64,000 nucleotides of DNA from Mustelus asterias (taxonomy: Eukaryota), in the NCBI RefSeq assembly GCF_964213995.1, contig NW_027590578.1, forward strand, positions 62,001 to 126,000, given 5' to 3'. The notes beneath the pieces are model-generated. The model saw only the letters and a program-made list of their open reading frames with translations. It made no database searches and was not told the DNA's origin. Position 1 is the stretch's first letter. The number at the start of each line of letters is the position of its first letter. The translations under genes and the position numbers were made by a program. Positions 1 through 64,000 of the stretch are shown in pieces.

Positions 1-895
1 ATAAGGAAGGTTTTGCGAATACAGGTCTCCCAGTAGAATCTATCTGCCAGTTAAGCTTCCTTTTCTGCTTCCCATAAATTGTTTATTCCTTTAAAACCAA
101 GGTTTGATGTTCAGGTCAACTCCCGGAAAGTGTTTCCGCCGGCAGAACTTTGGAAAACACAAGCGTCTACTTTAGGAGGGGAGAGTGCAATGGAAAGATT
201 AGATTAATTGATTACTCTCCGATTTGTTAAACTTGGAAGGTGGTCATCGGATCCCTACAGTGCAAAAGGAGGCCATTCGGCCCATCAGGTCTGCACCGAC
301 TATTATCTAGGCCCTATCCCTGCGGTGTTGAAAGAGATGGCGGAAGAAGAGATAATAGTAAGTTTCAGAAGGGATTGAGAGATAAATTGAAAGCAGAAAA
401 GTGCAGTCACTGTGAGAGATGCGGGGTTTGAAAGCTGAATTGAAGAATTCTGTAATTCTGAATTCTCCACATCAATTCTGCATTCTGTCAGGCAAAGACA
501 CCATGGGCCGAGTGGCCACATCTCCTGCATTGATACGCTATGTTTCTATTTTGTCCATGTCCCTGGCCCCGTTATGCTCCTCCCTCTCTATTTCTTCTCA
601 GTCACTTGGACAGTGAGCAGGTGCAGAATGGTGACAGATTCCGGAGATGGAAGTCTCGCTATTTCCGTTCCGGGTGCAGCTGAAGCTGCCGCACACTTCA
701 CTCAATATTTTGTCTACTGCATCCCCGCCCACGACTTCCGTTTTCTGCTCTCACTCTGAACCTATTGTGTGATTGGACGGATTGCTGCCGCTGCTCCATT
801 CCTCTCATTGGTTGGATCAGCAGTGCAGTGGAACAGTGTCTTTCTGTCTCTGACAGGATTTCACTCACTGCAGAGTTACAGACTCAGGAAGCATC

Positions 896-941
896 ATGGT
901 GAACTATCTCACTCCGATCCTCATCATTCTCTCACTTCTCA
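896..941 (+). CDS. Leader (L-PART1) exon of TCR V segment, MVNYLTPILIILSLL
   Basis: ATG at 896, 15 mostly hydrophobic codons plus 1 nt, then GTAAGT donor at 942 (phase 1). Splices in frame to the acceptor TTCTGTTAG ending at 1089. Confidence 0.85.
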
Positions 942-1089
942 GTAAGTATTTTCTTCCCAGTAAAACTACAAGCTCCTCCTGACAGCTGTAACCCAGATAT
1001 TCTTGTTGATAAAACAATAGTGATGATGATAATTGTGTCGTTTAATCTGAGGCTAACTCTGATTGTCATATTGCTGTTGTTTCTGTTAG

Positions 1090-1393
1090 AAAGGAGCCAC
1101 CAAGACGAAGTGGAACAATTGGATCCTGTAATAAGGGTTAAAGAGGAAAATGATGTCACACTAACCTGCGCTTTGAAAACAAGCTATTCCAGCCCTAATG
1201 TGTACTGGTACAGTCAGCAGCCCGGGAAAGCTCCAGTGTACATGTTTCAGCTTATTGGAGAGATTGTGCAAAGGAACACCGACCTCAATGACCGGTTTTC
1301 TTCCAAATTTGATAAAAAGAACGAGACTACCGAGCTGACGATCAGTAACACACTGATTTCCGACAGCGCCGGGTACTTCTGTGCCATGAAGCC
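1090..1393 (+). CDS. T-cell receptor alpha/delta-type variable (V) exon, apparently intact
   Basis: Translates (K)RSHQ-DEVEQ...VTLTC...VYWYSQQPGKAP...RFSSKFD...LTISNTLISDSAGYFCAMKP. Ig-V Cys/Trp/YxC hallmarks and a TRAV/TRDV-like CAMKP end, immediately followed by an RSS. Confidence 0.9.
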
Positions 1394-1433
1394 CACACTG
1401 CTGCAGAGACAGAGCCAATGCCGTGCAAAAACC
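1394..1433 (+). promoter_or_regulatory. 23-type recombination signal sequence of the V segment
   Basis: Heptamer CACACTG (1394-1400) and nonamer GCAAAAACC (1425-1433). Spacer counts as 24 nt (23+1). Confidence 0.8.
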
Positions 1434-1667
1434 CCAGACTGGCAGTTCCAGTTAGTGCCCAGCAGGGTGCGCGCGCACACACGCGGGTAATTCAGTTTCC
1501 ACAGAGAGAGTGACAGAGATTCTTAACATTGCAACAAAAGACAACTCTCAAAAACAGCAACTGGTGTGGTCCAGTTGCAATTACATTAGTTAATGATCGG
1601 AACTTACATTTGCAATATCGATCTGAGATACTTCAACACCTTTTTTTTTCGTTTTCGATGCCTTTCT

Positions 1668-2017
1668 CATAGAAATCATAGAGACCCTACAGTACAGAAA
1701 GAGGCCATTCGGCCCATCGAGTCTGCACCGACCACAATCCCACCCAGGCCCTACCCCCATATTCCTACATATTTTACCCGCTAATCCCTCTAATCTACAC
1801 ATCCCAGGACACTAAGGGGCAATTTTAGCATGGCCAATCAACCTAACCCGCACATCTTTGGACTGTGGGAGGAAACCGGAGCGCCCGGAGGAAACCCACG
1901 CAGACACGAGGAGAATGTGCAAACTCCACACAGACAGTGACCCAAGCCGGGAATCGAACCCGGGTCCACTGGAGCTGTGAAGCAGCAGTGCTAACCACTG
2001 TGCTACCGTGCCGCCCC
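1668..2017 (-). mobile_element. HE1-type V-SINE (tRNA head, V-domain, CR1-derived tail)
   Basis: On the minus strand: A box, B box GGTTCGATTCC, V-domain, and (TTCTATGA) tail. Confidence 0.85.
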
Positions 2018-2792
2018 TTCTCTGCCTATTTGTTCCAGACAGTCCTTGTCTGCTGATTTATGGAAATTGTGCACATTTCCTTTCCCAGTCTTTAACGTAA
2101 GCATTAAAGCTTTTTCTGTTCCCTTGTACATTAATTCAGGACCTCTCCAATCTGGCTGCTCAGCTATTGGGTCCCATTTTCAATCCACGTCACTGATGAG
2201 GATTTCGCTTTGTACTGAATCACTTACTAATCCGATACTCCTGGTGCAAGAATGCTGGTCCGCAGTGTGGAATGGACATTCAGCTGCCTCTCATATAGAG
2301 AGGCAAAGTTACAGAATTTCCAATTTGACATTGTTATTGAGTTCAGCTCCTTGCAGATAAATCCTAGCTGTCACCACACTGCCTATGGTAGCCCCACCCA
2401 CAGTTTTCCTGTACTGTTCGCACTCTGACCCGTCTCTCCTGTGCTGTTTTCTTGGATATTTCATTGGAGATATTGATCTTTGCTGCTTTTCCCTGTTTGG
2501 CACTGATTGGATCAGCAGTCCAATGGGGAGGCAAGCTATATTTCCACTCTGTTAGGCAAAGATACCATGGGCCGAGTGGCCACATCTCCTGCATTGATAC
2601 GCTATGTTTCTATTTTGTTCATGTCCCTGAGTGGCACACAGCAGAGTGAGAATGGAGGGAGAGTGTGTGGGATGGAGATTTACAGCTTTTGGGGAATGAG
2701 AGAGGAAAGAATGTTCTATAGAACCGAGAATTGTCTGTTCTGAATTTCTATCTTGTACTGACAGTGATGAATTTTGTAAACTCCTTTTACAG

Positions 2793-3284
2793 GATATCAG
2801 AAGGTGAAGATTTGCAGGCAGAAATGTCAAACCAAATGTCACACTAAGATCTCACAAATTCACTCTATTTATCGGAACCTGAATATCATCAGTCTTTCAA
2901 TTTAGAAGGAGAAATTTTTGCCTGTTCTGTCTTTTTCAGGAGATCTTAAATATCAGTGTGCTTGGAAAAGCACTGAAACACACACACACCTGAGTGAGCA
3001 TGTTCCAGTGTGCACGGACTGTGGAAAGAATTTTAACACAGTCTGAAAAAACATTGCACCATTCACATGAGGGAGAGAAATTAATTGTGTACTGTGTGTG
3101 GACAACGCTTCAACAGATCGTGAAACTAGCAGAGTCACAAGGACACCCGCACCATGGAGAAACGGTGGAAATGTGGGGACTGTGAGAAGGGATTCAATTG
3201 TCCATCAAAGCTGGAAACTCATCGATGCAGAAACACTGGGGAGAGGCCATTCACCTGCTCTCTTTGTGGGAAGGGATTTAGCCA
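2793..3284 (+). pseudogene. Truncated C2H2 zinc-finger exon (ZNF relic A)
   Basis: Family acceptor ttttacag|GATATCAG, then [14 protein letters not shown]...[17 protein letters not shown], then an abrupt switch to CR1 sequence. Confidence 0.8.
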
Positions 3285-4432
3285 GACGAGAGATGAAATC
3301 GCTGGGCCTCTTGACGCAAATCTTTGTCTCGTCACTGGACACAGGTGAGGTCCCAGAGGATTGGAGGATAGCTAATGTGGTCCCGTTATTTAAGAAGGGT
3401 AGGAAGGATCACCCAGGAAATTATAGGCCGGTGAGCTTGACGTCCATGGTAGGGAAGTTGTTGGAGAGGATTCTTAGAGATAGGATGTATGCGCATTTAG
3501 AAAGGAATAAACTCATTAACGATAGTCAGCATGGTTTTGTGAGAGGGAGGTCATGCCTCACTAACCTGGTGGAGTTTTTTGAAGAAGTGACTAGAATGGT
3601 TGATGAGGGAAGGGCCGTGGATGTCGTCTATATGGACTTTACTAAAGCGTTTGACAAAGTCCCTTATGGTAGGCTGGTGCAAAAGGTTGGATCTCATGGG
3701 ATAAAGGGGGAGGTGGCTAGATGGGTGGAGAACTGGCTTGGTCACAGAAGACAGAGGGTGGTAGTGGAAGGGTCTTTTTCCGGCTGGCTGCCTGTGACTA
3801 GTGGTGTTCCGCAGGGCTCTGTATTGGGACCTCTGCTGTTTGTGATTTATGTAAACGATCTGGAAGAAGGTGTAACTGGGTGATCAGTAAGTTTGCGGAC
3901 GACACAAACATGGCAGGACTTGCAGATAGTGAGGAGCATTGTCAGAGGCTACAGAAGGATATAGAAAGGCTGGAAATTTGGGCAAAGAAATGGCAGATGG
4001 AGTTCAATCCAGATAAATGCGAAATGATGCACTTTGGTAGAGCTAATGTAAGGGGGAGCTATACGATAAATGGCAGAACCAGAAAGGGTGTAGATACGCA
4101 GAGGGACCTGGTTGTGCAAGTCCACAGATCCTTGAAGGGGACGTCACAGGTGGAGAAGATAGTGAATAAGGCATATGGCATGCTTGCCTTTATAGGACGG
4201 GGCATAGAGTATAAAAGTTGGGGTCTGATGTTGCAGCTGTATAGAACGTTGGTTTGGCCGCATTTGGAATACTGCGCCCAGTTCTGGTCGCCACACTACC
4301 AGAAGGACGTGGAGGCTTTAGAGAGAGTGCAGAGGAGGTTTACCAGGATGTTGCCTGGTATGGAGGGGCTCAGTTATGAGGAGAGATTGGGTAAACTGGG
4401 GTTGTTCTCACTGGAAAGACGGAGGATGAGGG
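3285..4432 (+). mobile_element. CR1/HER1 LINE ORF2 (RT) fragment, frameshifted
   Basis: [61 protein letters not shown]. Confidence 0.92.
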
Positions 4433-5865
4433 GCCAATTTTGAATCCACTTTATCAAATTACCCTGTATCCCATGTGAATATACCTTCTGTACAAGTCTC
4501 CCATGTGGGACATTGTCAAAGGCTTTGCTGAAATCCATACAAACTACATCGACTGCACTACCCTCGTGTTGTGGGGAAATTTCAAGGAGGCCAATTGTGA
4601 CTTAACTTAGACAATTCAAAACTCACAAAGATGTAACAAAATTTATTGAACATAAAACAAGAGAAAACAAAAGCACAGCTGACCGGAGACTTCCAAAAGG
4701 TTTAAATAGCTCGAAGGAATAGAGCCATAGAACCACTCTGAAAGATCTGAAGTACAAAATGAAATAAAGATCAATTATACTTTGTCATAATCAATAATTC
4801 TGCCTTTCATTAGCTTAAAATCAATTTTGTTTACCAGTCATACATCAATACAAATCTCTGTCAAGTACCTCAGCCAACCATATGATACTTAATATCATGG
4901 TGAGATTCTATTCGTCCTTCAAATCCGGACGTCTTTCCCTTTTTGGCTCTAACTACACCTCTGTTGCCTGGTAACAGCAGACGCTACCTCAAGGTCAAAA
5001 TGGACGTTCCCTCCAGCTCACTGCCAAGTTGAATAGACATGTGATCCTGCATCCAGGGGCATGTCTATCCTTGTGTCTGGGCAGTGAATACATCTATTCA
5101 TAAATGTTGCAGAATACGTACCCTCATAGGAATCCCACCTGATAAGACAATTGCTGATTAACCAGTTCCCAGACCTTTGACTTTAAACTAATGTCGTTTA
5201 CCACCATGCCTTTCGGTACCTTTGCTTGACCAAAGTGTACAATACATTAAAATACATTTAAAATATCAGCGTATATGTTTTAAATAATAATTACTTGTTT
5301 TGATTCACTTTCTGCATTTACATATGTGTAAACTGTTTGTTTTAGCTTGCCCGATAATCATTTAACTCTTTACTGATTTCCTGTCCTCTTAAAGACTGCA
5401 TTCTGCCTCTAAATCTTATTAGTTGCTGAGGAATCCCCTTCCATACCTCGTTGACACATCTGGTCACCTCCTCAAAAAATTCAATCAAATTTGTTAGGCA
5501 TGACCTCCCTCTGACGAAGCTATGCTGACTATTCCTAATCAAGCTTTCCCTCTCCAAATGGAGATAGATACTCTCCTTCAGAGGTTTCTTCAATAGTTTC
5601 CCTATCACTGACGTGTGGCTCACTGGTCTGTAGTTGCCTGGTTTGTCTCTACAATTCTCCTTAAATAGCGGAACCACATTAGCTGTTCTCCAGTCGTCTG
5701 GCACCTGTCCCGTCGCCAGAGAGGAATTGAAAATTTGGGTCAGAGCCCCTGCAATCTCCTCCCTTGACTCCCATTGCAGCCTCGGGTACAATTCATCTGA
5801 ACCTGGACATTTATCCATTTTAAAGGCCTTGTCCTTCTCTATGTCAATTTGCTCAAGAACCTCAG
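4433..5865 (-). mobile_element. CR1 LINE RT fragment split by a solo LTR
   Basis: Minus-strand ...FFEEVTRCVNE|GSAVDVV... reads continuously once 4567-5445 and one TSD copy are removed. Confidence 0.8.
4567..5445 (-). mobile_element. Solo LTR (~880 bp) with 5-bp TSD CCTCG
   Basis: TSD at 4562-4566 and 5446-5450. Imperfect inverted termini TGTTGTGGGG...CCCCTTCCATA. TATA-like (~4701) and AATAAA (~4643) on the minus strand. Confidence 0.7.
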
Positions 5866-6244
5866 TCTTGATGGAGCAGGGTCAAGGGGCCAAGTGGCTA
5901 CCCCTTCTAAAATCACTTCTGAGAGAAACACTTCAGGTAAATTCAACAAGAGAACCATGTAACAACCACAGCCCATCTCCATGGCAATGTGGCATGCTTT
6001 GGGGATTCCAAACAGAAATAAGAACTAAATATTTCTTAACTTCCTAACACCTTTTCATTCTGTGATCCTTGTAAAATCTGAAAGCAGGTATTTTCAACAA
6101 GACTCAAAGAGCATCAGCCCACTGGAGGCAAAGTCGTGAGACCGGCCAGTCCAACATCAAGTAATCCTCCCCATTGAGAATGAAAAATATGCAGTCCTGG
6201 AGATAATTGAGAGTAGAAACAATATCAGATTCCAGCACCTGTAA

Positions 6245-7591
6245 TCACTTGTGAACTCGCTGGTGTCTCAACAGGATGGATAAAAGAGTGAATCCCTTCC
6301 CACACTGAGAGCAGGTGAACGGCCTCTCCCCAGTGTGAATTCGCTGGTGTCGCTCCAGGTTGGACAAATGATTAAATCCCTTCCCACACTGAGAGCAGGT
6401 GAAGGGCCACTCACTGGTGTGAACTCGCTGGTGTCTCAACAGGTGGGATGACAGAATGAATCCCTTCCCACAGTCAGAGCAGATGAATGGTCTCTCCCCA
6501 GTGTGAATTCGCTGGTGGGTCTGCATGCTGGAAGAATCACTGAATCCTTTCCCACAATGAGAGCAGGTGAACGGCTTCTCTCCGGTGTGAACTCGCTGGT
6601 GTCTTAACAGGTTGCATAAAAGAGTGAATCCCCTCCCACACTGAGAGCAGGTGAACGGCCTCTCCCCAGTGTGAACTCGCTGGTGTCTCTCCAGGTTGGA
6701 CAAATGATTAAATCCCTTCCCACACTGAGAGCAGGTGAAGGGCCACTCCCTGGTGTGAACTCGCTGGTGTCTCAACAGGTGGGATGACAGAATGAATCCC
6801 TTCCCACAGTCAGAGCAGATGAATGGTCTCTCCCCAGTGTGAACTCGCTGGTGGGTCTGCATGCTGGAAGAATCACTGAATCCTTTCCCACAATGAGAGC
6901 AGGTGAACAGCCTCTCCCCTGTGTGAACTCGCTGGTGTCTCAACAGGTGGGATGACAGAATGAATCCCTTCCCACAGTCAGAGCAGATGAATGGTCTCTC
7001 CCCAGTGTGAATTCGCTGGTGTGTTTGCAGGTTGGATGAATCACTGAATCGCTTCCCACATTGAGAACAGCTGAATGGTCTCTCCCCAGTGTGAACTCGC
7101 TGGTGTCTCCGCAGAGTGGATGACTGAGTGAATCCCTTCCCACACTGAGAGCAGATGAATGGTCTCTCCCCAGTGTGAAATCGCTGGTGTGTCTGAAGGT
7201 TGGATGAATCACTGAATCGCTTCCCACATTGAGAACAGATGAATGGTCTCTCCCCAGTGTGAACTCGCTGGTGTGTCTGAAGGTTGAATGAGTTACTGAA
7301 TCCTTTACCACACTGAGAGCAGATGAATGGCCTCTCCCCTGTGTGAACTTGCTTGTGTCTCAACAGGTGGGATGACAGAGTGAATCCCTTCCCACACTGA
7401 GAGCAAGTGAATGGCCTCTCTCCAGTGTGAACTTGCTGGTGTCTCTGCAGAGTGGTTGAGTGAGTGAATCCCTTCCCACACTGAGAGCAGATGAATGGCC
7501 TCTCTCCAGTGTGAATGCGCCTATGGTTTTCCAGCTCTGATGGAGCTTTGAATGTCTTCTCACAGTCCCCACACTTCCACGGTTTCTTCAT
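6245..7591 (-). CDS. C2H2 zinc-finger protein, 16 fingers (ZNF-B), no effector domain seen
   Basis: 448-aa ORF of CxxC...HxxxH units with TGERPF linkers. Family acceptor at 7896-7897. Putative exon-1 donor GTGAGT at 8506. Confidence 0.92.
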
Positions 7592-8160
7592 GTTTTAGGT
7601 CCCGCTGTATCAGTCCAGGTCAGTTTAACAGCTGAAGCCTCATCCACACAACAAACACATGTACAGTCTGTCCCCGCTATGAATGGTGTGATGGTTTTTC
7701 AGCCTCTGTAACTGGTTAATATTCTTTCCACAGTTAGTGCACTGGAACACTCTCACTTGGGTGAGACTGGGCAAACATTCCTCCTTCTAGATTCAAAGAC
7801 CGATGATATTCAGGTCCCAAGGAATCGACTGACTCTGTCAAATCTAGAACGTCACGTCTGAGATTTCTGTCTGTAAATGCTCCCGTTGCAATATCCTGTA
7901 AATGTAGTTTACAAATGCCATCACGGTCAGTACAGGATAGAAATTCAGAACTAACAATTCTATTTTCCTCTCTCATTCCCCAAAAGCTGTAAATCTCCAT
8001 CCCACACACACTCCCTCCATTCTCACTCTGCTGAATCTAATATTCACCCTCCCAATTCTCCTGAAGGTGCTAATTCAGGCTGATCGACAGATCCATGTTC
8101 ACTGCTTCCTGTCCTGGACACAGTTGAAAATCTCCCTGTGGGCTGCCAGACAGATATACT

Positions 8161-8398
8161 CAAGATGGCGCCGGAGCGAGACGACTTCTTGCAGACTGTG
8201 CCAAAGCATATCTTCTAATTTTATCTTTTACACTTGTTCTATGCGTCGAAAACTGATTCTCTCTGCACCCTCGCTATGACTGTAACACTACATTCTCTCC
8301 TTTCCTTCCCTACGTACGGTATGCTTTGTCTGTATAGCACGCAAGAAACAATACTTTTCACTGTATGTTAATACATGTGACAATAATAAATCAAATCA
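8161..8398 (+). mobile_element. Short non-autonomous Rex1/Babar-like element
   Basis: Starts CAAGATGGCGCC and ends in the same ...acatgtgacaataataaatcaaatca tail as the LINE 3' fragment at 10105-10608. Confidence 0.5.
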
Positions 8399-8639
8399 CT
8401 GGACTAAATATGTGTGAATTGTAGCGACTGGATTCATTTCCTTTCCCTTTAGTTGCTGCAAGTCCCCAATTTTTCCCAGAATGAGAAAAGAAAGTGTTTT
8501 ACTCACAGATGTTGGACACAGAAGGAAGTTTGAATCTATCTGAAGCTCAATCTTTGTTCAGAGAGAGGAGGAAGAGGAGCAGCAGCAGTTTGCTGGACAA
8601 ACAATGGAGGATGCTCTGTGCAGCCATTGACACAAGTCT

Positions 8640-9210
8640 CGGACTCTGATTGGCTGGAGGACCAGCGCCCATCCGGTCCTCCACGCGTTGCCATTGGTCA
8701 ATCTCCCGCATGTCGACAATAAGGGGGCGGAACCCGAGCCCACGTGGGGGTGGGCGGGGCTTTGACCGCCAGCCGCGCGGAGCTGGTGTCCAATCCGCAG
8801 TGTCTTGTCTCTGTAACCAGTGATATTGCTGCCAATGGGACACTGTGTGCTGAGTCATTGTGACGGCACAATGGAGCCCTGCCTGAATCAGCCAATAACA
8901 ATCACTCTGCTCTGCGGTGACGTCCTTGGATCCCAGTGCGCGGACCCGGGAGCCCCGCCCCCACCCATTGTTCCCCTCCCCCTTGCACCTCCTCCAGCCA
9001 AGGTTTCCAGGCAACCGGCTGGCCGCTCCGGCCAGAGCGAGAAGCCGTTCGGTGATCTCCCCCTCCCCTGGACTGCGCATGTCCAAGGGAGAGGGAAAGC
9101 TGCGCATGTGCAGGGGAGAGCCCGCCCCCCCCTGACCTTCATGTTGAGGTCTTGACCAATGGGAAGAATTGGAGGACCGGAAGGACTCTGGTCCTCCAGC
9201 CAATCAGAGC
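8640..9210. promoter_or_regulatory. Bidirectional CpG-island promoter between ZNF-B and ZNF-C
   Basis: CpG-rich. Mirror-image paired CCAAT boxes at both ends (8645-8701 and 9152-9209), GC boxes, and TGCGCATG (NRF1-like) motifs at ~9074 and ~9101. Confidence 0.75.
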
Positions 9211-9349
9211 ACCTCCATTGTCTGACTGCGGAAGTTGGACAATGAACTTGTTCAGCTGCTCATTCCTGCCCAGCAAAGCTGCTGCTGCTTCTCTCTGAAT
9301 GAAGATTGAGCTTAAGACGGACTCAAACTCCCTCCTGTCGCCTACATCT
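9210..9349 (+). other. Putative 5' exon of ZNF-C (donor GTGAGT at 9350)
   Basis: Inverted paralogue of 8507-8640, with a conserved catct|gtgagtaaaacac donor in both copies. Confidence 0.55.
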
Positions 9350-9722
9350 GTGAGTAAAACACTTTCTTTTCTCCCCCTTTCCATTTCTTTTCTCATTCTG
9401 GGGGAAATTGGGGACTTGCAGCAACTGATCACGAGAAATAGAAGCAGGAGAGGTCACCGGGCCCGTCAAGCGACCCTGCCACTCAGTACAATCATGGCTG
9501 ATCAATGCCGGCCTCCTTTTGTGAGCCATTTCCCCATCGCCCTCTTTTCCTCAATCTGTCAAATATTTATCCACCTCCATTTTAAATATTTCTAATGATT
9601 CAGCCTCTACCATGCTTTGGAGCAGCGAATTCCAGAGGTTCACCACCCTCTGCGAGAAGGAATTTCTCCGCACCTCAGTTTTAAATGACTGGCCCTTTAA
9701 CTTGTAGCTTGTTCGAGACTCT

Positions 9723-10046
9723 TTTTTTTAATACTTTTCCAAATCAATCAAATCAAATCCAATTCAGAATCGCAACAAGTTGAGACATTTCAGATCCAGG
9801 CTGACTAGACAGGGCAAGCGACCAAACCACCCTGTCCTGGGCCTGATCTACATGAGCCAAGCTGATTGGAGAAGGGGGAGGTTCCTCCTCCAAGACTTGG
9901 GCTCATTTGCATCTTAGCCAAAAGGCCGAGATGCCGCTTTTAAAAATTGCTTCATGTGAAACACATGAAGCTTCAGTGTAACCTAATGACCTCAACCAAG
10001 TGCAGGCGATCCATACTACACTTGATCTTAGCCAAAAGGCCGAGAA
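9723..10046 (-). mobile_element. U2 snRNA-headed, poly(A)-tailed short retroelement (SINEU-like or Keno/Utopia derivative)
   Basis: 10046-10013 matches U2 nt 6-39 (TTCTCGGCCTTTTGGCTAAGATCAAGTGTAGTAT). Second U2 piece (nt 7-27) at 9931-9911. A-tail at ~9723-9729. TSD ACTCT(T) within a CR1 3' fragment. Confidence 0.75.
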
Positions 10047-10104
10047 CTCTTCCATTCGTGAAAATATCTCACCACCTACCCTATCAGGCTCCCTCAGGAT
10101 CTCA

Positions 10105-10608
10105 TACAGGTTTACAGATGCTCCATAGAAAGCATTCTTTCTGGTTGTATCACAGCTTGGTATGGGGCTCCTGCTCTGCCCAAAACCACAAGAAACTACA
10201 AAATGTCATGAATGTAGCCCAATCCATCACACAAACCAGGGCCTCCCATCCATTGACTCTGTCTACACTTCCCACTGCCTCGGCAAAGCAGCCAGCATAA
10301 TTAAGGACCCCTCGCACCCCGGACATTCTCTCTTCCACCTTCTTCCGTCGGGAAAAAAATAGAAAAGTCTGAGGTCACGTACCAACCGACTCAAGAACAG
10401 CTTCTTCCCTGCTGCTGTCAGACTTTTGAATGGACTTACCTTGCATTAAGTTGTTCTTTCTCTACACACGAGCTATGACTGTAACACTACATTCTGCACT
10501 CTCTTGTTTCCTTCTCTATGAATGGTATGCTTTGTCTGTACAGCGCGCAAGAAACAATACTTTTCACTGTATGTTAATACATGTGACAATAATAAATCAA
10601 ATCAAATT
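10105..10608 (+). mobile_element. Rex1/Babar-like LINE 3' fragment
   Basis: Degenerate LPSIDSVYT..CLGKAASIIKDPSHPGHSLFHLLPSG motif with an (AAATC)n tail. Confidence 0.7.
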
Positions 10609-11239
10609 ATATGTTTGAAAAATGTCATCCTCACTCTTCTAAACTCCAAGGAATACAGACCCAGACTATTTAGCCTCTCTAGATAGGACAACTCTATTTG
10701 TTATGACCTAGGTGTCCAGGACAGGAAGCAGTGAGCATGGATCTGTCATTCATCCTGAATCAGCTCCATCAGGAGTGTTGGGTGGCTGAATGTTAGATAC
10801 AGCAGCGTGAGAATGGAGGGACAATGTGTGGGATGGAGATTTACAGATTTTCATTAATGACAGAGGAAAGGATGTTCCCATAGAAGTGAGAATTGTCTGT
10901 TCTGACTGTGATGCTTTTTGTAAATTGTTTTTACAGGATATCAGAAGAGGAGGAATCACAGACAGAAATCTCAAACGTCACATCTCGATCTGACAGAGTC
11001 ACGATCTGTCGGCTTCAAAAGATTTCAAACATCAGTGTGATTGGAAAAGCACCGAGACACACACACACACCCGAGTGAGAGTGTTCCAGTGAACTGACTG
11101 TGGAAAGAGCTTCAACCAGTTACACAGCCTGAAGAAATATCACACCATTCACAAAAAAGAGCAACTGTACATGTGTTGTGTGTGTGGATGAAGCTTCAAC
11201 TGATCGTCCAACCTGGAGAGACACAAGGACACCAGCACC

Positions 11240-12169
11240 ATGGGGAAACCATGGAAATGTGGGGACTGTGGGAAGGAATTCAGGTTTTCGTCACAACTGG
11301 AAATTCATCAGCGCAGTCACACTGGGGAGAAGCCATTCACCTGCGCTGAGTGTGGGAAGGGATTCACTCGGCTATCCTTCCTACAGTCCCACAAGCGAGT
11401 TCACACTGGGGAGAGGCCGTTCACCTGCTCTCAGTGTGGGAAGGGATTCAGTGATTCATCCTCCCGGCGGAGACACCAGCGGGTTCACACCGGGGAGAAA
11501 CCGTTCACCTGCTCGCAGTGTGGGAAGCAATTCCGTGATTCATCCCATCTGTGGAGACACCGGCGAGTTCACAGCGGGGAGAGGCCGTTCACCTGCTCTG
11601 TGTGTGGGAAGGCATTCACTGATCCATCAACCCTGCAGAGACACCAGCAAGTTCATACTGGGCAGAAGCCGTTTATCTGCTCCCAGTGTGGGAAGGGATT
11701 CCCCCTCTCATCCCACCTGCTGACACACCAGAGAGTTCACACTGGGGAGAGGCCGTTCACCTGCTCTGTGTGTGGGAAGGGATTCACCATGTCGGCCCAC
11801 CTATTGAGACATCAGCGAGTTCACACTGGGGAGAGGCCATTCTCCTGCTCTCAGTGTGGGAAGGGATTCAGTGATTCGTCTGCTCTGCAAATACACCAGC
11901 GCGTTCACACTGGGGAGAGACCATTCACCTGCTTTCAATGTGGGAAGGGATTCACTCAGTTATCCAACCTGCAGATACACCAGCGAATCCACACTGGGGA
12001 GAGACCGTTCACCTGCTCTCACTGTGGGAAGACCTTCTCTCGGCTTTTCAACCTGCAGACACACCAGCGAATCCACACTGGAGAGAAACCGTTCACCTGC
12101 TCTCAGTGTGGGAAGAGATTCAGTGATTCATCCTCCCTGCGGAAACACTGGCGAGTTCACACAGAGTAG
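11240..12169 (+). CDS. C2H2 zinc-finger protein, 11 fingers (ZNF-C)
   Basis: 309-aa tandem C2H2 ORF. Acceptor ttttacag|GATATCAG at 10937. A degenerate 12th finger follows the TAG stop (12170-12250). Confidence 0.92.
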   Translation: MGKPWKCGDCGKEFRFSSQLEIHQRSHTGEKPFTCAECGKGFTRLSFLQSHKRVHTGERPFTCSQCGKGFSDSSSRRRHQRVHTGEKPFTCSQCGKQFRDSSHLWRHRRVHSGERPFTCSVCGKAFTDPSTLQRHQQVHTGQKPFICSQCGKGFPLSSHLLTHQRVHTGERPFTCSVCGKGFTMSAHLLRHQRVHTGERPFSCSQCGKGFSDSSALQIHQRVHTGERPFTCFQCGKGFTQLSNLQIHQRIHTGERPFTCSHCGKTFSRLFNLQTHQRIHTGEKPFTCSQCGKRFSDSSSLRKHWRVHTE

Positions 12170-12717
12170 GGGTCGTTCACCTGCTCTCAACGTGGGAATG
12201 GAATTGCTTACTCATTCCATCTGCTGAGACACCAGCGAGTTCACAAGTGATTCCAGGGTTTGGATTCTGCTGTTATTGTTTCTGCTCTCACTTATGTCCA
12301 GGACTGCATTTTGTTCATCCTCACAGTTGGCCAATGGGGAGAGTCGGAGGGTTTCTTGATGCTGGACTGGCCGGACTCACGGCTTTGCCTCCAGTGGGCT
12401 GATGATCTTTGAGCCTGGAAGGGCACATTTCTTGTCTTCCAATTTCACAAGGATCACAAGAGTGAAGGCGCGTTTGTAAGTTCAAAGATATTTAATTCAT
12501 AATTCTGTTTGGAACCCCACTGAAGTATGTGACATTGCCATGGAGATGGGCTGTGGTACTTATATGGTTCTTTTGTTTAATTTATCTGGGTGTTTCTCAC
12601 AGAAGAAAACTAAAACATGAGATCCTGTATCTGAGATGGATTGGGAAACTGCATCAAGAGGTATAATGGGAGACAGGCAATAGCTAATATTTCAGGGATT
12701 ATTACATGTTGACAAGA

Positions 12718-12945
12718 GGGTCAGTTAGCTCAGTTGGCTGGATGGCTTGTTCGTGGTGTGGAGTGGTACCAACAGTGCAGGTTCAACTCCTGTACTGGCT
12801 GAGGTTACACACAATCGCCCCACCTTCTCAACCTTGTCCCTCATTTGATGTGTGGTGACCCTCAGGTTAAAACACCACCGGTCAGCTCCCTCTCAAAGTG
12901 GAGATCAGTCTGTGGTCCTCTGGGACTTTGACCACTTCCATTTCT
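12718..12945 (+). mobile_element. tRNA-derived SINE (degenerate head)
   Basis: A box TAGCTCAGTTGG and B box GGTTCAACTCC, but no intact cloverleaf. Confidence 0.55.
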
Positions 12946-14470
12946 CATATATATAACAAATATAGATTCCTTTAAGGAACAAAAATCCAATGGGAAAAGT
13001 GAAGCAAATATAGATTCCTTTAAGGAACAAAAATCCAATGGGAAAAGTGAAGCTTACAAGAAAAGTTGAAGATTCGATTAGATCCGTGGAAGAGACTTAT
13101 AAAGTGGCCAAAATATTCGTAAGGCCAAGGATTGGGAACTTGCTTTAGAATTCAGCAAAGAAGGACCAAGAAACTGATAAAGAAAGAGAAAACTGAATCT
13201 GAGAGCAAACTAGCGAAACATAAAAACCGACTGAAAAAGCTCCTATCGGTCTGTGAAAAGGAAAAGATTCGCAAAGTCAAATGTGGGTCCATTCCAGGCA
13301 GAGACAGGAGAGTTTATAATGGGGAATAGGAAAATGGCAGAGAAACTGTTGGAGTAAAATTGAGACAGTTCAAGCCATTATTGTGACTTTAAAACTGTTT
13401 AAGCCATTATTGTGAATTCAAAACTGTGCCTACAAGAAATGCAGTGTATGTGACTTTGCACTCTGTGGTTAACCACAAACACTCGAGCCCTGACTAGTGA
13501 CAAGCCGGGGTGAGCTTTGTCTCATTTTAGTGTAAAAGTGCAAAGCAAGCAGGAATAGTCAGACAGCAAAGGACAGGAATAGTCAGGTACCTCACAAGCA
13601 GATGGCCTGAAAGGGGAACTGAAACAGTGAGGTATGATTCTTGTTTTCAACGAAATGTGATTGGGAGTTATTGATAACTAGCTATTGTCAAGGGGCCCAA
13701 TTGGCTAAAGCGTGTAACCGCCTACGGCTTGATGCGAGACTACCGATGTTTTGATGTATATAAGCACGCTTGCCGCCAAGCAAGATTAAGAAACTATCAG
13801 GGTTTCTTCCGAAGCGCTTCGATTTAATAAACTACGTGTTGAATCTCAACTCTGATCTCCGAGTGGTGACTTTTCCCACAACAGAAACTAAACACTGTGT
13901 GTCTGTCTTCACAGAGGAAGATACGGAAATCATCCCAAAAACACGAGAGAACCAAGGGAGTAGTCAGCATGAGGGACGGAAAGAGATTAGTGAAAAGGTA
14001 GTACTGGAGAAGTTAATGGGATCCAAAAATCCCCAAAAGCTGATGATCCGCATGTCGGAGTGTTGGAAGAGGTGGCTGGAGAGATAGTGATACATTGGTC
14101 ATCTTTGCAAATTCTATAGATTCTGGAATGGTTGCTGCAGATTGGAAGGTGGTAAATGTAACCCCACTGTTTAAGGAGGGAGAGAGAAAATGGGAACCAC
14201 AGACCCACCAGCCTGACATCAGCAGGAGGGAAAATGCTGCGATCTATTATAAAGGATACTCTTGGGCACCCAGATTCCTCTGAATCTCAGAGCTCTCGAA
14301 TTTCTCACCATTTAGATCATAAATTTTTTTATTCTTCCAGCCAAATTTGACAATTTCACATTTTCCCGCACTATATTCCATTTGCCGTATCTTTTCCCAC
14401 TCACTTAACTTATCTGCGTCACTTTGTATCTCCTTACCACCTCTTCACGACTTACTCTCCTGCCGATCTT
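12946..14470 (+). mobile_element. Degraded CR1 LINE fragments hosting a solo LTR
   Basis: Residual DWKVVNVTPLFK and SVFTEED motifs. A short minus-strand CR1 piece lies at ~14260-14470. Confidence 0.55.
13347..13883 (+). mobile_element. Solo LTR (537 bp) with 5-bp TSD GAAAC
   Basis: TGTTG...CAACA termini. TSD at 13342-13346 and 13884-13888. TATATAA at ~13757 and AATAAA at ~13826. Confidence 0.8.
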
Positions 14471-15039
14471 TGTATCATTGGAACATAGGAGCAGGAGCTG
14501 GCCATTCAGCCCATCGAGCCTGCTCTCCCATTCAATCCAATCAGGGCTGATCATCCACTTCAATGCCTTTTCCCCCACACTGTCCCCATATCCCTTTGTG
14601 ATATTGGTATTTAGAAATCTATCAATCTCTGCTTTAAAAAAACACTCAATGACTGAACTTGCACAGCCCTCTGGGGTAGAGAATTCTAAAGATTCATAAC
14701 CGTCTGAGTGAACCCAAACAGGTGCGGAGTGTGGCAACTAGGGGATTTTCACAGTAACTTCATTGCAGTGTTAATGTAGGCCTACTTGTGACAGTAATAA
14801 TGAACTTTTAAAAATAGAATTATCTCCCCTGAGACCGGACCTAAGTGGATTCCCCTTTATTTCAAAATTGTGTTTCCTGCTTCTAGACTCCCCGGGGGAA
14901 ACTTCTCATCTGCACCTCCCCTGTCTATTCCTTTAAGTATTTTATAAGTTTCAATGAGATCACCTTTCATTCTTTGAAACACCAGAGAATGCAAACTCGG
15001 CAAAGCAGCCAGCATAATTAAGGACCCCACGCACCCAGG

Positions 15040-15570
15040 CAAGTCGTGGGGGTTACAGATAGTGTGACATGAACCCAGGATCCCGGTTGAGGCCGTCCTC
15101 GTGTGTGCGGAACTTCGCTGTCAGTTTCTGTTCGGCCATTCTGCGTTATCGTGTGTCTTGAAAGCCGCCTTGGAGAACGCTTACCCAAAGATCAGAGGCT
15201 GAATGCCCGTGACCGCTGAAGTGTTCCCCGACAGGGAGAGTACACTCCTGCCTGGTGATTGTCGAGCGGTGTCCTTTCATCCATTGTTGTAGCATCTGCC
15301 TAGTCTCAAAATCTCACTAACTGTCCTGGCTTGAGACAATTAACCTGTGCTTAACCCTCTCTCCACTTGCATTGTCTGCACCTGTAAAGACTTGATTACC
15401 TGTTAAGACTCGCATTCCAACCATTATCTTGTAATTGAGTCTGTGTCTATATATGCCCTGTTTATGAATCCAACTCTTCACTCACCTGAGGAAGGGGCAG
15501 CGCTCTGAAAGCTTGAGCTGCCAAATGAACCTGTTGGACTTGAACCTGGTGTTGTGAGACTTCTTAGTAA
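15040..15570. mobile_element. Penelope-like element fragment (inverted halves) with degenerate hammerhead motif
   Basis: Minus-strand GIY-YIG C-terminal remnant homologous to 44384-44860. CTGAGGA...GAAA motif at 15486-15510. Confidence 0.65.
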
Positions 15571-15574
15571 TGCT

Positions 15575-15892
15575 GAGGAAATTCAGCATATCTGCCATGA
15601 CTCTCACCAGCTTTTACAGATACACCATAGAAAGCATTCAAGTCTGAGATCACATACCAACCGACTCAAGAACACCTTCTTCTCTGCTGCCATCAGACTC
15701 TTGAATGGACCTATCTTGCATTAAGCTGATCTTTCTCTTCACCCTAGCTATGACTTTAACACTATTTTCTGCACATTCTCCTTTCTTTCTCCCTGATGTA
15801 CTCTATGAACAGTATGTTGTTTTGTCTGTATGTTGCGCAAGAAACAATACTTTTCACAGTATCCCAATACAAGTGATAATAAATCCAATCAA
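15575..15892 (+). mobile_element. Rex1/Babar-like LINE 3' fragment
   Basis: Same 3' end family as 10105-10608. Confidence 0.55.
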
Positions 15893-16264
15893 AGACGTTA
15901 CCACTGTGTCACCTTCTTCCCTAATTGGAGGAGGGCAGGGAGCTCGGAGGGTTGTGGGGCTGGTGGAGGTTCCAGAGACTGTCCATCGTGGAGAAAGTGG
16001 CTGCCTCCACGGAGCTTCAAGCACTGCTCTGACTTGCCTCCATGCAGGTCATCACCATAAACTGTAAATCTCGGTGTCAGATTTGACCCCAAGGTGAATG
16101 AGCGATGTGAGATCCACGATTGGTGCATTCATACTGATCAGACATAGTTAAAATGTTCTGTGTGAGGGGAAAAGAAACATTTGTTAACCCCAGTTGCTGA
16201 GATTCCGATGAGTTAACACTTAAATCTTGTGGTTTGTTTTGCTCTTAATTACAACCTAAAGAAC

Positions 16265-16723
16265 CTTTTGTTGATGTTTTGTCTGCACTTCAGTCCCACG
16301 CTCCTGATCTACGGACACCCGGTGCGGAGAGGGGAGGGTCGGGATGGCGACCTCCTCATGAACCTGCTCCTGGGCCTGGCGAAACGCGCCATTTACCGGT
16401 CCAGGCTGCGGGCGATCGAGGGGGCCGTCCATCCTGACTGTCTGCCCCTCTACCGCGGCTACGTTCGCGGCCAGGTGTCCCTGGAGAGGGAGCATGCGGT
16501 GTCCACGGGCGCGGTTGACGCTTTCCGCGCCCGCTGGGCACCGCAGGGGTTGGGGTGCATTATTGACCCCAATAATCACATTTTAATTTGATGTTTTTAA
16601 GTTTCCTTTGTACTTTGATTTCTGTTCGGGCTGTTCCCCCTCCTTTTTGGGGAGCTGCCCCTTTTACTTTGTCCTGACTTAATCTGAGTTTGTTTACTTG
16701 GTTTGATTTGACCTAAAAAAGAG
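16265..16723 (+). mobile_element. Tx1-clade LINE 3' fragment (ORF2 C-terminus plus T-rich 3' UTR)
   Basis: LLIYGHPV...LLMNLLLGLAKRAIYRSR...F.ARW...*, then a T-rich UTR ending tttgatttgacctaaaaaagag. Confidence 0.6.
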
Positions 16724-16905
16724 GACAACCAGGGCTATGCTGGAGGGTCATTTTGGTTGCGGTATCAATTAATTTAATAATTTTATATCTTGGGTCCTGT
16801 AGCTCCACCATAATTCGATCAAAAATGATAGTTTTCTATTCAGCAATGTCATTTCCCAATGGTGGGGTGTTTACCCAGCATCCCCACCATATATAATGTG
16901 CCCAT

Positions 16906-18062
16906 GGGCAGCGATGTGGGCACAGTGGGTTAGCACTGCTGCCTCACAGCGCCTGGGACCCAGGTTCAATTCCAGGCTTGGGTCACTGTCTGCGCAGAGT
17001 CTGCACGTTCTTCCTCTGCCTGCGCGTTCCCTCCAGTTGCTCCGGTTTCCTCCCACAGTCCGAAAGACGTGCTGGTTAGGCACATTGGCCGTGCTAAATT
17101 CTCCCTCAGTGTTACCCGAACAGGCTCCAGAGTGTGTGGCGACTAGGGGATTTTCACAGTAACCTCATTGCGGTGTTAATGTAAGCCTACTTGTGACACT
17201 AATGAATAAACTTAAACTGAATTCACTATTGGGCACTCTGGGGCAGGCACGGTGAATGAAGCATGAGCATTCCCAGTCCAAAGATGTGTGGGTTAGAGAA
17301 ATCATAGAAACCCAGAGTGGGCTTGGAGGGCCGAAGGGCCTGTTCCTGTGCTGTATTGTTCTTTGTTCCTACAGTGCAGAAAGAGGCCATTTGGCCCATC
17401 GAGTCTGCACCGACCACAATCCCACCCAGGCCCTACCCCCGTACCCTTACATATTAACTTGTTAATCCCTCGAACCTGCACATCTCAGTACACTAAGGGG
17501 CAATTTTAGCATGGCCAACCAACCTAACCCGCACGAACCCACCTTTGGGTTAGGTGGATGCTCAGGTGGGTGGCACGGTAGCATAGTGGTTAGCACTGCT
17601 GCTTCACAGCTCCAGGGACCTGGGTTCGATTCCCAGCTCGGGTCACTGTCTGTGTGGAGTTTGCACATTCTCCTCGTGTCTGGGTGGGTTTCCTCCGGGC
17701 TCCGGTTTCCTCCCACAGTCCAAAGATGTGCGGGTTAGGTTGATTGGCCATGCTAAAAAAATTGCCCCTTAGTGTCCTGGGATGCGTAGGTTAGAGGGAT
17801 TAGTGGGTAAGTATGTAGGGATATGGGGGTAGGGCCTGGGTGGGATTGTGGTCGGTGCAGACTCGATGGGCCGAATGGCCTCTTTCTGTACTGTAGGATT
17901 TCTATGATTTCTATGATTGGTTATGCTAAATTGACCCTAGTGTTAGGGGAATTAGCAAGATAAATGTGTGGGGTTACGGGAATAGGGCCTGGGTGGGATT
18001 GTGGTTGGTGCAGACTCAATGGGCCGAATGGCCTCCTTCTGCACTGCAGGGATTCCATGATT
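16906..18062 (+). mobile_element. Cluster of nested HE1-type V-SINEs and CR1 tails
   Basis: Several A/B-box heads and V-domain copies (16906-17215, 17568-17918, plus partial copies). Confidence 0.8.
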
Positions 18063-18430
18063 CAGTGCGGTCTTTCCTCTGGGCATGCGCGTTGCGGTCT
18101 TTTTCCTTGAACATGCGCACTGCAGCCTTTCACCTGAGCATGCGCGGTGCGTGTTCCATCTGGTGCATGCGCAGTTTAGATGCTGGCGCCGCAGTGAGGC
18201 GGTAACCACGGTTTGGACACGAGTGACTAACGGCTGATGGTCGGGGGGCAATGGAGGCGGCGGCGGCATGGCGAGGGAGGTTTCATAAACACCCAGTGGA
18301 GGCCTCAGACCAGGATTAACACTCTAAACGTCCCGGGTTTTGTCCACAACAGCCACGGGACTGAACCTGACGACAGGCCCGAGTTAACGGCCGCCATCTT
18401 GGCAGCGGCAGTGCGCATGCGCAGTTCTCC
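18063..18430. promoter_or_regulatory. CpG island / ZNF-type promoter upstream of ZNF-D
   Basis: Multiple (T)GCGCATGCGC NRF1-like sites and GCCGCCATCTTG (YY1-like) at ~18390. Homologous to 29220-29620. Confidence 0.6.
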
Positions 18431-18566
18431 CCAGGAGAGCATGTTGTGAATTTCTATCCATGACTTTTAAAAGAGAACATGAGAAGAACAGGATTTGAAG
18501 GTGGAAAACTCAACTAAACATTCACACCCAATCCTCAGAGAGTCACTCAGTTCATCGGGACCTGAA

Positions 18567-19508
18567 TGTAAGTGTTTCTGCTTTATTGTGAAGTTATACG
18601 AACCAAGGAATAGCATGATGGGAAAATTGGTGCAATATAAGCATGGTAGCACAGTGGGTTAGCACCGCTGCTTCACAGCTCCAGGGACCTGGGTTCGATT
18701 CCCGGCTCGGGTCACTGTCTGTGTGGAGTTTGCGCATTCTCCTCGTGTCTGCGTGGGTTTCCTCCGGGTGCTCCGGTTTCTTCCCACAGTCCAAAGATGT
18801 GCGGGTTAGGTCGATTGGCCATGGTAAAATTGCCCCTTAGTGTCCTGGGATGCGTAGGTTAGACGGATTAGTGGGTAAAATATGTAGGGATATGGGGGTA
18901 GGGCCTGGGTGGGATTGTGGTCGGTGCAGACTCGATGGGCCGAATGGCCTCTTTCTGTACTGTAGGGTGATTCTATGATAAGAAAGCTGACTTTGCATAA
19001 CTTATGATACCCCTGACTGATAAGGCTGACTACGCATAACTTAAGACATGAATGAGATCAAAGAAGGTCAAGCTATTCCAATTGCCTGACCTCTAAGGCT
19101 TGATAAGATTGATTCCTCATAGCCTAAGGCTATAGGAGTAAATAAAACAAGACAAGGTCAGGGATGATGGAAATCACCAAACTTCTTCTGTTACATCAAT
19201 GGGCAAGATAAGGGTATGAATGATGCGACAAAAAGTTCTAGGAGGTCAGCAGGTTATGACATGATTAATGGTATTGCTTATACTTCTATTAATGATCGAA
19301 TCCCTGAATAAGCTCTGGTGACGCTAACTGATAATGATTATGTATAAATACTGGACTGTTTCTTTCCCTAAACGTGGACTTGTGGAAGAATCAGCAGTTG
19401 TACCAACTGCTCTCTGACCTCAAGTTTCAGCCATATACTGCATGCAGTCTTGTCGTAAATAAAGGCTAGTTATTTTGTCTGAATGAACTTTGTTGAGTTT
19501 TTCTATCA
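18567..19508 (+). mobile_element. Probable solo LTR interrupted by an HE1 SINE (18640-18980)
   Basis: TGT...TCA ends, TATAAA at ~19343, AATAAA at ~19458. No clear TSD found. Confidence 0.4.
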
Positions 19509-20107
19509 GTCAAGCAGCAGGAAAGTTTCCACTTCAACATTATCTGTGGTTAAAGATTTAAACATGCGCAGCTGTAAATAGGGAAGAGCAAGATTTGAAA
19601 GCAAGGAGGCGAATATTCCATTGAGGTGCTCCTTAACCGGGAGGCTATGTACGTCAGTGAGCAAAGCGATTGTGAGTGAGTGAATGGGTCTCACTGCAGA
19701 AGGCAGAGGCAGCAGAAATCTGGATAAATTCAAATCCCTATCCTGAAGGGCATGAGTGAACTAGTTGTTTTGTTAAACAATGATCCCAGAAACTTTCATG
19801 GTCACTTAACGTGGAAACTAGAAGCAGGAGTCGGCCATTGAGCCGTTTGAGCATGCTCCGCCATTCATTTTGATCATGGCTGATCATATTCAATATCCTG
19901 ATCCCACCTTCCCCCATATCCCTTAGCCCCAAGGGCTATATCTAATTTATTCTTGAAATCGGACAACATTTTGGTCTCAACTGCATTCTGTGGTGGTGAA
20001 TTCCACACATTCGCCACCTTCTAGATGAAGAAATTTCTCTTCACCTCAGTTCTAAAAGGTTTGACCCTTATCCTCAAACTATGACCTCCAGTTCTGGACT
20101 TCCAGGG

Positions 20108-20447
20108 CTGGCACGGGAGCACAGTGATTCGCACTGCTGCTTCACAGCTCCAGGGACCTGGGTTCGATTCCCGGCTTGGGTCACTGTCTGTGTGGAGTTT
20201 GCACATTCTCCTCATGTCTGCGTGGGTTTCCTCCGGGTGCTCCGGTTTCCTCCCACAGTCCAAAGATGTGCGGGTTAGGTTGATTGGCCATGCTAAAAAA
20301 AAAAATTGCCCTTAGTGTCCTGAGATGTGTAGGTTAGAGGGATTAGTGGGTAAATATATGGGGGTAGGGCCTGGGTGGGTTTGTGGTCGGTGCAGACTCG
20401 ATGGGCCGAATGGCCTCTTTCTGTACTGTAGGGTTTCTATGATTCTA
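20108..20447 (+). mobile_element. HE1-type V-SINE inserted in a CR1 3' fragment
   Basis: Full head, V-domain and tail, with ctag/ccagttctggacttcc repeated on both flanks. Confidence 0.8.
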
Positions 20448-20752
20448 TTACCCCTAGTTCTGGACTTCCCTACTATTGGCAACATTCTTTCTGAATCTAC
20501 TCTGTCTAATCCTGTTCGAATTTTATAAACTTTTTCCGAGTGCCAGTCCCACAAATTGCCAGAATCATTCGGCTCAATTTCTACCTTTGTCTTTTTGTGT
20601 GTTCTCTGTCACTCCCTTTTTTCTGTTTTTACTCTATTTCACAGGACATCAGAAAGGGAGGATTTGCAGCGGGGGAAACTCAAACCCATCATCTCAACAG
20701 GATCTGACAGTCGTCCAGTTTTTCTTAACCCGAATACCTTTGGATTTTGAGC

Positions 20753-21622
20753 ATGGAAGGAGAGAGCACAGTCCAGAGTGGGGGGAAACTGCACGCGTGC
20801 TCTGTGTGTGGGCGGGGCTTCAGCCAATCACATGACATCTTGAGCCACAAGTGCAGTCACAAGGAGGCGAAACCGTGGAAATGTGGGGATTGTGGGAAGG
20901 AATTTAATTATCCAGTTGAGCTGGAAACTCACCGGCGCAGTCACACCGGGGAGAGACCATTCACCTGCTTCACGTGTGGGAAGGGATTCAGTCTGTCGTG
21001 CAACTTGTTGGCTCACCAGCGAGTTCACTCCGAAGAGAGACCCTTCAAATGCCCTGTCTGCGGGAAGTGCTATAAAAGTTCCAACGAACTGATGCGCCAT
21101 CAACGTATTCACACTGACGAGAGACCATTCAGGTGCTCTCAGTGCGGCACTGGGTTCAGGCAATTATCTGACCTCACTGTGCACCAACGAATCCACACTG
21201 GAGAGAGTCCATTCATCTGCACGTACTGTGGAAAGGGATTTACTCGGTCTTCACGCTTGCTGACACATCAGCGAGTCCACACCGGGGAGAGACCATTCTC
21301 CTGCTCCCAGTGTGGGAAGGGATTCACTAATTCGTCCAGCCTGCTGAAACACCGGCGAGTTCACACCGGGGAGAGGCCGTTCACCTGCTCCGTGTGTGGG
21401 AAGGGATTCAGTGGGTCGACAGACCTGCTGGAACACCAGCGGGTTCACACTGGGGAGAGGCCGTTCACCTGCTCTACATGCGGGAAGCAGTTCACTCAGT
21501 CGTCAACCCTGCTGACACACCAGCGAGTTCACACTGGGGAGAAGCCATTTGCCTGCTCTGTGTGTGGGAAGGGATTTGCTCATTCATCCACCCTGCTGAG
21601 ACACCAGCAAGTTCACAAGTAA
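20753..21622 (+). CDS. C2H2 zinc-finger protein, 10 fingers (ZNF-D)
   Basis: ATG at 20753 (MEGESTVQ...), tandem C2H2 to ...HQQVHK*. Acceptor tttcacag|GACATCAG at 20645. Confidence 0.9.
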
Positions 21623-21829
21623 GTCAGTGTGATTGGATTTTGCTGTTTCATCCATTGGGGTCTACTTCTGATGATAATAAAGGCCAATCCCGTTACAGGA
21701 ATTAATATTCCAGACAAACGCCAAATCAGTTTTGCGATAAAACATTTCAACATCTCTAATACATGTCCGTTCCTTTTTAAGAGCTCTCCCCCTCTCCTGT
21801 CTCCCAGATCCTCAACTCCAAAAAGACAG

Positions 21830-23557
21830 CAGAGCCTTGAGTTCTTTGAGGGAGTAAGAAGTAGGGTGAATAAAGGGGAGGCACAGTAAGAAGTTTCACA
21901 ACACCAGGTTAAAGTCCAACAGGTTTATTTAGTAGCAAATACCATAAGCTTTCGGAGCACTGCTCCTTCAGTGAGAATAAAGGGGAGCCAGTAGATGTGG
22001 TATGTGTTGGATTTCCAAAGGCATTCAGTAAGGTCATAGAAATCATAGAAACCATAGAAACCCTACAGTACAGAAAGAGGCCATTCGGCCCATCGAGTCT
22101 GCACCGACCACAATCCCACCCAGGCTCTACCCCCATATCCCTACATATTTTACCCACTAATCCCTCTAATCTATGCATCCCAGGACACTAAGGGGCAATT
22201 TTAACATGGCCAATCAACCTAACCCGCACATCTTTGGACTGTGGGAGGAAACCGGAGCACCCGGAGGAAACCCACGCAGACACGAGGAGAATGTGCAAAC
22301 TCCACACAGACAGTGACCCAAGCCGGGAATCGAACCCAGATCCCTGGAGCTGTGAAGCAGCAGTGCTAACCACTGTGCTACCGTGCCGCTACATAAAAGG
22401 TTACTGCACAAGTTCATGGTGTTGGGGGTGCGATATTAGCAGAGATGGAGTCTTGGCTAACTGATGAGTTGGGACAAATGGGTCATTTTCAGGGTGGCAA
22501 AGTCTAACTAGTGGAGTGCCACTGGGGTCAGTGTTGGGACCTCAACTATTCAGGCTCTATGTTCATGATTGGATAATGGGACAAATTGTATCGGAGCTAA
22601 ACTTGCTAATGGAGATGGAAGGGCAGGTTGAGAGAGCAGTTAATAAAGCAGATAGCATCTGAGGCTTTATTAATGGGGGCACAGAGTACAAGATTAGGAA
22701 GGTCACGTTGAACTTGTATAAGACACTTGTTTGGCCTCCTCTGGAGAACTACATCCAGTTCTTAGTGCCACACTTGAGGAAGGCGTTGAAGAGTACAGAG
22801 GAGATTCACAAGAATGATTTCAGGCATAAGGAACTGCAGCTACGAGGATAGATTGGAGAGGTTGGGATTCTCTTCCTTGGAGAACAGAAGGCTGAGAGAA
22901 GATTTGATTAATCCTGAAGGGTATAGAACATATAGAACAGTACAGCACAGTACAGGCCCTTCGGCCCACGTTGTTGTGCCGAGCTTTGTCCGAAACCAAG
23001 ATCAAGCTATCCCACTCCCTCTCATTCTAGTGCGCTCCATGGCTTGCGTAAATACTGAGAAACTGTCCCCTCTCAAGAGAACATCATGAACAGAAGGTGA
23101 AGTCGCAAGGGATCAGAGGTGAGCTGGCCAGATGGATGCAGAACTGGCTCGGTCATAGAAATAATCATTTGCTCCCAAATAAACCTGTTGGACTTTAACC
23201 TGGTGTTGTTAAAACTCTTACTCGGCCATAGAAGACAGAGGGTAGCAGTGGAAGGGTGCGTTTCTGAATGGAGGGCTGTGACAAGTGGCGTTCCTCAGGG
23301 ATCAATGCTGGGACCTTTGCTGTTTGTAATATATATAAATGATTTGGAGGGAAATGTAACTGGTTTGATTGGTAAGTTTGCGGACGACACAAAGGCTGGT
23401 GGATTTGCGGATAGCAGTGAGGACTGTCAGAGGATACAGCAGGAGATAGATCGGTTGGAGACTTGGGCGGAGAGGTGGCAGATGGAATTTAATCCGGACA
23501 AATGTGAGGTAATGCATTTTGGAAGGTCTAATACAGATAGGAAATATACAGTAAGTG
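21830..23557 (+). mobile_element. Degraded CR1 RT fragments with nested HE1 SINE (22036-22388, minus) and Penelope pieces
   Basis: [31 protein letters not shown] motifs. Confidence 0.75.
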
Positions 23558-23866
23558 GCAGTCACACTGGGGAAAGACCATTCATCTGCCCTGAGTGTGG
23601 GTAAGGCTTCACTCAGTCATACAGCCGGCTGCTGCACCAGCAAGTTCACACCAGGGAGAGAATTTCAACTGTTCCGAGTGCGGGGAAAGGATTCACTCAG
23701 TCAACCCACCTGCTGGAACACCAGCAGATTCACACTGATGAGAGACCTTTTGAATGCAGAAAATGTGGGAAGTGCTTTAAGAGTTCTTGGGAACAAATGT
23801 CCCATCAAAGAATTCATGATGAGAGACCTTTTCAATGCCCAGATTGTGGGAAATGCTTTAAAAGTT
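23558..23866 (+). pseudogene. C2H2 zinc-finger relic E (~3.5 fingers, stop and frameshift)
   Basis: [13 protein letters not shown]...[19 protein letters not shown]... fused directly to CR1 at its 5' end. Confidence 0.8.
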
Positions 23867-24680
23867 TTTAAAGTATATTTACTAGTCAGAAGTAGGCTTA
23901 CATTAACACTGCAATGAAGTTACTGTGAAAATCCCCTCGTCGCCACACTCCGGCACCTGTTCGGGTAACACTGAGGGATAATTTAGCACGACCAATGCAC
24001 CCTAACCCGCACATCTTTGGACCGTGGGAGGAAACCGGAGCACCCGGAGGAAACCCACGCAGACACGGGGAGAATGTGCAAACACCACACAGACAGTGAC
24101 CCAAGCCGGGAATCGAAACCTGGTCCCTGGCGCTGTGAGGCAGCAGTGCTAACCCACTGTGTCACCATGCTGCCCCGGGTCCCTGGCGCTGTGAGGCAGC
24201 AGTGCTAACCCACTGTGCCACCGTGCTGCCCCGGGTCCCTGGCGCTGTGAGGCAGCAGCGCTAACCCACTGTGTCACCGTGCTGCCCCGGGTCCCTGGCA
24301 CTGTGAGTCAGCAGCGCTAACCCACTGTGTCACCGTGCTGCCCCGGGTCCCTGGCACTGTGAGGCAGCAGTGCTAACCCACTGTGTCACCGTGCTGCCCC
24401 GGGTCCCTGGCGCTGTGAGGCAGCAGTGCTAACCCACTGTGCCACCGTGCTGCCCCGGGTCCCTGGCGCTGTGAGGCAGCAGTGCTAACCCACTGTGTCA
24501 CCGTGCTGCCCCGGGTCCCTGGCGCTGTGAGGCAGCAGTGCTAACCCACTGTGCCACCGTGCTGCCCCGGGTCCCTGGCGCTGTGAGGCAGCAGTGCTAA
24601 CCCACTGTGTCACCGTGCTGCCCCGGGTCCCTGGCGCTGTGAGGCAGCAGTGCTAACCCACTGTGCCACCATTCTGCCAC
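23865..24680 (-). repeat. V-SINE whose head is amplified into ~10 x 56-bp tandem repeats (24122-24680)
   Basis: Unit gggtccctggcgctgtgaggcagcagtgctaacccactgtg(t/c)caccgtgctgcccc, period 56. Confidence 0.9.
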
Positions 24681-25111
24681 CAATAGTAATCATCGAACAT
24701 ATTGAAGACTGGAAGAAATCTGTTCAATTTGATACATAAACAACATTAATTATTTTCTGAGGTGTGGCCCAAGTCAAATTAGAGATATCTTTGTGATAGA
24801 AACTCTGATCAGGCAGGATGGGTAAGTCCTTACTTGCTGGGAACGATGAGGGAAAGTCTTTCCTATGGTGTACAGACTCTTCGACCACAGTCACACCAGG
24901 GTCCGTGTCCTGACAAGTGTTTAAATAAGGTTTCACTGTGACAATGACTGTGTTTTGGGTGGATACCAAGGAATCACCTCTGGAACACCTTTCACTTTCA
25001 CTTTACAAATAACAATTTATCCTGGACTCTTACCGGCAATATCGACAATCATTTAGAGTTTGAATTAGTGAGCGAGTGGTTTCCTTTCTGCCGTGAGGAA
25101 GCTGTGGGTGG

Positions 25112-25780
25112 TTTGATTTGATACATGTATTGGGATACAGTGAAAAGTATTGTTTCCTGCGCGCTGTACAGACAAAGCATACCGTTCATAGAGAAGGAAA
25201 GGAGAGGGTGCAGAATGTAGTGTTACAGTCATAGCTAGGGTGTAGAGAAAGATCAACTTAATGCGAGGTAGGTCCACTCAAAAGTCTGACAGCAGCAGGG
25301 AAGAAGCTGTTCTTGAGTCAGTTGGTACGTGACCTCAGACTTTTGTATCTTTTTCCCCAATGGAAGAAGGTGGAAGAGAGAATGTCCGGGGTGCGTGGAG
25401 GTCCTTAATTATGCTGGCTGCTTTTCCCGAGACAGCGGGAAGTGTAGACAGAGTCAATGGATGGGAGGCTGGTTTGCGTGATGGATTGGGCTACATTCAT
25501 GACCTTTTGTAGTTCCTTGCAGTCTTGGGCAGAGCAGGAGCCCCAGACCAAGCTGTGATACAACCAGAAAGAATGCTTTCTATGGAGCATCTGTAAAAGT
25601 TGGTGAGAGTCGTAGCTGACACGCCAAATGTCCTTAGTCTTCTGAGAAAGTAGAGGCCTTGGTAGGCTTTCTTTAACTATAGCGTTGGCATGGGGGGGGG
25701 TTCCAGGTCAGATTGTTGGTGATCTGGACACCTAAAAACTTAAAAATCTTCACCCTTTCTACTTCGTTCCCATTTATGTA
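25112..25780 (-). mobile_element. Rex1/Babar-like LINE 3' fragment
   Basis: KFLGVQITNNLTW and AQSITQTSLPSIDSVYTSRCLGK motifs, with an (AAATC) tail. Confidence 0.7.
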
Positions 25781-26186
25781 CATAAGAAATAGGAGCAGGA
25801 GTAGGCCATCTAGCCCCTCGAGCCTGCCCCGCCATTCAATAAGATCATGGCTGATCTGATAGTTGTTTAGTTCCACTTACCAGCCCGCTCCCCATAACCC
25901 TTAATTGATCAGAAATCTATCTACCTGTGACTTAAACATATTTAACGAGGAAGCCTCCACTGCTTCAATGGGTAGAGAATTCCAGAGATTCACTACCCTC
26001 TGAGAGAAGAAGTTCCTCCTCAACTCTGTCCTAAACTGACTCCCCCTTATTTTGAGGCTGTGTCCTCTAGTTCTTGTTTCCTTTCTAAGTGGAAAGAATA
26101 TCTCCACCTCTACCCTATCCAGCCCCTTCATTATCTTATATGTCTCTATAAGATCCCCCCTCAGCCTTCTAAACTCCAACGAGTAG
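25781..26186 (-). mobile_element. CR1 LINE 3' end
   Basis: EFRRLRGDLIETYKIMKGLDRV...RTRGHSLK...FFSQRVVNLWN. Confidence 0.85.
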
Positions 26187-28338
26187 GGTGCTAAATTGGG
26201 GGAAGGCTAACTATAGCCGGATTAGGCAGGAATTGGTGGCCGTTGATTGAGAGAGGCTGTTCGGGGGTAAGTCCACGTCTGGCATGTGGGAGTCTTTTAA
26301 GGAACAGTTGATAAGGCTGCAGGACAGGCATGTGCCTGTAAAAAGGAAGGATAGGAAAGGTAGGATTCGAGAGCCATGGATAAACAGGGAAATTGAGGAT
26401 CTGATCAAAAAGAAAAGAGAGGCGTACGTGAAGTCCAGGCAACTGAAAACAGATGGAGCTCTGGAGGAATACAGAGAGAGTAGGAAAGAACTCAAACGGG
26501 GAGTTAGAAGGGTCACGAAATGTTCTTGGCAGATAGGATTAAGGAGAATCCTAAGGCATTTTATTCATATGATAGGAACAAAAGAGTTATCAGGGAAAAA
26601 GTCAGACCTCTCGGGGACAAAGGAGGGGAATTATGCTTAGAACCCAAGGAAATAGGGGAGATCCTAAATGAATACTTTGCATCGGTATTCACAAAGGAGA
26701 GGGACTTGTTGACAGGGAGTGTCTCAGAGGGAGGTGTTGAACTGTCAGAGAGAATCTCCATTACAAGGGAGGAAGTGTTAGGTTTTTTAGGTAACATTTA
26801 AAACTGACAAATCCCCAGGGCCTGATGGCATCTATCCTAGACTGCTCAGGGAGACAAGAGATGTAATTGCTGGGCCTCTGACGGAAATCTTTGTCTCTTC
26901 ATTGGACACAGGTGAGGTCCCTGAGGATTGGAGGATAGCGAATGTGGTACCATTATTTAAGAAGGGTAGCAGGGATAACCCGGGTAATTATAGGTCAGTG
27001 AGCTTGACGTCCGTGGTAGGGAAGTTGTTGGAGAGGATTCTTAGAGACAGGATGTATGCGCATTTAGAACGGAACAATCTCATTAGTGACAGACAGCATG
27101 GTTTTGTAAGAGGGAGGTCGTGCCTTGCAAATTTGGTGGAGTTTTTTGAGGAAGTGACAAAAACAGTTGACGAAGGAAGGGCCGTGGATGTCGTCTATAT
27201 GGATTTCAGTAAGGCATTTGACAAAGTCCCTAATGGCAGGTTGGTTAAGAAGGTGAAGGCTCATGGGATACAAGGAGAAGTGGCTAGATGGGTAGAAAAC
27301 TGGCTTGGCCACAGGAGACAGGGTAGCAGTTGAAGGGTCTTTTTCCGGCTGGAGGTCTGTGACCAGTGGTGTTCCGCAGGGCTCTGTACTGGGACCTCTG
27401 CTATTTGTGATATATATAAATGATTTGGAAGAAGGTGTAACTGGTGTTATCAGCAAGTTTGCGGATGACACAAAGTTGGCTGGACTTGCGGATAGCGATG
27501 AACATTGTCGGACAATACAGCAGGATATAGATAGGCTGAAAATTGGGCGGAGAAATGGCAGATGGAATTTAATCCAGATAAATGCGAAGTGATGCATTTT
27601 GGAAGAACTAATGTAGGCGAGAGTTCTGCAATAAATGGCAGAGTCATCAAGAGTATAGAAACACAGAGGGACCTCGGTGTGCAAGTCCACAAATCCTTGA
27701 AGGTGGCAGCACAGGTGGAGAAGGTGGTGAAGAAGGCATATGGCATGCTTGCCTTTATAGGACGGGGTATAGAGTATAAAAGCTGGAGCCTGATGATGCA
27801 GCTGTATCGAACGCTGGTTAGGCCACATTTGGAGTATTGTGTCCAGTTCTGGTCGCCGCACTACCAGAAGGACGTGGAGGCTTTAGAGAGAGTGCAGAGA
27901 AGGTTTACCAGGATGTTGCTTGGTCTTAGCTATGAGGAGAGATTGGGTAAACTGGGCTTGTTCTCCCTCGAAAGACGGAGAATGAGGGGAGACCTAATAG
28001 AGGTGTACACAATTATGAAGGGTATAGATAGGGTGAACAGTGGGCAGCTTTTTCCCAGGTCGGAGGTGACGATCACGAGGGGTCACGGACTCAAGGTGAG
28101 AGGGGCGAGGTATAACTCAGATATCAGAGGGATGTTTTTTACACAGAGTGGTGGGGGCCTGGAATGCGCTGCCAAATAGGGTGGTGGAGGTCGACACACT
28201 GGCATCGTTTAAGACTTACCTGGATAGTCACATGAGCAGTCTGGGAATGGAGGGATACAAATGAATAGTCTAGTTGGACCAATGAGCGGCACAGGCTTGG
28301 AGGGCCGAAGGGCCTGTTTCCTGTGCTGTATTTTTCTT
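26187..28338 (+). mobile_element. HER1/CR1 LINE, 5'-truncated ORF2 with frameshifts and 3' tail
   Basis: Successive ORFs 26284-28179 carry linker, RT and C-terminal CR1 motifs. Confidence 0.92.
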
Positions 28339-28359
28339 TGGGCCTGTACTCAAAGAAAA

Positions 28360-29055
28360 GAACAATCTACTCAATCTCTCCTCATAAGCTAACCCCTCAT
28401 CTCCGGTATCAACTTGGTGAACCTTCTCTGCACCCCCTCCAAGGCCAATACATCCTTCCGCAAATAAGGGGACCAAAATTGCACACAGTACTCCAGTTGC
28501 GGCCTCAACGGTACCTTGTACAATTGCAGCAAGACCTCCCTGCTTTTATACTCCATCCCCTTCGCGATGTAGACAGGGTTCTCCACCATGCTTCCTGAAG
28601 TCAATGACAATCTCTTTCATTTTGTTGACATTGAGGGAGAGATTATTGTTGCCGCACCAGTTCACCAGATTCTCTATCTCATTCCTGTACTCTGTCTCGT
28701 CATTGTTTGAGATCCGACCCACTACAGAGGTGGGCGGGGGGGAGGTAGGGAGGACAACAGTTTGGAAAGCCAGAGCAGCGCAGTAGCACAATGATCAGCA
28801 CTGCTGCTTCACAGCTTCAGGGACCCAGGTTCGATTCCTGGCTTGGGTCACTGGAGTTTGCATGTTCTCTCCGTGTCTGCATGGATTTCCTCCGGGTGCT
28901 CTGGTTTCCTCCCACATTCTGAAAGACGTCCTGGTTCGGCGCATTGGCCCAAACAGATGCTGGACTGTGGTGACTAGGGAAGTTTCACAGTAACTTCATT
29001 GCAGTGTTAATGTAAGCCTTACTTGTGACTGATAAATAAACTTTAAAACTTTAAG
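28360..29055. mobile_element. CR1 and Rex-type fragments (minus) plus V-SINE (28775-29055, plus)
   Basis: LEYCVQFWSPYLRKD and WCGNNNLSLNVNKMKEIVIDFRK motifs, plus a SINE head. Confidence 0.7.
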
Positions 29056-29219
29056 TTCAAAGAACCTCTGCTTATTTGCAGAGGAGAGCAAGTGTTTAAA
29101 TAATTTTCTGGAATGGAACTTAACAGAGTACTGATTCACAAAAATGTGTGATTTTAAAAAAAGTAATGTTTCTTAATTGGGTGACAAGTTATTTTGATTG
29201 TCTTTCATGATTCAATGGC

Positions 29220-29620
29220 GCTGCTATTACCCAACATGCGCTGCGGGTGTGAAAGTGCCCTGTACACTCCAGAGGAGTCCAGTGCGCAGGCGCAGTGCTC
29301 TTTTCGGGGCGCATGCGCGGCGTCACTTCGCTCGGAGCCCTCCGAGTGCGGGAGACGCTTTTTTTGAGCGGGTGAGAGTCGGTGGGGCGGAGGGAGGAAT
29401 GGAGCTGGGAGTCGGGGTGGGGAGGGAGCGGGGGTTTCACAAACACCCGCTGCAGGCCGCAAGGTCCGAATAGGAGCCTGCGGGTCCCGGGTGTTTCGCA
29501 GTGGGGATTTTCCCGGGATCGGGCCCAGTGCCGCGGCCGCCATCTTTGTTCAGCGGGGAGCAGGGCGCATGCGGGGCGCATGTGACGCAATAGATAGTGG
29601 GCGGGGCCTCAGGGTCCCAA
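29220..29620. promoter_or_regulatory. CpG island / ZNF-type promoter upstream of ZNF-F
   Basis: CpG-dense, GCGCATGCG repeats, GCCGCCATCTT at ~29536, GC boxes. Paralogous to 18063-18430. Confidence 0.6.
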
Positions 29621-29651
29621 TGACCAGGAGACAAAATCATTGAATGTCCCC

Positions 29652-30222
29652 TCAGTAAGAAGTTTAACACCAGGTTAAAGTTCAACAGGTTTATTTGGTC
29701 CAACAGGTTTATTAGCAAAAGCCACACAAGCTTTCGGAGCCTTTGCTACCAAATGAACCTTAGAAATCTTAGAAAGAAATCTTAGAAACCCTACAGCACA
29801 GAGAAAGGCCATTCGGCCCATCGAGTCTGCACCGACCACAATTCCACCCAGACCCTACCCCCATATCCCTACACATTTACCCACTAATCCCTCTAACCTA
29901 CGCATCCCAGGACACTAAGGGGCAATTTTAGCATGGCCAATCGACCTAACCCGCACATCTTTGGACTGTGCGAGGAAACCGGCGCACCCGGAGGAAACCC
30001 ACGCAGACACGGGGAGAATGTGCAAACTTCACACAGGCAGTGACCCGAGCTGGGAATCGAACCCGGGACCCTGGAGCTGTGAAGCAGCAGCGCTAACCAC
30101 TGTGCTACCGTGCAGTGCTAACCACTGTGCTACCGTGCCGCCCAAACCTGTTGGACTTTAACCTGGTGTTGTTCAACTTCTTGCTGTGTTTACCCCAGTC
30201 CAACGCCGGCATCTCCACATCC
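29652..30222. mobile_element. Penelope-derived inverted fragment with nested HE1 SINE (29760-30142, minus)
   Basis: caccaggttaaag...aacaggtttatt and its reverse complement flank the SINE. Confidence 0.65.
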
Positions 30223-30594
30223 TCAGTCTGAGCACAGGGCGCGGTGACGGGACCGGGCTCGGGGCGGGGCGACGGGACCGGGTTAAGGGTCACCATCTGC
30301 TCACGGGCACCTGTCCCTCCATCAGAGGAACATCAGAATTAGGATCAGGAAGCGGCCATTCGGTCCATCAATAATACTTTGCAATTCAGCAAGATCATGG
30401 CTTGTGCGCACACAACTTTCCTGACCCTGCCCTTCCCCGCCCCTCCCCCCACACACCACTGATAATCCTTGGCTCCCGAGTGGGTTAAAAATATGCTTCA
30501 CCCAGCCTTGAGTACATTCATAGAATCCCTACAGTGCAGAAGGAGGCTATTCAGCCCATCAAGTCTGCACCGACTTTGTGACAGAGTGTCTTAC

Positions 30595-30751
30595 CTCTCC
30601 CCCACCCCAACTCTCCTCCTCCCCAACTCTCCTCCTCCCCAACTCTCCTCCTCCCCAACTCTCCTCCTCCCCAACTCTCCTCCTCCCCAACTCTCCTCCT
30701 CCCCAACTCTCCTCCTCCCCAACTCTCCTCCTCCCCAACTCTCCTCCTCCC
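30595..30751. repeat. 16-bp minisatellite (CTCCTCCTCCCCAACT)n, ~9 copies
   Basis: Direct tandem periodicity. Confidence 0.9.
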
Positions 30752-30772
30752 GTTGAGGCTGCATTCTAGATC

Positions 30773-31080
30773 GGGTGGCACAGTGGGTTAACACTGCTGC
30801 CTCACAGCGCCAGGGACCCGGGTTCGATTCCTGGCTTTGGTCACTGTCTGTGTGGAGTCTGCACATTCTCCCCGTGTCTGCGTGGGTTTCCTCCGGGTGC
30901 TCCGGTTTCCTCCCACAGTCTGAAAGACGTGCTGGTTAGGGTGCATTGGCCGTGCTAAATTTTCCTTCAGTGTTACCCGAACAGGCGCCGGGTGTGGCAA
31001 CTAGGGGACTTTCACAGTAACTTCATTGCAGTGTTAATATAATCCTACTTGTGACACAAATAAATAAATTTTAAAACTTT
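30773..31080 (+). mobile_element. V-SINE
   Basis: tRNA-like head, V-domain, and ttcacagtaacttcattgcagtg...aataaa tail. Confidence 0.8.
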
Positions 31081-31360
31081 AGACCAAGTGGCGGGTTTCC
31101 TTCCCTGAAGGACATGAGTGAATGAGTTGGGTTGTGACAACGCACCAGTTTTAATGGTCACTTTTTCCTAGTGCTGGCCTCAATTTCATGACCTGTGTTT
31201 GTGTTTTTTGTGGATTCTCCCTCATTCCCTTTTTTTCTATTTTAAATCAATTTCACAGGGTTTTAGAACAGGAGGATTTGCGGTCAGGAAACTCACTCTG
31301 AGCATTACATCAAGATCTGACAGTCACTCATTTTAACCAGAATATCATTGGATTTTGAAG

Positions 31361-32290
31361 ATGGAAGGAAAAAGCACCATTCACAGTGGGGAGAAACCGT
31401 GCACATGTTCTGTGTGTGGACTCGGCTTCAACCAATCATCTGACCTGTTAGAACATAAATGCAGTCACAACAAGGAAAAATCATGGAAATGTGGGGACTG
31501 CGGGAAGGGATTCAACTACCAATCTAAGCTGGAGACTCATCGACGCATTCACACCGGGGAGAGGCCATTCACCTGCCCTGTGTGTGGGAAGGGATTCACT
31601 CAGTCATCAACGCTGCGGACACACCAGCGAGTTCACACTGGGGAGAGGCCGTTCACCTGCTCAGAGTGTGGGAAAGCATTCATTAATTCTACCAATCTGT
31701 TGACACATCGGCGATTTCACACCGGGGAGCGGTTCTTCACCTGCTCTGTGTGTGGGAAGGGATTCACTCGGTCATCCGACCTGCTGACGCACCAGCGTAT
31801 TCACACTGGGGAGAGGCCGTTCACCTGCTCTGAGTGTGGGAAGGGATTCACTCTGTCATCCGACCTGCTAACGCACCAGCGAGTTCACACTGGGGAGAGG
31901 CCTTTTACCTGCTCCATGTGCGGGAAGGGATTCACTCGGTCCTCCCACCTACAGAGACACCAGCAAGTTCACACTGATGAGAGACCTTTTAAATGCTCGG
32001 ACTGTGGGCAGTGCTTTAAAAGTTCCTGGGACCTGGTGTCCCATCGCCGTACTCACACTGACGAGAGACCGTTCAGATGCTCTCACTGCGGGACTGGGTT
32101 CAGGCGATCGTCTGACCTCATTACACACCAGCGCAGTCACACTGGGGAGAGGCCGTTCACCTGCTCCAAGTGTGGGAAGAGATTCACTCAGTCATCCAAC
32201 CTGTTGAGACACCAGCGAGCTCACACTGGGGAGAGACCATTCACTTTGTCCATGTTTGGGAACGGATTCACTCAACAGCCACCCTCCTAA
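31361..32290 (+). CDS. C2H2 zinc-finger protein, 10 intact fingers plus degenerate 11th (ZNF-F)
   Basis: ATG at 31361 (MEGKSTIH...), acceptor at 31259. The stop falls at the junction with a SINE insertion. Confidence 0.9.
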
Positions 32291-32572
32291 AGTTTAAAAA
32301 AAAGTAAAGTTTATTCGTCACAAGTAGGCTTACGTTAACACTGCAATGAAGTTACTGTGAAATTCCCCTAGTCGCCACAGTCCAGTGCCTGTTGGGTCAA
32401 TGCACCAAACCAGCACGTCTTTCGGACTGTGGGAGGAAACCGGAGCACCCGGAGGAAACCCACACTGACACGGGGAGAATGTGCAAACGCCACACAGACA
32501 GTGACCCAAACCGGGAATCGAACCCGGGTCCCTGGCGTTGTGAGGCAGCAGTGCTAACCACTGTGCTACCCC
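32290..32572 (-). mobile_element. V-SINE inserted in the distal finger array of ZNF-F
   Basis: Degenerate fingers resume at 32575-32700. Confidence 0.8.
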
Positions 32573-33429
32573 GACAAAACAGCAGCTTCTCACTGGGGAG
32601 AGACCATCCAGCTGCCCCGAATGACAGAAGGGATTCACTTAGCTGTCCTTTCTGTTGAAATGACACTGAGTTCCCACTGGAGAAACCTTTGAAATGATCT
32701 ACAAGCGACGTGTTCTGACCAATGAGAGACTTCTCAGAATCTCTCACTTTGAGACTAGGTTGAGGAAATTGAAAATAAATGTCAAATGAATCAACTATGT
32801 ATTAAATACAATGCCAATTCTTTTCAGCATCTCTGACACAAGATAGTTTCTTTTGAAGGGCTCTCCCTCTCCCCCGCCTCCTCCATCCTCACCTCCAACA
32901 AGTGTGAGGAGCTCATGGAGCTTCTTCTTTGTTACTAAGATTGAGACAATCTGATCAGATTCCTCTGCTGTTTCCCCTCCCTTCAGCTAAACCACTGGAT
33001 CAAGTTCCCAGTCTCCCTAACCCTGAATCCGCATCCCTGAACCAGTGTCCAAAGATGTGCGGGTTAGTTGATTGGCCAGGTTAAAAATTGTCCCTTAGAG
33101 TCCTGGGATGCGTAGGTTAGAGGGATTAGCGGGTAAAATATGTGGGGGTAGGGCCTGGGTGGGATTGTGGTCGGTGCAGACTCGATGGGCCGAATGGCCT
33201 CCTTCTGCACTGTAGGGTTTCTATGAACCTGCATCCTGCAACCAATCAGCTCTGAGGAAGGGTCATCCAGACTCGAAACGTTGGCTTGCCACAGATGCTG
33301 CCAGACCTGCTGAGATTTTCCAGCATTTTCTGTTTTCGTTTCAAATTCCAGCATCCGCAGTATTTTGCTTTTATCTATCTGGGCGGGTTGTGTGGGTGGC
33401 TGGCGGAGGGAGCTGTTCTCTTTGTTGGA

Positions 33430-34175
33430 GGTTGTGGGGAGAAGCCGGAAGCGGCGGACCACCGTTCAGCTGCTCACGGTGTGGGAAGAGTTTCAGGACA
33501 TCACCCCACCTTCAGACACGGGGGGTGGCACAGTGGGTCAGCACTGCTGCCTCACAGCGCCAGGGACCCGGGTTCGATTCCCGGCTTGGGTCACTGTCTG
33601 TGCGGAGTCTGCACGTTCTCCCCGTGTCTGCGTGGGTTTCCTCCGGGTGCTCCGGTTTCCTCCCACAGTCCGATAGACGTGCTGGTTAGGGTGCATTGAC
33701 CCGAACAGAGGCCGGACTGTGGCGACTAGGGGAATTTCACAGTGACTTCATTGCAGTGTTAATGTAAGCCTTACTTGTGACTAATAAATAAGCTTCAAAA
33801 AACACCAGTGAGCTCACGCTGACGAGAGACCTTTTAAATGTCCAGTGTGTGGGAAGTGCTTTAAAAGTTCTGGGGAACTGCCGGAACATCGACATGTTCA
33901 CACTGAGGAGAGACCACTCAGGTGCTCTCACAGTGGGACTGGGTTCAAGCGATCATCTCACCTCACTGCACATCAGCCAGTTCACACTCGGGAGAGACGG
34001 TTCACCTGGCTCCGAGTGGGGTAAGAGATTGCGAAGAGATTCACTCGATCCTCCAACCTGCCGACCCACCAACAAGTTCACCCTGGGGAGAGAGAGACCA
34101 TTCACCTGTTCCCAGTGTGGGAATGGATTCCCTCACTTACCCCCATCTGGTGACGCAGCAGCGAGTTCACAGGTG
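33430..34175 (+). pseudogene. C2H2 zinc-finger relic G, interrupted by a V-SINE (33522-33795)
   Basis: PFSCSRCGKSFRTS...|SINE|...[19 protein letters not shown]...[12 protein letters not shown] with frameshifts. Confidence 0.75.
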
Positions 34176-34854
34176 ATTACAGAAGTTACATTTTGCCGGT
34201 ATCGCTACTGTTCATCCCATCCAGGACTGAAACATGTTCATTCTGACAGTTGAAGCTGATCTCTAATGTCAGTTACCCATGTTAGACTGAGCATGGACCC
34301 CACCGCAGCTCTCAAACAATGGACCGTCATGCCTGCAAACCTCACTTTAAAGTTATATCATTTAAGAACCGTGCTGGAATAAAGATGAACAATAAACATC
34401 ACAGTCCAATCCTCCAGCTCTAGGACGAGACTCCAGCTCCAGCTCTGCATGTTGGTAATCATATGTTGTTTTGAGCTGTTAGGTTGTTCAAAGTTATTGT
34501 CAGATATTGAAGGAATTATTCTGCAAGTAAATTTAACAGTTTATACCCTCAGACTCTGCTCCCTGCTGTAATGAATACTCAGCATCCATTGGGGCTGATT
34601 TACAGCGAATCACTGACTATCCTGTGGGATCTTGGTTACTTGTTTTGTGAACTAGTTCTCCCCATGAGTGTTGAACTGCAGGATAACTCTGATTACGTTT
34701 AGACATGTCCAGAAAGGGTCTGTGTGCCAAACTTAACTGCAATTTGTAACCAATAAATAATGTTGATGTCCTGACTTATGTCTTGGTAATTTGTGAAGGA
34801 AGATTAAACTTCACTCACGCAGCAGTTGGAGGGGAACCAGACTGAGGCTTGTTC

Positions 34855-36325
34855 TTTTTTTATTCGTCCATGGGATGTGGGTGACACTGGCTGGGTCAGC
34901 ATTTGTTGCCCGTCCCTGAGGGCATTGAAGAGTCGACCACATTGCTGAGGATCTGGAGTCACATTGTAGGCCAGACCGGGTAAGGATGGCAGATTTCCTC
35001 CCCGAAAGGATCAGGTGGTGAACCAGATGGGTTTTTACAACAAAGAACAAAGAACAGTACAGCACAGGAAACAGGCCCTTCGGCCCTCCAAGCCTGTGCC
35101 GCTCCTTGGTCCAACCAGACCAATCGTTTGTATCCCTCCATTCCCAGGCTGCTCATGTGACTATCCAGGTAAGTCTTAAACGATGTCAGCGTGCCTGCCT
35201 CCACCACCCTACTTGGCAGCGCATTCCAGGCCCCCACCACCCTCTGTGTAAAAAACGTCCCTCTGATATCTGAGTTATACTTCGCCCCTCTCAGCTTGAG
35301 CCCGTGACCCCTCGTGATCGTCACCTCCGACCTGGGAAAAAGCTTCCCACTGTTCACCCTATCTATACCCTTCATAATTGACAATGGTTTCATGGTCGTC
35401 ATTAGACATTTAGAACATAGAACAGTACAGCACAGAACAGGCCCTTCGGCCCACGATGTTGTGCCGAGCTTTATCTGAAACCAAGATCAAGCTATCCCAC
35501 TCCCTATCATCCTGGTGTGCTCCATGTGCCTATCCAATAACCGCTTTATGTTCCTAAAGTGTCTGACTCCACTATCACAGCAGGCAGTCCATTCCACACC
35601 CCAACCACTCTCTGCGTAAAGAACCTACCTCTGATATCCTTCCTGTATCTCCCACCACGAACCCTATAGTTATGCCCCCTTGTAATAGCTCCATCCACCC
35701 GAGGAAATAGTCTATGAACGTTCACTCTATCTATCCCCTTCATCATTTTATAAACCTCTATTAAGTCTCCCCTCAGCCTCCTCCGCTCCAGAGAGAACAG
35801 CCCTAGCTCCCTCAACCTTTCCTCATAAGACCTACCCTCCAAACCAGGCAGCATCCTGGTAAATCTCCTCTGCACTCTTTCCAGCGCTTCCACATCCTTC
35901 CTATAGTGAGGTGACCAGAACTGCGCACAATATTCCAAATGTGGTCTCACCAAGGTCCTGTACAGTTGCAGCATAACCCCACGGCTCTTAAACTCCAACC
36001 CCCTGTTAATAAAAGCTAACACACTATCGGCCTTCTTCACAGCTCTATCCACTTGAGTGGCAACCTTTAGAGATCTGTGGACATGGACCCCAAGATCTCT
36101 CTGTTCCTCCACAGTCTTCAGAGCCCTACCTTTGACCCTGTAATCCACATTTAAATTAGTCCTACCAAAATGAATCACCTCACATTTATTTAATTCCATA
36201 TTTTTTATTGAATTCAAATTTCACCATCTGCCGCGCTGGGATTTGAACCTGGGTTCCCAGAGGATCACCCTGGGTCTCTGGATTACTAGTCCAGTGATGA
36301 TGCCATTGTGCCACCACCTCCCCTG
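34855..36325 (-). mobile_element. SacSINE-like element split by two CR1 3' insertions (35040-35377, 35412-36190)
   Basis: SINE pieces at 34945-35040, 35378-35411 and 36191-36325 are collinear. ORFs 34959-35402 and 35546-36217 are CR1 C-termini. Confidence 0.7.
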
Positions 36326-36544
36326 CTCGGCCGGGATACTAACCTCTACACTAATGAGGAGGTTGCTGAATACACATAAGAAGTAGAAGCAGGAAGAGGG
36401 CCATTCAGCCCTTCAAACGCGCTCTGCTATTCAATAAGATCATGCCTGACCTTCACCCTCCCCATAACACTAAATTCCCTTTGTATCCATATCGATCTTT
36501 GTCTTAAATATAACACAACAACTCCCAAACCCCCACTCTTCCCC

Positions 36545-37767
36545 ATAAGACCATAAGGCATTGGAGCAGAATTAGGCCACTCGGCCCATCGAGTCTGCTC
36601 TGCCATTCAATCCTGGCTGATATTTTTCACATCCCCATTCTCCTGCCTTTTCCCCATAACCCCCTGATCCCCTTATTAATCAAGAACCTATCTATCTCTG
36701 TCTTAAAGACACTCAATGACCCGGCCTCCACAGCCTTCTGCGGCAAAGAGTTCCACAGATTCACCACTCTCTGGCTGAAGAAATTCCTCCTCATCTCTGT
36801 TTTAAAGGATCGTCCCTTTAGCCTGAGGTTGTGCCCTCTGGTTCTAGTTTTTCCCACTAGTGGAAACATCCTCTCCACGTCCACTCTATCCAGGCCTCGC
36901 AGTATCCTGTAAGTTTCAATAAGATCCCCCTCATCCTTCTAAACTCCAACTAGTACAGACCCAGAGTCCTCAACCGTTCCTCATACGACAAGCTCTTCAT
37001 TCCGGGGATCATTCTTGTGAACCTCCTCTGGACCCTTTCCAAGGCCAGCACATCCTTCCTTAGATATGGGGCCCAAAACTGCTCACGATACTCCAAATGG
37101 GGTCTGACCAGAGCCTTATACAGCCTCAGAAATATATCACCGCTCTTGTATTCTAGCCCTCTCGACATGAATGCTAACATTGCATTTGCCTTCCTAACTG
37201 CCGACTGAACCTGCACATTAACCTTAAGAGAATCTTGAACAATGACTCCCAAATCCCTTTGTGTTTCTGATTTCCTAAGCATTTCCCCATTTAGAAAATA
37301 GTCTATGCCTCCATTCCTCCTTCCAAAGTGCATAACCTCACACTTTTCCACATTGTATTCCATCTGCCACTTCTTTGCCCACTCTCCTAACCTGTCCAAG
37401 TCCTTCTGCAGCCCCCCCTGCTTCCTCAATACTACCTGTCCCTCTACATACCTTTGTATCATCCGCAAACTTCGCAACAGTGCCTTCAGTTCCTTCCTCC
37501 AAATCGTTAATGGATATTGTGAAAAGTTGTGTTCCCAGCACTGACCCCTGAGACTCACCACTGGTCACCAGCTGCCATCCTGAGAGAGACCCCTTTATCC
37601 CCACTCTCTGCCTTCTGTCAGTCAACCAATCCTCTATCCATGCCAGGATCTTACCCTGAACACCATGGGCTCTTCACTTATTTATCTAACTTCCTTGTTA
37701 CCTCCACAAAGAACTCTAACAGATTTGTCAGACATAACCTCCCCTTGACAAAGCCGTGCTGACTCAG
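36545..37767 (-). mobile_element. CR1 LINE RT and 3' fragment
   Basis: AKFADDTK, WQMEYNVEKC, LERVQRRFTRM, and a (TCTTATGG) tail. Confidence 0.88.
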
Positions 37768-40045
37768 TGGCAAATAGTGACCACAATTCTGTTAGCTTTA
37801 GGATAGTGATGGAAAAGGATGAGTGGTGTCCCAAGGGTAAGGTGTTGGATTGGGGGAAGACTAACTTTAGTGGGATTAGGCAGAAATTGGCAGCTGTTGA
37901 TTGGGAGAGGCTGTTTGAGGGTAAATCCACATCTGGCATGTGGGAGTCTTTTAAGGAACAGTTGTTAGGGCTGCAGGATAGGCATGTGCCTGTAAAAAAG
38001 AAGGATAGGAAGGGTAGGATTCGAGAACCGTGGATAACCAGGGAAATTGAGGGATTGGTCAAAAAGAAAAGAGAGGCGTACATTAGGTCCAGGCAGCTAA
38101 AAACGGAGGGAGCTCTGGAGGAATACAAAGAAAGTAGGAAAGAACTCAAACAAGGAATTAGAAGGGCAAAAAGGGGTCACGAAATGTCCTTGGCAGACAG
38201 GATTAAGGAGAATCCCAAGGCATTTTATTCATACGTTCGGAACAAAAGGGTTGCCAGGGAAAAAATCGGACCTCTCAGGGACAAAAGTGGGGAATTATGC
38301 TTAGAACCCAAAGAAGTAGGGGAGATACTAAATGAATACTTTGCGTCGGTATTCACAAAGGAGAGGGATGTGTTGACTGGGAGTGTCTCGGAGGGGAATG
38401 TTGACCCGTTGGAGAAAATCTCCATTACAAGGGAGGAAGTGTTAGGTTTGTTAGGGAATATAAAGACTGACAAATCCCCAGGGCCTGATGGAATCTATCC
38501 AAGGCTGCTCAGGGAGACGAGAGACGCAAATCTTTGTCTCGTCACTGGACATGGGTGAGGTCCCAGAGGATTGGAGGATAGCTAATGTGGTCCCGTTATT
38601 TAAGAAAGGTAGGAAGGATAACCCGGGAAATTATAGGCCGGTGAGCTTGACGTCCGTGGTAGGGAAGTTGTTGGAGAGGATTCTTAGAGATAGGATGTAT
38701 GCGCATTTAGAAAGGAATAAACTCATTAACGATAGCATGGTTTTGTGAGAGGGAGGTCATGCCTCACTAACCGGGTGGAGTTTTTTGAAGAAGTGACTAG
38801 AATGGTTGACGAGGAAAAGGCCGTGGATGTCGTCTATATGGACTTTAGTAAAGCGTTTGACAAAGTCCCTCATGGTAGGTTGGTGCAAAAGGTTGGATCT
38901 CATGGGATAAAGGGGGAGGTGGCTAGATGGGTGGAGAACTGGCTTGGTCATGGAATGTTGTGTTCCTGGTGTAACCTGGTGTTGTGAGACTTCTTACCTT
39001 GGTCATGGAAGACAGAGGGTGGTAGTGGAAGGGTCTTTTTCCGGCTGGATGCCTGTGACTAGTGGTGTTCCGCAGGGCTCTGTATTGGGACCTCTGCTGT
39101 TTGTGATTTTTAAAAACGATCTGGAAGAAGGTGTAATTGGGGTGATCAGTAAGTTTGCGGAAAACACGAAAATGGCTGGAGTTGCAGATAGTGAGGAACA
39201 TTGTCAGAGACTACAGAAGGATATAGATAGGCTGGAAATTTGGCAGATGGAGTTCAATCCAGATAAATGCGAAGTGATGCATTTTGGTAGAACTAATGTA
39301 GGGGGGAGCTATATGATAAATGGCAGAACCATAAAGGGTGTAGATGCAGAGGGATCTGGGTGTGCAAGTCCACAGATCCTTGAAGGTGACGTCACAGGTG
39401 GAGAAGGTAGTGAAGAAGGCATATGGCATGCTTGCCTTTATAGGACGGGGCATAGAGTATAAGAGTTGGGGTCTGATGTTGCAGTTGTATAGAACGTTGG
39501 TTTGGCCGCATTTGGAATACTGCGTCCAGTTCTGGTCGCCGCACTACCAGAAGGACGTGGAGGCTTTAGAGAGAGTACAGAGGAGGTTTACCAGGATGTT
39601 GCCTGGTATGGAACGGCTTAGTTATGAGGAGAGATTGGGTAAACTGGGGTTGTCCTCACTGGAAAGACGGAGGATGAGGGGTGACCTAATAGAGGTGTAT
39701 AAAATTGTGACAGGCATAGATAGGGTGAACGGTGGGAAGCTTTTTCCCAGGTCAATGGTGATGTTCACGAGGGGTCATAGGTTCAAGGTGAGGGGGGGGA
39801 GGTTTAACACGGATATCAGAAGGACATATTTTACACAGAGGGTGGTGGGGGCCTGGAATGCGCTGCCGGGCAAGGTGGTGGAGGCGGACACACTGGGAAC
39901 GTTTAAGACTTATCTAGCTAGCCACATGAACGGAGTGGGAACGGAGGGATACAAAAGAATGGTCTAGTTTGGAGCAGGGAGCGGCGCGGGCTTGGAGGGC
40001 CGAAGGGCCTGTTCCTGTGCTGTATTGTTCTTTGTTCTTGTTCTT
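37768..40045 (+). mobile_element. HER1/CR1 LINE ORF2 (EN end, linker, RT), frameshifted
   Basis: SDHNSVSF through 3' tail (TTCTTTG)n. ORFs 37767-39967. Confidence 0.92.
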
Positions 40046-40064
40046 TGTTCATTTTCGATGTTTT

Positions 40065-40640
40065 TGTGTCTTCCATCTTCTTCCAAATGTGCATACATCC
40101 TGTCCCTCAGTATCTTCTCCAAAAGCTTCCCCACCACTGACACCACCGGCCTATAATTTCCTGGATTACTCCTTCCTTTCTTGAACAAGGGAACAACATT
40201 GGCCATTCTCCAGTCATCTGGAACCTCGCCTGTGGTCAAAGACGATGTGAAGATATCTGTTAAGACCCCAATTTTTCTCCCCTTGCCTCCCTCAGTAACC
40301 TGGGGTAGATCCCATTCAGCCCCGAAGATTTGTCTACCTTAATGTAATTTAGAACTATGACTTGTGAACCAGACCTATCCTTTTCCATAACTGTTTTAAT
40401 AGAATTATGGTCACTGGTCTCAAAATGCTCTCCCACTAACATTTCAGTCACTTGCTCTGCCTTACTTCCCAAGAGATTCAGTTTTGCCCCTTTTCTTGCA
40501 GGGCCATCTACATATTGATTGAGAAATCTTTCCTGAACACACTTAACAAATTCCTCCCCGTTTAAGCCCTTAACGCTACAGCAGTCCCAGCCTATGTTTG
40601 GAAAGTTAAAATCCCCGAATACAACCCTATTATTCTTGCA
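40065..40640 (-). mobile_element. Degraded CR1 fragment
   Basis: [19 protein letters not shown] and SDHNSI motifs. Confidence 0.7.
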
Positions 40641-40735
40641 GTGTGTGATACAGAGACAGTCCCGCAGAGGGAGACTGCTGACAGTGAGATTGTGGGAGTG
40701 TGAGTGTGTATGTGTGTGTGTGTGTGAGAGAGAGT

Positions 40736-40766
<31 letters not shown>

Positions 40767-40831
40767 CGAGTGTGATACAGAGACAGTCCCGCAGAGGGAG
40801 ACTGCTGATAGTGAGAGTGTGTGAGTGTGTA

Positions 40832-40863
<32 letters not shown>

Positions 40864-41330
40864 TGAGTGTGTGTGTGTGTGAGAGCGAGTGTGTGTGAGT
40901 GAGAGTGTGATACAGAGACAGTCCCGCAGAGGGAGACTGCTGATAGTGAGAGTATGTGAGTGTGTATGTGTGTGTGTGTGTGTGAGAGGGAGTGAGTGTG
41001 TGTGTGAGAGCGAGTGTGTGTGAGTGAGAGTGTGATACAGAGACAGTCCCGCAGAGGGAGACTGCTGATAGTGAGAGTGTGTGAGTGTGTATGTGTGTGT
41101 GAGAGGGAGTGAGTGTGTGTGTGAGAGCGAGTGTGTGTGAGTGAGAGTGTGATACAGAGACAGTCCCGCAGAGGGAGACTGCTGATAGTGAGAGTGTGTG
41201 AGTGTGTATGTGTGTGTGTGTGAGAGGGAGTGAGTGTGTGTGTGAGAGCGAGTGTGTGTGAGTGAGAGTGTGATACAGAGACAGTCCCGCAGAGGGAGAC
41301 TGCTGATAGTGAGAATGTGGGAGTGTGAGT

Positions 41331-41371
<41 letters not shown>

Positions 41372-41500
41372 TGAGTGTGTGTGTGTGTGAGTGAGAGTGT
41401 GATACAGAGAATCCAGCAGAGGGGGACTGCTGATAGTGAGTGTGTGTGTATGTGAGTGTGAGTGCGTGTGTGCGTGAGCTTGTGTTTTTGTGTGAGTGTG
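40641..41500. repeat. Compound tandem repeat: ~45-bp core plus variable (TG/GA)n spacer, ~7 units of ~120 bp
   Basis: Core gtgtgatacagagacagtcccgcagagggagactgctgatagtgaga. Diverged copies at ~41846 and ~42870. Confidence 0.85.
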
Positions 41501-41504
41501 GGTG

Positions 41505-41835
41505 TGATGCACGATATAACTCACGAGGCTAGAGGTGCTCGAGGAAATAAAGGCTTTTATTAACTACTACAATAGAGCTACCATATATAATACACGATCC
41601 CAGACTGAGGGGTCCCAGACAGAGCAGTGACCTTTATACCTCTCCCAGGAGGCGGAGCCCGACTGGGATGTACCATAATAACTATAATACAGGTAGAACA
41701 GCCCAACCCGAACCCCAACAGTAACATGTAGAACAGCCCAACCCGAACCCCAACAGTAACATATATACAGACTCATAGTACTGGCCAGACCCTGGCTCAG
41801 TACTACCTGGTGGGAACCAACGATGGTTCACCACA
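41505..41835 (-). mobile_element. Solo LTR (331 bp) with 5-bp TSD GGGTG
   Basis: TG...CA ends. TSD at 41500-41504 and 41836-41840. TATAAA and AATAAA on the minus strand. Internal ~35-bp duplication. Confidence 0.75.
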
Positions 41836-41919
41836 GGGTGTGAGAGTGTGCTACAGAGAATCCTGCAGAGGGAGACTGCTAGAAGAATTGAGACTGTGTG
41901 TGTATTTGTGTGTGTTCAT

Positions 41920-42824
41920 TCATTTTATTTATTAGTGTCACAAGTAAGCTTACATTAACACTGCAATGAAGTCACTGTGAAAATCCCCTCGTCGCCACAC
42001 TCCGGCGCCTGTTCGGGTAACACTGAGGGAGAATTTAGCACGGCCCAATGCACCCTAACCAGCACGTCTTTGGGACAGTGGGAGGAAACCGGAGCACCCG
42101 GAGGAAACCCACGCAGACACGAGGAGAATGTGCAAACTCCACACAGACAGTGACCCGAGCCGGGAATCGAACCCGGGTCCCTGGCGCTGTGAGGCAGCAG
42201 TGCTTTACAAGTATGTTGCCGGGACTAGTGAGTTATAGGGAGAGGTTGGCCAGGCTAGGAATTTATTCCTTGGAACGTAGGAGAATGAGGGGTGACGGTA
42301 CTGAGGTGTATTAAATCATGAGGGGATGATGAATAGGCTGACCCCACATAGTCTTTTTCCCAGGGTAGGGGAATTGAAAACAGGAGGGTAAGGTGAGAGG
42401 GGAAAGATTTAAAAGGGACCTGAGGGGCAACGTCTTCGCGCAGAGGGTGGTGTGTACATGGAATGAGCTGCCAGAGAAAGTGGTTGGGACAGGTTCAATA
42501 GCAACATTTTAAAAGTCTTTGGATAAGTGTAGAATCATATAATCACAGGATCCGACAGTGCAGAAGGAGGCCATTCAGCCCATTGAGTCTGCACCGACCA
42601 CAATCCCACATGGGCCCTATCCCCGTAACCCCATTCATTTACCCTAACTAGTACATGGATGGGAAAGGATGAAAGGAATATGGGCCAAGCGTGGGCAATT
42701 GGGAATAGCTGGGAGGGCATCATGGTTGGCAGGGACCACTTGGGCCGAAGGGCCTGTTTCCGTGCTATATTGCTCTCTGACTTGAAGACTCTCTACGCTA
42801 ACCACAGTGTTACCCTGCTGCCCT

Positions 42825-42867
<43 letters not shown>

Positions 42868-44042
42868 ATGTGATACACAGAGAATCCAGCAGAGGGACTA
42901 TAAGACCATAAGACATCGGAGCAGAATTAGGCCACTCGGCCCATCGAGTCTGCTCCGCCATTCAATCCTGGCTGATATTTTTCTTATCCCCAATCTCCTT
43001 TTCCCCATGACCCCTGATCCCCTTATTAATCAAGAACCTATCTATCTCTGTCTTAAAGACACTCAATGACCCGGCCTCCACAGCCTTCTGCGGCAAAGAG
43101 TTCCACACATTCACCACTCTCTGGCTGAAGAAATTCCTCCTCATCTCTGTTTTAAAGGATCGTCCCTTTAGCCTGAGGTTGTGCCCTCTGGTTCTAGTTT
43201 TTCCCACTAGTGGAAACATCCTCTCCACGTCCACTCTATCCAGGCCTCGCAGTATCCTGTAAGTTTCAATAAGATCCCCCCCTCATCCTCATCACAAGGG
43301 GGCATAACTATAGAGTTCGTGGTGGGAGATATAGGAAGGATATCAGAGGTAGGTTCTTTACCCAGAGAGTGGTTGGGGTGTGGAATGGACTGCCTGCAGT
43401 GATAGTGGAGTCGGACACTTTAGGAACATTTAAGCGGTTATTGGATAGGCACATGGAGCACACCAGGATGATAGGGAGTGGGATAGCTTGATCTTGGTTT
43501 CAGATAAAGCTCGGCACAACATCGTGGGCCGAAGGGCCTGTTCTGTGCTGGACTGTTCTATGTTTCTATGTTCTATCTATCCTTCTAAACTCCAACGAGT
43601 ACAGACCCAGAGTCCTCAACCGTTTCTCATACGACAAGCTCTTCATTCCAGGGATCATTCTTGTGAACCTCCTTGCTTGTGGTGTATCTAAATGATCTGG
43701 AGGAAAAAGTACGTGGACTGATTAATAAGTTTGCGGATGACACAAATGTTGGTGGAGTTGCTGATAGTGCCGGGGATTGTCAGAGGATACAACAGAATAT
43801 AGATAGATTGGAGACTTGGGCACAGAAACGGCAGATGGAGTTTAATCCATTTGCCAATTGGGGGAGAGCGGATTTTCCTAAAATAAGACAGGTAGACTGG
43901 GGAACAGCGACTAATTGGAAAAGCTACAGGAGAGGAGTGGGGGCCATTCAGGAAGGAAATGGGGAGGGTGCAAACCCAGCCTGTTTCCTCCAGGGTGATA
44001 GGTAGGAATAACAAGCCCAGAGAACCATGGATGACCAGAGAT
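41920..44042. mobile_element. Nested V-SINE and CR1 3' fragments in both orientations
   Basis: SINE at 41920-42205 (minus). CR1 tails at 42205-42770 (plus). CR1 42898-43672 (minus) is interrupted by 43290-43575 (plus). RT piece at 43673-43848. Confidence 0.75.
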
Positions 44043-45030
44043 ATGATGTGGAGATGCCGGCGTTGGACTGGGGTGAACACAGTAAGAAGTCTCACAACAC
44101 CAGGTTAAAGTCCAACAGGTTTATTTGGTAGCAAATACCATAAGCTTTCGGAGCGCTGCTCCTTCGTCAGATGGAGTGGAAATCTGCTCTCAAACAGGGC
44201 ACGGAGACACAAAATCAGGTTACAGAATACTAATTAGAATGCGAATCCCTAAAGCCAGCCAGGTCTTAAAGGTACAGATAATGTGGGTGGAGGGAGCATT
44301 AAACACAGGTTAAAGAGATGTGTATTGTCTCCAGACAGAACAGCTAGTGAGATTCTGCAAGTCCAGGAGGCAAGCTGTGGGGGTTACTGATAATGTGACA
44401 TAAATCCAACATCCCGGTTTAGGCCGTCCTCATGTGTGCGGAACTTGGCTATCAGTTTCTGCTCAGCGACTCTGCGCTGTCGTGTGTTGTGAAGGCCGCC
44501 TTGGAGAACGCTTACCTGAAGATCAGAGGCTGAATGCCCGTGACTGCTGAAGTGCTCCCCCACAGGAAGAGAACACTCTTGCCTGGTGATTGTCGAGCGG
44601 TGTTCATTTATCCGTTGTCGTAGCGTCTGCATGGTTTCCCCAATGTACCATGCCTCGGGACATCCTTTCCTGCAGCGTATCAGGTAGACAACGTTGGCCG
44701 AGTTGCAAGAGTAGGTACTGTGTACCTGGTGGATGGTGTTCTCACGTGAGATGATGGCATCCGTGTCGATGATCCGGCACGTCTTGCAGAGGTTGCTGTG
44801 GCAGGGTTGTGTGGTGTCGTGGTCACTGTTCTCCTGAAGGCTGGGTAGTTCGACAATCACCAGGCAAGACTGTTCTCTTCCTGTGGGGGAGCACTTCAGC
44901 AGTCACAGGCATTCGGCCTCTGATCTTCGGGTAAGCGTTCTCCAAGGCGGCCTTCACGACACACAACAGCGCAGAGTCGCTGAGCAGAAACTCATAGCCA
45001 AGTTCCGCACACATGAGGAGGGCCTAAACC
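44043..45030 (-). mobile_element. Penelope-like element 3' part with GIY-YIG endonuclease, inverted terminal piece and hammerhead motif
   Basis: NVVYLIRCRKGCPEAWYIGET...RINEHRS...EHFSSHGH...EQKLIAKFRTHEDGLNRD (44384-44860). Inverted copy at 44852-45025. Confidence 0.88.
44138..44174 (-). ncRNA. Minimal hammerhead ribozyme motif (Penelope-associated)
   Basis: Minus strand reads ccat-CTGACGA-aggagcagcgctcc-GAAA-gcTTA-tgg. Confidence 0.65.
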
Positions 45031-45034
45031 GTCC

Positions 45035-45413
45035 TCTTCCAGGGACCGTATCCCTCTATTCCCATCCTATTCATGTATTTGTCCAGGCGCCCCTTAAAAC
45101 TCACTGTCGTATCTGCTTCCACTACCTCCCCCGGCAGCGAGTTCCAGGCACCCACCACCCTCTGTGTAAAAAATCTGCTTCGTACATCTCCTTTAAACCT
45201 TGCCCCTCGCACCTTAAACCTGTGCCCCCGAGTAATCGACTCTTCCACCCTGGGGAAAAAGCTTCTGACTATCCACTCTGTCCATGCCCCTCATAATCTT
45301 GTAGACTTCTATCAGGTCGCCCCTCAACCTCCATCGTTCCAGTGAGAACAAAACCAAGTTTCTCCAACTTCTCCCCATAGCTAATGCCCTCCATACCAGG
45401 CAACATCCTGGTA
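45035..45413 (-). mobile_element. CR1 LINE 3' fragment
   Basis: LFSLERWRLRGDLIEVYK...TRGHRFKV...FFTQRVVGAWN. Confidence 0.8.
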
Positions 45414-47800
45414 AAGGACCATCTGGTCCTTTAGGGAATAAAATCTGCCGTCCTGGCCTGATCAGGCCTCCATGGTTTTGGGAGGAAGCCGCAGCACTCG
45501 GAGGAAACCCACGCAGACCTCCTGCAGTCTGGCCCACACGTTATTTATAGAATCATAAAATGATAGATTCACCACAGTGCAAGAGGAGGCCATTCAGCCC
45601 ATCGAGTTGGCGCCGGCTACAATCCCACCCAGACCCGATCCCCGTAACCACATTCATTTACCCTAGCTAGTCCCGCTGACACTAAGGGACAATTTAGCAT
45701 GGACAATCCACCTAACCTGTACATCTTTGGACACTAAGGGACAATTTAACATGGCCAATCCACCTAACCTGTACATCTTTGGACACTAAGGGACAATTTA
45801 ACATGGACAATCCACCTAACCTGTACATCTTTGGACACTAAGGGACAATTTAACATGGCCAATCCACCAAATATTCACATCTGTGGAGTGTGGGAGGAAA
45901 CCGGAGCACCCGGAGGAAACCCATGCAGACATGGGAAGAACAAGCAGACTCCGCACAGACAGTCACCCAAAGCTAAAGTAAAGTTAAAGTTTATTTATTA
46001 GTCACAAGTAGGCTTACATTAACACTGCATTGAAGTTAGGCTGGATTTGAACCTGGGTCCCTGGTGCTATGAGGCAGTAGTGCTAACCTCTGTGCCACTG
46101 GGCGAGTAACCCAGAGACCCAGGGTGATGCTCTGGGGATCCGGGTTCGAATCCCACCACAGCAAATGGTGAAATTTAAATTCAATAAGAATCTGGAATTC
46201 AAAGTCTAATGATGACCATGAAACCATTGTCGATTGTGGTGAAAAACCCATCTGGTTCACCATCTGGTCCTTTAGGGAAGGAAATCTGCCATCCTCACCT
46301 GGTCTGGCCTTCATGTTATTTATAGAATCATAGAATCGCAACAGGGCAGAAGGAGGCCATTCAGCCCATTGAGTCAGCGCCAACCACAATCCCACCCAGG
46401 TGCTATTCCCATAACCACATTCATTAACCCTAGCTAGTCCTGCTGACATGAAGGGGCAATTTAGCATGGCCAATGCACCTAACCCGCAAAGATTTGGACA
46501 CTAAGGGGCAATTTAGCATGGCCTATTCACATAACCAGTATGTCCTTGGACAATAAGGGACAATTTAGCATGGTCAATCCTTCTAACCTACACATCTTTG
46601 GACATTAAGAGTCAATTTAACATGCCGAATCCACCTATCCAGCGCATCTTTAGACACGAAGGGGCAACTTAGCATGGGCAATCCCCCTAAACTATACATC
46701 ATTGCACACTAAGAGACAATTTAGTGTGGTCAATCCACCTAACCTACACATCTTTGGACACTAAGGGGAAATTTAGCATGGCCAATCCACCAAACCTGTA
46801 CATCTTTGGACATTAAGGGGCAATTTAGCATGGCTAATCACCTCACCTGCAGATCTTTGGACACTAAGGGACAATTAAGCATGGCCAATCCACCTAACCA
46901 GCATATCTTTGGACACTAAGGGGCAATTTAGCATGGCCAATCCACCTAACCAGCATATCTTTGGACACTAAGGAGCAATTTACCATGGGCAATCCACCTA
47001 ACCAGCACATCTTGGGACACGAAAGGGCAATTTTAGCATGGCCAATCCACCTAACCAGCTCATCTTTGGACACTAAGGGACAATTTATCATGGCCAATCC
47101 ATCTAACCAGCATGTCTTTGGACACAAAGAGACAATTTAGCATGGCCAAACCCCGTAAACTACACATGTTTGGACACTAACGGCCAGTTTATCATGGTGA
47201 ATCCCCTTAACCTGCACATCCTGTGACTATCAGGGGCAATTTAGCATGGCCATTCCACCTAACGTGCACATCTTTGGACATTAAGGGACAAATTAGCATG
47301 GCCAATCCCCCTAACCTGCACATCTTTGGACACTAAGGGGCAATTTAGCATGGCCAATCCATCTAGTCTACATGTCTTTGGAAACTAAGGGGCAATTTAG
47401 CATGGCCATTCCACCCAACATGCATATCTTTGGACATTAGTGGGAAATTTAGCATGGCTAATCCCCTTAACCTGCACATCTTGTGACACTAAGGGGCAAC
47501 TGAGCACGGCCAATACACCTAACCTGCACATCTTTGAACACTAAAGATCAATTTAACATGACTAATCCACCTAACCGGCACATCTGTGGAGTGTGGGAGG
47601 AAACGGCAGCACTCAGAGGAAACCCACGCAGACCTCACACGGTCTGGCCCACACGTTATTTATAGAATCACAGAATGATAGAATCCCTACAGTGCAGAAG
47701 GAGGCCATTCAGCCCATCGAGTCGGCACCGACCACGATCCCACGCATGCCCTATTCCCGTAACCACATTCATTTACCCTAGCTAGTTCCGCTGACACTAA

Positions 47801-48108
47801 CGTTCCTTCAGAAGGAACTCTACTAAATGCATCTAATGAAAATACAACAAAACTTACTCCAACTTATAAATGAAAGAAAGGGTTTAATAAAGAAACGTCA
47901 TTGCTCCAAACTTGGGGCCTCACCCTGGGCCACTCCAAGCTCCCCACAATTCAACACAGTTCCTTATTTATCGTGAATCAGCTGGTCAGCTGACTATTAC
48001 ATCACTGTATGATTGGTTCCATGGCTTACTGGGTCAGCTGGCCATTAAATCTTGTTCCCATTGGTCATATTACATCCAATCAAAGTTGTCACCGGATACA
48101 TTCTAACA
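47801..48108 (-). mobile_element. Solo LTR-like insertion (308 bp) with 5-bp TSD ACTAA
   Basis: TSD at 47796-47800 and 48109-48113. Ends (C)GTT...AACA. Confidence 0.65.
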
Positions 48109-48711
48109 ACTAAGGGGCAATTTAGCATGGCCAATCCACCTAACCCGCACATCTTTGGACACTAAGGGGCAATTTAGCATGGCCAATCCCTCTAATCTGC
48201 CTCTATTTGGACACACGTTATTAATAGAATCACAGAATGATAGAATCCCTACAGTGCAGAAGGAGGCCATTCAGCCCATCGAGTCGGCACCGACCACGAT
48301 CCCACGCATGCCCTATTCCCGTAACCACATTCATTTACCCTAGCAAGTCCCACTGACACTAAGGGGCAATTTATCATGGCCAATCCACCTAACCTGCACA
48401 TCTTTGGACACTAAGGGGCAATTTATCATGGCCAATCCACCTAACCTGCACATCTTTGGACACTAAGGGGCAATTTATCATGGCCAATCCACCTAACCTG
48501 CACATCTTTGGACACTAAGGGGCAATTTATCATGGCCAATCCACCTAACCTGCACATCTTTGGACACTAAGGGGCAATTTATCATGGCCAATCCACCTAA
48601 CCTGCACATCTTTGGACACTAAGGGGCAATTTATCATGGCCAATCCACCTAGCCTGCACATCTTTGGACACTAAGGGGCAATTTAGCATGGCCAATCCAC
48701 CTAACCAGCAC

Positions 48712-49218
48712 ATAGAGTCATAGACGTTTACGGAATGGAAACAGGCCCTTCGGCCCAACTTGTCCATGCCGCCCTTTTTTTTAAAAACCCCTAAGCTAAT
48801 CCCAATTGCCCGCGTTTGGCCCATATCCCTCTATACCCATCTTACCCATGTAACTGTCTAAATGCTTTTTAAAAGATAAAATTGTACCCGCCTCTACTAC
48901 TACCTCTGGCAGCTCGTTCCAGACACTCACCACCCTCTGTGAGAAAAAATTGCCCCTCTGGACACTTTTGTATCTCTCCCCTCTCACCTTAAACCTATGA
49001 CCTCTAGTTTTAGACTCCCCTACCTTTGGGAAAAGATATTGACTATCTCGCTGATCTGTGCCCCTCATTATTTTATAGACCTCTATAAGATCACCCCTCA
49101 GCCTCCTACGCTCCAGAGAAAAAAGTCCCTGTCTATCCAGCCTCCCCTTATAACTCAATCCATCAAGTCCCGGTAGCATCCTAGTAAATCTTTTCTGCAC
49201 TCTTTCTAGTTTGATAAT
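48712..49218 (-). mobile_element. CR1 LINE 3' fragment
   Basis: IIKLERVQKRFTRMLPGL...GNWD*. Confidence 0.85.
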
Positions 49219-50861
49219 GGGGGGCGGGGGGGGGGGGAGGGGGGCGGCAGGAACCTTCTGTAGAAAAGCACAGCCTCCTCTGGGGAGGGGGACCTGAATT
49301 CGGAGTGCGGAAGGGCGGGATTCCCTGGGGCGGGGAGTGTGGGGAGCACGGAGCGGGTGGAACCCTGCAGTCGGGATGACGTGACCTCCCGGGGGGGAGG
49401 GGGGTGGGGGGCACCTCGTGGGGGGCACCATGAGGTCTCAGCACTGGGGAGTCACTTCAAGGTGCGAGTGTGCCAGAGGATCGAGCTCTCGCTGGGATTT
49501 CTGTGTCTCATCTTTGGACACTAAGGGACAATTTAGCATGGTCAATCCTTCTAACCTACACATCTTTGGACATTAAGAGTCAATTTAACATGCCCAATCC
49601 ACCTAACCAGCGCATCTTTAGACACGAAGGGGCAACTTAGCATGGGCAATCCCCCTAAACTATACATCATTGCACAGTAAGAGACAATTTAGTGTGGTCA
49701 ATCCAACTAACCTACACATCTTTGGACACTAGGGGACAGTTTAGCATGGCCAATCCACCTAACCTACACATCTTTGGACACCAAGGGGCAATTTAGCATG
49801 GTGAATCCCCCTAACCTGCACATCTTTGGACATTAAGTGGTAATTTAACATGGCCAATCCATCTAACCTGTACATCTTTGGACATTAAGGGGCAATTTAG
49901 CATGGCTAATCCATCTAACATGCACATCTTTGGGCATTAAAGGGCAATTTAGCATGGCCAATCACCTCACCTGCAGATCTTTGGACACTAAGGGACAATT
50001 AAGCTTGGCCAATCCAACTAACCTACACATCTTGGGACACTAAGGGGCAATTTACCATGGCCAATCCACCTAACCAGCATATCTTTGGACACTAAGGGGC
50101 AATTTAGCATGGCCAATCCACCTAATGAGCATATATTTAGCCATGAAGGGACAATTGAATCTGGCTAATCCACCTAATCTGCACATTGTTGGAACTAAGG
50201 GACAATTTAACATGACTAATCCACCTAATCTTCACTTCTGTGGAGTGTGGGAGGAAACCGCAGCACTCAGAGGAAACTCACGCAGACCTCACGCAGTCTG
50301 GCCCACACGTCATTTATAGAATAATAAAATGATAAAAAACCCTACAGTGCAGAAGGAGGCCATTCGGCCCATCGAGTCGGCACCGACCACAATCCCACCC
50401 ATGCCCTATTCCCGTAACCACATTCATTTACCCTAGCTCGTCCCCCTGACACTAAGGGGCAATTTAGCATGGCCAATCCACCTAACCTGCACATCTTTGG
50501 ACACTAAGGGGACAATTTAGCATGGCCAATCCACCTAACCTGCACATCTTTGGACACGAAGAGACAATTTAGCATGGCCAATCCACCGTAAACTATACAT
50601 CTTTGGACACTAAGAGACAATTTAGTGTGGTCAATCCAATTAACCTACAGATCTTTGGACACTACAGAAGAATCTAGTCATGATCTGGAATTCAAAGTCT
50701 AATGATGACCATGAAACCATTGTCGATTGTGGTGAAAAACCCATCTGGTTCACCATCTGGTCCTTTAGGGAAGGAAATCTGCCGTCCTCACCTGGTTCTG
50801 AGGGTGCCAGGGAGAGAATTTCACTGTCTCAGCCTCTCTCTCTCTGTCTCTCTCTCTCTGC

Positions 50862-50892
<31 letters not shown>

Positions 50893-51594
50893 AGCCTCTT
50901 TCTCTATTCAAGACATTCTTGAAATTAAAACACTGCTCTCATACACAATTAAATGTCAGATATCTCTCACTGTCTCGCCCTGTCTGTCTCTCTCTGCTTC
51001 TCTCCCCCTATCTCTCTCCTCCTGTCTCTCTCTCTCTCTATCTCAACCTTTCTCTGTCTCTCAGCCTCTCTCTCTCTGTCATTTTAAAAATTCACCAAAT
51101 TAAAGAACACTCTACACTGCGATCTTACACTGGGTAAAAACACTGGGTAAAAGCTCTTTCTCTCTCCCTGTGTCTCTCTGTGTCTCTGTCTCTCTCACTC
51201 TCTGCCTCCCNNNNNNNNNNNNNNNNNNNNNNNNNNNNNNNNNNNNNNNNNNNNNNNNNNNNNNNNNNNNNNNNNNNNNNNNNNNNNNNNNNNNNNNNNN
51301 NNNNNNNNNNNNNNNNNNNNNNNNNNNNNNNNNNNNNNNNNNNNNNNNNNNNNNNNNNNNNNNNNNNCTCTCTGTGCTGCTCCCCCCAGTCTCACAGTTG
51401 CAGCGTGCTAAGTGTTTCTTTACCCAGTGTTATTGATGTGGGAGTCCTGTGCTGGGGTGTGTGTGTGGGTGGGTGGGTTTCACTAAGGGGCTGTAAGCTC
51501 TCTTTCTAGGAAGGGGAAGTGGTGAGGCAGATGTGTGAGGGAGAGTGTGTGTAAGCGGCGGATGTGAAACTTCCCCCAGCAGCAGGCAGCGCAG

Positions 51595-51668
51595 AGTTTT
51601 TGTTCTGGTGTATCACTGTGGGGATATACAGTGGGGCCACAGTCGCTGAATCTCTCTGTACAATAAAC
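51595..51668 (+). other. D-like gene segment, copy 1 (coding 51621-51637, GGGATATACAGTGGGGC); RSS spacers defective
   Basis: 5' side: AGTTTTTGT, 10 nt, CACTGTG. 3' side: CACAGTC, 15 nt, ACAATAAAC. Open in all three frames (GIYSG/GYTVG/DIQWG). Confidence 0.65.
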
Positions 51669-51864
51669 CTCCCAGCACTGTGTCTGAAGCCTCCTCGAAA
51701 CCATCCTCCAAATCCTGCCCTGCTCCCCCTCCCTCCCCTCTCTCTCTCTCCAATATTCGTATAACCCGGGTTTATAAACTGGGGGGGTGAGATTCAGCAC
51801 TGGGTCCCCCCTGTCTCTCCCCGGCCTTGCCCCAGTGATAACACACTCCCTGATAGAAGGAGGG

Positions 51865-52311
51865 GGTTTGTGTCAGGCTCACTGTCAATATAGAAACCCT
51901 ACAGTGCAGAAAGAGGCCATTCGGCCCATCGAGTCTGCACCGACCACAATCCCACCCAGGGCCTACTCCCATATCCCTACATATTTACCCATTAATCCCT
52001 CTAACCTACGCATCTCAGGACACTAAGGGGCAATTTTAGCATGGCCAATGCACCCTAACCCGCACATCTTTGGACTGTGGGAGGAAACCGGAGCACCCGG
52101 AGGAAACCCACACACAGACACGGGGAGAATGTGCAAACTCCACACAGACAGTGACCCGAGCCGGGAATCGAACCCAGGTCCCTGGAGCTGTGAAGCAGCA
52201 GTGCTAACCCACTGTGCCACCGTGCCGCCAATGTGGCAATGCTGCCACTCGATTGGCACAATCTTTCTGGGAGGTGGCACCCAGACTGACTGTCACCCTT
52301 CCCGAGCGAGT
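51865..52311 (+). pseudogene. J-like pseudo-segment a (coding ~52236-52305) with its 12-RSS split by an HE1 SINE
   Basis: GGTTTGTGT, 12 nt, CAAT|SINE|CAATGTG. Coding ...IFLGGGT(+1)RLTVT..., degenerate donor GCGAGT. Confidence 0.65.
51890..52228 (-). mobile_element. HE1-type V-SINE with TSD CAAT
   Basis: Full-length SINE with CAAT at 51886-51889 and 52229-52232. Confidence 0.85.
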
Positions 52312-52490
52312 GGAGAGAGAGAGAGAGAGAGAGAGAGACATTCACATTGAGCTGACGTGAGGATGTGTTTGGGGGAGGGGGGGGGGTGGATTTAAGATAT
52401 TTCCCCCAGCCTCAACACCCACCCCCCCACACCCCTCCACCCCCCCCCCCCACCCCACCCCCGCTGACACACACACACACAACCCCCCCC

Positions 52491-52526
<36 letters not shown>

Positions 52527-52839
52527 TCTGGAACCGTGACTGCGAATAGTTAGAAAGTTCACCCAGCTCCACACTCACTGTGACCCTTCCAACATCTGTC
52601 ACAGGGGCTGAAGAATTAAATGGGATGATTCTGTCTAGAGACACAATTCAGGAATTTCACACAAGGTCCCTGAATATTTCCTCCAGTTTTGTGGGGAGAG
52701 TGAGGGGGGGCGGGGAATGTGGGACAGAAGGGGTGCAGAATTCCCCAATCTCTTACTGAAGGGGATTGGGAGCGAGCTGTGTCAAATGTGAATTGGTTGA
52801 GAGTTTAACACCAGGGGGTTAAGGAGCTTGGGGAAGGGG

Positions 52840-52871
<32 letters not shown>

Positions 52872-53059
52872 GGGCAAGCATTTCAGATGGTATCTGAACT
52901 TGGGAATCAAACCCAGATGTCCTCCCCACCTCTCCATTGGAAAGTTCCCCCCCCCCCCCCATTGCCACTCCCCCCAGACACACAGATCATTCTCAGACCC
53001 CCCTCCCATTATCTTTCCAAGGGGTCAGCGTTTGAAAGGTTGTCAGGGGTGAGGGTTTG

Positions 53060-54325
53060 CTAAATTGTCTCTTAGCATCCAGAGATGTGCGGGTTAGGTG
53101 GATTGGCCATGCTAAATTGTCCCTTAGTGTCCAAAGATGTGCAGGTTAGGTGGATTGGCCATGCTAAATTGCCCCTTAGTGTCCAAAGATGTGTAGGTTA
53201 GGTGGATTGGCCATGCTAAATTGTCCCTTAGTGTCCAAAGATGTGTAGGTTAGGTGGATTGGCCATGCTAAATTGTCCCTGAGTGTCCAAAGATGTGCAG
53301 GTTCGGTGGATTGGCCATGCTAAATTGTCCCTGAGTGTCCAAAGATGTGCAGGTTAGGTGGATTGGTCATGCTAAATTGTCCCTGAGTGTCCAAAGATGT
53401 GTAGGTTAGGTGGATTGGCCATGCTAAATTGTCCCTTAGTGTCCAAAGATGTGCAGGTTCGGTGGATTGGCCATGCTAAATTGTACCTTGGTGTCCAAGG
53501 ATGTGCAGGTTCGGTGGATTGGCCATGCTAAATTGTACCTTGGTGTCCAAAGATGTGCAGGTTACGTGGATTGGCCATGCTAAATTGTCCCTTAGTGTCC
53601 AAAGATGTGTAGGTTACGTGGATTGGCCATGCTAAATTGTCCCTTAGTGTCCAAAGATGTGTAGGTTAGGTGGATTGGCCATGCTAAATTGTCCCTTAGT
53701 GTCCAAAGATGTGTAGGTTAGGTGGATTGGCCATGTTAAATTGTCCCTTAGTGTCCAAAGATGTGTAGGTTAGATGGATTGGCCATGCTAAATTGTCCCT
53801 TAGTGTCCAAAGATGTGTAGGTTAGGTGGATTGGCCATGTTAAATTGTCCCTTAGTGTCCAAAGATGTGTAGGTTAGATGGATTGGCCATGCTAAATTGT
53901 CCCTTAGTGTCCAAAGATGTGTAGGTTAGGTGGATTGGCCATGTTAAATTGTCCCTTAGTGTCCAAAGATGTGTAGGTTCGGTGGATTGGCCATGCTAAA
54001 TTGTCCCTTAGTGTCCAAATATGTGCAGGTTAGGTGGATTGGCCATGCTAAATTGTCCCTTAGTGTCCAAAGATGTGTAGGTTAGGTGGATTGGCCATGT
54101 TAAATTGTCCCTTAGTGTCCAAAGATGTACAGGTTAGGTGGATTGGCCATGCTAAATTGTCCCTTAGTGTCCAAAGATGTGTAGGTTAGGTGGATTGGCC
54201 ATGTTAAATTGTCCCTTAGTGTCCAAAGATGTGTAGGTTCGGTGGATTGGCCATGCTAAATTGTCCCTTAGTGTCCAAAGATGTACAGGTTAGGTGGATT
54301 GGCCATGCTAATTGACCCTTAGTGT
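53060..54325 (+). repeat. Homogeneous 52-bp V-domain satellite, ~24 copies
   Basis: (gtccaaagatgtg(c/t)aggttaggtggattggccatgctaaattgtcccttagt)n. Confidence 0.92.
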
Positions 54326-54790
54326 CAGTGGGTCTAGCTGGGGTAAATGTATGGAGTTGTGGGGATGGGGCCTGGCTGGGATTGTGGTCGGTACAGACTC
54401 GATGGGCGAATGGCCTCCTTCTGCACTGTAGAAATTCTATGATTCTATAAATAACGTGTAGGCCAGACCAGGTGAGGACGGCAGATTTCCTTCCCTAAAG
54501 GACCAGATGGTGAACCAGATGGGTTTTTCACCACAATCGACAATGGTTTCATGGTCATCATTAGACTTTTAATTCCAGATTCTTATTGAATTCAAATTTC
54601 ACCATTTGCTGTGGTGGGATTCGAACCCGGATCCCCAGAGCATCACCCTGGGTCTCTGGGTTACTGACCCAGTGGCACAGAGGTTAGCATTACTGCCTCA
54701 TAGCACCAGGGACCCAGGTTCAAATCCAGCCTAACTTCATTGCAGTGTTAATGTAAGCCTACTTGTAACTAATAAATAAACTTTAACTTG
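54326..54790. mobile_element. SINE tail + SacSINE-like + V-SINE composite, inverted copy of 45975-46445
   Basis: Same order of fragments in reverse complement. Confidence 0.7.
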
Positions 54791-55469
54791 ACTTTACCCT
54801 TGACGGTTGGAGAGACAGACAGAGAGAGAGAGATACAGAGACGGAGAGACACACTAACAGATATGCAGAGAAATATAAGGCAAACACACAAGACACACAC
54901 AGAAAGAGACAGGTGGAGAGAGAACAGAAAGAGACGTAGAGATAGACAGAGAGAGAGAGAGAGACAAACAGATATGCAGAGAAATATGGGCTCACAAAAC
55001 ACTCACAGAGACAGATGGAGAGACTGAGAGACACACAAATAAGGAAATGCAGAGAGATATAAGGCTAGCACACAAAACACTCACAGAGAGGAACAGAGGG
55101 GGAGAGAGGAGACAGAGGAGAGAGAGAGAGAGAGACAGAGGGAGAGAAAGAGACAGAGGAAGAGAAACATGGAAAGAGAGAGACAGACAGAGGGGGAGAG
55201 AAAGACAGACAGAGAGAGAGAGAGACAGACAGACAGAAGGAGAAACAGAATTATAAAATACACATTTAATTATCAGATATCTGTCTCTCTCTCTCTCTCT
55301 CAGCCTCTCTGTCATTTTAAAAATTCCCCAAGTTAAAAAACACTCCACACTGCGATCTCACACTGGGTAAAAACTAATCACTGCGGGTGCTGGAATCTGA
55401 AACCAAGAGGGAAAATGCTGGAAAATCTCAGCAGGTCTGGCAGCATCTGTCAGGAGAGAAAAGAGTTGA

Positions 55470-56640
55470 GAAGGGGGCAGAGGGGGGAAGGGGGCAGAGG
55501 GGGGAAGGGGGCAGAGGGGGAAGGGGGCAGAGGGGGGAAGGGGGCAGAGAGGGGAAAGGAGGCAGAGGGGGGAAGGGGCAGAGGGAGGGAAGGGGGCAGA
55601 GGGGGGAAGGGGGCAGAGGGGGGAAGGGGGCAGAGGGGGGAAGGGGCAGAGGGGGGAAGGGGGCAGAGGGGGGGAAGGGGGCAGAGGGGGGGAAGAGGGG
55701 GGAAGGGGGGAAAGGGGGCAGAAGGGGGGGCAGAGGGGGGAAGGGGGCAGAGGGGGGAAGGGGCAGAGGGGGGAAGGGGGCAGAGGGGGGGAAGGGGGCA
55801 GAGGGGGGGGAAGGGGGCAGAGGGGGGAAGGGGCAGAGGGGGGGAAGGGGCAGAGGGGAGGAAGGGGCCAGAGGGGGGGGAGGTGGCAGAGGGGGGAAGG
55901 GGCAGAGGGGGGAAGGGGCAGAGGGGGGAAGGGGGCAGAGGGGGGAAGGGGTCAGAGGGAGGAAGGGGCAGAGGGGGAAAGGGGCAGAGGGAGGGAAGGG
56001 GGCAGAGGGGGGAAGGGGCAGAGGGAGGGAAGGGGCAGGGGGGGAAGGGGGCAGAGGGGGGAAGGGGGCTGATGGGGTAGGGGGCAGAGGGGGGAAGGGG
56101 CAGAGGGGGAGGGGGCAGAGGGGGGAAGGGGCAGAGGGGGAGGGGGCAGAGGGGGGAAGGGGGCAGAGGGGGGAAGGGGCAGAGGGGGGAAAGGGGGCAG
56201 AGGGGGGAAGGGGCAGAGGGGGGAAGGGGGCAGAGGGGGGAAGGGGCAGAGGGGGGAAGGGGGCAGAGGGGGGAAGGGGGCAGAGGGGGGAAGGGGGCAG
56301 AGGGGGGAAGAGGGCAGAGGGGGGAAGGGGGCAGAGGGGGGAAGGGGCAGAGGGGGGAAGGGGGCAGAGGGGGGAAGGGGGCAGAGGGAGGGAAGGGGGC
56401 AGAGGGGGGAAGGGGGCAGACGGGGGGGAAGGGGGCAGAGGGGGGAAGGGGGCAGAGGGGGGAAGGGGGCAGACGGGGGAAAGGGGGCAGAGAGGGGAAG
56501 GGGCAGAGGGGGGAAGGGGGGCAGAGGGGGGGAAGGGAGCAGAGGGGGGAAAGGGGGCAGAGGGGGGAAAGGGGGCAGAGAGGGGAAAGGGAGCAGAGGG
56601 GGGAAAGGGGGGGCAGAGGGGGGAAAGGGGGGGCAGAGGG
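55470..56640 (+). repeat. G-rich purine minisatellite (GGGGCAGAGGGGGGAAG)n
   Basis: ~1.2 kb of ~16-18-bp units, with G4-G7 tracts all on one strand. Confidence 0.92.
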
Positions 56641-57040
56641 AGAGACAGTGACAGAGACAGACAGAGAGACAGTCCTGTTTTAAGGGACAGTTCAGTTTGG
56701 GGCCAGTGTTTGTGAATTTATAAACAGCACTGATATTCCCAACAAGGGCCAGAGGTCTCAGTGCTGAAACATATTAAACTGTTCAAACAGAGGCAGGCAG
56801 AAAGCCATGAGGCTTCAGAGCTCCCTGTAGATGCAAAGGTAACTCTGTCAAAAAGTAGCCACATGTGAAGTGGAAACACCTTCCCTCAGCTTGTTACACA
56901 CTGACCTTTCCACAACCCCAACATGTTTACAAACACTCGCTGCAGTTTCTGCAAACTTTGTATCAAACTGCCCCCCACTCTGCTCAATACTGACCCCCTC
57001 TCAACCTGGCACTGAACTAGTGTCTGAATTGAGACAGAGA

Positions 57041-57221
57041 TGATGTGGAGATGCCGGCGTTGGACTGGGGTGGGGCACAGTAAGGAGTCTCACAACACCA
57101 GGTTAAAGTCCAACAGGTTTATTTGGTAGTACAAGCCACTCGCTTTCAGCGCTCCGGAAGCTAGTGACTTGTGCTACCAAATAAACCTGTTGGACTTTAA
57201 CCTGGTGTTGTGAGACTTATT
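57041..57221. mobile_element. Palindromic Penelope-derived insertion with ~13-bp TSD (ATTGAGACAGAGA)
   Basis: Inverted arms ~57088-57218. TSD at 57028-57040 and 57222-57234. Confidence 0.7.
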
Positions 57222-57917
57222 ATTGAGACAGAGATGCAGAGACAGAGATACAGACAGACACAGACAGAGGGAGACAGAGACAGATTTCAAAGTTGAAAGT
57301 TTTAAAGTTTATTTATTAGTGTAACAAGTAAGGCTTACATTAACACTGCAATGAAGTGACAGAGAGAGACACACACAGACAGAGACAGAAAGTAACAGAG
57401 AGACAGAGACTCAACACTGCTTTCATACACAATTAATCATCAGATATCTGCCTCTCTCTCTGTGTCTCTCTCTCTCTGTGTTGCTCTCTCTGTGTCTCTC
57501 TCTCTGTGTATGTCTCTCTTTGCCTCACTNNNNNNNNNNNNNNNNNNNNNNNNNNNNNNNNNNNNNNNNNNNNNNNNNNNNNNNNNNNNNNNNNNNNNNN
57601 NNNNNNNNNNNNNNNNNNNNNNNNNNNNNNNNNNNNNNNNNNNNNNNNNNNNNNNNNNNNNNNNNNNNNNNNNNNNNNNNNNNNNNNNNNNNNNNNNNNN
57701 NNNNNNNNNNNNNNNNNNNNNNNNNNNNNNNNNNNNNNNNNNNNNNNNNNNNNNNNNNNNNNNNNNNNNNNNNNNNNNNNNNNNNNNNNNNNNNNNNNNN
57801 NNNNNNNNNNNNNNNNNNNNNNNNNNNNNNNNNNNNNCTCTCACTGTCTCAATGTCTCACTCTCTATTTCTCTCTCTCTCTCCCCTGTCTCTCTCTCTGC
57901 CTCTCTCTCTGTGTCTC

Positions 57918-58515
57918 CCTTGTGAACCTTCTCTGCACTCTTTCAACCTTATTTACAGGAAGGATGTAAATAAGATTGAAAGAGTGCAGAGAAGGTTCAC
58001 AAGGATGTTGCTGGGACTTGAGAAACTGAGTTACAGAGAGAGATTGAATAGGTCGGGACTTTATTCCCTGGAGCATAGAAGATTGAGGGGAGATTTGATA
58101 GAGGTGTATAAGATTTTGATGGGTATAGATAGAGTGAATGCAAGCAGGCTTTTTCCGCTGAGGCTAGGGGAGAAAAAAACCAGAGGGCATGGGTTAAGGG
58201 TGAAAGGAGAAAAGTTTAAAGGGAATATTAGGGGGGGCTTCTTCACGCAGAGAGTGGTGGGAGTGTGGAATGAGCTGCCGGATAAAGTGGTAAATGCTTT
58301 TAACATTTTAGATGGGAGTGTGGAATGAGCTGCCGGATAAAGTGGTAAACACTTTTAACATTTAAGAAAAACTTGGACGGGTTCATGGATGAGAGGGGTG
58401 TGGAGGGATATGGTCCAAGTGCAGGTCAGTGGGACTAGGCAAAAAATGGTTCGGCACAGACAAGAAGGGCCAAAAGGCCTGTTTCTGAGCTGTAATTTTC
58501 TATGGTTCTATGGTT
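57918..58515 (+). mobile_element. CR1 3' fragment with a 5' fold-back palindrome
   Basis: IERVQRRFTRM...FFTQRVVGVWN. ~40-bp inverted arms at 57918-57957 and 57965-58004. Confidence 0.8.
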
Positions 58516-58638
58516 CTCTCTCTCTGTCTCCCTGTCTCTCTCTGTCTCTCTCTCTGTGCTGCTCCCCCCAGTCTCACAGTTGCGGTGTGCTAAGTGTTTC
58601 TTTACCCAGTGTTTGTGATGTGGGAGTCCTGTGCTGGG

Positions 58639-58670
<32 letters not shown>

Positions 58671-58786
58671 TTCACTCAGGGGCTGTGAGCTCTCTTTCTA
58701 GGAAGGGGAAGTGGTGAGGCAGATGTGTGAGGAAGAGTGTGTGTCAGCGGCGGATGTGAGACTTTCCCAGCAGCAGGTAGCAGCAG

Positions 58787-58862
58787 AGGTTTTGTGCTGG
58801 TGTGTATCACTGTGGGGATATACAGTGGGGCCACAGTCGCTGAATCTCCCTGTACAATAAAC
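58787..58862 (+). other. D-like gene segment, copy 2 (coding 58815-58831) with a correctly spaced 5' 12-RSS
   Basis: AGGTTTTGT (58787-58795), 12 nt, CACTGTG (58808-58814), then GGGATATACAGTGGGGC, then CACAGTC, 15 nt, ACAATAAAC. Confidence 0.72.
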
Positions 58863-59108
58863 CCACCAGCACTGTGTCTGAAGCCTCAATTGGTTGAGAG
58901 TTTAACACCAGGAGGTTAAGGAACTCGGAGAGGGGGGAGAGAGAGAAAGGGCATCATTTCAGATGGTATCTTGGGAACCAAACCCAGATGTCCCTCTCCC
59001 CCCTCCATTGGAAAGCTCCCCCTCTCTTCCCTCTACCCCCAGACTGGATCATTTTCAGACACCCCCATCTTTATCTTTCCAAGGGGTTCAGTGTTTCCAA
59101 GGGGGTGA

Positions 59109-59202
59109 GGTTTGTGTCGTGGGATATGGCATTGTGTGTGTGTGTGAGAGTGACGGCAATACTGGCTCCTTGGAACTGGGAGCCAACACACACAGGGATA
59201 GG
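59109..59202 (+). pseudogene. J-like pseudo-segment b (coding 59137-59202)
   Basis: GGTTTGTGT, 12 nt, CATTGTG. Coding ...WLLGTGSQHTQG* then phase-1 GT at 59203. Stops and indel present. Confidence 0.6.
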
Positions 59203-59274
59203 GTGGATTGGGGCAGGGTTGGGGGGGTTTGCAGGCAGGGTGGTGGGTGGATGGGGTGGGGTTGAGGTGGGGGT

Positions 59275-59372
59275 AGTTTTTGATCAGACGGTTCGCACTG
59301 TGGGTGAGGAGTACGGAGCAGTCTCCAGCCAACTAACGCTTGGAGGTGGGATCCCACTGCGGGTGGGACACG
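59275..59372 (+). other. J-like segment c (coding 59303-59372, GEEYGAVSSQLTLGGGIPLRVGH), open, non-canonical LGGG
   Basis: AGTTTTTGA, 12 nt, CACTGTG. 11 codons from the F-position, then phase-1 donor GTGCGT at 59373 (TCR alpha/delta J geometry). Confidence 0.75.
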
Positions 59373-59454
59373 GTGCGTAACCTCTCTCACCATGACTGAA
59401 CCCACACCCACCCCCTCCCCAATCCCATCCCCGCCATTCCTTCCAATGAACAAT

Positions 59455-64000: not shown

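Follow-up and report, generated by a model that had tools for sequence, protein, structure and literature searches.

We consider it likely that the insertion described here, which lies in a 64,000-nt stretch of Mustelus asterias DNA (the window), is a dispersed copy of a young, non-coding retroposon family headed by nt 1-39 of U2 snRNA; the sources are likely a small number of copies residing in U2 genes, with the U2 promoter likely driving their transcription and a Keno-type LINE likely carrying out the copying. The closest described elements, SINEU-1, -2 and -3, are reported only in crocodilians in the available part of their description, which leaves their transcription as an open question, a puzzle arising because snRNA promoters lie upstream of the copied region (Kojima 2015, PMC4494074). 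A literature search whose scope stopped short of Repbase Reports, Dfam and subscription journals found no snRNA-headed SINE outside crocodilians, cartilaginous fishes included; the term "snRNA" does not occur in the text of a paper on elephant-shark SINEs, and Repbase lists SINEU as a class. The family reported here extends the snRNA-headed design beyond crocodilians and ties it to the Keno site, and its named loci, in which the element stands directly behind U2 upstream DNA, together with dispersed copies that carry U2-locus flanks, make the question of SINEU transcription directly testable.

The features of the window copy are collected in Table 1. A first-pass annotation of this DNA had listed, on the minus strand, a U2 segment, a perfect hairpin, a second U2 piece, an octamer, nested stems and an A-tail, and these were all recovered where it had placed them. 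The U2 head gives an Rfam match of 40.4 bits (E 7.5e-6), below the Rfam gathering score of 46 for U2; this copy is 5'-truncated by five bases, full copies starting at U2 nt 1. The second U2 piece is a 21-nt exact direct repeat of part of the head (two matches occurred in none of 100 shuffles) that extends with lower similarity to about nt 33, giving 28 nt at 92.9% with one inserted base and one substitution. These two changes created the octamer, which, judged from its sequence, is probably a by-product of U2 decay. The presence of two U2 pieces bears out part of the earlier description of the element as dimeric, but what follows one piece shows no relationship to what follows the other (the score was equalled by 129 of 300 shuffles), and a true dimer of two homologous monomers, like that of Alu, was rejected. 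At its 3' end the copy has a T/G-rich stretch followed by eight A's. Direct repeats flank it as had been claimed, but at only 5-6 bp they are weak taken alone; long target site duplications (TSDs) are found in other family members. Its 326-nt RNA has a predicted fold of -127.7 kcal/mol (z = -7.08; none of 100 shuffles as stable). The 64-kb window contains no second copy of the element, and no empty site for it was found among the repeats in the window.

Table 1. Features of the window copy, in window coordinates.
Feature	Positions	Strand	Remarks
Whole insertion	9718..10051	-	Dispersed and probably inert; belongs to the most abundant subfamily
TSD, 5' copy, 5-6 bp	10046..10051	-	Last base overlaps U2 nt 6; from sequence
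U2 head, nt 6-39 (nt 1-39 in full-length family members)	10013..10046	-	3' limit coincides with the insertion site of Keno and Utopia
"Anti-head", imperfect reverse complement of U2 nt 11-36	9980..10005	-	Predicted 22-pair interrupted hairpin with the head
Perfect 10-bp hairpin	9949..9971	-	Shortened in two subfamilies
Single-stranded AAUUUUU between hairpins	9942..9948	-	Sm-site-like, without closing G; present in 104/109 copies
Second U2 piece, closed into extended hairpin	9909..9934	-	nt 7-27 exact at 9911-9931, similarity to nt 33
Octamer ATGCAAAT	9905..9912	-	From altered U2 nt 26-33; in 98/109 copies; overlaps two stems
Long interrupted hairpin	9852..9906	-	Loop subfamily-variable
Second long hairpin, variable loop	9793..9848	-	Site of the sole recurrent two-sided change
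3' 7-bp stem-loop	9769..9786	-	99.4% of cells paired in family; two substitutions damage the window copy's version
Tail region	9731..9817	-	Weak co-terminal alignment to last ~90 nt of Keno-type LINE 3' UTR; without the LINE's AATAAA
A-tail, 8 A	9723..9730	-	
TSD, 3' copy	9717..9722	-	

The multi-copy family proposed in the first-pass annotation is present in abundance, and a one-off chimera is ruled out by at least 4,642 copies with shared structure. This figure is the number of exact occurrences of a 27-nt body motif in the animal's own 3.68-Gb genome (control, 0), and is a lower bound in that only exact matches were counted; the window copy itself, owing to two substitutions, is not among them. 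A separate search of the genome yielded 2,904 first-look candidates, and among the matches listed 43 of 44 are near full length at 90-100% identity. We sampled 121 insertion sites from 120 loci, comprising the 30 best matches and 90 loci taken in order along one contig. TSDs of 8-30 bp were present at 57 sites, as against four of 121 mismatched control pairs (score of at least 8). Judged by the start of the BLAST alignment, 85 of the 121 sites begin at U2 nt 1-8, 28 of these at nt 1, and the remainder are 5'-truncated; unrelated DNA lies upstream of 26 of the 28, and the flanks of the sampled copies appear mutually unrelated. The family, about 330 nt in length and A-tailed, comprises five or more subfamilies: 109 near-full copies fell into five groups with at least four members, each 2.6-4.0% from its own consensus, and some smaller groups, while dispersed copies differ from one another by a median of 2.5%. 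The window copy belongs to the largest group, and the closest relative in the sample differs from it by 1.9%. Some family members (four of eight U2 matches) exceed the Rfam gathering score for U2, and such copies will be mis-annotated as U2 genes.

A small fraction of the family resides in U2 genes. Junctions between the tail of the short element and U2 nt 38 number nine, with a tenth having a one-base deletion (L232), against a chance expectation of 8e-5, or of 0.01 if only sites with the target motif described below are available. Of these ten copies, five follow U2 upstream DNA and nt 1-39 without a gap, one of them in the main 1,833-bp array and the other four in a variant U2 type. Another two are in U2 loci, where they are preceded by duplicated U2 38-52 or 38-55; the remaining three are composites outside U2 genes. 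Duplications at the U2 insertions measure 18-21 bp. A search for U2 38-52 closely followed by the body returned one match, the permitted gap being too short for this to be informative. About 99.8% of family copies are not at the U2 site. When placed on a tree from which 21 best-match copies were left out, 12 U2-linked copies were scattered, requiring 11 changes, which indicates that they arose repeatedly, by repeated homing. The variant U2 gene type is identical to the main type at 169 of 192 positions (88%) and occurs in 448-bp tandem repeats and orphan loci (G000:C21:28.05-28.08 Mb, C14:62.23 Mb, C1:80.33 Mb and C8:80.29 Mb; L236, L004, L099 and L232), where most promoter-fused insertions are found. 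A further embedded locus is at G000:C24:43.06 Mb. A matrix for the proximal sequence element (PSE), for which 15 distinct regions upstream of U1 and U5 genes in the same genome were used, peaks at -61 of the main U2 type (score 10.1) and at -63 of the variant type (4.9), background maxima having a median of 2.7 and a 95th percentile of 8.7; the position is therefore right for both types and the score convincing for the main type only, 4.9 falling within background.

The U2 site is also occupied by a LINE. A search that covered A-tailed U2 junctions found an A-run joined to U2 nt 38-52 at 28 places in the genome, of which 23 belong to one LINE family (15 of them in a single tandem array of 8,035-bp units), four to the short element and one to neither. 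The LINE enters at U2 nt 37/38, the Keno site. Its ORF1 encodes ZCCHC3-type RNA-binding domains and a zinc knuckle, and its ORF2 an AP endonuclease, a reverse transcriptase (RT) and a zf-RVT domain; of three LINE copies examined within U2 arrays, two have a split ORF2. The LINE starts with a U2 head of its own, which comes after a 21-bp duplication of U2 38-58 and onto which the next segment folds back. In its target, domains and endonuclease type the LINE matches Keno, to whose lineage it is provisionally assigned on these features. The Utopia retrotransposons, named alongside Keno in the first-pass annotation, are not indicated, because the LINE at the A-tailed U2 junctions has an AP-type endonuclease and that of Utopia is restriction-like. 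Strict specificity for U2 was not observed: the LINE 3' end has 286 matches in the genome, mostly outside U2, with 23 U2 junctions, and one of the first 30 of the 286 ends lies at U2. Since the LINE is mostly dispersed, its target specificity is relaxed.

The large array, at G000:C24:44.81-44.94 Mb (L043-L057, L059, L060), contains at least 15 near-identical 8,035-bp units in tandem. In every unit an intact U2 gene is accompanied by a U2 fragment that a full-length Keno-type LINE, with an insertion splitting its own ORF2, has interrupted; this is a case of a LINE amplified as part of an snRNA array. At two further loci, L231 (G000:C7:35.96 Mb) and L237, the LINE itself lies directly behind U2 upstream DNA, and L231, a dispersed site, retains only 79 nt of that DNA, the PSE position included.

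Three observations tie the short element to this LINE, one of them, as weak support, being the co-terminal alignment of its tail with the LINE 3' UTR that is set out further below. Element and LINE both favour the target AG[C/T]|A, which was found at 19 of 57 short-element sites with a TSD (p 1e-12) and at four of 12 LINE sites (p 0.001), compared with 4.3% of background positions treated alike; the U2 site itself fits the motif. (The LINE sample was drawn from 30 loci, 12 of which ran off the locus edge and six of which had no scorable TSD.) In addition, four of the first 30 LINE ends stand in tandem with a short element under one duplicated target (L139, L149, L156, L163), the order at L149 being TSD, element, TSD, LINE piece, TSD, element, TSD. 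The short element thus likely depends on the Keno-type LINE for its copying, as far as sequence can indicate. The first-pass annotation had offered a SINEU-like family and a non-autonomous Keno derivative as alternatives; for a multi-copy, LINE-dependent element found at the Keno site, both describe parts of one thing.

We propose the following course of events. Insertion at U2 nt 37/38 is common to the LINE and the short element, and some insertions of the latter have the body fused seamlessly behind U2 upstream DNA and nt 1-39. Such 5' junctions would be formed by annealing of the U2 head to the target, in analogy with R2 (PMC3774820). RNA polymerase II would start at U2 +1, directed by the U2 PSE, and proceed through the body and a templated A-run, and the 26 nt after the head are predicted to fold back on it, which would keep the RNA from U2-like action in splicing. 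Priming by LINE ORF2p would take place on the internal A-run, as suggested by the element's want of the LINE's AATAAA, at AG[C/T]|A sites that resemble the U2 site. Nearly all products would land outside U2 genes, without a promoter, as dead ends; on the rare occasions when one returned to a U2 gene, a further source copy and a further subfamily would originate there. A stronger form of this proposal, on which we are evenly balanced, is that of an RNA parasite with two habitats, whose sources breed only in U2 genes and whose dispersed thousands are sterile spill-over; the head would be at once the transcription start, a homology arm for renewed fusion to another U2 promoter, and a hazard that is folded away, and some insertions would carry the PSE off as promoter-bearing outposts. 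The Sm-like site between the hairpins may, from its sequence, give the RNA access to the export and capping pathway of snRNAs and so bring it together with the LINE protein. If true, the two-habitat reading would explain the transcription of snRNA-headed SINEs and the repeated gain of new U2 heads.

Transcription of copies within U2 genes is indicated by dispersed copies that have both their own TSDs and flanks from a U2 locus. Within its own 13-bp TSD, L101 has U2 34-52 before the element with its A-run, and U2 38-58 with a new A-run after it; on this arrangement it is a retrocopy of the element inside a U2 transcript. L230 (16-bp TSD) carries a U2 head with 93 nt of U2 upstream DNA, the PSE included; L241 and L242, representing one event (17-bp TSD), a U2 head with 13 nt of upstream DNA; L240 is similar to these but without a clear TSD; and L100 (15-bp TSD) has U2 38-48 and a LINE end after its tail. 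We conclude that U2-embedded copies were transcribed and retroposed. On sequence comparison, the transduced flanks do not establish such copies as the makers of most of the family. U2-linked copies lie 1.2-7.3% from their nearest dispersed relative, none being identical; no exact master of the window copy's haplotype was found, and the two most divergent subfamilies include no U2-linked copy. Masters could be hidden in collapsed or polymorphic U2 arrays. The same observations can be read differently, with the same family and LINE partner but with transcripts arising mostly from dispersed loci, by host read-through or from PSE-carrying composites such as L230, and with the U2-embedded copies being mostly by-products of the enzyme's target preference. 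The overwhelming dispersal of the family, the want of an embedded exact master, the two subfamilies without a U2-linked member and the evident transportability of the PSE at L230 are all in keeping with this, and flanking promoters have been proposed for SINEU in the available part of that report (Kojima 2015, PMC4494074). We nevertheless regard it as unlikely: the 5' ends are concentrated at U2 nt 1-8 and have no non-U2 extension in common, and all extensions characterised consist of U2-locus DNA, in a genome-wide search that covered U2 flanks only.

Transcription from U2-embedded copies followed by LINE-directed copying also leaves room for different views of what the short element is. It might be a SIDE-like, internally deleted LINE of the Keno lineage, with 5' UTR joined to 3' UTR, and not a SINE with a body of separate origin, a view that departs from the preferred account over where the element came from and not over how it moves. 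A U2 head followed by a fold-back segment is common to LINE and element, and the tail aligns with the last ~90 nt of the LINE 3' UTR, co-terminally but weakly (the best score was reached in none of 200 shuffles, and 22 of 31 related LINE ends reached theirs in at most five of 200), with no significant BLAST match between tail and LINE. The resemblance is thus confined to weak similarity at the 3' end and, at the 5' end, to the U2 head and the fold-back design. Against such a derivation, BLAST comparison of the body with the 5.3-kb LINE unit gave nothing significant outside the U2 pieces (best E 1.6), and for about 200 nt of the body no source was recognised. We judge an origin by internal deletion improbable.

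Very little probability attaches to a promoter of the element's own, whether internal and served by RNA polymerase III (Pol III) or composed of the octamer and a hidden PSE acting on the next copy in a tandem array. The octamer is kept in most copies and in tandem arrays would lie about 200 nt upstream of the next head, an arrangement that invites the second form of this idea. It is nonetheless altered U2 sequence inside stems, and the element contains no PSE-like site above background (best score 1.6, against the background median of 2.7); with no PSE partner in the element, the octamer was rejected as a working promoter. No octamer occurs within 280 nt of either U2 type. Runs of 4-5 T's stop Pol III, and those at positions 15, 106 and 129 of the element would do so; no match to tRNA, 5S or 7SL RNA was found in it with Rfam.

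The RNA that would result from U2-directed transcription is predicted to be extensively structured. In 45 copies drawn from across the subfamilies, a nine-helix model of 88 pairs, derived from the same sequences, was 96.7% paired. The anti-head, comprising the 26 nt after the head, pairs with U2 nt 11-36 through 14 Watson-Crick and eight G-U pairs (97.6% of cells paired in the 45 copies), and head and anti-head together have a predicted stability of about -27 to -34 kcal/mol versus -8 to -10 for the head alone; the hairpin so formed is predicted to replace U2 stem I. The first-pass annotation had pointed to the branch-point-pairing GUAGUA, which is indeed present but is predicted to be masked, with 4-6 of its six bases paired in four subfamily consensuses; five of the six are predicted to be open in U2 itself. 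The element would thus provide an instance of a structured RNA that masks a spliceosomal recognition sequence. Pairing is preserved in 15 of 20 variants common to at least four copies but in only 31 of 90 that are rare (p 0.002), and variation is lower in paired columns than in unpaired ones (26/173 versus 47/128). The one recurrent two-sided change, in the second long hairpin, appears as G-C in 25, G-U in 11 and A-U in 8 of the 45 copies; two-sided covariation as a whole did not exceed that in shuffles (two pairs against 3.6 expected; score reached by 65 of 500). Selection on RNA structure is likely, on the strength of these models, though not proven. RNAalifold applied to all 109 copies returned a poor structure, probably through misalignment of variable loops.

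The AAUUUUU segment gives a 9-nt match to the Sm site of the genome's own U4, not above shuffles. When three subfamily consensuses were compared with U1, U2, U4 and U5 of the same genome, no U1, U4, U5 or further U2 pieces stood out in the body (36 comparisons, the best reached by four of 100 shuffles). That the family represents a host small RNA (a variant snRNA) with scattered retro-pseudogenes is scarcely credible: the layout of hairpin, AAUUUUU and hairpin is snRNA-like, the stems are conserved and some copies score as U2 in Rfam, but every copy found with a promoter interrupts a U2 gene at the target site of a retrotransposon, such copies are several percent apart from one another, the subfamilies are many, the tail is LINE-like and no dedicated gene array turned up.

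A family drawing on both U2 genes and a Keno-type LINE invites comparison with several known systems, each considered here from the available part of the source cited. The element fits the structural definition of SINEU, being likened to it by structure and not by body sequence (PMC4494074): its U2 head, length below 500 nt, lack of coding capacity, 3' A-tail, TSDs and multi-copy unit with shared structure are those of SINEU, as are the repeated U2 pieces, the internal T-runs, the absence of an internal promoter and the tandem copies around a TSD. The SINEU partner is of Tx1 type and itself has a U1 or U2 head (PMC4494074), as the LINE here has a U2 head; a partner of the Tx1 clade is a candidate here from the shared target motif and the co-insertions. 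SINEU differs in its preference for Mariner-N4_AMi, with no insertion into U2 genes and no LINE-like tail reported in that part of the account (PMC4494074), whereas the present element re-enters U2 genes, at the Keno site, where it is joined to U2 upstream DNA, and has a fold-back predicted to mask its head. Keno, of the Tx1 clade, shares with the partner LINE the U2 insertion point and an AP-type endonuclease (PMC4494074, PMC4640811), in contrast to which the short element is non-coding and the partner LINE mostly dispersed. Utopia uses the same U2 site, and its reptile members have 20-bp TSDs (PMC4640811), similar to the U2 duplications found here; it is its restriction-like endonuclease (PMC4640811) that sets it apart from the AP-type enzyme of the LINE at U2. 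By analogy, the element would work like an R2 SIDE moved to a gene for a Pol II-transcribed snRNA; R2 SIDEs are reported at rDNA sites, transcribed by Pol I (PMC3414825), whereas the short-element family has thousands of dispersed copies, and no ribozyme was found in it with Rfam.

Head-to-tail arrays of 2-4 copies belonging to different subfamilies are common, 16 of the 121 sites having been flagged, one of them a split alignment. In the array loci L003, L026, L069, L074, L082, L149 and L204 the copies are mostly separated by a TSD, with some direct joins. Eight arrays revealed no consistent age order, so that sequential re-insertion and template jumping in one event are not distinguishable. 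At L026 (1084-1488) the second U2 piece runs on as a full head and another whole element, which, from its sequence, is probably the product of recombination between two U2 pieces. Inverted junctions, in which a reversed head lies beside a forward copy or a LINE end, occur at L094 (~1170-1290) and L152 (1540-1911), as expected from twin priming.

The window copy sits in older repeat DNA inside a cluster of C2H2 zinc-finger genes, with reading frames of 10-16 fingers at 6248-7594 (minus strand) and at 11204-12166, 20729-21619 and 31337-32287 (plus strand). It lies in antisense orientation, with a GC-rich stretch that resembles a promoter (~8700-9250) on one side and the finger exon at 11204 on the other, and is probably in a zinc-finger gene intron, the splice sites having been assigned by eye. 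Its want of U2 upstream DNA and its damaged 3' stem-loop suggest that it is probably inert. The flank of L241 and L242 (C118, C158) resembles window positions 8890-8970, which places another family member in a paralogous zinc-finger promoter region. Elsewhere in the window, positions 45700-54300 contain a 52-bp unit repeated in arrays and related to a portion of a dispersed repeat of about 350 bp, which itself occurs at 1667-2016 and in about ten further copies.
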